This document shows, one piece after another, positions 1-64,000 of a stretch of 64,000 nt of DNA. The notes below the pieces were generated by a model, which saw nothing but the letters and a program-made list of their open reading frames with translations, did no database searches and was not told the DNA's origin. A program made the translations under genes and the position numbers. How positions within the stretch are numbered: the first letter of the stretch is position 1; the number at the start of each line of letters is the position of its first letter. Source of the stretch: Adineta vaga (lineage: Eukaryota > Animalia > Rotifera); NCBI GenBank assembly GCA_021613535.1, contig CP075494.1, forward strand, positions 5,704,001 to 5,768,000, given 5' to 3'.

Positions 1-3000
1 GAAGAAAATTATTTAAAATCATTTCATTTAACTTGGTTGTTATACAATCAACATTTATATGAAAAATTAGTTTATATGGATAAAAATATTCAACAATCTA
101 TGTCAACAATGATTGATTTACTTCATCCAACAAATGATCATCAAGAAGATTATTCTCCAGCTGAATATACACAATTAATTAATCGTTTTCTTGAATTCGA
201 TGAACAAATGTCTGAAATAGCATGTGTTTATAAAGATTGTCAAATGAAAATGAATTCAATGACAAGAAATGCATTGAACTCAAATCAAAATACAATTGGA
301 TTGGTTGTTGCAACGAGTAAGAAGAAAAGTCGTAAGAAAACCAAGAAGATACATGAAGAAAATGATGGCAATATGAACAGGTTCGTTTACGTTTTGAGAC
401 TATTCAAATTTTTCAATCGAGTTTGTTTTAGTACGATCACTAGTGCCCTAAACATTCCATTAGCGAATATATTATCAGAAACAATAGATCCATCACAACA
501 TGGTTCAAATGGTTCATCGATTGGTTCTGGTGTTGGTGGAAAAGAATCGTCATCGATCTCATCATTTGATGATTATCTTCTAGATAATAATACATCATCA
601 TCAAGTTTTACAAAAGAAGAAACAGATCAATTAATTGAAAATAATAATACGGATCTTCATAATCAATTATTTCATGGACTATTAAATAATCATTCACCAA
701 TGACACAAATTCAACAAGAAATTGATGAATTAAAATTACATGAAACTACTATTCCAATCACGGCGAATATCAATGAAGAGAAATCAAAAACAATAGAAAA
801 TCAAATACCATTGATTGATGATAAACAAATATCGAGTGGTTAGATTAGAAAAATTAAAAGGTTTCTTTTCGATTGAATCTCTGTTTTAGTATCTTCAACG
901 AAAAAATCAAAATCACATCGCCGAAAAGAAAGTTCAAATTCAACTACAAAAGTTTCTTCCTCAACTTTGCCTAAGACATCTCTTACTCCAGATATAATTC
1001 TTCCTCCAAAACCTCCTTCATCAACAACATCCAAGCTTCAAGCCGATCTTCGTTCATTAACTATTCCTTCGTTAAGTAAAACAGAGATTCCAACATGTCC
1101 ATCTCTTTTATCAGCAAAAATGCAATCAGTTTCATTCACAGCTGGTACATTTGCGTCGATAACAACAGATGAATCTTCTTCTTTATCATCAACAAATCAA
1201 ACACGTTTAAATCTAAATCTATCACATAAATCTGGTTCATTAACAACTAAACATGAACAACTTCTTCGTCAGTGTGCCTCACCCAATGATATTAGTACTC
1301 TATTATCTTCATTGAAATCATCGAAATTTAATCAAGATCCTCGGAAATCTTCCTTTGATGAGAAAAATTGTGAATTTTGTTGTTGTGATTTATTTCCTGA
1401 TTCAAATTCTTCAATGGCAGGTAGTTGTATTGCATGTATGTCTGTATCATCGAATAGCACATCTATCTCTGGATTCAATCAACGTGATTGTGAAACAAAA
1501 GGAAGACTACAATTGAAAATGAAACAACGTACTGTACAAAATACAAGTGAACAAACAAAACTATCGATAGGAAATAAATCGAAAAGTAAACCATGTGATA
1601 ATAATATAGATGATTTAGTTCGATTTATTGATGGCGATGAAAAAATTACAGATGGATCAACGACAAAAAAGAATAAGAAAAAGAAGGATAAACAATCAAA
1701 ATCAAATTCAATTAATGAAGATATACAACAGAAGAAATTAGATAAAACAATAGTAAACGATCCGATTGTCGAGACTTCTCAACCTTTATCAAAACGTCAA
1801 CAAAAAGCAAAATTAAAACTTGAAAAACAACAAACAATTATTAAAGAATCTGCTACGAATCCATCTCCTTTGCCATCACCACCATCATCACCACCATCAT
1901 CACCACCACCTTCTCTTCTTCCTGAAAAGATCGATTCTCATTCAATAACAACTGAATCTTTACCTGAAGCTTTCCAACATCCATCAGAGGAAGAAATAAA
2001 TTGGATAACGATTTCTCGTAAGCAAAGTAAACACAAACCAACACCACCGGCATCGAATCCATCCAAATCTAAAAAACAACAAATAAATAATAAAACTAAG
2101 ATAACAAATACACAAGTACTTGCTCAACAAAAAGTGATACCAGAAATAGTACCAAATAGTAATAAACAACAACCGACCACAGCGATGATTTCAAAACGTG
2201 CACAAAATCAAGTGAAAACACATGCACAAGAAAAAAGTGAACTGCCATCTGCTTGGGCAGTGCCTGAACAGATGCCAGGTATAATATAAAAACATTCTTA
2301 TCTATTGTTAGATTCTACATTTTTGTTTAGCACCACCAACGTCGACACTTCTTGCAACAGCACCAGTTTTTATTCCGTCTTCATCTCTTATTAAACCAAA
2401 TTCAATCGATGATATTGTTCCACTTGAAGAACCCACCTCTTCTCCTTCGACTTCATCACTCTATTGGAATCCAAATGATTATCATCCACCAGGACCTGTT
2501 CAACGACCTATTTCATCATTTTTACCTTCACCTGGACCTCTCCAATCTACTATATCTCGTTGTATTCAACGACCATCATCCGAACCACGAACAACAACTC
2601 TATTTCCAACATATTCTCCAATGAATTATACAATTAGTACTGCAACTTCAGCATGGAATGATCTACCCAATACAAATTCTAATCAAACTCAATGGAAATA
2701 TCCAAATGACGAACAATATCAAACATCAACAACAATTCCAAATGATTTTCCTCTCTATGATCCATTCAATAGTGGTGCTGCACTTAACATTCCATCATCA
2801 AGTTTACTTACCAACAGAATGGAAGGTACATAATCAGTTTTTGGAATGTTTTGAATTCCTTCATTGTCTTTTTTCAGAATATTTCAATGGTTTACCAATT
2901 GCAAAAGATAACGATGTGAATGATATGGATGCACTTGATAAAGAAATTGAAGATTTCAAAAAGTAAACGACAATTTACATTCATTTATCAAATAAAATCT

Positions 3001-3042
3001 TGATTCTTTATTCTTAGATATTACATGGATGAAACTTCATAA
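1..3042 (+). CDS. FAM193A: FAM193-like protein, 5' end outside the window, multi-exon
   Basis: Low-complexity Ser/Lys/Pro-rich exons joined by GT-AG introns (e.g. after 380, 838, 2278, 2827, 2962). Motifs resembling FAM193: CEFCCC, ETKGRLQLKM, NIDDLVRFIDG, and a C-terminus DMDALDKEIEDFKKYYMDETS* (stop 3040-3042). Confidence 0.7.
1873..1910 (+). repeat. Coding 12-nt tandem repeat (CCACCATCATCA-like) encoding PSPPSSPPSSPPP
   Basis: Directly visible in sequence and translation. Confidence 0.7.
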
Positions 3043-3415
3043 GATTCCCATGAAACAATTTTCAACTAATATTAATTATTGTTTTTTTTCTCTCGAATTT
3101 GACATTCCATCTCATTTTTATTGTACAAATCTATTACAAATTTTATGAGATTGAAGACGAACTATTTGAGAGAACAGAACATATATATATATATATACAT
3201 ACGATATGTAACATTTTATTTTATTTTGTGCATGCTATTATGTTTAAGATATAATCATAAATAAATATAAATGGGAAACTTCTTTGACAGAATAATTCAT
3301 TTTTATAGAATACAAAGAAAAACAAACTCTCGTCTGTGGATATAGGTTTTGTGATGATGAATACAAATTAATAATTCTTCAAGATTTATTCATATTTATT
3401 TAAGTAAAAGAAATG

Positions 3416-3997
3416 TCAATCATTTTTTTCTGTTGGAATAAAAGAAACTTGGACTAAAATTTGTCCAACTGGTCTATTATATTTTCTTAATGGTAACCAA
3501 ATTTGTTGTTGATCGATAAGCTGTCTAACATTTATATCACATGTTCCTAACATTTTTGGTTCGTTATGCGCTACACCATGAAGTGGATCATGTTGTTGAA
3601 CCCAAATGGTTAATCGATCATTATTCGAATTTCTTATGTTGAAATGAAATGGTCCATTGGCCGATGTCCATTGTGGATTTCGATTTGTTGATGTACTATC
3701 CGATTGTGATGTTCGAAATCGTTGATAATTACATTCGAGGATCACATAAGGTCGTTCTACGAAATTTGTACATGAAGTCAATATGGATAAACGTGATTCA
3801 TATAGATCTTCAGCACGAAGGACAGTTAGTATTAGTTGACCAGAATTTTCAACAGTGGATATCGTTGATGATGATTGAACTAATCGTATAGGTATCACAT
3901 GATTTTGTCGATCTTTCCACCAATCTTCAGCTTTATGAATACCATCATTTAAATTTGGTGCAATAATAGATTTTTTGATATTCTTTAAATGGCCCAT
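3416..3997 (-). CDS. Small single C2-domain protein
   Basis: C2 hallmarks GQLILTVLRAEDL, PYVIL, NPQW, FHF, LTIWV, LGTCDINV, WLPL, GQILVQVSF. First ATG at 3997. Confidence 0.8.
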   Translation of the reverse strand: MGHLKNIKKSIIAPNLNDGIHKAEDWWKDRQNHVIPIRLVQSSSTISTVENSGQLILTVLRAEDLYESRLSILTSCTNFVERPYVILECNYQRFRTSQSDSTSTNRNPQWTSANGPFHFNIRNSNNDRLTIWVQQHDPLHGVAHNEPKMLGTCDINVRQLIDQQQIWLPLRKYNRPVGQILVQVSFIPTEKND

Positions 3998-4287
3998 TCG
4001 TTTGAATAAGAAGATCGATCTGTTTTGCTTCAATGCATCTATCAAAAATGCACATGATTGATAATTAAAACGACGTAATATAATATTATTTTTTGCGTAA
4101 TAAATGAGGGAATCTTCTATTCGTTTCTATGCGACATCTGCTCAGGTATTTCAATTGCTGAGGTATCACAACGAATCATGAGAAAGCTATATATATATGC
4201 ACGGTATTTCTTGTTATGACGGATTTTGGTGAAATTCCAACAAATATTTTTCAAAAAAAAAGCAGGGTATTTTCATATTTCAGATTG

Positions 4288-7200
4288 ATGAACATGACAC
4301 ATTTCAATGATAATGAATTTATATATTTTATTAAAATTGTTGATGATCAAAAGGAGAAATATTATTTGAAAAGTACGATTGACGAGCAAAATCATACAAT
4401 TTTAATACATTTAACTAATTTTAAACACAGTTGGGTAGGTGTTAGTAAGTATTATCAATTCAATTATTCATTTTCTGATATTAATCTGAACTATATTCAG
4501 TCAATCAAGAACAAGTTCGATTATTAGCAAAAAAATTCCCATCTGAATCAAATGATTCCTTTTATTCACATACACAACGTGCGTTTTCAAATGGAAATAA
4601 AACTGAAACAGATGGACGAAGTTATGTATTTAATTGCAAAAAACTTGACAAAAATCGATTGGAAGTATGTTAAATTTGATTAGATATTTTTAATCTCTCT
4701 AAAAGACACACCAAGAACAAATAAAACCGACTAGTCCATTTGATATCCGTCATCAGCATTTGTCTGTCACTCTCTAAACGCATAGATATATTTGCTAAGA
4801 TTGTAAATGCATGTTATATTTGACCTCGAGTTGAACTATATTTTTAGTTTGTTTGGAAAGAGAAAATTGAAGCATTGAATTCATTGAAAATTATTGGTAA
4901 TGTCGAACTTGAAGAACGACCTAATGATGAAGTAATTCGTTTCTCATTCTTAAAAACAAGACATTTATGACAAATAATTCATTTTAGGTTTTATCGAAGA
5001 TGATGGACTATACCATCGATGAAATGGACATGTTACGAGCAGCAAATGAACAAAAATTAGTCGAAATCAAATGTACCAATGAACAATTACATAAAGCTTT
5101 AGAAGTAAATAATTATATAAATTTTAATAAGAAATGTTTATAATATATGTATTTTATTCTCTTTAACTAGACTGTTAAACGAACAGTTGATATGAAAGAA
5201 CAACTTGAAACTGATCTATATAGAAAGGTAATTTTTCTACTGCATTTTTTCAATAACAAAATTAAGTAGACTTTTTTTCGTATTTCTGAGCATTTGAGTA
5301 AGAATTTGTTCGATTTGAGGAACTCGAATGATAAAATCATTGGAGATGTTTTCGATTAAAATTGGATAATCGACTTTAATACATTGTATCCATTCGAAAT
5401 TTTTATCACTATTAATTCGTGTTTGATAAAAATGAATACGTTCACGAACAAATGAAAGTTCATCTTTATAAGATGATATTAACGATTCTAATTGTGAATG
5501 TAAATTTTCTAACATAGTTTTTTCAATTGTATCGAATAATTGATGGATTGATAATAGCGAATATCGTTCATGAAAAACTGTTAGAATTCGTAAAAGAATC
5601 TGAAATGCAGCTTGAACTTCATCATGTTCTTCGAGATAGGATTGCGATTGTTTGTTAGAAGATGATGTTTCAATTATACTACCAAATAATTGTAAGTGAG
5701 TAGTATGTGGACGATATTCTCTTAAAGATAATTGTTTTAAATAACACCAATGTTTCGAAATTTCACTAATATTTTCTTTTGTTTTAATTACTAAACCTTC
5801 GAGAAGTTTTTCAACGGAACGATCTAATTCAATCTGTCGTTGTTTATAATGAGCTATACGTGCTGGTGAAAAAAAAATTGAAGGAGAATCAGTAATTCGT
5901 GGAAGACTTGACTTCTTTTCATTGACTTTTCTTTCAAGAGAAAGTGTTGGTTGTAAACAAAGTTGAGCTAAAGATAGATCACTTGATGTCATCAATGACT
6001 TTGTAGAAGATTGTTGCAATCGATAAGAATTAGCTAAATGTATTAAACATTGACGATGCAAATGATTATTATTTTTATGTACATTTCGTAAATCTTCATA
6101 TTTATCAGAGACACTGCCAATATAAAAGATAGATGATTTCGCAGTTCCGTTTTCCATGTTACTCTCCGTGGACGTTTCAGGTAATGATTCCGATCGAGTA
6201 ACTGTTTGATTTTGTCGACATCGAGAACATAGATCATACTGACTTGATGAATTAAATTGATTACAAACTTGACATACAGATGTATGTTCGATTGAATTTC
6301 GTTTGGAAAGTTTATCTGATCCGCATGAAGTTTCACGTTTCAATAAACCATGATTTAACATAACAGAAAAGTCTCGGAAGGATGTAATCAATGATGATAA
6401 TGATGAATTACTACCATTCAATGACTTGGAAGATGTCATAGGTAAACTAGAGCGATGTTCGTTTTTCTTTTGCTTTGATGCTCGACGATGTAGGCGATAT
6501 CGATGAAACAGACTCATCGATGGTGTAAAAAACAAGCCGTTGTAATCAATGTATATATACTTTATTTGCAATCATGCGTATAATTTTTTCAGTATGATGC
6601 TTTTCTCTCTCTCTCTCTCTTTCTCTCTCTTGAATCATCATAAACCTTCACCCACGCTATCAATTAATGACCAATAAACAAGAGTCAATATATTACGTTT
6701 CATGAAAATTTAAAGATCATTCAGAATCTTCGAAACTAAATTATTGATATCGAGTATCTATGTCCGAAAAAAAAAGTTTCGTCCTTCATGACTCATTCGG
6801 AAGTAAAAACGAAAACACATGAATCAGAATACACCTGAAAGTAAAGTGGAGAAATTTTATTGTCATTTAGTTTGTTCTTGTGTTAAATACAAAAAAAGCA
6901 GAATTAGCAAAACTTAAACAACAGATTGAATCTTATCGTTATGACCATCCGACTACAACCAGAGGTAAAGTTTGAAATGAATTTCAAAAACAAAAGTGGA
7001 ATCTTCTTTTTAAGATGAAGAATCTTATGTAGATTCTCATCCTCGTAGTGTTTCACCAATGGATTCAACATTCAATGAGAGCGAATCTCAAACAAATAAA
7101 CGACGTCGACATCAATCGAATGGTACAAGTACAAGTGAAGACGACGATATTCAAGAAGTAAGAATATCTTGTTTTTGTTTTATTTCGAATAATGTGTTTT

Positions 7201-7585
7201 TCTACTGAATAAATTCATAGATTCAATTGACAAAACCAACAAAATCAAAAACAATGAACAATAGACAAGATAGTTCACTTGATTTAGGTAATGATCAAAT
7301 GGATTATAAAACATCGACGATCGATAAACATCATCAACGGTAGAAAATGAAAGCATTTCTTCTCATCTTTTTTCTAACCGATTTCTTTTTTATTAGACGA
7401 AAATTCGTTACCGCAACCAATACAATATCAAAACGTCCATTTGTTAAGTATGATATTCTTTTCTTAATATTTGTTTTTCGTTTTTATATCTAAGTTGTAG
7501 TCATACGGCTACTTCTTCATCAATGACAGTACCTTCATTACCTGATGATTCTCAAACAACCGATGATTTATTGAATAAAATATAA
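4288..7585 (+). CDS. XRCC4: DNA repair protein XRCC4 (non-homologous end joining), about 11 exons
   Basis: Spliced reading: ...YYLKSTID...HSWVG|...FVWKEKIEALNSLKIIGNVELEERPNDE|VLSKMMDYTIDEMDMLRAANEQ...|TVKRTVDMKEQLETDLYRK|FVLVLNTKKAELAKLK. This matches the XRCC4 head and the ligase IV-binding coiled coil (human LETDLYKRFILVLNEKK). C-terminus TDDLLNKI* resembles XRCC4 EDLFDEI. Confidence 0.88.
5237..6517 (-). CDS. Intronless orphan protein nested antisense in the XRCC4 intron (basic N-terminus, CxxC-x11-CxxC knuckle, helical C-terminus)
   Basis: Uninterrupted ORF of more than 420 codons in AT-rich DNA, lying inside intron 5228-6870. Probable start MSLFHRYR at 6517. Confidence 0.75.
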   Translation of the reverse strand: MSLFHRYRLHRRASKQKKNEHRSSLPMTSSKSLNGSNSSLSSLITSFRDFSVMLNHGLLKRETSCGSDKLSKRNSIEHTSVCQVCNQFNSSSQYDLCSRCRQNQTVTRSESLPETSTESNMENGTAKSSIFYIGSVSDKYEDLRNVHKNNNHLHRQCLIHLANSYRLQQSSTKSLMTSSDLSLAQLCLQPTLSLERKVNEKKSSLPRITDSPSIFFSPARIAHYKQRQIELDRSVEKLLEGLVIKTKENISEISKHWCYLKQLSLREYRPHTTHLQLFGSIIETSSSNKQSQSYLEEHDEVQAAFQILLRILTVFHERYSLLSIHQLFDTIEKTMLENLHSQLESLISSYKDELSFVRERIHFYQTRINSDKNFEWIQCIKVDYPILIENISNDFIIRVPQIEQILTQMLRNTKKSLLNFVIEKMQ

Positions 7586-7663
7586 TTTTTTTAAATCTTT
7601 GTTTTGTCATTGTGATTCTATTTTAATACATATTTATCATATATCGACTCTTTTCAGATAAGC

Positions 7664-9233
7664 ATGAGTGAAATATCTGATATATATACATGTCCTACTT
7701 GCACATATGAACAATCTAAATTTGTAACAAAATGTGAAATGGTAAGTTTGTTTTCCTTTTTTCGTTTGTTTATAAAATCTATTTAGTGTGATACTCCTAA
7801 TCTGAATCAATTGGGAATTGATAATTCAGTAACAATTTGTCCACAATGCACTTTTGCTAATGAAGGTGATCATGTTAGAGGTAGGATTTCTATGAAATAA
7901 CAATGTTTTTATTCTATCTGTTCATTAGTTTGTGAGATATGTGCGTATAGTTTTCTTGATGGTTCATCGCCTAAAAAATTCCGGGCGGATGATGATCATG
8001 ATCAAGATGAAGACGAAGACGAAGAAGAGGATGATAACGATGATGATGACTACTACCAAATTCCAATGTCACAAAATACAAATGAAAAACGAAAACCTAT
8101 TGAAGCTGTTGAAACAGCTATGACTGAGGGTGAATTACGTTCATATTATCAACAATACATATCTATATTAAAACAACAAAGACAACAAAAGCAACTTTTC
8201 TCAGATCAACAATTACGTGAGATTATTTGTCAATTATTTCATTCACTTCAATATAAACATGATGAGCCAGAAGGTTTGAACTCGATATTGAAGAGAAATA
8301 TATATATTTATAAATAAAGATGAAAATCGTTTTAGGTCAATTGGTTTTCAAAGCGTGTCAGATTTGTTTCGATAAAGACGAACCGCTGATAACAATGAAA
8401 GTACGTATGAACAATAATGATGAAATCAAATTTTTCCTTTTTCCTCCATAGGCTTGTGGTCATCGTATGATATGTCCTGATGATTTTCATCAATATTTAA
8501 TTACACGAATTCGTGATAAAGATCTTCTTCCATGGATTCCATGTCCAGCAGAAATTTGTGGTGTACCATGTGATGCAAAGAATATTACTGAAGATGGTCG
8601 TTTAACTCATGGTGAACTTCTATCGTTTATCATCATATATATGTCGAAAAAATTATCACGAAATGAAAACTTTATTACATGTGTTCATTGTGAACAAGGT
8701 GGTTTTCTTCAGATTGGTCCACCGAAAAAAGAAGAAGTCGAATGTCAAGTATGTCATAGTAAACAAACGATTGAAAAAGGAACTGATGGAGATCTTGATA
8801 TAGGTAATGAATTTGGAAGTTTCGTTTTCATGTCATCAATTGATTTCGATTTCTTCTAGCTTTTAAGACAATGATTGAAAAAGGAGAATTACGTGAATGT
8901 CCAACATGTCGTCATTTAACTTTAAAAGAAAAAGGTTTATGTAACGTAATTGAATGTGTAAAATGTGGTATTTGGTGGAATTGGCGAACACGAGAACAAG
9001 GACATAGTGGAAAAGATCTGAAAAATAAAGCGAGATCAAATGGAACACTTTGGGAACCTGGTAAGACACCAAGAGTTGAATTCTTATTTTTCATTTTATG
9101 TTTTTGTTCAGGTGAACTTCATTATCAACAGCAATTGGAAAGACGAAATCCAGCTGAATTTAAAGCTTTATTAGAACGAAATGGTATTGAATATAATCCG
9201 AATTATGTTCGTGGTGGATGGAACGATCATTAA
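7664..9233 (+). CDS. RBR-type E3 ubiquitin ligase with N-terminal RanBP2/NZF zinc fingers
   Basis: NZF fingers TCPTCTYEQ...CEMC and CPQCTFAN...CEIC; acidic tract; RING1 CQICF...CGH...CPAEIC; IBR-like CVHC...CQVC; RING2 RECPTC...KGLCNVIECVKCGIWWNW. Confidence 0.75.
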
Positions 9234-9612
9234 TTTAGTTTATTTATTGTTTTTTTCTCCTTTATTAATCAAGATGTAAATCAGTTGTCCTTCTAATTTT
9301 CTTATTCTTTTTCATGAAAACAATAAAGATGATTTTTCATCTTCAGATACTTCGAACTTAACATTCAAAAATCTATTCTTGTTTTTGTATTTTTATATTC
9401 AGATATGATGTGAATAAAAGAGTTGATTGAATAATTCAACTGGAAGAAAATAGTTATGAATCTAGAGAACATCGTCTCATTGAAAATTGCCAACGAAAAA
9501 TATATAAAATATTCATTAGAGGTGTAAACTGAATAGATGATACACTATCATAAAAACTCATTTTCAGATGATGTTAAGATGTATTTTCTTCAAACAGTAA
9601 TAATACGAAGAA

Positions 9613-10791
9613 ATGTCAAATAATCCACCATGTATTAAATGTGAATTGACAGGTAATTCTAATGGATTATTTACTTGTAATGGTACGTCTTGTCAACTTA
9701 AGTATTTCAATAAAATGAAGTATTATGTGTATTTAGGATGTCGTCAAAGTTTTTGTTCGAATCATATTGAAGATCATTCAACTGAACGACGTCATCGTTT
9801 TGAAAATCTGACAGATGAATACAATTCAATCTATGATAGATTCCTTGAATATAAGCAAATATCAAAGTATTATCAATGGAGAGGAATTGAAAAGAAACTC
9901 TATAAAATCAAATCAGAATTTGATCAACAAGAAAACTTATTTAAGTAATGCCATGCAATATTCTATAAATAGAAAAAAAAAACACGTTTGAATCTTTTTT
10001 TTTTCAAAATAGCTTTTGTAATAGAAATCTAGATGATTGGAACAATCAATTAAACGAAATTAATATTCATTTAACAAGACCAATAGAATCAACTTCAGTT
10101 CGATTATCTAATGTCAAACGATATGGCATTTATTTTTCATGTATTCTTTTGCTTGTTTTATTATACTATTGGAATGATAGTATCCTATTGAAAAGGTTAT
10201 TTACAACCAGAAAATTCATTATTATTAAGGGACCAATTCTACTTCATGAAAACGGCCATGTCGCTGAACATAAGGGATATGATGATATACCCGGCAGATT
10301 TATTGTTAATCAAAACTATTCAAAGAATATAAATTTCGTACGATTCATTGTAGAAAAATTCTCTTCATCAAATAGTTTTATCGGAATAGTTGAATCCGAA
10401 TATTCCAAAACACAAACACCAATTTATGGATGGTTTATTGGTGATGGACGAGTCAAACATCTTCAACCAGTACAATCGATATTTATTCACCTATTGCAAA
10501 AGTAAATATAAAATACTTTTTAAATGAGAACACAGCATTATTGATGTTTTTCTTTCTTTTAGAATCTGGTCATTTTTTATTGGTAATCAAGAAAAACATC
10601 ACGATGTCCGTGAAATAAAACAAGGCGATACAATTGAAATAAAGATTGATTGTATTCAATCAAAACTTACTTTAAAAAACTTACGAACAAAAACGAGCGA
10701 AGATCTTGACATTCAACAGAAACGAACACCTTTACCATGGCAGATCTGGATAAGTCTCGATCGACATGAAGATCGAATACGACTTTTATGA
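9613..10791 (+). CDS. B-box-like zinc finger + coiled coil + SPRY/B30.2-like protein, multi-exon
   Basis: CIKC...FTCN|GCRQSFCSNHIEDH, a coiled segment, then a beta-rich domain (FIGIV, YGW, QGDTIEIKIDC, PWQIWISL). Confidence 0.6.
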
Positions 10792-11037
10792 ACTGATTTT
10801 TTGAAAATAAAACTTTTTTTTCTATTTTAAATATTTATAATAATGGATATCGTTCTACATATTTTTTTTAATCCGAAAGCTGAGTCAATCAACAACATTC
10901 CCTTTACCATTGGTAAAGATATATATATATATATATTTCTTTCATACATGAAGTATGTGATTGTGCAATTTCTTACTTTGTTATTGCTTCAGAACGAGAC
11001 ATTAGATAGAGATATTGTCGAAAAGAAGTGCATAAAG

Positions 11038-11273
11038 ATGATGTTCCAACCTACTTCAGGTCGTCAAGGTTTTAAGTTTGTTAAAAATACAACTGACCAA
11101 AAAGGCAAGTTTAAATAAGAATATTAGAAGAATCTTTGACAAATTATATAAATGATTTAGATACGGTCACCGTTCAACAAGATAACAAAACATTGGAAAC
11201 AAGTGTATCCAAAGAAAAACAAGTCGAATCGAATCAACAAACTTCTAATATCATCGATAAACCGAAAACTTAA
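11038..11273 (+). CDS. Small peptide with TSGRQxFxFV motif (2 exons, GC-AG intron 11105-11160)
   Basis: MMFQPTSGRQGFKFVKNTTDQK|DTVTVQQDNK...DKPKT*. The frame is restored by a 56-nt GCAAGT...TTTAG intron. Confidence 0.55.
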
Positions 11274-11455
11274 CTATTTTCTATCTTTTTTTCACATTAT
11301 ACTTTCTTATTTCAAAATGTCAATATTGACATACAGAATGTTATTGAATACTAGTTGAGTAAGAATAGTGACAATAAACAGTGTGACTCACCCTTTACTA
11401 CATGCTCTTTATCAGTTAGAATAAAAATTCATTTCTTATTACATTATATTTATCA

Positions 11456-11662
11456 ATGGATCGACGAATGCCCATGAGTCGTATGTTACATTCAACATCT
11501 GGTCGTCAAAATTTTCGATTTGTTCGACCTACCTACAATAATCCACAACAAGAGATGCCTCAGCCTGATCAATCTCAAGTGATTCAGCAACAAACTCAAG
11601 ATGCAATCAAAACTGCTACTGAAAATAATCAAACAAATAAGAATGACAAAGCTAATAAATGA
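11456..11662 (+). CDS. Small peptide with TSGRQxFxFV motif, paralogue of 11038-11273
   Basis: MLHSTSGRQNFRFVR followed by a Q/N-rich tail; AATAAA near 11696. Confidence 0.6.
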   Translation: MDRRMPMSRMLHSTSGRQNFRFVRPTYNNPQQEMPQPDQSQVIQQQTQDAIKTATENNQTNKNDKANK

Positions 11663-11977
11663 TTATTTTATATTTTAAGTTTTTTTTTGTAAAAGAATAA
11701 AATCAACGACTTCTATTGATAAAATTCATCGGATTTGCAATTTGAATTGTCGAATAAAAGAGCACATGTACTAAATATCTAATGAAAGAAAGTATTTATA
11801 TCACTCGTTCCAATTATTCTAATGACATCTACATACTTCAATCGATAATTTAAAGCAAAGATGTTCAATTGCAATTTTATTTCATTCTTTTAATTAATCT
11901 CAAAGTGGATATACTCTCTCTGAATTTGCCGTTTTTTAGGTCACAGAAAATGAAAGTTTAAGTAGAGAACTTTAAGT

Positions 11978-13010
11978 TTACGGTTGTGGCATAACAATAT
12001 CAATGACAACATTTCGACGACGCCATCTTTGAAGATGAATTTTAAAAAGAACATGAATTAATTGTTGACGAAATCGTTCTGATGCACAAATATAAATGTA
12101 AAACGGACACTAAAATATCAATTTGTATAGAAAATAAAATACAAAATCGTTTTTAACTTACTGCAAAACAAGAATATAAAAGTATAATTGATAAAATTCG
12201 TGCACAACCTATGACAGCATTGGTCACTGGATCTGTCATCTTATTTTTATCAAGTATAATAGCATTTATAATCGTATAAGGTGAAATCGTCAAGAAATTA
12301 TAGAAAACTTGTGCTAATACCATTACTGTCAGTTGTTTATCTAATTCACGTCGAACAAGTGGAATTGTTCGATGAGATAATTGTTGAACATTACGATAAG
12401 CTAAACAACCGAATATAACTGTGATTATAATAGGAATAAATCCTAATAGAAAAAGTACATGAAAACTTTTAAAATATTGTTGAAAAGTATCATTAATTAT
12501 TGTACAATCGAGTTGATCAGTTTCAGGAATGATGATTAGATCATAAGATGTAAAAAATGTAATACCATATAAAAACCATAGAATGGTGAATACACAACAT
12601 AACTGACGAGCTAATTTAATATTACATAATTGTTGAAAACGTGTTGATGAACATGTTGCTAAGTATTGATCAATAGTTGCTAAACATAAACAAGTCAATG
12701 CGATTAACATACAAATATGAACAAATCCTTCTCGAAATATACAATATAATTTCGAATGTTTTGTCCAATCAATTTCAAATCCATGTATCATAATAAATGT
12801 TAATAAACCAGTGATTAAATATCCCACACTAACTAATGACATAAGAGTTAAATATAAAGCACAAGAATTTTGACGAAAAGTTTTTAAACTAAGAAAAACA
12901 ATGATATTCAGAGTTTCACCAATAATACCAATAAGAAATATCGGTATACCCACATAGATCGTTACTTGATGAGAGATTACTCCAGCAAGAGAGATAATCG
13001 AAGATGACAT
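11978..13010 (-). CDS. Orphan class-A GPCR (2 exons)
   Basis: 7 TM segments, TIDQY, DKQLTVMVLAQ; last exon CPFYIYICASERFRQQL. Confidence 0.85.
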
Positions 13011-13940
13011 TGAAAATGCACTAAGGAAGAAAAACAAGAAACATCTAGAAAGTTAAATCTCTATTTTCCTATAGAATTTTCTTTTTCTCTTCGAAAACTA
13101 ACGAGTACATTGCGTACTATTATTATCGATTTACATTTTATCTGTAGGTCTACATCAGTTTTGATATTTTAATTAAAGAACATTCTCTCCGTCCCGTCAG
13201 TCAATGAACAATATTAAAGGTTTTTAATGCTCATCAACATTCATAAAATTCCTTTTTTTTTCTCTTTCTCTCTTTCGCATGAAAGATTAACTAGAATGAT
13301 ATTCACAATTCTGAGAGCATTTCTATGCTTTAGTAAATCCATCTCTATAATTTTAGTAGGACAAACACATTAATTGAATATAATTTACTTTTGAGATTCA
13401 ACTAAAAAGAAATCTTTCGAATAAATCTAAAGTTGCTTCTTAACTTTCACTTATTTTTCTTTGCATTGCAGATAATTGTTAGTAATGATGAACGACGTGG
13501 ATTTAATATAGAACATGAGATAGAAATGAGTTTCATTCTATTTAAACACACACAGAACGCTGGAATTATTTTCAACCTAATTGCATTTTGTTGATCAATA
13601 ATTTAGTTAATTAAAAGCACGTTTACGTTGTGCTATGGATTTCAAACTTATGTAATTTTTCGCTTTCCATAAAACTGCATAGGTTTCCACACCTACATAG
13701 ACAGATTACTCTCAAGTATAGCATCTGACTAACTATATATATCATAAACTAGTATTTGTTGGTATTCTAACCAATAATAATCATTTCGTATATCAATCAA
13801 TCAATCAATCAAATGGATTTCTAAACATGTATATATGTAATTGATAAAACGAACTGTAGAAATATAAAATCTGGATTTTTTGTTTTTGATTATTTGTTCG
13901 AAAAATAATTTTGTTTTTAGGCACATTCTTACACGTCAAT

Positions 13941-15086
13941 ATGGAACTTAGTGATTCGATTAATCCTGCAGTAGGTATTTTTCATGCAGCATGTTTAGAA
14001 AATGATTTAATAGAGGTTAAGAAAACGATATCACCTCACGTTCTTGATGAACCCGATTCAAATGGTGATACAGCTCTTCATATCGTATCATCAAAAGGTT
14101 ATATTCAACTTATTCAACTTTTATTTCATTATAATGCATCAAGAACAATTCAAAATAAGAATGGTTTAACTGCTGAAGAAGTGGCATTGAATGATGACAC
14201 CAAAAACCTTTTCAAATTAAAGAAAAGACCAAAATCAGATTCAAAACATTTTATTGGTTCAGCAAATGAAATTGAATGGCTTGATACATATAGAAATGCA
14301 CACAGAATCGCTTTCGAAAATCTTGAACATATGAAGCGATGGGTATTGAAAGTACCATTTACAGAATTACTCAAAAAACTTCGAGAAGGCTATATAAACC
14401 ATATTAAGTTTCGTAGCGATCTTTCGAAAAAAGAAATCGAAGGTTATTTGGAGCTAGTCTCAGACTGGGAACAACCGGTAGGATTGATTACAGCATATGT
14501 AAGTGGTGGAACTGGCTTTTGTACAGCTTTAAATTACGATTTAGCTAAACATGGTTCTAATTTTCGTTTTTTAAGTATACAAAATTTATTTGATTCAGGT
14601 TATTCGGATAATGAAGCACCCAAACGTCTTGGTCAATATATATTCACTGCACTTGTTATCAATCATTCTTCCTTTGAAAAATATCAGCGTACTGGACTGA
14701 GCTATCGTGGCATGAGTCTTACTCAAAGCGAAATCGATCAATATAAAAATGGTGATATTATTATGACTCGTTCTTTTCTTTCCACTTCAAAAACTCAACA
14801 AACAGCTGATCTTTTTCTTTCACCATCACATGAACATAAACAAGATCCTTCTGAAAACAAAGCTGATGAACAAAAATATCCCGTTCTATGTGTTTATGAT
14901 GTTGTTAATTCACGATCAAGTCTTAACCTTGAACCACTAAGTCACTTCGACGAACAAGAAGTACTTATTAGTCCTTTTGTGGTTTTTTGTGTCAAGAAAC
15001 CTGCAGATACTTCACTGTATTTAGACAAACCAAAAGATGGTGTTACGCTTATTCATTTAAAAGAATCTAATTCTAATTTAAAATAA
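13941..15086 (+). CDS. Ankyrin repeat + R-S-E class mono-ADP-ribosyltransferase
   Basis: Ankyrin NGDTALHIVS...NKNGLTAEEVA; ART motifs SYRGM, SFLSTSK, DEQEVLI. Confidence 0.85.
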   Translation: MELSDSINPAVGIFHAACLENDLIEVKKTISPHVLDEPDSNGDTALHIVSSKGYIQLIQLLFHYNASRTIQNKNGLTAEEVALNDDTKNLFKLKKRPKSDSKHFIGSANEIEWLDTYRNAHRIAFENLEHMKRWVLKVPFTELLKKLREGYINHIKFRSDLSKKEIEGYLELVSDWEQPVGLITAYVSGGTGFCTALNYDLAKHGSNFRFLSIQNLFDSGYSDNEAPKRLGQYIFTALVINHSSFEKYQRTGLSYRGMSLTQSEIDQYKNGDIIMTRSFLSTSKTQQTADLFLSPSHEHKQDPSENKADEQKYPVLCVYDVVNSRSSLNLEPLSHFDEQEVLISPFVVFCVKKPADTSLYLDKPKDGVTLIHLKESNSNLK

Positions 15087-15237
15087 ATTCATTTGTTCTT
15101 TCGTAGCAATCGTAGATGAAAATATTAATTCAAGTCAGTAATACATATGGGAAGGCTTATATATTGGAATAGTTTTTTTTTGCATATTTAATCAATTTTA
15201 TCATAACACAAAGAAAAATAAATTAACAAAAAGTTTT

Positions 15238-17089
15238 CTATTCATAAGGTCTATAGAGAAATTGCTCATTTTTTTCCGTTTTATTTGCACAAGGTGGATA
15301 TGGATCACCTCGGCAAGCAAATAAGATTTCCATAGTTACACCAAAATCTCTCGGATGATGAGTACACCATCCTTTTCCATCATTGACTGGTGGTGAACAC
15401 CATAGAAGAGAATCTCGAACAAAAACTTCGAATTGTGGTGAAGGTGCTGGTAAATTTAATGGAATTGATTCATATGTTAAATCTAATATTCCATTAATAT
15501 CATCATAGGTTTTATTAGATGAGAATGGGATAGTTGTAATTGGTATTGAAAGAGTTTTATTATGAAGACGAAAAATCGGCAAACGAATTTGTTTATCGGT
15601 CCAATAGATCAGAAATTTTTTCTCATCAAGCTGAGATCGTAATGATACAGATTTTAAATCAGATGAAAATGCTGGAACAATCAATGTACGATTTTTCAAA
15701 TGTGTGAATTGTAAAATTAATAGAGCACGCATCAGAAGATTACGATTACTAATATCCATTTTGCTAGACAGAAAGAATTTAAATGAACTTAGAAGAGTTT
15801 TTCTCTCAATATTTACGTGTCTGATATTGTAACTGTGAAATATTTACTATTAGAATCACCGTAATATTTTTTTGAACGAATTCCAAGTTGTTCTGCTCGA
15901 TCGAATAGTACAAAAGCACTTCCATCAGTCATTAAATGTGAAAAATGATTATGAAATACATGTGTTGTCCAATTTAGTGGTGGAATTGGTTTGACAGCTT
16001 TCAAATAAGTTTTATCAAGACGATCGTAATTTTTTAATAGAGCATCTAATGCACGTTGATCAGATAAATACCCACCTTTACCATATCGTATCCAAAAATC
16101 CGCAACATATGAAAAGAACTCGATTGAGGCGTTCGTAGAACGAACAAAGAATATACCGATATTTACTCTCGGATGAGAACCAAAATGATCACTTATTTGT
16201 AGATCATAAGCTTCCATCGGTTGTTTTAAATGATCAAGTGGATTTGCTCTCCTAGAAAGATAATATTTACGTGTACATGTTCATTTATTTTCTTACCAAA
16301 AAACGTCCATTTCACTTAAAACAACTGAATAACCCATTTGAACAATCTTTGCCGCTGTATTAAACTTAGCATGACCAACACGGTAGAGAGAATGTTGTCG
16401 TGCTTCGAGACTATTAATCCATTGTAATTGTTGTTCAAATGTAAATGTTGAATAATACACTGGTATATTTTGTTTTAAAGCTAAAATCACAGCAATTTCA
16501 TCCATAGCTACGATAAAACAATGACATGTAGTTGTTTGATTAGATATTTCGTACATTCGTTCGTGCCAATCCCAACCAAATAATGAATAACTATCACCAC
16601 CGATAATAGTAATGATAACTTGTTTGAATGAATTTGAATATTGTTGAAGAAGTGAATGAAGATGTTCATCACTGGAATATTTTTCAAATGTATTTTGATG
16701 AATGACATTCGGAAAGGATTTTAATTCAAGTACAGAAGAATCTATTGGAAAAAAACCATTGATTATAACTTTCAAAATGATGCGTATGAGATATTTGTTA
16801 TGTCATGCAGCTAAACTATCATCGATTATATTAATTCGTCTCTTTCTTTCTTTTATAATATCTGTGTATCTATGAAAAAAACAATACCTGTTTGTGTAGG
16901 TTTCTTTATAATTGTTGATGCTGGAGAGACTAATTGATTTTCTTGTGGAGTAACCGGTACGGATGTTTGTGGAATTAAATCTTCTCGATAGAAATAAATT
17001 GCAATTAGAGTTGAGATGATTAATATCGATAATAATATACATGTTGAATATGAACGACTACTATATCGTATCTTTCGAAAGGACAACAT
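15238..17089 (-). CDS. Type II membrane nucleotide-diphospho-sugar transferase (GT77-like), 4 exons
   Basis: N-terminal TM anchor; probable intron 16742-16887; motifs GYSVVLSEMDVFW|RANPL, VNIGIFFVRS, SDQRAL. Confidence 0.7.
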
Positions 17090-17269
17090 AATTAGAAGCT
17101 AAGTATTTATGAATCAACTATTATTTCTTTAATAAAAGAGAGAGCAATGGGAAGCATAATAGTTGAAGTGAATGCACATGGTTATTTCTTTTCAAAGGCT
17201 TTTTTTTCTAGAAAAAGAAACTGAATGATGATGATTACATATACCGTTCTTTTACTTCATATGAAAGGA

Positions 17270-17301
17270 AGAGAGAGAGAGAGAGAGAAAGAGAAAAGAG
17301 A
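17270..17301. repeat. (GA)n microsatellite
   Basis: Directly visible. Similar GA/CT tracts near 6604, 28670, 33217, 41880 and 58978. Confidence 0.8.
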
Positions 17302-18981
17302 GAATGGAAGCAAATATAAGTTAAAAATATAGATGAAATCAGATCAAGATCTTGTAACCTTGGTAGCATATGTTCAATTCGACGAGTGATTAAATAGCTA
17401 ATCATTTATAAAAAAAAGCCCCTATATTTCAGTATCTTAACTCAAGTTACATATTTTGCTTTTAACCTTTGTCGCTTATCATAAACAGAACTCAGTGATA
17501 TAATGAGATTACGAATGTGAAACTATGACATATGTTCTACTCATATTTTATTGATTGTTGATGTTAAACATGGTGACCAAGTAAATTCCAACAGCAATGA
17601 GTTTGATTTGAATGATACTCAACCGCGCCGACTATTTCTGATTGTTGATTGTACCAATAAAATCTGACGTGGATCGAAAAAGAAATATTGGACGCGTTTG
17701 AAATTTTTCCTCTTCTCTTCAAATCTCTTTATGGCAGCAAAAAAAAGGAAATTTGTCTTAAATGGATGATAAATTCATTTGAAGAAAGACAAATATTTTA
17801 ATCAGTTCTTTCAAATCTATATTTATCTAAAGTATATATTCGTAATATGATTTTTCAAAAAACGTTATCGATAAAAGAAATTAAAAGCGATATATACAAA
17901 TACCAACAGAAATCACACATCAAAATCGCTTGTTTTATTGACAAATTTCTGTCTATTCGTATCAATAATGCATATCCAAAACAAAATATAAAAATTGCTT
18001 CAATTCGTTTCATTACTTATATATTAATTTAACACTTCTCAAGATTAATTATCAATTTCAAAGTATATCATGGCAATAAATGTTGACCTTTTAATTGCTC
18101 GTATACACTGATATGACACTGTCATATGTATGTCCTAGATAAATAATATTTATAGAATCAATTAAACATTACATATGACTTTGCATAGAATTCAATGTAA
18201 AGTATTTTCATTGAAATAAACAAAATACTTTTTACAGCACGTTGAGCAGCGACGAGAAATTCTATATTTATACTAAAAAAATAACATACTTTGAACGAAC
18301 ATTTATCGGATTGATATTCTTAATTAAATGGAAGTTTACAAGAAAAAAATTTGGTTATTAGTTTTGTCTCTCTTTCCGACTGTACTTCTCTGATTACTTT
18401 GTATTTTGTTTAGTGAAAAATCAATGAACTGAAATCAAGATCTTATAAGAACATTCTATTTTCTGTATATGTCTTTCTTCAGCTATTTCAAAAATTGTTG
18501 TGATTATAAAACCGTATTTTCTACAAAGATTCATTTTAATGATATGAGAAAAGTTTTTATGGTTGAACAACTATGTGAATTATAATTTCAGAAAAAGTGA
18601 TACATAACATTGCTTTAGATTAGATTCTTTTCCTTAGATATGACTTTAATGAAGATTAGCCAGATGTGTTTTACTTTTACCTTTTTTTTTTAATAAAAGA
18701 TGCCTTAAGAGTAAGTATCACTGATTTTGTTCGTCTGAGAAACTTGAACTAGCTTTCTTTTGTGTAAATTTTTGCAGAAAAAAATCTTGTTGTTCTTTTT
18801 TTGTAAGAATGTAACAGATTTAAGAGTGATCTTTTTTGCACTAGAATATTATCTTAACACTTAAACATCCGCTTATTATCTTGTATGACAGAATGTAAAA
18901 GTATACTGAAGTTGTTTATAAAGAAAGATTTTCTATCGTGTATGATATACCAAATAATAGAAACTATGAACATTTTTAGAT

Positions 18982-20068
18982 ATGAATAGTACAACAAGTC
19001 GAAATGTAAGCAGCACGTTATTAGCTGTACCATATCAGCTGAATATATGGTTTGGTTGTTTTATCTTGATTACAGGAAATATTAGTACGATCGGAAATAT
19101 CATTGTTTTTACTTCACGATCATTTCGAAATCGTGCTTGTACAATTTATTTATTAGCTGAAGCTATTGTTTTGATTTTCTTTTTTAATTTTGTTCTTCTT
19201 ACACGTACACTTCAAAAAGGTTTTCAAATACCTGTTTTAAATCAATACGATGTTATCTGTCGACTTCGTTACTTTGCTTCACAATATACCAATTTATTAG
19301 CGATTAGTTTATTCATCTTAGCATCACTTGATCGACTTCTTTCAACACATCGTTCACAAGGTAAAATATAAACAATCGACAATCATTTCAAACTTATCTA
19401 TTACATCTTGTTTAGTATTTAGACAATGGAGTGGTCGAGTTAATCTTGCATATAAGTTAACTTTAACTTGTACAATTGTCTGGTTTTTAACAACTTGTCA
19501 TCGATTAGCATTCTATAGTACATCAACTGGACGTTGTCTTGCCAAAGAAGGTCTTTATGCTACTTTTGATAATTATTTCGAAGCTATTGTATCTGGTTTA
19601 TGTCCACCGATCATTATATTTTTATTAGCTTATTTACTAATACGAAGTGTTCGAAATACAATTCAAAGACAAATCATAACTGTATCTAATCAACAAACAA
19701 GATCTTCAGAATATTCAACATTTCTTCAAAAAACCGACAAACAATTAACTGAAATGTTACTATGGCAAACATTAATTGCAATTCCAGCATTTCTTCCTTA
19801 TGCAGGACAATTAATTTATACAAATGTAACTGAAAATTGGTCAAAATCACCGGAATGGTTAGCTTGGGAGAATATTGTTATTGAAACTATTCGATTATTA
19901 TCGTATACATTTTTTAGTACACGTTTATACATCACATTAATTTCTAGTCAAGGTATTCGAGAACAAATCTTCAAAGTATTTCGATTAAGAAATACTATTC
20001 ATCCAAAAGATGAAACATTACATACAATTCATTTTACTACAGGTGGAACAATACCAAATAGACAATAA
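18982..20068 (+). CDS. Orphan class-A GPCR (2 exons)
   Basis: GN in TM1, SLDRL, DKQLTEMLLWQ; an intron starting at 19361 joins the two ORF-track fragments. Confidence 0.85.
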
Positions 20069-20215
20069 CATATCTTAAAGGTTCATATTTGAACATTTAC
20101 TTTTTCATCAGAAAAGAATACATGACTTATTTGTATTACTGAATCGATTCTGTTTGATTTATTTTATAAAGAATTTATATGTATATATACAGAGATTGAA
20201 TGAAAATAGTTCATA

Positions 20216-20678
20216 TTAATCAAAAATTGCCCCACAAAAATTACAACGTCGTTGTCGAAGTGCAAGACAACAAAGTATTCCAATTGGAAATAAGAATATA
20301 GCACAACAAAGACCCGCACATGTGAATTCTGTATCTAACATGCCAACCTAAAGAATAGCATCAATAATACTTGTTAAAATTTCATAGACAAAAAATGATT
20401 GACAAACTTTGCAAGCTGGACATCCACCAAGTACAATAACAGTAGGTTGTTGTTGTTGAGAACCAAATGCATAAGGATATGGTGAAGTATTGGTCGTTAT
20501 TGCCAGAATAGATGAATCATTAAATGTTCCATAAACTAAAATGATCATATTCTTATTTGAATTGAAAATTGAAGAATGATTATCAATTACTTTGACTTGT
20601 TGCATCTTGATATGTAGGTGGATTATCATCTTCGTCAACGATTAAACGTTGTTGATCAGAGACGATGTTTGTTGCCAT
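20216..20678 (-). CDS. BRI3: Brain protein I3-like cysteine-rich membrane protein
   Basis: Spliced GGCPACK|VGMLDTEFTCAGLCCAIFLFPIGILCCLALRQRRCNFCGAIFD*, plus a PPxY in the N-terminus. Confidence 0.88.
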
Positions 20679-21068
20679 TGAATTGAATATTGTTTAAATT
20701 AGTTTGACAGTTTTTTTTTCTTTCGATTTGACGTTACTCATTTATATTTTAACTCGATTTTTGATTGGTTGAAAATCGTCATTATACAATTCGTCTGTCC
20801 TTCATTATTTTATGATTTAGAAAAATATAATTCATTGTAATTTACAAGCAAAATTTAGAATTGAAAGCTTTTCCTAAAAATTTATCAAACATCTGAATCC
20901 TATTAGTTGGTTTTTCACATATTTTGCTATCTATGGCTATCGAGATACATACACATGTGCAACACAGCTCATAGATAAACTAAACTTCAGATGATATAGA
21001 AGAAAGAAATAATTTCATCATTCTATGTGTATGTCTGAACTTGTTAAAAAATAAATTTGAATATTAAC

Positions 21069-22328
21069 ATGACAATAGCTCGATCTGTAGCGATCATCGG
21101 CGGAGGAATTGGTGGTTTAACTCTAGCTAATTCTCTGATTCGTTCAGGATTATCAGTTTCGTTATATGAACGTACACCTCATTATATCTCAACTGCTGGC
21201 GCTGGATTTGGTTTCCAACCAAATGGTCAGATATCACTGGCTTATATTGGATTAAAAAATTCGATTGACAAAATTGTTCATCCGTTTCTTCAATGGCAAT
21301 TGATCGATAATCATGGTAAAGTTCTAAGTACATCGACTCGATTGAGTGAATATGGAGAACGATTTGGTTATTATATCGGTGGTGCTATTCGTGCCGATCT
21401 CGTTAATATATTGAAAGAACCGCTTGAAAAAAATCATAGTTTACATTATTCACATAAAGTCATTGATATTCAACAAGATAGCGATGGTGTTACACTTTCA
21501 TTTGAAAATGAACGCGACCAAAAACCAGTTCGAGTTGATATGGTTATCGGTGCTGATGGAATTCATTCGACAGTTGTTAAAAAAATCTTTTCTCAAACAG
21601 AATTACCAATATATTCCAAAGAAAATATATTCTATGGAGTTATCGATAATATTGATCAACATACATCGATTAGTCCAATTGTAACACAAAAAAATACATT
21701 AATACAATGTTTTGATAAAGGTGAATTCATTTGCTATCGAGTAGGCAATCAAGGACAATTTATGTGGGCAGCAACTTATCCATCGGATACACCTCCACCA
21801 GCCAGTACTGATACTGAATGGACAGAAATGAATAATCAACGTGAATTAACTCGTTTCCTAACATTATTTCCTTCAACACATCCAGTTCATCAATGTGCAG
21901 CAGAAACAAATATACAACGTTTACTTCATTTTGGTTTATTTTATCGTCGACATCGTGATGATGGATGGCATCGTGATCGAATTGGTTTATTAGGAGATGC
22001 TTGTCATGCAACATTACCTTATGCTGGTCAAGGTGCAAATATGGCCATTGAAGATGCAATTACACTTACATTATGTTTAGAAAAATATCAATATGAGATG
22101 AAACCAGCATTCGAAGAATATTATAAGAAACGTTTTCCTCGAACGAAACGTGTTGTCGACATGTCCAGACAAATGGGATTATTTTTTCATTCACAAAATC
22201 CATTGGTACATTCAATTCGACAGAGAATTCTTCCAAAAATAATGAATTCAAATCTAATGATGAAGTTTGCTGAAAAAGAACTGTTTGAAAATTGTCCTGT
22301 TCCAATTGAACATAAGAATATTAAATAG
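21069..22328 (+). CDS. FAD-dependent monooxygenase (aromatic-ring hydroxylase family), intronless
   Basis: GGGIGG Rossmann motif, GADGIHS, LLGDACHATLPYAGQGANMAIEDA. Confidence 0.9.
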   Translation: MTIARSVAIIGGGIGGLTLANSLIRSGLSVSLYERTPHYISTAGAGFGFQPNGQISLAYIGLKNSIDKIVHPFLQWQLIDNHGKVLSTSTRLSEYGERFGYYIGGAIRADLVNILKEPLEKNHSLHYSHKVIDIQQDSDGVTLSFENERDQKPVRVDMVIGADGIHSTVVKKIFSQTELPIYSKENIFYGVIDNIDQHTSISPIVTQKNTLIQCFDKGEFICYRVGNQGQFMWAATYPSDTPPPASTDTEWTEMNNQRELTRFLTLFPSTHPVHQCAAETNIQRLLHFGLFYRRHRDDGWHRDRIGLLGDACHATLPYAGQGANMAIEDAITLTLCLEKYQYEMKPAFEEYYKKRFPRTKRVVDMSRQMGLFFHSQNPLVHSIRQRILPKIMNSNLMMKFAEKELFENCPVPIEHKNIK

Positions 22329-23034
22329 AAGAAATCGGTTCAAGGAGAAACAAGCGAACTTCTGTACTTTTTATACTTCTTCGTACTTCTACATTAGATG
22401 AATTTTTATTCATAGTATCAATGAATTCTCGTCTTATGATATTTATTTGAGTTTAGCTATAAAAAGGATGTGTAAAAATACAGAAATATATTGAACTGTA
22501 TCGAAGAGATTCTTATTTTGAAATGAAGATAAATAATAGTTACAAATTTGTCCGTAAACAATCGACGTGTTGGTTACTAACGGATGGGAATATGCGTCTT
22601 TAATTTATTTTATAGTTAGTATTTTCTTCATAAATAAATATAAAGAAATCTGTAAACAAATTCATATATTTATACATATATATCATCATACTTTTCTGTA
22701 CTTCGGAAATGCAGAACTCTCTTTGATCACTTACTAAAACTAAAAAGAATATCTCAGAACTAAAGCAAACGTATGATTTCTGTTCGGATGTTTATTGAAT
22801 AATAACGACACAATGAGAACAGTATAATATCATCATTCATTTTTATATATGAATCAACGATCACTTGCGATCTCTATTGCCTTTAAAAGTTGCATCGATG
22901 TTCTTTTCCTTTCGTTTCGATTGAGTGCATCTACACATTTCATCACCATATGTATACTTATTTATTATGATTTTGCTATTTTCTATAAATATTCGCATTC
23001 AATAATGATAACTGTTGTATCATAGTTGTGATTA

Positions 23035-24310
23035 ATGATGATCACTAAAAAAGTACGATTCAATCATAGAGTAACTCTCAAATATTTTACAATTCTCACA
23101 ATTATAAGCATTCTTTTGATCTTTACAGGTAAGTAAGTAAGGAAAAAATAAATAATTCGTTCATAACCATACTATTCATTTGATATTTATAGTTTATCAT
23201 TATATCTCATTAGCATCTTATTCACATATTTCTGTTCATTTGAGTAATTTCCATCAAAATCTTAGTTTTACACGAGATAGTATTTACTTTCTGAATGGTA
23301 CTGCTTATGATTTCTATTCTATCGACGAATTAAACAATCATTTAGAAGCAGGATTTCAATGGAAAACATTTTCATTACCTAATGAAACTATTTCTTCATG
23401 GACACCTTCTCAACACATGCAACAACAAATATCAATCGAATCTCTTTCATTATCATCATCAACAACAACAACTGGTCTTGCATTTGTTGATCATATTTAT
23501 ATCACAACTGCTTCCGATCTAATAGATCGTCAAACTAATATCAAAAGAATGTTTAAACAAAATCAAATTTTCAATTATAAATGGCGAATGAAATGGTCAC
23601 GAGATACTTGTAATTCACCAGCAAATAGAGAAGAACTTTATAGGAAACTTAATCTACGAGATGGACCTATAAGTAAGAAAGTTGAAATCTTCATGAACGA
23701 TTTCTTTCGACGAAATATTCTAGATGGAGAAAAGAAAAAAAGACAATGTGCAATTACCATGGAACATATTGATATTTGGTACGATATTGTTGCTCGTAAT
23801 TCATCATTATCCCTCATTCTTGAAGATGATGCTGTTTTTGTACCTTTCTTTGGAGAAAAATTCAATCGAACTATTTATACAACAATTCGAACAGGTGCTC
23901 TTAAAATAGGTGGTCTTGAGAATTGCATCAAAGATAAACCAAATCGATCAAAGAATAATGATGAATGGATTGAACAAGATCCTATAATTGTTATTGGAGG
24001 ATGTATGTCAATGTATGATAAGACCTTTCAAAGAAATCAAAAAGATGCACAGCCAATATTAACTGTACATAAAGAAAGTGCAAGTCGTTGTTCTCATGCC
24101 TATCTCTTAACAGCTTGTTCAGCTCAAGCTTTACTACGACAGATATCTGTTCGAAAAAATATATTTATTCAATCGGATCTTCTCTTAAATGTACTTGTCA
24201 TTGCATCACCAACACTTCAATCATTTTGGCTTGATCCTCCCTTAGTTTATCAAGGAAATCGAATTAATGATTTAGATGGAATACCTTCATTTAAAAGAAC
24301 ATCCTATTAG
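23035..24310 (+). CDS. Type II membrane glycosyltransferase, GT25-like
   Basis: TM exon near 23035-23129; HIYIT...DRQ, EHIDIW, LILEDDAVF, CSHAYLL, PPLVYQ. Probable in-frame 51-nt intron at 23673-23723. Confidence 0.65.
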
Positions 24311-24355
24311 TTGCTATTTGTCAAATAAAACAGATGAAAAAAAACAACAAATATT

Positions 24356-25302
24356 TTAAATATTCTGATCAATCCATTGTTGATAATTTTTTCGTTGTCT
24401 TTCCATTTCTCGAATAGTCAATGTCCAAACATCGACATCATCGGATATAGCATATGGTTTTGGTCCATATTCAGGTGTTAATGTTAGTTTTGTTTTGCCT
24501 TGTTGAATTTGTTCAGACCAAATCATTTGCCACCATGTTTGCATCAAACGAGTTTCTTTTGGTGCATCAACAAGTGGATCCGTTACTTGAGCATGTTGAA
24601 CAGTACCAACACGTGCATGAATATGATCGACACGTGATATGATTGAACGCATACGTTCGAAATCCGATGGATGATTAAGCAAACGTTCACAAACAACTAA
24701 CCAATGAGAAAAATCAGCAGTTAAACGAAGATTTGGAAAACGTGATATCAAATGTAATGTAATAGCTGGATTAAATAGAGAACGACCACGATGTGTCTAA
24801 GTACAGAAAATGTTCGATTGAGTTCAAATAAATTATAAAAGTAGAACGAACAAACCTCATGTGATGATGAGACATTCGGATATTTTGCTTGTAGAATTAA
24901 TGCTTGTTCAAAGAACTTTTCATGCTGTTCGATTGTCCAATTATCCTGTCCACTATGAATATTAATATGAATTGGATTATATTTCATTATTTCTTCTAAT
25001 TCTTTATTTAGATTTTTTAAATGTTGTTCAACAGTTATATCTTGCCATGAATCAGGAATAAAATCAGCCCAATTAGTATAACAAATACCGATTAATTCAA
25101 GTTGATGTTTAGCTAATGTTTCCTTGAAAAATTCATCATTATTATGAGATAAACGATGAATGTCATTCAATGATGCTTCAATACCATCAAAACCACGATC
25201 ATGAAGTTCACTAAAAAGAAGATTTATATCCGAAGAAAATTGTGTTTCAGCACCCCAAATTGTTCGAAAAACTTTCAATTGTGGACGTTCTATTGTCGTC
25301 AT
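24356..25302 (-). CDS. Sugar phosphate isomerase/epimerase (xylose isomerase-like TIM barrel), 2 exons
   Basis: GFDGIE, INIHSGQD, HE|THR split by intron 24797-24855, LTADFSHW, HIHARVG, TPEYGP. Confidence 0.85.
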
Positions 25303-25442
25303 GATGTAAAAGGATAAACAAAGTAGTCGAGATAGTATATGGTAATCTCTTATTGAATGGAAGAAAAGAAAAAGAAGAAACACGTGATATTTTATTTGTT
25401 ATATTCTAATTTTTCTTTTAAAATCAAAATCGAATATTTCTA

Positions 25443-26665
25443 TCAATCAAAATGATAATTTTTTCGAATTTTTCGTCGAAAAAATTGAACAATTACACAA
25501 TCACATGCAATTAGAAATAACATGGAACCAGCACAAAAGATTAGATCTGGTTTACTTCGTCGATCGATCATATCTCGATGTTCTTCATAGTCCCAATAGA
25601 CACCATGCATTTGACAAATTGTTACAAAATAAATACATAAATGAAATAATTGATGACCTTGTCCAATAAAATCCAATGCACCGGGCCATATACGTTGAGG
25701 TAAATCTAAACCAAAAAGAATCGCACCAATAATAAATAAAATAATCTGTGCTAAATGACACATTAGCGCTGGATTTGATGATATATTCGATGAATATAAA
25801 CGAATACATAATGGAGAAATCGAATAAATCCATAGAAGACCGCATGGAAAAAATTGACAAAAACGTTTTAATGGTGGATAAGGTCGATGAAAATAATATT
25901 GAGCAAAACAATTGAGAAAACAAGCTAAAATTCCAAAACTAAGAAGAATAATAATATATTGATATTCAATATTTTGATAAAACCATTCCGGTGCCGAATA
26001 ATAAATATGAAGAAAACCTGAACCAAAACCATGTAAACTAACTCCAATGAAATCAATTAAAAAACAAGTCATATGAATTGTTTCAGATTTTGAATGAAGT
26101 AAATGCGCAAATGCCGAACAAAAAAACATTAGAATTGCTGTGCATAGTGAAACAGCAAACGGCCAAGAATGAGCATTTTCAAAGAAATTTAATTTCCTAC
26201 TGTAGAAGAACAGAAGATGTATCATGTATAAAATTCCTATTAAATGACTCCAAACATTGATTGTTTCGTTATGTTTATGAAAAAGTGATTTGAAATAATA
26301 AGACCATGGTTGATGAATCGAACGAAATCCATTGAAAATATATGGTTCAACAAATAAGGGTGGAACTTGATAAAATTTCAATGGATATCGTGGCATATTT
26401 TGAAGAGAAATAAATGCTGATTGTGCACGAAAATGTAAACGTTGAAGATAATGTGGAAAATTATATTCAAAAGAGAATGGAAATGTTGGAAGATAATGAG
26501 CAAAACGTGTTGTATCTAACATGATTTCTCGTTTATCTGACAATCGATGTTTTCGGCGTGAAAATTCTTCGATTGAACTAAAAGAAACGATGATGAAATT
26601 ATTCGAAAAGTAAAAGTCAATTCTTACCTATTCTTTCGTCGATGTTTTTTTCTCACATCAGACAT
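25443..26665 (-). CDS. PAQR family / membrane progestin receptor-like (hemolysin III family)
   Basis: EPYIFNGFR, HNETINVWSH, SAFAH, PQRIWPGALDFIGQGHQLFH; short first exon near 26629-26665. Confidence 0.88.
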
Positions 26666-27055
26666 GAATAAAAAATAGCAATCTGATGGTACGTTTTATG
26701 TGATTACCAAGGTGAAAATAAGATGTTTTACAATCGAAAGAAATCATACAGTCTCTTTTTTTTCTTTCGTTTTTTCTCTTTCCTACCAATTTAACGGAAC
26801 TTTTAAAATAATATTGACTAAGCCCTGCTGCACATCAGCAGTACAAGAACAGAAAGAGAAAATGAAAGTTCCTTTTTATCTTATAAATTATGAAATCGTT
26901 TGACATGCATAAGAACAACAAGCGAAGGTTAATCAGTAACTTTTTTTATTTTCAAAATCGAGATTTCATTGTTTTTCATTTAAATAAATACATGACGTTT
27001 CTTTTTATTACTATATACAGATAAGATAAATAAAAATATATCAATAAACGAAGAT

Positions 27056-28489
27056 TTATTTTTGTTTGACATTCTTTGTGGTATCTTTACTAGTACTAGC
27101 TGGACATATATTTCGATTTAAACAAGTAGAACATCGAGGACGAACCGGAAAACATTGAGTTTGACCAAAACGAACCATATTATGATTGATTTGATTCCAT
27201 AATTCTCTATGAAAAGACAAACAAACACGATAGAATATGAATTGTTTAAAAAAAAGTAAAAGATCAAAATTACCGCGGAATCCAAGATTCTAATGCTAAA
27301 CGAGTTTGTTCCGGTGTTTTTGTATCATATGGTAACCAAGCAAGTCGATGTGAAATACGATGTACATGAACATCCACGCCAATTCCTTGATTGGATTTCC
27401 AAGCAAAATCCATCGCTAAAGTTTGAATAAATAAAATTCTATTCCGACAATTTTTCTTACTTAAATAAGCCATTTTCGGGCCAACACCTATAATGATCAT
27501 AGAATAAGAAAAACAAATCCTTTGATAAAAAATGAATAAACACACCAGGTAATGCACATAGATCTGTTATTGTATCAGGAATATCATCATTATATTTATC
27601 ACGTAAAATCTGACACGTTTGTTTGATATATTGAGCTTTACGCTAAAAGAAATTCATATAAATCGACAATCTCTTCTTTCATTTTGTCTTACTCGCCAAA
27701 ATCCAACGGGATAGATTATTTTCGCTAAATCATCAACATCAATATCGAGTGCATATTGTACAGTAAAATCACAATCAAGTAAACGATCCATTGCTGCAAC
27801 TGTCATTGTATCTTTTGTTTGACTAGATAACATTAAACTAACAAGAACATGTAAACGACGAACCTAAGGAAGATGAAAAATTGTTTGTAAGAAACCTTTC
27901 GAATAGATAATCTTACTTTATCATCTGTTATTGATTCACCGATTGTATCACAACCACGAGGTTCTAAATGTTTATTCGTTATTCGCATCGCTAAAATATT
28001 TTCCCAATGTTCCTTTGAAAAAGAACAAAATTACATTCAAAACTCTGGATATGTTAGTCAAATACCTTCCAATGCGGTGGTTCCCAATTTGGTTCATTTG
28101 ATATTTTCTGTCGTTTTCTATTTGAAAAAAATAAATTAATCTTTAACAGCTGATTTATTCATCTGTCAAAGAAAAAGTCGACGCATCCATTTTTCTTTCA
28201 TGTTCAATTAAGTCTTTGATGGATCGTTCGTTCGTATTTTAATTTTTTAGAGTGTAGAACAATTAGCTTAAAAATTTGCATAATGTTTTTATTTTTAGAC
28301 TTACTTAACAGTACGATCATTTTCAGTTGGATTACTTGTTTCTTTCTTTTCAAAATATCTAAGAAAAACATTTTCTTCATTTCCTAATAGGAAAGTTCAC
28401 TTTCTCTCTTACTTGCTCATAACTGTTTGAACAACTTGTCCTTTATCGGATTCATTTTTTCTTTTATTTCGACTATTGTCTTTAGACAT
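27056..28489 (-). CDS. NTHL1: Endonuclease III-like DNA glycosylase/AP lyase, multi-exon
   Basis: [15 protein letters not shown], helix-hairpin-helix LP|[19 protein letters not shown], and the 4Fe-4S motif [18 protein letters not shown]. Confidence 0.92.
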
Positions 28490-28773
28490 GAAAAGAAATC
28501 GTTGTTTTTCTTAATCAAAAATATCTGAAAGAAAATACGTTATTCAATATCGAAAATTTTTATTGTACTAATGTACCACATCGCCTGAAGTTGCAATTAA
28601 ATATGTAAAAACTTTTCTCTTTCTCTTCTTGTTTATACGATTGTTGTCCATCAAATAAAACTCGACATTTCTCTCTCTCTCTCACTCTCGCTGGAATTCA
28701 TTGAATATGTCAACAGATCTCACTCTTTATTTAATTGAATTTCAGTGAAAGTAACATATAGAATTCAATTTCA

Positions 28774-30001
28774 ATGGTTTCAATAACTGATCTAAAAGAT
28801 GTTCAAACTCTATTTCCCAATGCTCAAGTATCGTATGTATCACCATCAACGACTGGTTCATTACATTATTTAAATATTCGTGTTACTGAACGTCTTCATC
28901 GGTATCGATTATTAAAACGTCAATGGAATGATTTACAACCAACGAATTCAAATTCTAACATATCTGATAATACTTCATTAATACAAGATCCAAAAGAATA
29001 TGTGATTCCATTAGCACGAACAATAATAGGAAAAGAATCGAAGAAAAAGAGTTCGATCAAACTCGAACCATTACGTTCACAGATACAACAAGATTTATTA
29101 CAATTACGAAAAACCATTCGAACAAAACAGAATAAACTTCCTGATAATATGTGTGCGAAAATAAGAACAAAGAATCGTTCGATTCAAGAGAAAGTAAATA
29201 ATTCATATACATATATGTGAAAGAATTTTAAACTTCATTCAATTCTAGACAATTTCAAACACTCCTTTGGATAATGACGATAACTATCTGAATATTACAA
29301 TGCAACAGAAAACTCCAGTATCAAATCGAAGGCAAGTACCTAATCCAAGAGTACATTCAGCAATATTTCCACAGAATAATTTAACTGATAGTGGTATTAT
29401 TACAATAAATAATCCTTCAAGTAGTTATCTATTTCATATAAATCGATCACAAAAACTTAAACAAGAAATCAATAGTAAAGCATTTAATATTTGCGGTTAT
29501 CGTGTCAATCCATCTTCACTTTCAGACACTCCTTCTCAAAGTAAATCCTCATTAAATATTCATTCGAAAATTTCTCCGAATCTTCATTCCAAACAAACGC
29601 ACTCATTACGTTCATCTCCAACAAAAGACAAACAATCAACTTCAAATAAACCAGAATCTGTCTCTTCGTCAAGTTACTCGTCATCCGATGCTGAAGAAAC
29701 GACTACCTGTCATTATACATATGCTGGATCAACTTCTTCTTCCATTCCATCTGCTATGCAACTCAATCGAGCTACATCATTACTACCAATACTTCTCACC
29801 TCGAGTTCTTGTCTCGGTACTAAGAATAAGGATGATCGATATCTTACCAAAGACGTTTCTATTCGGTCACTCAAACCAATTATTTCACTTCATTCACAAT
29901 ATACTCATGATGGTTATGGAATGCTCTTTTCTCAATTAGATCGTTTACGTGTTACAATGCCGAATACAAATGTATACAATAATTATACACGAATTTGTTA
30001 G
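28774..30001 (+). CDS. Uncharacterised Ser-rich protein (2 exons)
   Basis: Two ORFs joinable by an intron near 29194-29249; no recognisable domain. Confidence 0.55.
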
Positions 30002-30091
30002 AAGAAAAACATAAGAAATTGATTGTTTGCTTTTTTTTTGTTTTATTTCTTTTGTCTAATAACAAAACTACTAACAAAATCTTGGTTAAAT

Positions 30092-30631
30092 TTATTTCGT
30101 TGTATTCATTTTTGGTATTAAATTTTTCGAAAACCATGATGGTCGCTCACGTGGAACTTCAACAATACGTTTGTTTTCATCGGTTTTCATCTGTTCATTT
30201 TTATAAACATAAACAATTTCTTGTTGTGGATGATTATATTTCCATTCATCTTTATTTGGATAGGAATCTTTTAGAATTTGTGTTTCTTTTCGTATACGAT
30301 CGTAGCAATGTCCACAGATAGTTTTCTTTTCATGCCATGTACCACATTCTAAACATTGATGGAGATCTTGACGTGGTGTACCATATTTAATCATTAAAGA
30401 CATTGGTAAATCCGAATGTCGACGAATACGACGACGTTCAATTGTTGCACGATGTTTTTGTGTTAATAGTATCGATGTATCTGGTAAATAAGATTGAGGA
30501 GATGTAACTGTTGTTGCAGTTGATGATGAAAGATCAACAAACGCAAATGTTGGTGAAGAAAAGAAAAATCGAGAATATTGAATCAATTGATCTGTGATCA
30601 ACTGATAACGAGCAATTAATTTCGTTAACAT
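30092..30631 (-). CDS. MRPL32: Mitochondrial ribosomal protein bL32m
   Basis: Presequence-like N-terminus, TIERRRIRR, CLECG...TICGHCYDRIRKET, RERPSWF. Confidence 0.85.
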   Translation of the reverse strand: MLTKLIARYQLITDQLIQYSRFFFSSPTFAFVDLSSSTATTVTSPQSYLPDTSILLTQKHRATIERRRIRRHSDLPMSLMIKYGTPRQDLHQCLECGTWHEKKTICGHCYDRIRKETQILKDSYPNKDEWKYNHPQQEIVYVYKNEQMKTDENKRIVEVPRERPSWFSKNLIPKMNTTK

Positions 30632-30721
30632 GATCTATAAATGAATACAAACTGATAAATATGGCTTTTCTTTTTTATTCAAATAAAAACTCATGCAAAC
30701 AACAAAAAGAAATGATTAAAT

Positions 30722-32351
30722 TTATTTTCGCATTGTTGGATTAAAAAGAAGAATATTATCTCGACGAAGTGCATCAGCAAAATGCTTTAAATTCATTGCA
30801 TCTTGTAATGAACCATCGATCGTTATACGTTGATTTAAATAAGCTTGTACAAGTTCATTCGGATCAGCTGATGATAAAAGACGTAAATCTTCCGGATTGG
30901 TTAATGTTATTGTCACATCAGCCGATGATGTTCCTGGAAAACGACCCGTATCACATGATCCATTACCTAAGAAAAGTCAAAACTTATGTTTCGATAAGAA
31001 TAGTTATCTTTACAAACCATTTTTAAGATCAAGATAAAATTCTCCCAAAGTTGCAATATTAAATTGATACGTTGTTTTGATTTGTTGAATTAGTTCAGCA
31101 GTTAAAGCAGGTTTAAGTCGTTGAACAAGAAGTTGAAGGACAGGTGAAGCGGAATTCTCCTTTGATTGTACTAGAGATAAACGAATTAAACAACAAATGA
31201 GAGATTTCGGAAAATGTTTACCTATCGTCGGTGGAATAGGTCCTGATTGATTTTGTTGTTGCAGTATACCAGCAAAGATTTTTGTAAATACATCAAGAGC
31301 TGGATGTAAAGATGCTTGATTTTGTTGATTTTCTTCAGCTGTTGAAATAGTTTTGGTTTGAACACTAATCGAATACATTAATTCCTTGCTTTTTTCTTAT
31401 CGAAAGTTTCTACTTACATATTCACTTTATTAATTTCAATACCCCATTTTCGAACAAAATGATTCAATTCATTCTAAATATGAATATTTCTCGAGATTTT
31501 TTATTGAAAAGAAATTTCATTGATTTACTTTCAATGATAATTCAGTTGTATAAATTTGTTGTTCAATTTTCATTCCATCAATTTTGCCAACAAATGAAAC
31601 TAATGTTGATCTTGTTAAAGATTTTAATGATACAGAAATATCATTTAAACTATTTGATACAAGTATTGGATCATCAATACTATATTCAACACAAACATTT
31701 ATTTCAATAATCGAATTATCTCGACAAAGAATCTAAAACAAAAACAGATTGTTTTCTCAAAAATCAATGTCTTTCATGAAAATATTTACTTGAATAGATG
31801 ATATGGGTAAACTGTTTTGTGTCGTTCGAATACATTTTGTATAATCCACAAATGGAAGAACTAAAGTTAAACCAGGACGTCGAGGTGAACTTTGTACACG
31901 GCCCAAACGATAAACAACTAATTGTTCGTTTGGACGAACACGCTAAACATTCATTATGTATTTATTTTGAAAAAAAAATCTCTATATTTTTGTTTTACTT
32001 TAACAGCAAATATCAGTGACCATGGTAGGAGAAGACATGTAAAAATTCCACAAAGTAAAATCACAAAATAATGGGCAACTTTTTCAATACCAACTAATGG
32101 ACGTTTTTCTACAATAAAGAAAAAAGAGAAAGCAAACAATTATATATTTCTTTTCTCAAACAAATCTAGGTACCAGCTAAAGCATGAAGATTAATTTGTC
32201 TTGAATAGGAAAAAGCGGATCCATAATTTGCAATCGAATTGTATTGATCAGGAGATGGTTTTCCCGATGTTAATTCAATGATTGATGCTGCCGGTCGTCC
32301 ATCATCATCATTAGTCGAGATGGGTTGATATTTGTGTGTTGATATGTTCAT
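30722..32351 (-). CDS. STOML1: Stomatin-like protein 1 (SPFH + SCP2 sterol-carrier domain), multi-exon
   Basis: N-terminal YQPI sorting-like motif; TM LLLPWSLIFAVK; SPFH exons; SCP2 FYLDLKN...DPNELVQAYLNQRITIDGSLQDAMNL. Confidence 0.85.
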
Positions 32352-32697
32352 GTTTTGTTGATATTAAATAAACACCGACGAGAATTAAGAAAAAACCACT
32401 TAACCAAAGTATATTAATTGGTTCAGCAAAGACAAGAAAACCAACAACAGCAGAAAGAAGAAAATTACTAGTTTTAGTGATGATAGTCGGTTGAATACTG
32501 GTCGATGATAAACTCAATGCTTTGGAATAACAACGCCACATAAAAACATTGGAAAAAATGAAAAGAATTATGTATAAAATTGTTTGAATCGATGTGAATG
32601 TTGTTTGACTAAATGTTAATTTACCGAATAGCGATGCAAGACAAGCAGATACACCAGCAAGAATTGAGTAAAGATTTACAGACGAAGAATGGTGCAT
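32311..32697 (-). CDS. TMEM42: Transmembrane protein 42 (DMT/EamA-like)
   Basis: AGVSACLASLFGK, NVFMWRCYSKAL, SNFLLSAVVGFLVFAEPINILWLSG. Confidence 0.85.
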   Translation of the reverse strand: MHHSSSVNLYSILAGVSACLASLFGKLTFSQTTFTSIQTILYIILFIFSNVFMWRCYSKALSLSSTSIQPTIITKTSNFLLSAVVGFLVFAEPINILWLSGFFLILVGVYLISTKHEHINTQISTHLD

Positions 32698-32845
32698 TAA
32701 TCAGCAGCAAAGAAGAAGAGAGAAAAGAAATGTGATGTGACGACGACGAGGAATTTATAGATCATTCTATTGGTGAATGTCAATGATACTAGAAGAGCAA
32801 TGATAGATGGCGTTGTACAACTGTTCTATATTTATTTGTAAATTT

Positions 32846-34797
32846 TCAATGTTTTTGTACAAAATGAATCAAAACTTTCGGAAGAATTTGTTCGTAATAT
32901 GGATGTTCTTTTTGTATCAATCTTGCACAAGTACATTTCAATGATCGAACACTCATAAGTTCTTTGAAATGCTGCGCGACTTCAATACGATTAGATGGAA
33001 TCAATTCAAATGGTGTTTCTCCTTTATTATTAACATGATCCATATGAGCACCAGAATGATATAAAATATCCATCATGGGAAGAATTTCTTCAGCTAACGA
33101 ATGGTTTTGAACAAGAAGATGCAATGGTGTATTCTTATTCGTATCTAAGACATCAACATTTGTTCCACAGGTGATCAATAAACGTGCAGTTATTGGACAT
33201 GGGTAACTAAGAACAAAGAGAGAGAGAGAGAGAGAGTGAATATAAGTTTGATTTTTTTGTAGGGAAATATTTACTTGACATCTTCAGAAAATCGTTTTGT
33301 TGATGAAGTTGAACATAAATGTAAAAGAGACCATTGATCTTTCGTTGTTCGATATTCACATCGAAGAATAAATTGAATTAATTGAAATAATTCACGTCGA
33401 TGATAAATATCTATTTTTTCATTTCTATTCGAAAGAATTTTCGCAATAATTGTTAATAAATAAAGTAATGTTCGAAGATTATAATCAAAGTTTTCATTGC
33501 GAAAATTTAATCGTAATTCATTCTCCATAATTTTTAACATTCGTATTAAACTTTCAATAGGAATATTCATTTGATGATTTTGTTTCATTTCAACAAATAT
33601 ATTTGTAAAACAACGAAGATATTCTTTCTTAATATTTATATTATATTTTTGTTTTAAATCAATCTCATAAAACCACCAACGAAGACAATCATTATATCGA
33701 TGTGTATCAGCTAGAACAGCGCCATAATAACGTAAAACATGATGATAATCATTACTTCTATCACCGAGTAGACGTTGATGAATACGAATAGTTTCAATAT
33801 GTAATTTTTCTTTAGAATTCGAACGAACTATTTCATTGAATTCTTCGATTGTTCGACATTCGGAACATGAATCAAAGATGTCCAATGATTCCGACGGCAA
33901 AATTTTCGGTAAATTTTTCTTGATTCGTAATTCAAATGCTTCTGTTATGAGTCTTTTTGTTTTATTTAAATTTTCTAATCGTGCTACACAACCTCCATAT
34001 GTTCCTCCAAGTAATTCTTTTGCTTCAATCCATTCTAAATCTGAACAATAACCATTAAACATCTCGACTAAATCAATTTCTCCATATAGAGCAGCACGCA
34101 TCAATGGAGTTACATTTCTCAATTTGTCTCGAACATTATTCGCACCATTTTCTAATAAAATCTTAACAATCTCACATGAACCTGATCTTACTGCATAATA
34201 AAGTGCTGTTTGACCATTTTCATCTTCATCATTAACATTAACTTTCAATTCATTGATTAAATATTTCACCATTGTGGGATATCGACGACCAGCACTTAAC
34301 ATTAGATTTGTATAATTACCAATTTTAATTTGATATGGATTTGCTCCATGTTCAACTAAATATTTTGCCATTCGAATATTATTATTAAAACATGCAACAC
34401 GAAATGTTGTACTATGTGTTTTTGTTAAATGATTAATCTTTGCATGACCTTGTTCAATTAATAATCGTACAATATCGAAATGATCAACAGCAACTGCTGT
34501 CCATAGTGGTGAAACATCTTCGACAATTTCTTGTTGATTATCACTGAGATCGAAAACGATCGTACCCATTTGTTCCAAATCCGGTTGAAAACGACGTAAT
34601 AACATGCGAACAATATGTTCATGTTTATAAAAACATGCCGCTATTACTGGTGTCCATTTCGATCGATTAAATGAAAATAATTTATTGAGATATTGTGGAT
34701 TTTGATTTAAATATATTTCAAGACACATGACATGACCTTGACGAATAGCATGATGAATGAATTCTTCATTATCAATAGAAGATGATTGAAATGGCAT
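32846..34797 (-). CDS. FEM1: FEM1 homologue (ankyrin-repeat CRL2 substrate receptor), 2 exons
   Basis: Ankyrin repeats (VSPLWTA, HSTTFRVACF), EAKELLG, RYYGAVLAD, C-terminal ankyrins and VHL-box SLKCTCARLI. Confidence 0.85.
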
Positions 34798-35953
34798 ATT
34801 ATACAATAGAAGAAAAAAAATGTTTTTGTTATTTGTTATTCAATGGTACACATGTGTTGCTCGGAGTAGTTGATTGAATTAGACGACAGTTGGATTGATC
34901 TAGAGTATTACAGGTGGAGAACAGAAGAAAATGTCACATGTTTTATGTTAATGTTTCGTTAAATGTATTTAAAGCAAGGTAGAAGAAGAACAAGGTAATG
35001 TGACGAAAACATGAAATTTTTTTTTTTTTTCATCAATGCATTGAGATAAAATCAACAATATTATTTTCAACTTCGAGAGAAAAAGAAATAATTATCGTTT
35101 GAAGCTATGAGTTTTATTTATCATTTTCAATACTATACGAATCAGCAGGCATCTACTATTCGTTTTTCATCTGATATTATATATCAACTATTTTGTATTT
35201 AAATTTAGTAAATGAACATCAAATTATTAATAGTCTATAAACATGTACAAGTGTCGAGGGATGCATGTTGTGAGGAAAACATCTGCTTATATATTTTGTA
35301 TATTCTATTTTGGTTGTGAATCGAACTAAATAACTTCGAATTTTGATAGTCATAAAACTGTCATTATACAAAGCAGATGACATGATTGTTCTATCTATTC
35401 TAAAAAGTACATAAATCTGAAAATTGTATAATGAAGACGTGATTTATTAGTTAACTTAGTATGTTAAAAACATAGAGAAAAGTACAATTCATTGCAATTA
35501 TTCATTTGAAAATGTTATATATCCCACTGGCACAGTTGGATTGTAATATTTGATTATCTATAGCATGAGGTTTATATAGATCTTTCAATGGTTCATAGAT
35601 TCGAACAATTTTGGCTATACATATATCTCATATACTTATGTAATATTGTAAAGGAGAGATATAAAATCTTCTTGATTAATTTTGTTGTCAACTAGATAGA
35701 ATTTTGATAATTAGATGAGTACCTATAAACTCTTAAGGATTCAAAGATGTGACGTCACTGTAAATATATTTAAGATGGTAAAAGCTAAGTGTGCCGTTTA
35801 TTTCCGTCAGAAGTATAATTGATAAAATATCGGACGTCATGTCTTCGTTATAGTCCGGAACTAAGTAAATAAATATCTCATTAAACATTATCCAGATCTC
35901 AGTACTGCACTTTCATATAATTCTTTATATTTCTAAAACTGTCTGCGACATTT

Positions 35954-36928
35954 ATGGCCGATTCAGCAAACTCAACTGTTGTTATTAATCTTAATAACTT
36001 TGCATTTCAAATGAATCGATATATGTCGATATTTATTATACTCTTCGGTTCAATTGGTAATACTTTAAATCTATTTATTTTCAATCGTCCAAAACATCGA
36101 ACAAATCCATGTGCAGTCTATTTCTTTTATGCTTCTGTTGCTGGTCTTATTGCTTTATTTTCTGGTTTATTAAGTCGAATATTTGCAGGTTTTCAACGAG
36201 ATTTATCAGCAACAACCGAGGGTCTTTGTCAATCACGAGCATTTATTGTTTGGGTGTCGACTACGACTGCATCTTGGTTTTTAACTTATGCAACTGTAGA
36301 TCGATATTGTATCAGTTGTCGAGAAGTAAATCGTCGAAATTTAAGTAATCTTCGATTTGCTCATCATTCAATGACGCTAACTATTCTTGGTGTATCTTTA
36401 GTATTCGCAGAAACATTCTATTGTTATGTTCCGAATCTCAAAAATTCTCCTTTGACATGTTATGGTCGAAATATGGCATGTCGACTCTATAATGAAATTT
36501 CTTCAGCTTTATTTTTTGTTTTTATTCCATCAACAATTATGTTAATATTTGGATATGGAACAGTACAAAATGTAAGAAAATTACTTCTATCAATTGCACC
36601 AACAGCAAGTACAGAAGGAACTGCAAGAACAATTAAGAAAACAGATCGACAATTGATTCAAATGTTGATTATTCAGATTATCCTATCAACGATATTCAAT
36701 ATTCCATTAGCTGTTCATCGACTTTATTTAACATCAACATTGACCGTTCTGAAAAGTCCATTGAGAACGACCATTGAAAATCTTTGTTTTCAAGCATTTT
36801 ATCTTCTTAGTTTTATGACATTTGGAATGCCTTTTTATATTTATACATTAACAGGAACTGTGTTTAAAAGTGAATGTAGAACTTTATTTCAATTTATTTA
36901 TCGGAAAATAAAATTGTTCGCATTATAA
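35954..36928 (+). CDS. Orphan class-A GPCR, intronless
   Basis: GSIGN, TVDRY, DRQLIQMLIIQ, PFYIYTLTGTVFK. Confidence 0.88.
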   Translation: MADSANSTVVINLNNFAFQMNRYMSIFIILFGSIGNTLNLFIFNRPKHRTNPCAVYFFYASVAGLIALFSGLLSRIFAGFQRDLSATTEGLCQSRAFIVWVSTTTASWFLTYATVDRYCISCREVNRRNLSNLRFAHHSMTLTILGVSLVFAETFYCYVPNLKNSPLTCYGRNMACRLYNEISSALFFVFIPSTIMLIFGYGTVQNVRKLLLSIAPTASTEGTARTIKKTDRQLIQMLIIQIILSTIFNIPLAVHRLYLTSTLTVLKSPLRTTIENLCFQAFYLLSFMTFGMPFYIYTLTGTVFKSECRTLFQFIYRKIKLFAL

Positions 36929-36996
36929 AACGTAAACAAATATCTCTAAAAAATGATTCATTTGTATCACATGTAACAAGAATTAAACATACAGTA

Positions 36997-39900
36997 TTAA
37001 TCACACCTTTTGTGTAAGAGAAAAATCACCCATTTCTTCACGTAGTCTTCGTTTAGTGATGGACATTCCAAGGAAGATATATTTTCAGAAAACTTGTCAC
37101 TCGATACTCTTTTGTTTTCTCGAAATACGCTTTCAAATAACAATTCTTTCAACAAATCACCAGCAATACTTTCCTTCTTGAGTTTCTTCTTCCAATTATC
37201 ATCTGATACACCTTCGACAGTAATACTGCATGCTTTCAAACCACTGATTATATCTTCGAACTTTATCTCATCATCTGAATTGATCACATGATAAATATTT
37301 CCATATGTATTCTTTTCACCATTACTCAAATATACAATACTTTTCGCTGTAAAATCCACCGGTAATCCATTCACTCGACCACCTTCCAATCTCGTCGGAT
37401 AACATTTCATCTTCATCATTTCACTCAATAACATTGTATAAACATCATCCACATTACATGCACCACTTCGACTATCACTACAAATCAATCCAAGTCGATA
37501 TATCACCACTCGAACACCACATGCACTTGCTCGACTCATCAACTTCTCGGCTACCCATTTACTTTGTGCATAACCACCTACCAGATCATCGACATTCGTC
37601 TCATCAATCGATCTCTCTTTCTCCACTCTACCACGACCAAGAACACTGATCGTCGACACATATTGAATCGGAATACAAGAATGTGAATGATGAGTGGCGA
37701 ATCGAATGATCTCTCGAGTACCATGCACATTCGATCCATACAACTGATGATATGGAAGAATGAAGTTGACATTTGCACCACAATGATAGATCACATCAAC
37801 TTCACTTGCCAGTTTATCATATGTCTCGTCATTTGCTAGTCCAAAATGATGCTTCGACAGATCACCTCGTAGTGGGATGACACGCTGTTCATATTCATCA
37901 TTCCAGATCTGGTAAAACAGCATATTCTTTCGAATTCGATCAAATGCATCCTTTTCATTCTCACATCGAACAAGACAAACAAACTGACATGTCGATGGAT
38001 GCACTGTCAATAGTTCAGCTAACAGGAATGCACCAACAAATCCTGTTGTTCCAGTAATGAATATCATCGATGGATGCAATGCTGTGTTCTTGTGATCAGT
38101 GACAATGATATCGAGATCAGTATTGGCATCTTTCAACAGTTGTGTACCGATGGATCGTGACCATGAAGAGAGATGAGAAGGATGTTGAATGAGAGATGTG
38201 AGCTGTTGTAGATCGACTTGCGGATCGAAGAGAATGTCCATTGGAATCGACACGCCAAGATCATGTTCGATCATTCGAGAAAGACGAGTCGCTGACAATG
38301 AATCGGTGCCCGTCGTGAGGATGCTATGGTGTTGTTCGTCAGAGGAAGTGATCTCGTGTCCTGTGACTGTTTCGATGAGCGTTTTGAGTTGTTGTTCGAG
38401 TGAGTTATTGGATGTGTTGGCTCGTAGTTGGTGTGCGTAATGTGCAGCTATTTTATGTCGACAATGTTTCAACGATGATGTCAACAAACCATTTTCAGGC
38501 GTAAACGGATGAAAATCGATGATGATGTGAGATGGAATCTCATGTTTTCGAAGTGCTTCTTGTTCTGCAATGGATCGAAGATCTTGTTGAATAGCTTGAG
38601 AGAAGAGTGGGTGGGGGTTGTTGGTATCGAATGATGTGAGGTGATGCTGAAGAGCATATGCTTGTGCATACTGTTGATTTGGAACGATGACAGCAGAGAC
38701 ACAATCAGACAATAGATCACCATGGATATAGATTTGATCGATGAATGGACTCTGAATGTAGATGCTTTGAAGATATTCAGGTGAAACAAATTGACCTTGT
38801 GCTAGTTTGAAGAAGTTCTTTTTTCGATCAATAACATGAATATCGCCTTGAGCAGTTCGGGTAGTACGTAGTTCGACAATATCACCAGTTCGAAAGAATC
38901 CATCATCAGTAATAGCAGCATTAGTTTCATCTGGATTGTTGATATATCCTGAGAACATCTGTGGTGTTTTGATGAGAAGTTCTCCTCGTGAGTAAGGTTT
39001 ATCATCAGGTGTGTAGCCCATTTCGGGAACAGATTCGAGCCGATATTGAAGTGTATTTTCAGGAAAATTATCAAATGCTACACTACCACATTCAGTAATA
39101 CCATACGACTCATGAACTAAACAATGTGTGAAACAACGTTTCATAAAATCGAGTACTACTGGACTAACCATAGCACCACCAATAGCGATCGAGCCACACC
39201 GATTAGGAATAAGTTTCGAAAATTCTTGAAGAAGACGTTTCTCTTCATCGGCAAGTTTTTCAGGAGGAGAATTAGCAGTGACAAGTGCAAGTGCGGCTCG
39301 AAATTCTGTGTAGATTTTATTCCAAATACTTGGTGGTCCGCCAAAGTAGGTAGGTCTAACTAGTGCGAGTTCTTCCATGAGTCGTGATGGATCTCCTGTG
39401 GAGAATCCTGTTCGACCTCCACATAAAAAGGTGGTGATAATGGCATCACGATCTGCTGCCCATGCTAACGGTCGATATGATAATGTCACACGTTCAAGTG
39501 ACGAAGGTAAACACCATCGTGGAAATGTTGCTCGAAAAGCACTTTCCGAAATGATGGCACCTTTCGGAAAACCAGAACTCCCACTTGTGTATATAATAGT
39601 GAGATAATCATCAGGTCCGTTTTCCCGATATTCATATGTATTTATTGCTCCATTCGTTTCCACATCACGCATATAGTGAAGAAAATCAGTGTTGTTTGAT
39701 GTCGAAACTGAAGAAAAAATTTCAGTTATTTCACATATCAAATGATATAATGTAGCTGTTTAATTGTGTACTCACTCAACACTTCATCTGAAATTGGATC
39801 CATACATACAATATGTCGAAGTGATGAACACTGTGGCTGAACAGCAATAAATCTTGTCAACATGTCTTTATCGCATACTATCACAGATATTTTTGTATTA

Positions 39901-40436
39901 TTGATGACATATGCTATTTCACGATCAGTAAACAATGTGTAGATAGGAACACTGATAATACTTTGAAAGATGCATGCAAAATCAGTAATCACCCATTCAG
40001 GTCGATTTCCAGCACAGATTCCAAGATAATCTCGAGGATTGATTAGTTGTCTCAAACCATGTCCAAAATGTTTTGCTCGATCACCGATTGTTTTGAAAGT
40101 GAACCATGAATAAGAATCTTTGTAGATGGAAGGATTACTTTGATCTTGATCTCGTATTCCCATACAATGACGATCCCAATACATAGCTATTGCTGCTCGA
40201 AGTCCAGTAGCCATATCTATTTTCATACATTCTTTCATTTCTTCTCGTCCGTATGCCAATTCAGGAACCATTCGATGTGGATGCCGAGGATTGTCTGTTG
40301 TCATACATTGCTGACAATAATCATAATTACGGCAAACAGTACAATTGTAACGAGTTTCACCATGATTTATCTGACGTTGGCATGCGTCACAATACCAATA
40401 ACTTGGTTTCACCGAAGTAGTTTTATCATCATCCAT
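36997..40436 (-). CDS. ZZ zinc finger + carboxylic acid reductase-like NRPS module (A-T-R), copy 1; intron 39708-39775
   Basis: ZZ CDAC...RYNCTVCRNYDYCQQC...HPH; A domain YTSGSSGFPKG, ESYGITE, FFRTGD, IDRKKNFFKLAQGQFV; T domain GTDSLSA; R domain TGTTGFVG and GYAQSKW. Confidence 0.92.
37286..38829. repeat. Near-identical direct repeat shared with 44334-45877
   Basis: Offset 7048; only two substitutions noticed by eye. Further identical tracts: 38876-39050 = 45924-46098 and 39796-40177 = 46816-47197. Confidence 0.92.
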
Positions 40437-41239
40437 ATAGAAAAAAGAAAAGAATTGTCGTCATATTTAAATCATACATCTAAATACTTGTTTTTTTATC
40501 TTGTTGACGTGGCCAATACCATACTGAATAGTTGTTTAACTGTAGTGCAAGAGAAATGATTCAACGACGATTTCTCGTTCTATGCAATTGCTTTGCAATG
40601 TTTTTGCGATAAAAACAGTACGACAGACATGTTTTTTTCTCTTTCATTCTTCAACGTTCATGAGTCATAGCTGCGCCTATTATGAATCAGCATTATTTAG
40701 ATGGCTTGATATTTTATCTAAAATCTTGCATTGTCACTTGATTATAGGGAATCACTAATTGGTGATATTTACTAGCATTTAAGAAACTTTTCCTTAAATA
40801 AATTAATTACTGATAAAATATATTCTAAATTCATCTAGCAACACTCCCAAAGATGCATATCTTTCCAATGTTACAATATTTTTCTTTTGATAATTTATTA
40901 AAAAATATCTTTTCATTATCTATAATCTATCATGTCTTAGAATTAGATGTATCAAGACAGTTATAACTTTTGGAATAGTTTTCGCCAAGTGACAAGTCGA
41001 TAGTATTTACAGCATTCTTCTCGACATTGCTAGTCTGTGACTTACTCTCGAGATATGTATTTATCTCATGGATTTCATTATACACGTTGATGATGAAAGA
41101 GAAGGAAAGAGAAAATACAATGTAAAAAACATACAATATGCATGTACGTAGTAGGAGTAAGAGAAAGGGTTTATCTACTTGTTCCTTATTTAGAAAAGAG
41201 ACAAAAAGCACACTATTTCTGTATTTAGATACCATTCGT

Positions 41240-41335
41240 ATGTCCAACTCGCTAGGGTCTTATAATGATAAAAAAGATGGGTTGAAAGGAAGTAAAATGA
41301 AACAACATCATTACTTCGAAAAGTATAATACATAG
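41240..41335 (+). pseudogene. Internally deleted copy of the HNH/EndoVII toxin-like gene at 43581
   Basis: MSNSLGSYNDKKD-GLKGSKMKQHHYFEKYNT* aligns to both ends of 43581-43913 with about 80 central codons missing. Confidence 0.75.
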
Positions 41336-42622
41336 TGGAGATGAACGTCAGCAACAAATTTGAAAGTATACTACTAACATTCTCGTATTATAGATTAATA
41401 TGATTAGCACCAAAAATCCGACCAATATTATTAACTCTTACATATCCATTCTGAACTCTACCATCTATACATAGAAAAAAATAGAAATTATTCAAGAAAA
41501 TTTGTAATAGTAGTATCGTAGCATACTGGGTAATAAAACAACAATTAATTGACGAGCATAGAACATGTAATTTTATAAACAGAAAATTACGATACAAACC
41601 AATACTAACGTATTTTTTCGATCGATACTCTTTGGAACCCAAGGAAGCAACAAGTTTGATAAATTAATTACAATCACTGTTACCACCATTGACATATCTT
41701 ATTTATAAGAAAAAGAAGGAATATGTTTAAATGAACTACTAAATCGATATTCTGACTCGCCAGTACGAAGACGTCCACTACATTCCGTATTTAGTGAATT
41801 GCCGTGAGTTTTGGAAATTCAAGCAAAAGTAACATCACTACAACTTTTTATTCATGATCCGAATTAGTTGAAAAGTCTAGAGAGAGAGAGAGAGACCAGA
41901 GTCTAATTAATCTAATCTATATCTACAAACAAACCTTTTTCAAAAGCAATCCAATAATATATCAATTTAAAGCTTCCAACTGTTACAGAATAGTGAAGAA
42001 AGATAAGTATAATAGATACCAATATGAAATATTGCATGCTATTCGATCTATGCATTTCTTTTCACGAAAATTATCTATATAGACAACCCAATTGTAAATA
42101 GAACCTAAGGAAACAAAAAGTTATTCCATCCCATAAGATTTTCAAATGTGTATATGATATATGTGAATAAAATCATAACAGAATTGCATACCCAATCAAA
42201 ACGATTTATTTTTATTCAAACAAGAAAAGTATTAACAATAGAATTGATTTAAGGTATAGGCAAAAATTCAAAAACAGACTTTTTTTGCATCATTGGATAA
42301 TTTTAATAATAAAAATATGATGGAAATTAGGATCTCTTTATACTATGTTAATCAATGAAAAAAGTAAATTTTGTTGTGATAGGGACTGTGCTTGTTATTT
42401 TATAAGTCATTGTTGTAATTCTATCATGGTGAAGTTATCAGCACATACTCAAATATTGTGATTACGCACACTCTCAGTTGATGTTGACTCAAGTTAATCA
42501 AAAATTAAATCAAATCAACAGAACAGAAAAGGTAGCAGCAATTTCATGCTTATATATATGTGTAGTGTGAATACAACGTGCTATTTTTCCACCTATTATT
42601 TTTTCTAGTCTGTTCAAGGACA

Positions 42623-43346
42623 ATGTCTTCAATTATTTCGATTATTTGTTCGAACAATTGTATATTAGAAAATGAATCTTTGGAAAATGCTGTTCGTTTG
42701 AAAGATTGTACAACGATTAATAATACAGCAAATAATTCAGAATGTATTGTTTAATTTGAAATGAATTTAGTTTCAAAACGTCTAAATAATAATTTAACTT
42801 CAAAGATATTTACTGATAATTTTTCTACTGGAGAGTTACTAGTTATTATTCATTTTGATCTTGGCATTTCAAACTCTTCTTATATTGAAGTAACTTATAA
42901 ATGTCGTTCGAACAATTTGTATGATCAAGCATTTGCACGTGAAACCTTGACAAATTTACGTAGTAACATTGAAATCGATCAATTACGTGAAAAACTAGCT
43001 TCATCCTTGTATAATCCGACTACAGCAACAGTACCAGATATAATACGATGTGGCTCGCATTAGTAACCTTAGTGCAGCAACAATAAGCTGGAGACAAACA
43101 TACCGACCATCACAGTATGTTACGCAAAAATTAGATTATACATGCAACAATGATTATTGTACGGCAGCTGAAATAGTTACGAACATCACTGATATTTTAC
43201 ATAATGAATATGTTTTACCATTGAATATTTCAACGCAAAAATTGCCACCACCACCAATAACAACGCCATCGTCTGAAGGTATTACCATCATTCATCGTAT
43301 TTTGTATTTTATTTTGTCATTATGTTTCTCTATTTTAATTCTATAA
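42623..43346 (+). pseudogene. Decayed cysteine-rich surface or GPI-anchored-like protein
   Basis: CSNNC...DC...EC reading continues through an in-frame TAA at 42752-42754, with a frame change near 43050; YTCNNDYC motif, P/T-rich stalk and hydrophobic C-terminal tail. Confidence 0.55.
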
Positions 43347-43533
43347 ATATAATAAACTAGTCCTTCTTCTTTTTCATATTGCATGACTTATCTTATCAAG
43401 TCAAATATTGACTATAAATAAAACGAGAAAAAAAGCCAGCAAGAACGTAGTTGATATGTACTAATCACGTCTTTTGTTTATTACCATTTTGGATTATTCA
43501 TTGCAAGAAAGGAAAAAAACCATATCAACTTTA

Positions 43534-43541
43534 TATATAAA
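43534..43541 (+). promoter_or_regulatory. Candidate TATA box of the toxin-like gene
   Basis: TATATAAA about 40 nt upstream of ATG 43581; the AT-rich background lowers its significance. Confidence 0.35.
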
Positions 43542-43580
43542 TATCTCTGAAAGACAATCGAATTTCTCATTGTAAACACC

Positions 43581-43913
43581 ATGACATCGTCAACCTACAA
43601 TGATAAAAGAGATACTAATAGTGAATATCAAAATGAAGCATTTCAAAAAGCAAAATTTGCTAACGGAATACCAAAAGCAAAAGATCCGACTAATACAGGT
43701 CAACCCGAGAAAATCAAAGATACAAGCAATCCTGGTAAATATTTGTATCAATATGAATTTATTAACGATTATGGTGAAGAAATATCCATAAGATAGGATA
43801 ATGCAGTCAACTACAATGATTCAAATCCTAATCAAAAACCGCATTACAATGCTGGACCGAAAGGAAGTAAATTGAAACAACATCATTATTTTGAACATTA
43901 TAATAAAATTTAG
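43581..43913 (+). pseudogene. Stand-alone HNH/EndoVII-fold polymorphic-toxin-like nuclease (Tox-HNH-EHHH-like) with one in-frame TAG at 43794-43796
   Basis: NEAFQKAKFANGIP...LYQYEFINDYGEEISIR*DNAVNY...NQKPHYNAGPKGSKLKQHHYF. The reading frame is intact on both sides of the TAG. Confidence 0.7.
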
Positions 43914-44044
43914 TAGATTAATCCTATGCAGAAACGCATAAGCAAAAAAAGAACTATAGCTGTCGTTTTTGTGTAGTCATTCGTCTTTTTTCAATAATGT
44001 TTTATTACGTAGAATATAAGCAAGTTTCTCTTCAAAATATACTA

Positions 44045-47000
44045 TCAAGAACAAATATTTGCTGATATAAAATGCAACCATTTCACTACATAGTGTTTGT
44101 CGAGTAATGAACATTTCAATGCAGATATACCGTTTTCATACATCTCATTTGACACCGTTCTTGACTCTTCGAATACCCCTTCGAATAAAAATTGCCGCAT
44201 CAGATTCACTGTACCATGCTTTTCATTCATCTTCATCTTCCATTTATCATCTGACACACCTTGCAATGCTATATCACACATTTTCATACCATCTATAACA
44301 TCATCAAATAATATTAAACTATTCTCCTTCAATACATGATAAATATTTCCATATGTATTCTTTTCACCATTACTCAAATATACAATACTTTTCGCTGTAA
44401 AATCCACCGGTAATCCATTCACTCGACCACCTTCCAATCTCGTCGGATAACATTTCATCTTCATCATTTCACTCAATAACATTGTATAAACATCATCCAC
44501 ATTACATGCACCACTTCGACTATCACTACAAATCAATCCAAGTCGATATATCACCACTCGAACACCACATGCACTTGCTCGACTCATCAACTTCTCGGCT
44601 ACCCATTTACTTTGTGCATAACCACCTACCAGATCATCGACATTCGTCTCATCAATCGATCTCTCTTTCTCCACTCTACCACGACCAAGAACACTGATCG
44701 TCGACACATATTGAATCGGAATACAAGAATGTGAATGATGAGTGGCGAATCGAATGATCTCTCGAGTACCATGCACATTCGATCCATACAACTGATGATA
44801 TGGAAGAATGAAGTTGACATTTGCACCACAATGATAGATCACATCAACTTCACTTGCCAGTTTATCATATGTCTCGTCATTTGCTAGTCCAAAATGATGC
44901 TTCGACAGATCACCTCGTAGTGGGATGACACGCTGTTCATATTCATCATTCCAGATCTGGTAAAACAGCATATTCTTTCGAATTCGATCAAATGCATCCT
45001 TTTCATTCTCACATCGAACAAGACAAACAAACTGACATGTCGATGGATGCACTGTCAATAGTTCAGCTAACAGGAATGCACCAACAAATCCTGTTGTTCC
45101 AGTAATGAATATCATCGATGGATGCAATGCTGTGTTCTTGTGATCAGTGACAATGATATCGAGATCAGTATTGGCATCTTTCAACAGTTGTGTACCGATG
45201 GATCGTGACCATGAAGAGAGATGAGAAGGATGTTGAATGAGAGATGTGAGCTGTTGTAGATCGACTTGCGGATCGAAGAGAATGTCCATTGGAATCGACA
45301 CGCCAAGATCATGTTCGATCATTCGAGAAAGACGAGTCGCTGACAATGAATCGGTGCCCGTCGTGAGGATGCTATGGTGTTGTTCGTCAGAGGAAGTGAT
45401 CTCGTGTCCTGTGACTGTTTCGATGAGCGTTTTGAGTTGTTGTTCGAGTGAGTTATTGGATGTGTTGGCTCGTAGTTGGTGTGCGTAATGTGCAGCTATT
45501 TTATGTCGACAATGTTTCAACGATGATGTCAACAAACCATTTTCAGGCGTAAACGGATGAAAATCGATGATGATGTGAGATGGAATCTCATGTTTTCGAA
45601 GTGCTTCTTGTTCTGCAATGGATCGAAGATCTTGTTGAATAGCTTGAGAGAAGAGTGGGTGGGGGTTGCTGGTATCGAATGATGTGAGGTGATGCTGAAG
45701 AGCATATGCTTGTGCATACTGTTGATTTGGAACGATGACAGCAGAGACACAATCAGACAATAGATCACCATGGATATAGATTTGATCGATGAATGGACTC
45801 TGAATATAGATGCTTTGAAGATATTCAGGTGAAACAAATTGACCTTGTGCTAGTTTGAAGAAGTTCTTTTTTCGATCGATGACACGAATATGAATTTCAT
45901 TTGTATCACTTACACTTAGTTCAACAATATCACCAGTTCGAAAGAATCCATCATCAGTAATAGCAGCATTAGTTTCATCTGGATTGTTGATATATCCTGA
46001 GAACATCTGTGGTGTTTTGATGAGAAGTTCTCCTCGTGAGTAAGGTTTATCATCAGGTGTGTAGCCCATTTCGGGAACAGATTCGAGCCGATATTGAACA
46101 GTATCATCGAGAATACAGTTGTAGGTTACACCTCCACATTCAGTGATGCCATACGACTCGTGAATTGAACAATGTGTGAAACAACGTTTCATAAAATCGA
46201 GTACTACTGGACTGATCGGAGCTCCACCGGTACTGATCAGTTTGCAGCGATTGGGCATAAGTTTCGAAAATTCTTGAAGAACACACTGTTCTTTATTGGT
46301 AAACGTTTCAGCAGAAGCATTCACTGTTAGAAATGATAAGGCAATTTGAAATTCACTATAAATCTTGTTCCAAAAAGCGGGAACAGCTAAGAAATCTGTT
46401 GGTCTAACTAGTACGAGTTCATCCATGAGTCGTGATAGATCTCCTGTTGCAAATGCAGTTCGACCACCGTTAAGCATCGTTAAGATGATAGCATCACGAT
46501 CAGCCGCCCAAGCTAACGGTCGATAAGAAAAGTGAATATAATCTGATGACGATGATGGACACCGACGTGGAAGTGATGCTCGAACAGCTTTCTGTGAGAC
46601 TATAGCTCCTTTTGGAAAGCCAGAACTTCCACTCGTATATAAAATAGTGAGACAATCCTCAGGTTCAGCAAGAACATAAGTATATTTATTTGTCATACCG
46701 TTTCTTTCAATTTGATCCATTGAATGGATAAAAATCTTGTTTTCCCTATCTGCTGAAACAATCATTATACACGTTTTTCTGTAATATATACTTACTAGTC
46801 TTTTGTTCGAGAACAGGATCCATACATACAATATGTCGAAGTGATGAACACTGTGGCTGAACAGCAATAAATCTTGTCAACATGTCTTTATCGCATACTA
46901 TCACAGATATTTTTGTATTATTGATGACATATGCTATTTCACGATCAGTAAACAATGTGTAGATAGGAACACTGATAATACTTTGAAAGATGCATGCAAA

Positions 47001-47444
47001 ATCAGTAATCACCCATTCAGGTCGATTTCCAGCACAGATTCCAAGATAATCTCGAGGATTGATTAGTTGTCTCAAACCATGTCCAAAATGTTTTGCTCGA
47101 TCACCGATTGTTTTGAAAGTGAACCATGAATAAGAATCTTTGTAGATGGAAGGATTACTTTGATCTTGATCTCGTATTCCCATACAATGACGATCCCGAT
47201 ACATTGACAATGCTATTCGAAGTAGACCTGCTACATGTTTCGTATGAGATTTATGTTTTTCTGCAGGACCATAAGAAAGTTCGGAAACCATTCGATGCGG
47301 ATGCGGTGGATCCGAAGTCATTAGGCAATTCTCACAATAATCGAAATCATCACAAACCGTACAGTTATAACGAAGTTCTCCATGTTGAAGTGTACGATTA
47401 CATTTATTACAATACCAAAAACTTACTTTTCCCGAGGAAGTCAT
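44045..47444 (-). CDS. ZZ zinc finger + carboxylic acid reductase-like NRPS module (A-T-R), copy 2; intron about 46751-46795
   Basis: Same architecture, motifs and intron position as copy 1; ZZ CNKC...CTVCDDFDYCENC...HPH. Confidence 0.92.
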
Positions 47445-47764
47445 ATTAATATTAAGATCAGATATATTTGCATCACTAAACTACTAAGTTGAGCAAGATC
47501 AGAATGAAAGCAAAGAGCTGATTGGTAATTCAATTTTTCTATGACTCTCAATTATCTTTAACGATAGATGTCTTTTAAAATTATATTCTTCAAATTTATT
47601 TGTAATCTGAAAATCTTTGCGCAATATTCAAGATATGAAGAAACTATCAGTCCCTAGCTATTCAGTTTTTTCATGAATATAAATATTGTTTTAAATTGAT
47701 TTATTTTATTTTATTTCTAACTAAATAAGATCTTATAAATAAACTTGATTATTAGTTCGTTGAA

Positions 47765-48525
47765 TCATCCAAGTGAATCAACAAATTCTTTCATATAACG
47801 ATCTGATGGTGTCTTTTGACTAATTTCACATGTATAAATCGAATGTAAAGGTTTTTTCTTCCATATTGGTAATGTTTGAGGAACAATGGCATCTGCCGGT
47901 ATACGATTAGTATATGCAAATCGCCCGCCAAAATGCATCGCTGGTTTTGGATGATTTTGAAAATGATTTCGATATTCACTATTCAATGAATGTGGAACTT
48001 GATTACGCCAAAATGGACGTGCACGATTATAAGCCAAAGGAAGTTGAAATCCTTGACATGATCCTTAACAACAAACAAACAAACAAAGAGTAGCAAATCT
48101 TTGAATGAAAATTAAAACTAATTATTACCAGTATAATCTACTTGATATGTTGAATCTAATTGATTTCTTAATGCTTGCTTAACTTCATCCGAGATTGAAT
48201 CATTGAAACTTTCCGATCGTCGAGGACATTGTGTACATTGTTGTTTTTGAGAGTCAGATTGTTCGATTATACTCGTATTCTCATAGAAAGAAGGTTTTCG
48301 TTCTACATTCTTAGTACGAGCAAAATCCATTGTATAGATCGATTCACCTACAGGATCCGCTAGATTAAAAGGACAACCAATTAAATATCGTTGACTCAAT
48401 GGTGCACCTTCAACAATAGGTGCTGGTCTTTTCGCACTAAAGGCACGTTTATATGTTGTTTCGTAGTCTTGATTTCTTCTACAATGGTAGGATGTTTTTA
48501 AGCGAGGACGAAGGCAAGCATCCAT
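47765..48525 (-). CDS. Probable ciliary microtubule-binding protein (TEX26/SAXO-like short repeats), 2 exons
   Basis: Repeated [ST]xYxxx[FY] motifs: ETTYKRAF, SIYTMDF, STYQVDY, SEYRNHF, SIYTCEI. Confidence 0.5.
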
Positions 48526-49030
48526 TTTCACTTTTATATAAATGACAAAAATAGTTAAGAAATAAGAACTACATAGTGATGCTTTCAAACAATTAAACAA
48601 CGAAGAAAAAGACGAATAAGTAACAGAACGCGACAACTTCACCTTAGTTACTAATTCACAACAGTTGTTTATTGAAATGATAGAACAATTTTCAATTTGA
48701 TAGACGATCTATTATGGTCATATGTTTTGGCAAAAATATGTGAATAATGTTTTGTTATCTTTTTTTGCAAATCATGTGTTCTAACAGTTATTTTTAACAT
48801 TTTCATTTATTACATACAGATAATTATCTTTAACACAAACGAAAAGTATTAGCATACGATATAGCAACATAATAATCATCGCACAAAAAAAAGAAAGAAA
48901 ACAAATGTTAAGATAATGCATCCTCAATAAGAAATATGTGAATATGATTGTTTAACGCGCAACAAAGAAAAAACAGAATAAATAAGAAGTAGAACAAACA
49001 GATAGATCTGACACTCGGTTATCGACATGA

Positions 49031-51269
<2,239 letters not shown>

Positions 51270-51550
51270 CTGGAAGTACATGAATAGAAATATTAATCAG
51301 CAACACAAACTGATCCCAGAAATAAGACAATTGATCCACAGTTTTTTCAAACAAAGAACATCGTCGAGAAGGAAGGAAGAATAGATGAAATATTTTCTAT
51401 TTGTTCAATCAATGAACCAATCGATCAATTATAAATTATGTCCAATAGAAAGATCGATACGATATGAATGAAAATTGTTTATTAGAAGAAGAATCGATAT
51501 GTTAGTTATTATTTATTCGATGTCATCAAAAGAAAAAAGCTAAGTCACAT

Positions 51551-52447
51551 TTAGAATTTCTCCGGAAGTTTTTCAATATCAATCGGATAACTTTTAATCG
51601 TTGATTTTTTTCCTTGATGTGAACGTATAACATAAATAAATAGAAAAGCCATACTCATATCCGAAAAAAGAAACCAAATAAATTCAGGACCAAAATATTG
51701 TGACCAAAATGGACCTTCCGATGCACAGATATGTTCTGCACCAAAGGATGTTGCAAGTAAACCAATAGCACCATACATTCCTCCAACAAAAAGTGCTGGT
51801 AAAGCATGACGACTGGATTTTAAACATAATTGTGTTATAAGATAAATAAAGCAACAAACAGCTATAACATCAAGATACAACACAGAGAAAGTCCATTCCC
51901 ATTGATTGATAAGTCCCAATGTCCAAAGAAGAAAAACGATAAAATATGATATGAACAATAAACATCGTGTGACTGTCGATTGAGGATTTAACAATCGTAT
52001 GTCACATAGACCGCAGAAGAGAAAACTAACCGCAATACTTGTTGTTAATCCCACATCAATGATTGTTACAATTAATTGAATAAAATCCATAGAACTATCA
52101 TTTGTACTTTGAAGAAGAGTTGATAATTTTTGTTTATCATCCAAAAAGCAATGTAAAATACCAGCGGATGTCATCATAATTCCATAGAGAAAAAATGTTA
52201 ATTGATAATAATATCGAACCGGAAATTTGCCTGGTAATTGATAGATACGTTTTGAACAATATAAACCAATTAACAAAGCCAACATACAAGTAGGAAGTAT
52301 TGAAGGATTTTCAATACAGAATGATGATCCATCATAATCATTAACACACCATTTAGCAGGCGATGATGGACATGATGAATTACTCGATGGACCATTACCA
52401 TCAATGAAATTTTGTAAACGAAGAAAATGTTGGAAAAATTTCACCAT
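51551..52447 (-). CDS. Uncharacterised multi-pass (about 7 TM) membrane protein, intronless
   Basis: About 7 hydrophobic segments; SAGILHCF and WFLFSD motifs; not a class-A GPCR. Confidence 0.7.
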   Translation of the reverse strand: MVKFFQHFLRLQNFIDGNGPSSNSSCPSSPAKWCVNDYDGSSFCIENPSILPTCMLALLIGLYCSKRIYQLPGKFPVRYYYQLTFFLYGIMMTSAGILHCFLDDKQKLSTLLQSTNDSSMDFIQLIVTIIDVGLTTSIAVSFLFCGLCDIRLLNPQSTVTRCLLFISYFIVFLLWTLGLINQWEWTFSVLYLDVIAVCCFIYLITQLCLKSSRHALPALFVGGMYGAIGLLATSFGAEHICASEGPFWSQYFGPEFIWFLFSDMSMAFLFIYVIRSHQGKKSTIKSYPIDIEKLPEKF

Positions 52448-52800
52448 CGTTTGTTTTGTGTCTTTCTTGTCTTACCTTATGTCTTCAACTGAAATAGATA
52501 GATTATTTATCAAATAATGTTAACAAACTAAGTTTGTTATCTTTTCAACACGTGTTTTATTCAACAAACAATGATAATAACTGTAAAAGAATCTTTTTTT
52601 TTAATATTAACTTACTGGTAATTGTTAGCTGAAGATATGACGTTATGATGACATTACATAACAAAATAGAAAGTTACTGTCTTTTTTCTTTCGAATATAA
52701 TAAATGCATTAATCACATTCACAATGTGAAAGATAGTTTATTTTTATTAGATAAAATGATCAAAAATATTGTCAAAGTAGGAAAAAATAGATCGAATGGC

Positions 52801-53962
52801 TTAAACTGTTGTTGTATAAGGATGTTTTGACAACCATAAAGCATCTGATCTTTCTTTTGCGTCAATCAAAAGTGTATGACGAAGTATACTGGAAAGATAG
52901 GAATCGTGTACTGAATTTTGATTTGGAGGAGGACGATAACATGGTTCAATATAATCCGGAGGTGTCATGTAAATCATACGATAGAGAATAGCACCTAATG
53001 ACCAAATATCCGCTTTTGTTGTAAGTATTGGGGCATGATGTCTAGAAACAATTGTTAATTCAGGTGCTGAATAAGGTGGAGTACCGTATGTGAGACTTCT
53101 AAATATATTAATATTGAATTACTTGTAAAGATGTTGTTACAAATACGTTACCTTGGTTCGTTAACTTTTTGAGCTATACCGAAATCTGTCAATTTAATAA
53201 TATTTCCGTAAAATAGGATTAAATTATCAGGTGAAATATTCAAATGCATCTACAAGAAGAAATCAAGTATAAAAACAAATGATTTAAAAGGCAATTGACA
53301 TTACTATATGAGAATTTTGCAGAGTAACAACAATATTTACTAATTGTCTCCATATTCCTTTTTTTTCTGTTGATAATAGTGCAGATCGTTGTGAAAGATA
53401 CTTTTCCAAATCTTGATATCCCAGTTCCATAACAAGAAAACTTAAACCTGTTTGATGAAAATCAAAATCATACAAATCTACAATATGATTTGATTTGCCA
53501 GTTAAACGTTTAGTCATCCTGATTTCATTTATAAATGATTGTGCAATCATTGAGATTTCTCTACTATCGCGTGCAACTAATGATAGAACTTTGATAGCAA
53601 CTGGTTTATCTACATGAACAGAACAAATTTGATATACTTGAAGAATAACACATCAATTGACTTACTATCCGAACGTCGATGTGCGGCATAAATAGAACTA
53701 AATCTACCCGTCGCAAGTTTCCTGTCAAAAATATACGGATGTTTATGAATCTCTATCAAATGATTTTCAATGGATATTGATCGATAAGTGTATTGTTGAG
53801 GGTGTTGTTGTTGATGATGATGATTTTGATGATAATTCGGATTCCGTGCATAATCTATTTTTGAGAAGAAAAGTTGTTGGAATAAAATTAGCAAGGCGGT
53901 AATTTTCAAAACTTACAATTTCCCGAAGGGATCGCATATGGTTGTACGTATGGCGACGACAT
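52801..53962 (-). CDS. Kinase array member K1, predicted pseudokinase
   Basis: Five exons; VAIK, DFG and APE present, but the catalytic loop reads HLNISPDN and the Gly-loop LATGRFSSIY. Confidence 0.8.
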
Positions 53963-54285
53963 AAAGGTAACACGAATAAGAAAAATTTATTGAAAATAAA
54001 TAATAATATTTATCGATGAAGATACAGTGATAGGTAACTAAATGAAATGGGAAATGTGTCATTAAAAACAACACGTTTTTTCATGTTATGACGCAAACAA
54101 AAAAACATGTACGTATCATTTCATCTTGCTTATTTATATATTTAATAAAGTATGATGATAATATGTTTCGTTAGAGATAAAAAAGCAATTTACAAAAGTG
54201 TTCGTTATTCAAAGAGAACGTGGTGTAGGAAAAACCGATTCTGATCGTTTTAATTTTAGTACATATAAACAATCAAAAATATATC

Positions 54286-55390
54286 TTAGGTATTTGTAAA
54301 TGGATGATTGGCAATCCATGATACACCAGCTCTTCTTATAGGATTTCCTACCAACGTATGAACAAGAATATCAAGAAGTTGAGGATCAGATGTTGGATAT
54401 TGATTAAATGGTGGACGATGATATGGAGGATTATATTCAGGTGCAGTCATGTAAGTCATACGATAAAGTATAGCACCCCATGACCAAGCATCTGCTCTTG
54501 TTGTAAGCATTTTAACATATGGAATATGTGATGTGACTTCAGGTGCTGAATATGGTGGAATACCATTTGGTCTTGATCTATTCAAAAAAATTAATAGTAG
54601 AGTTAGGTTATAAGACAATATGATCGATCGAACATACATTTGTAAAGCGCGTCTAGCAATACCAAGATCACTTAATTTGACTATTCCATTATGAAATACA
54701 ATAATATTTTCTGGTTTTATATCTCGATGCACCTACAGAGAACAAATGAAATATTGCCAAAGAAGTTTCACATCAAACAACTCATTACGATTTTAGACGT
54801 ATGAAGATTAACAGCAATATCTACAAGTTGTCGCCATAATAGTTTTCTCTCTGTTGACGAAAGTTTTGATTTTCCTCCAAGATATTTTTCTAGATCTTGC
54901 TGACCAAGTTCCATAACAAGATATGCAACGCCTAATTGGGGATCAAAATCAACAGCATACATGTAAACTACTCGAGTCGTTAAATTAGACAATTCTCTTG
55001 TTTTTTGGAATTCATTAATAACAGATTCAGAATTTCGATGTGCTTGTTCCTCAGTCCCTGTTGCTAAAGTGATAATTTTGATAGCAACAGGTTTATCTAA
55101 GTGAATAAATTAGTTAGTTTTCTTCGGAGAAAAACGATATTAAAGTAAACCGACTATCTCGATGTCGACGTGCTGTATAAACATAACCAAAAGCACCATT
55201 CCCAAGAAATTGATCAAAAGTATATTGATCTTTATATATACTACACGTTCTTCTTTCCATTGCTATCAAATGAACGCCAGGATTTTTATCATTTAGATTA
55301 AACCTAACTTCTATGGATTAAAGTAAGACTTTGTATTATGAAAAGAAAGAAATTAAGATTATTTTTCTTACTTTTACGAAATGCACACAT
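54286..55390 (-). CDS. Kinase array member K2, Ser/Thr kinase
   Basis: LGNGAFG, VAIK, HRDIKPEN, DLG, YSAPE. Confidence 0.85.
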
Positions 55391-56090
55391 ATTATATCTA
55401 ATATACGTTTACTAAACTACTGACAATAGCAAATCATACATATGAATAGAAAGTGATCGATAAGACGGATGTAATGACAAACAAAATAACATATTATACG
55501 ACCGTGCGTCTTATGACGGTAAGTAGTAATAGTGGGTATTTTCCAATCGTCTTTTTATTGAGATAGATAAGTGACATTAGAGGTGATATAAAAAGAAACT
55601 TTTCAACAAGATGAATAACTATGAATCATTAATTATCTGATAAATATTTATTATCTATTTAGAATTCTTGATCGATGGAAGAACGGATCGTTTATATGTA
55701 TAAAGTAGTTTTCATGTAATATAGGAGCGTTTCCGAATAGTTGAATATGGGTGTGACTGTAAAATAAGTAGAGTTGATTTTTACTGCTATGGACTCGATA
55801 CAGATATTTCAAGTTATTTTTACATTTGTCGATTTTACGCATAATAGAACTGCGCATTTCGAAAATGATGTAAAGATCGATCTATCAGTGAATTCAATGA
55901 CACAGAATATAAATTTCAAGGTGCACCTGAATTTCAGAATGTAATACTTCGTTTAAGTAAGGAAAACATATTTTAATGTCTATTCACCGATGTATATTAG
56001 AACAAAAAACAAAAAATTCAATACATTTAATCACAGATCTTAGGAAAAAGGACAAGTTTGTCTATGATTTATGAATATGAAAATATGTTT

Positions 56091-57207
56091 TTAATTCGTT
56101 ATTGTATATGGATGTTTGGCAAGCCATGCAACAGTCGCTCGATCATTTGGACTTCTGATAAGTGTATGTCGAAGAACATCAAGAAGATGTGTATCATGTG
56201 TAATACGTCGATCGGGAGGAGGACGATAGTAAGGTTCATCGAGAGGTGGGCGTGCCATGTATGTCATACGATAAAGTACAGCGCCATAGGACCAAACATC
56301 TGTTTTTGTGGTAAGTATTGTTGGAACAATGGCTGAAGTTACTTCAGGTGCTGAATAAGGACGACTACCGGTTCGTTCAGTTCTAAATTTTGAAAGAGAA
56401 ATTCATTACTTTTTATAATACAAACTCGAATCAAAGAAAATTACTTTTGAAGAACACGTTTTGCTATACCAAGATCACCTAATTTGATAATATCACCTGG
56501 AAACATAATAAGATTCAATGGTTTGATATCTCGATGTACCTATTCATCAAAATAATTCTTATCAGAAAAAAAAGTCAAATAAAATCAATCAAATTACAAT
56601 TTTCGCTTGATGAAGAGTGACAGCAATATCCATTAATTGTCGCCATAATGATTTTCTAATTACCGGTGAAAGATGCGATTTTTGAGAAAGATATTTTTCT
56701 AAATCTTGTTGACCAAGTTCCATAACAAGATATGCAACACCTAATTGAGGATCAAAATCAACATCAAACATACGTACAATATGATCGGTTGACTTAGTTA
56801 ATTCTCTTGATTTTTCAAATTCATTAATAACAGATTCAGAATTTCGACGTGACCGTTCGGGACTGTTCGCCATTAATGATACAACTTTGACAGCAACTAA
56901 TTTTTCTAAATAATTAGAGAAAATTTTCATTTTCAAACAAAGTATTGCTTCGAATAAGATAAACTACGATCTGGATGTCGACGCGCTGAATAAACAAAGC
57001 CAAATGATCCATTGCCACGATATTCATCAAATGTATATTGTTTTTTATGAATTGTCCATGTTTGTCTTGCCATATCTACTCGTTTAATATCGTTATTATA
57101 AGCATATGAACGTGGTTTTCTTCTAAATCTTGGGGTCAAATCTATTTGAAAATAGTAAATCAATGATGTTTTCAATTGAATTTCTTACCGTAATGAAAGG
57201 CACACAT
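56091..57207 (-). CDS. Kinase array member K3, Ser/Thr kinase
   Basis: RGNGSFG, VAVK, HRDIKPLN, DLG, YSAPE. Confidence 0.85.
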
Positions 57208-57703
57208 GTTCGATGATTTCTTTATAAAGTTTTATTAGTAGAAGAGTCAAATGATGTTGTTAAAACGCGATGAATAGGAATGACAAAAATGTATATCATA
57301 TTGTAATATATATTAATAGCAAGAAATTGGCATGACATGCATGTGTAACCTATCGATGATGAAAGTTACGAACTAGAAAAACATGTTATTTATATTAGTG
57401 TTAATGGAAAGTAGAACGGTTGATAATTTGTGAATCATATTTTGCTGATAAGTAATCAGAAATCATATCTTTTCAAGATGGTGTACAATTAAAATGTTGA
57501 AGTGATATCGTAATGAATTGTGGAACAAATGAAAAAAATTATTTATAACAATATTGAAGAACAAAATTCGCTTTTTTTAGAACAGAAAAATATTCAAGAA
57601 AAACTAATTATTACGAGCAAAAGTAAATGACTCAGTTTATATCAGGATTATATGCGATTCATTTATCATGAATAATAAATTCATTGAAATCGACATCAAA
57701 TGT

Positions 57704-58839
57704 CTAATGTAGTACTGTATATGGATGGTCAATAAACCAATATGCATTTGGTCGTTCTCTTGGATCAAGTACAAGTGTATGTCGAAGAATATTACGAAGA
57801 TGTGGATCACGTGTTGAATGTTGATTGAGTGGTGCACGATAGCATGGTTCATGATAATCAGGAGGTGCCATGTAAGTCATACGATATAGTACAGCACCCC
57901 ATGACCAAACATCAGCTTTTGATGTATTTAATGTTATATGATGATGTGCAATAAGTGTTACTTCTGGTGCTGAAAATGGTGCACTACCATTAGGTCCAAT
58001 TCTAAAGAAATCAAGAAAAGAAAAAGATCATGTTTGAGAATTCGGACGAATAGTTAACTATTATTACCTTTGTCCATAAGCTCGTTGAGCAATACCCATA
58101 TCAACTAATTTGATAAGACCACCATGAAATAGAACAAGATTTTGTGGTTTAATGTCGAAATGCACCTATAACGACAACAAAAAAAAGAACATGATCAAAT
58201 GTAATTATGAGAAAACAAAAACTGAAACGAATTACAATCAAATTATTTTCAAGTGTAATCGCAATATCGACTAATTGTTTCCATATTGCTTTTCTTTCTA
58301 CAGGTGAAATTGCCATTCGATTTGAAAGATATTTTTCCAAATCTTGTTGACCAAGTTCCATAACAATAAACGATAATCCTGTTTGATAATGAAAATCGAA
58401 ATCATACATATGTATGATATGATTCGATGTTTGAGCTAATCGTCTTGCCATTCGAATTTCATTGAGAACTGCTTCAGAATTTTGAGCTATTAGAGCATTA
58501 TTTTTTGTTGCTAATGATATGACTTTAATAGCAACTGGACTATCTATGTTTAGTAGAAACTTTACAATCAATGAAGAGTGCTGCATAAATTTTACATACC
58601 ATCAATCATGCGTCGTGCTGAGTAGACAGCACCATATGCACCATGACCAAGCTTCTGATCAAAATTATATTCATACCCATTGATAGGAAGGATTGTACGT
58701 TCGAGTGGTATTGAAACAATTGTAAAACGCGATCGATTTTTAGAAGATTTATCTCTGACTTAGAAAAAAACGAAATCTTTTTTAATCGAAGAATGAATAC
58801 ATATGAATAAAAATTCTTACTATAACGAAACGCACACAT
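57704..58839 (-). CDS. Kinase array member K4, Ser/Thr kinase (non-RD)
   Basis: LGHGAYG, VAIK, HFDIKPQN, DMG, FSAPE. Confidence 0.85.
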
Positions 58840-59127
58840 TTTCAACTCAATATGGTCTCTAAACGTGACAAATGTAAACGGACAGTTTCATGCTTAACAA
58901 TGAACGTAAAAAAAAAGAATGGAAAAAAGGACATATTTGATACATTGATTGATAATATAGTGACAACATATCGGTGAAGAGAGAGAGAGAGAAAATAAAA
59001 GAAAATGATAACGAAATAGAATGATGTAAACTAAAATAATTTGTAAGTTTGAAAAATGAGAATTTTTCTTTATGGTCCTAACATATGATGTACAGTGAAC
59101 AATTTGAAAAAGAGAAAAACGCCTTTT

Positions 59128-60241
59128 CTAATTAAATGTCGTATAGGGATGTCCTGCTAACCATAATGGATTAACTCTTTTTATTGGATTCATAACGAGT
59201 GTACGTCGAAGAACGCCACGAAGCTGTAGATCACGTGTTGGACGTTGATTGTTTGGAGAATAAAAACATGGCTCCCCATATCCAGGATGTGTCATATAGG
59301 TCATTCGATAGAGTACAGCACCCCATGACCAAGCATCTGCTTTTGATGTAATCTTTGCGGTATGATGTGGAGAAGTTACTTCAGGTGCTGAATAGAAAAT
59401 AGTACCACCAGGTCCAGTTCTAAATAAATCATCAATTGTTTAGATGTTTACATAAACAAAAAAAAAGAAATATTACTTGTCTAGATAAGCTTGTTGAGCA
59501 ATACCGAGATCTGCTAATTTGACGATACCATTTGGAAAGACGATTAAATTTTGAGGTTTAATATCTCGATGTACCTTAACATGAGAAGTTATTATAGAGT
59601 AGAATTATAAAGAAAAGTAAAAGCTATTTACAATTTGAGACTGATAAAGAGTAACAGCAATCTCAACAAGTTGTCTCCATATACTTTTTCTCTCATTCGG
59701 TAAAAGATATGCTCGTTGTGAAAGATATTTTTCTAAATCTTGTTGGCCAAGTTCCATGACAAGAAACGATAGACCTGTCTCATGAAAATCAAAAGCATAC
59801 ATGTGTATCATATGATTCGATCTTTGAGATAAATGTCGGCTCATTTCAAATTCTTTTAGGACAGATTTTGCATTGGCAGCCGCTACGGAAAAATCTTTTG
59901 TTGCTAATGAGACAACTTTTATTGCTACTGGCATATCTATATTGATGAACATGGTTTAGTTTTGCTAGAAAACAATCGAAAAAATGAATTCACTTACTAT
60001 CTGGATACCGACGTGATGCATATACAGCACCAAATGCACCTTTACCTATTTTTTTATCGAATCTATAATGAGATCCCTTAATAGATATTGTTCGATTTTC
60101 CAATGGTATATTAACGATTAAGTATTGTTGTTGATCTGGAACTTCTTCTCCTTTAATGAATGAATGAATAGATGAAATAGTTTATATTGAATTATATAAT
60201 CTTTATTGTATAGAAATCTTACTATAATGAAAAGGCAACAT
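59128..60241 (-). CDS. Kinase array member K5, Ser/Thr kinase
   Basis: [27 protein letters not shown]. Confidence 0.85.
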
Positions 60242-60703
60242 GCTTGACTGTATTTGAGCTATAATATCGATTTTTTTAATAATTGAAAAGAACGAGCATT
60301 CTATGTCAATATAAACGGATGTGAGTAATGATTATAATATTGAAAGAAAGGTAAAATTACAGCATATGATAAAGGAGTAACGAACGTGTGACAAGCTAAT
60401 ATGTTTAGTTGGAGAAAACCTATATAGTGAATGGTAGTCATTGATAATATATATTGTATATAGTTGAAAAGGTACTTTCCAACATTCGATATGATTCATA
60501 GATCGACTGATAGAGAAGTGATATTTGTATTAAAATGCATTTATTGATAGATGGAGATAATGGGAAATCACAGCATACGAAATCCAGATCCGACGTATGT
60601 ATTTTATCAAAATAAGAGTTTTAAAATGTTTTTTTTGTGAATATTCTCAAGAAAGCTGTTTTGTAGTGGACATTTTCCTCCTATGTTTTCATACACAGAC
60701 AAA

Positions 60704-63394
60704 ATGACAGATTTTCTACGCTCGTTTGTAATTGAGCTTCTCGACAAATTTACTATACTATTTGAGATCTGAATGTTCAACGTTATTTAGTTTTTCATAC
60801 ATTATTTTTCAGGTTGAGTACATCAGACTCAGTATCAAATGACACTAGTCGTGTAACAGCAGACATATTAAAAGATCTATGTAATTGTAATCCAAGATCA
60901 GCGACGCCCAAAGATCGTTTACCACATGATTGCTATATGATTACAATCGGCCATTTGCGCTCTGAACATCTGATGAAATTAAAGGAAATGAATGAATCGC
61001 ACGGAATCAAATCATTCAAAGAGGAAGATGAAAATCAATCGGAGTATTCAATATTAAGTTCGGAAAACGTTGAATCGATATTGGAATATATGGCAATAGA
61101 TAGTCTAACGGAACAATTGCAGAATCAACGAAAACGTTATTTTGTTTATGAAGATAATTTTAATTCAGCTCTAATCGATTTGATTAAAGCAAATTCATCA
61201 TTTGAAAAACTTAAACAAGTGTGCAGTAAATTTTAGCAGCGAGATGGAATTAATCTGACCAGGGTCATGGCTGAACATGAGGAGCGAGTGGATTTATCTT
61301 ACTTGTATTTTCGTGAGAAAAACTTGTCAGATGACGAAGCAAAAGCTTTGGCATTTTCACTTTCATTCTACACTGGCACAAAGAGTGAGACATGCAACCG
61401 TGGCGCTAGTCTTATTGCTCGTACAGGTAATGGAGAAGTGATTGAACCGAGAACAGCAAACGAAATCAATGAAGCGGCTATTATTTTATATTATTTGGTT
61501 AAATCTCTATCATACATACCATTCTATTGGGGATATGTTACACGTGCATGTCAACTAACATTTCATGAATTATCTATGTATACACCTGGTCGTTTGATTA
61601 CTTGGATTCAATTCAGTAGTTCAAAAAAAGGTAAAAAAGTAGTTAATAATACCAGTTTTAAAGAACGGAATACACTTTTTAAAATCTTCTCATTGACGGG
61701 TCGTTCGATTAAACAATTCTCTAATTATCCGGAAGAAGATGAAGTTTTATTTTTACCACATACGACGTTCCTTGTCTTTAATCGGAAAACATTTAGCAAT
61801 CAACAAAAAAATGTCATCTATATGCGACAAGTCGAACTTGGCCTATGTGAATGGTCAGTTTTATGGGTAGATGACGAGATATTCAGTGAAGATTGGGAAA
61901 AAAAACAACATATGGAATATGTAGCTGCTTCAGCACTTGATATGAACGTTCATTTTATTGCAAAATCGTCTACTGACAGTGCCTTATCATTTCTTCAATC
62001 TGTATTTGGACAACGTCTGAAAAATTGTGATACATTTCGAATTGTTACTGATATGAATCGACGTAATGAAGTACCTGTTCATAATGCAGGTGCACGATTG
62101 ATTAAAGCAGTAAGACAAATGGGTTTTAAAAATAAATGTTTGATTTTCACCAGTAACCAAAAACGAGCTCAACAAATCCTTAATTCTGAACTAATTTCAA
62201 AAGAACGACAATCTGTTTTTGTATCTACTAAAATTGAAGATCTACGAAATTTTGTGAACTTCGATCGAGTGATGACGAGCGCACAAGAATCAACTACTCA
62301 AAAATCAAAAGGATCAGGTAAGAAGTTTAGTTAAAAATTCTCATAACTTCTTTCTATCTCTTTGTTACAGCAAATGATTCAAATGCCTCTACAACCACGA
62401 TTCCTTCTGCTGCAGTATATCAAAGTACCGTTGGTAATAATGCTATCACAACTTCTATCAACGCAGAAAATGAAATGATGCATAATAGAGAAAATACTGA
62501 CATAAGCATGTTGATGAACAATTGTTACTTACGAAACTTAACTGATAGTCCTCACAAGTAAGCTTTAATTTGGAAAATAGATCCTGATAGACTGAGTCAC
62601 CGATTGTATTTTTCCTTAAATAACTTAGTACTTTTTATATAGTTGTGTTCTACTTACTACTGGCTCTTTGAATCCTGTTCATCCTTTACATCTTCAAAAT
62701 CGTCTACATGTCAAACAGTATCTTGAAAATGAACATCAGCCACCATGGAATGTTATTGCAGGATATGTTTCACCAACACAGTATGTTATTTTGAATTTCT
62801 TTTAACTCTCCAATGATTATCATTGTCGTTGTCTGTTTAAGTGATAAATATGTGCGTTCAAAATTAGGTGATCTTCATTGGATTCCTGCTAAAGATCGAT
62901 GTCAGCTATGTAAACAAGTTATCGAATTTGAAACTTCAGAAATATCATCTTGGGTTGATGTTTCTCGAGGTGAAAGTGAATGGAAAGAGGGTTTCGTTGA
63001 TTTCGATCCTGTGACGAAAAGTTTTCGTGATTTTCTCAACATAACACTTGTTGATCAAGAAAAACTTCTCAAATATCCATTGCATGTAGTTTATGTTTGT
63101 GGATTAGATCATTATAACAAATGTGCTGATGTTGAACGAATGGTACAACAAGAAAACATCTTGTGTGCTGTGGTTTATCGTGTAGGTTATGATGAGAAGA
63201 AGATAAATAGTTCGTTGCAATCATCTGGTGTAATCTATATTCCACTATTAGAAAAGCGTGCAAAACTCGAACATGTTAGTTCAACACAGATTCGACGATA
63301 TTTTCAAAATCCAACAGGTATTGCAACCAATATTGAGAAGAATATCTATCCGGTTGTTTAGAATTATATGAGTAAAAAGTATAAGAAAGAATAA
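60704..63394 (+). CDS. ADP-ribosyltransferase + receiver-like domain + NMNAT-like nucleotidyltransferase fusion (possibly disabled by in-frame TAGs at 61234 and 63359)
   Basis: Predicted introns 60724-60812, 62318-62370, 62558-62642 and 62781-62841 keep the frame. ART: VTRAC, QFSSS, EEDEVL. Receiver-like: VLWVDD, IVTDM, AGARLI, CLIFT. NMNAT-like: TGSLNPVHPLH, GYVSPTHDKYV, YVCGLDH, VSSTQIR. Confidence 0.78.
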
Positions 63395-63673
63395 TTCACA
63401 ACATTTACGATACAGTCTGATTCCATACATGAACTTTTGTTATTTACTTTTTATATCAATATAACAAACATCACAGTATATAATAGTCGTCATTATTTGA
63501 TTGTACGATAGTATACTAAATAGTAATACAAATATATTTATTTCAAGTAGAGCAAAAAAAACAAACTAGAATATTACGTAAAAAACTACACGATGATCAA
63601 TAAAGAAAAAATTTTAAAAAATGCACACACACTGAATTTGCTAAAAAATCATATACATATTTTTATTGAAAGT

Positions 63674-64000
63674 TTAACGTGGACGAACTGAACTAGCACG
63701 AATGGTTGAAGCAGCACGAAAATTGACTGTTGATTCGCGTGTTTCACGCTAAATAAAGAGGTATTAGCAAAGTTTTTTCGTCAGGAATCATCTCTTCTAC
63801 TTACTGCTGGAGATGTACGACTCATACTAACAGAAGAGCGATTTTTAGCACGTAATTTACCAAGTTGATTTTCTGCCACATCAGCTCGTTCAGCTGAATC
63901 CTCTGTAGAAGAGAAAGTTTCATGTATTATTATCTTCTATTAGTGTTTTATTCCTACTTACCAAGTTCAGTTTGAACTTTACGATATTTCGCTAAATTAA
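63674..64000 (-). CDS. Mhc: Myosin II heavy chain, last exons (5' part outside the window)
   Basis: NLAKYRKVQTEL|EDSAERADVAENQLGKLRAKNRSSVS...|RETRES...RASSVRPR*, a typical end of the myosin rod and tailpiece. Confidence 0.85.

Follow-up and report, generated by a model that had tools for sequence, protein, structure and literature searches.

A probably dead copy, in Adineta vaga, of a toxin tip most likely captured from bacterial Rhs proteins, and its intact bdelloid relatives, predicted BECR-like nucleases

We analysed a 64,000-nucleotide stretch of the genome of the bdelloid rotifer Adineta vaga (contig CP075494.1, hereafter the window), which is intron-bearing animal DNA of 31% GC. Between two carboxylic-acid-reductase-like (CAR-like) genes lies a short gene related to the C-terminal toxin tips of bacterial Rhs proteins. 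The features of this locus are:

36997..40436, minus strand: CAR-like gene, copy 1, 86.8% alike in nucleotides to copy 2 over 3.4 kb
41240..41335, plus strand: second toxin-tip copy, a 31-codon ORF that joins the first 13 codons of a paralogue to its last 18
43477..43482, minus strand: AATAAA that probably serves the convergent CAR-like gene as poly(A) signal
43532-43542, plus strand: TATA-like stretch, of a density not above chance
43581..43913, plus strand: stand-alone, PF15657-related toxin-tip gene, a predicted BECR-like nuclease of 110 codons, interrupted at codon 72
43735..43806, plus strand: 72-nt GT..AG intron implied by gene model I4U23_023682, under which the stop is spliced out together with R71 and D73
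43794..43796, plus strand: internal TAG, in the variable middle position of R71-x-D73
44045..47444, minus strand: CAR-like gene, copy 2, an adenylation-carrier-reductase with an N-terminal ZZ finger

The toxin-tip frame (43581-43913, plus strand) comprises 71 codons, the TAG at 43794-43796, 38 further codons and a terminal TAG. Its translation yields the 110-codon protein that an earlier, sequence-only reading of this DNA had obtained by reading through the first TAG. Similarity to known proteins is far above chance, with seven protein matches (E 1e-50 to 9e-17) and 166 matches at E ≤ 0.001 among 1.84 billion representatives. The Adineta vaga record I4U23_023682 is identical to the two ends of the frame at 86 of 86 residues. 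The match to this record marks the window as bdelloid DNA, and the earlier description of a stand-alone toxin tip in an animal genome holds.

The frame has no hydrophobic leader in a hydropathy check and no delivery domain at 43581-43913, and no immunity-like ORF lies downstream of 43913, where the next gene is the convergent CAR-like gene ending at 44045. At this locus the sequence-only reading was thus right that delivery domain, signal peptide and adjacent immunity gene are all missing. The delivery domain and adjacent immunity gene of a polymorphic toxin system are both found in bacterial relatives. The same reading had pointed to a TATA-like box and to an AATAAA at 43902. Both are present, the latter within the final codons of the frame, but they are weak evidence for a gene because such words are frequent in the window (TATA-like 1.6/kb, AATAAA 1.8/kb).

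The two CAR-like genes form a tandem pair with AMP-binding, PP-binding and NAD_binding_4 domains and an added N-terminal ZZ zinc finger, and long, near-identical stretches in their carrier and reductase parts suggest gene conversion. Elsewhere in the window are frames that we take, by their motifs, to encode an ankyrin plus ADP-ribosyltransferase-like protein (13890-15086, plus strand), an ADP-ribosyltransferase plus receiver-like protein (60766-62334, plus strand) and at least three tandem, intron-split protein-kinase-like copies (53284-58601, minus strand).

Intact stand-alone relatives of 106-129 residues, at 66-80% identity, were recovered in the protein search. We identified intact orthologues in A. 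ricciae (CAF0796661.1, on a 914-kb contig), Rotaria sp. Silwood1 (CAF3641174.1, on a 191-kb contig) and Didymodactylos carnosus (60% identity to the A. ricciae protein). In the Adineta, Rotaria and Didymodactylos records the orthologues start with their own methionine, are about 110 residues long and have no carrier domain. In a tree of 60 rows (unrooted, like all trees here, with five partial or mis-modelled rows excluded), the bdelloid orthologues fall in a 19-row branch with support of 98/98. The window copy lies beside A. ricciae and has a longer end branch, 0.26 versus about 0.15. A tree of 46 rows, including 24 of 92 long rows, places 14 short proteins on one side of a branch with support of 99/98; this set was picked after earlier trees had been viewed, and 4 of the 14 have a named host. 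The family is both integrated in host DNA and retained across related bdelloid species. UniRef records from A. ricciae, R. sordida and A. steineri already carry a Tox-HNH-EHHH-type or HNH/Endo VII toxin name. The name HNH/Endo VII toxin domain on family members is an automatic label.

Two further bdelloid groups were identified. One comprises three Rotaria sordida proteins, whose contigs are small; the other comprises four A. steineri proteins (P0125 and P0222-P0224), with contigs of up to 477 kb. The A. steineri proteins have a pI of about 10 and a hydrophobic start, with a mean hydropathy in a crude test of 3.4 over 11 residues versus 0.03 for the window protein. Such a start resembles a signal peptide, and these proteins are possibly secreted. 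This group is possibly a separate capture. We considered several separate captures for the family as a whole and did not adopt them: the three bdelloid groups separate in unconstrained trees, but a single origin is not rejected (p-AU 0.547, with 8 bdelloid rows and 36 of 94 long rows). Metagenomes also contain many short, methionine-started, stand-alone homologues, some on contigs of 52-367 kb, which possibly come from other micro-eukaryotes.

The relatives at 40-49% identity form the C-terminal ends of bacterial Rhs toxins. Of 31 long matches, 30 reach E ≤ 3e-20, at 40-49% identity, and many are labelled Rhs. Five long matches name Spongiimicrobium, Paludibacter, Dysgonomonas, Galbibacter and Sinomicrobium, which we take to be Bacteroidota. 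The domain ends no more than 15 residues from the C-terminus in 191 of 198 profile-matched proteins (202 collected). It terminates an Rhs-type ORF at three bacterial loci (L002, L003 and L006; L001 is the same gene as L002), and at these and a fourth (L004) an ORF of 164-240 residues lies directly 3' of the domain ORF. The position directly after the toxin ORF is the usual place of an immunity gene. Positions 22-8566 of L003 hold an Rhs gene with the toxin tip, the immunity-like gene, and then an orphan Rhs cassette whose tip differs and looks like HNH, followed by a small gene of its own; this is a typical polymorphic toxin array.

The breadth of the family on the bacterial side points to the direction of transfer, and passage from bacteria to bdelloids is very probable. 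The Rhs-tip relatives and the bdelloid orthologues together substantiate the horizontal capture of an Rhs-type toxin tip that had been proposed from the sequence, and the capture is old and not peculiar to the A. vaga genome. Searches of plasmids and phages gave no match to the family. Viral contigs gave no true match, a single 26-residue match in a phage portal-region frame looking like chance.

The best Pfam match of the window protein is PF15657 (Tox-HNH-EHHH), at E 0.028 and 15.2 bits against a curated cut-off of 25 bits. Five intact close relatives score 12.8-23.3 bits, also under the 25-bit cut-off. PF15657 is matched at E ≤ 0.1 by 34 of 37 family members, and more distant members carry precomputed PF15657 annotations. 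The family assignment in the sequence-only reading thus stands as a weak best match, while the HNH/EndoVII fold attached to it is not the one predicted. Intact relatives modelled with AlphaFold2 (two models, from 20 and 37 alignment rows, pLDDT 88.8 and 89.6) are predicted to have a helix and beta-meander of the BECR-like type, in the order E14-18 H19-29 E45-48 E56-63 E69-75, loop, E90-95, E102-108. The single helix is N-terminal to the sheet and no helix follows the His-bearing strands, a predicted layout that does not fit the beta-beta-alpha core of HNH/His-Me finger nucleases.

The BECR-like superfamily is defined by a helix, which a strand may precede, beta3, an extended loop, beta4 and a C-terminal beta5, with active-site residues at the ends of the loop-flanking strands; available passages of the same preprint call PF15657 misannotated as HNH, reassign it to BECR-like and propose the name BECR-like-Tox1 (10.64898/2026.08.28.747851). 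Both predicted models match this layout element by element. In them R-x-D closes strand 69-75 and H-x-N opens strand 90-95, so that the loop is flanked as in the definition, and these flanking residues are each retained in 98% of homologues. On the strength of the models, the fold is very probably BECR-like, running from an N-terminal strand through a helix, a beta-meander and a long loop to beta4 and beta5, and with R71, D73, H88, N90 and H101 flanking the loop.

The best structural neighbour of both models is 5T86_A, a CdiA toxin (Z 5.1, rmsd 4.1, 83 aligned for the first; Z 5.0, rmsd 4.0, 80 aligned for the second); a Z of about 5 is below the 8 that the tool takes to mark a clear match, and the second model's score ties with the next row. 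There are no HNH chains among the 50 structural matches listed for either model, though kinship with that family may escape such structural searches. Foldseek against the PDB and viral models returned nothing at E ≤ 0.001. A PDB sequence search gave no matches with one alignment and three chance-level matches (E ≥ 0.17) with another, and 20 family members had no real match in NCBIfam. The ESM Atlas ranks bacterial clusters first and PF15657 at 0.89, with low recognition, and all hits of A. steineri P0125 are below 0.8; we treat these as leads only.

The internal TAG had been thought to occupy a conserved acidic or glutamine active-site position. The homologue alignment contradicts this. The column is variable: nine different residues occur in it, the most frequent in 53 of 195 homologues and acidic ones in 43 of 195, and E, D or Q occurs there in none of 15 close orthologues. 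Nor does any of 195 homologues have an [ED]H dyad at that site; x-D stands there instead and the later His residues are retained; the PF15657 motif of [ED]H plus two more His (PMC3482391) is absent. The family has its own conserved pattern, R-x-D...H-x-N...H, comprising R71 (192/195), D73 (191/195), H88 (187/190), N90 (188/191) and H101 (183/186). These five residues are retained together in 176 of 185 homologues and in all five named bdelloid proteins checked. With K25 and Q85 they are near-invariant (98-99%), and all seven are encoded in the window frame. The stop is thus not at a predicted catalytic position, yet it matters: it falls between R71 and D73, with loss of the rest of the predicted site. 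A 71-residue product would be without D73, H88, N90, H101 and H102.

An assembly error does not account for the stop. Position 43794 is covered by contigs from eight runs of five studies, none of which shows an alternative letter; these are 8 of 24 sequencing runs, one of which may be the source of the assembly itself, and run contigs drop rare variants. In run X9 the flanks show two haplotypes at a depth of about 36 each, and the contig over 43727-43970 has a depth of 72 and no differences. As this depth is that of both haplotypes summed, both likely carry the stop. One X2 contig spans 42000-44363 with no difference, reaching the neighbouring gene. On run contigs, the check suggested earlier returned TAG in eight of eight runs. 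It may be that only a single laboratory clone carries the stop; all runs bear one organism code and possibly represent one clonal line. Run X9 also shows a haplotype without 649 bases at 42477-43125, with six other letters instead.

The second toxin-tip copy (41240..41335) has lost about 80 core codons in frame, with start and stop intact. Its 3' arm is alike at 45 of 54 nt, with a tblastn E of 4e-5. It has no contig cover in four runs, which proves nothing. The main copy has decayed little: it equals A. ricciae at 53 of 71 residues before the stop (75%) and at 30 of 37 after it (81%), and has five private changes at 72 conserved columns, where intact rows have 0-13. Such slight decay indicates that the loss is recent or that the gene is still in use. 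Together with the in-frame stop, it agrees with the earlier description of the gene as recently disabled. Both local copies are likely dead.

We assign a probability of roughly 0.6 to the reading that this is a dead bdelloid copy of a captured Rhs toxin tip, and that the intact family is a predicted BECR-like ribonuclease whose probable role is defence against microbes, aimed at their translation. An early bdelloid most likely acquired the C-terminal toxin tip of a bacterial Rhs protein. Other bdelloids keep intact stand-alone copies, which are predicted, at somewhat better than even odds, to be active RNases. In A. vaga the stop would leave R71 as the only predicted catalytic residue, and the core is missing from the second copy; it is thus highly probable that the locus is dead, and its loss looks recent. 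The A. steineri group, with its signal-peptide-like start, would be secreted. For the main clade, which has no leader, intracellular microbes, cell lysis or action in the host cell are options for reaching a target. Several points weigh against this reading: the structural Z is about 5, Foldseek gave nothing and the window protein is under the Pfam cut-off; little decay also fits a gene still in use; an intact, diverged copy may lie elsewhere in the genome; and the substrate may be DNA, as one tested PF15657 member, TseI, degraded plasmid DNA.

How such an enzyme might spare its host is suggested by SRLase1, the first tested BECR-like member, which carries R70, D72, H85 and H97 and cleaves the sarcin-ricin loop of 23S rRNA. 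It depends on EF-Tu and did not cleave eukaryotic ribosomes, according to available sections of the report (10.64898/2026.09.18.752725). SRLase1 belongs to another BECR-like family, and we compare it by residue pattern and topology. By analogy, the intact copies would also need bacterial EF-Tu and bacterial ribosomes, a doubtful extension; such dependence would leave the host unharmed, with no immunity gene needed. A bolder version, which we consider rather unlikely, is that bdelloids turned the Rhs tip into a family of ribonucleases that the animals use against bacteria, in the cytosol in most lineages and as secreted proteins in Adineta steineri. These would be host-safe without an immunity protein because they would work only with bacterial EF-Tu on bacterial ribosomes, in effect protein antibiotics that bring their own selectivity, and they would have been lost in this fungus-susceptible A. 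vaga line. Passages of PMC11258130 report that fungal attack killed 71% of A. vaga versus 18% of the one other species tested. The coincidence of this susceptibility with the lost toxin tip is just that, and not evidence.

The strongest alternative, itself unlikely, keeps the window copy dead and makes the intact family a host-directed cytosolic nuclease, under transcription control, that halts translation or kills infected rotifer cells. Without a leader, proteins of the main clade would by default stay in the cytosol of the host. Under attack by fungi, bdelloids strongly induce RNA ligases acquired by capture, a sign of conflict at the RNA level (passages of PMC11258130), and such roles have been suggested for transferred toxin domains (passages of PMC3482391). 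Speaking against it, the proteins have no sensor or regulatory domain, no inhibitor gene lies beside the window copy, and the only characterised BECR-like enzyme spared eukaryotic ribosomes.

Less probable still is an intact family of DNases, acting against microbes or in DNA handling after desiccation. The precedent is TseI, annotated as PF15657, which degraded plasmid DNA and needed its histidines (available parts of PMC7170923). The absence of an [ED]H dyad from all homologues argues otherwise, and the R-x-D...H...H pattern and the fold match RNases.

We regard it as quite improbable that the stop is a control device through which leaky readthrough or RNA editing gives a little full-length toxin. 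The frame is as conserved after the stop as before it, both X9 haplotypes carry it, and X9 shows no difference at 43514-43970 while the flanks are heterozygous, all of which would suit such a device. However, an intergenic 423-nt stretch in X9 is equally homozygous, the sister copy is broken by a deletion, and the stop is absent from 15 of 15 close relatives, which have a sense codon there (alignment A2). Leaky readthrough contexts include CARYYA and CUAG; the context here, TAG-GATAAT, is neither, and no hairpin follows the TAG (z -0.33 versus mononucleotide shuffles). These results leave the leaky readthrough offered in the sequence-only reading without support. Tryptophan, the product of A-to-I editing, occurs at the stop column in 0 of 195 homologues.

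We give even less credence to the 72-nt database intron, which has GT..AG ends and an open frame and would yield an 86-residue, non-catalytic protein. Its excision would take out two predicted strands along with R71 and D73, and intact relatives are colinear there. No splice joint at 43735-43806 was seen in any of eight runs, and the six RNA-like or unlabelled runs that cover the toxin-tip frame have none, though their cover may be antisense. RNA-like contigs end at 43435, 43458 (two runs), 43466, 43513 and 43547. The two ends at 43458 are 19 bases beyond the AATAAA at 43477-43482, and four RNA-like runs continue into the convergent CAR-like gene; the contigs give no strand, and two runs have pieces confined to 43513-43893 and 43466-44019. 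The simplest reading is that this cover is the antisense 3' UTR of the CAR-like gene, though the toxin-tip frame may also have transcription of its own. Finally, the bacterial-type domain might suggest bacterial contamination or an assembly error, which we dismiss, as the frame's composition (GC 0.30, GC3 0.19) is like that of a nearby rotifer GPCR gene (0.31, 0.15), as expected with long residence in rotifer DNA, contigs in several studies join the frame to the neighbouring gene, and the orthologues follow the bdelloid genera.

A dead copy of a captured Rhs tip is ordinary, and gene capture is very common in bdelloids. Among bacterial toxin effectors domesticated by animals, the family would be a further variant, retained in three or more bdelloid genera with every predicted catalytic residue in place and found here without carrier or immunity gene. 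It makes one ask how an animal can safely harbour such a predicted nuclease and how the protein gets to its target. The intact copies, the signal-peptide-like variant and the natural double loss are testable, and they bear on the claim that PF15657 members are RNases rather than HNH DNases.

In a survey of titles and abstract starts, with most subscription papers outside its scope, no paper describes this family in rotifers. PMC11258130 has no relevant match in its passages or in 14 of 16 supplement files, its largest table and two PDFs being outside this scope, and the passages of PMC11996579, PMC13224477 and PMC8632748 contain nothing bearing on the family. The distribution figure of the BECR-like preprint may already show eukaryotic members. 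We also considered Rehh, described in a preprint, as the same family; it is another one.

Among the closest known systems are SRLase1 and Salmonella Rhs2. Rhs2 depends on D192 and H204 and binds EF-Tu, and its nearest structure is 5T86, as far as available passages report (10.64898/2026.05.10.723254). The rotifer family resembles these toxins in predicted topology, in R-x-D...H...H spacing and, for Rhs2, in the 5T86_A neighbour. It differs in that SRLase1 and Rhs2/Ntox47 are separate families, and in that the window copy has no delivery domain or immunity protein. With PF15657 and TseI of Aeromonas dhakensis, bacterial relatives of the rotifer family share a C-terminal Rhs tip and a downstream immunity-like gene. 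TseI has His where the bdelloid clade has Asp. PF15657 was reported with 197 bacterial members and no eukaryotic ones counted (passages of PMC5714182), and Tox-EHHH with only bacteria listed, rotifers being named for Het-C (passages of PMC3482391). In the rotifer family x-D...H-x-N...H-H replaces [ED]H,H,H, and the protein is stand-alone and in an animal.

Among toxins taken up by animals, tick Dae2 attacks the cell wall from outside, whereas a nuclease has to get inside the cell it acts on, and proteins of the main rotifer clade carry no leader. Like the rotifer family, Dae2 derives from an interbacterial toxin gene captured by an animal, and it was kept for antibacterial use (abstract of 10.1101/2020.04.10.036376). 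The defence genes that bdelloids have acquired (NRPS/PKS, RNA ligases and glucanases; passages of PMC11258130) occur in the same animals but make small molecules or repair RNA.
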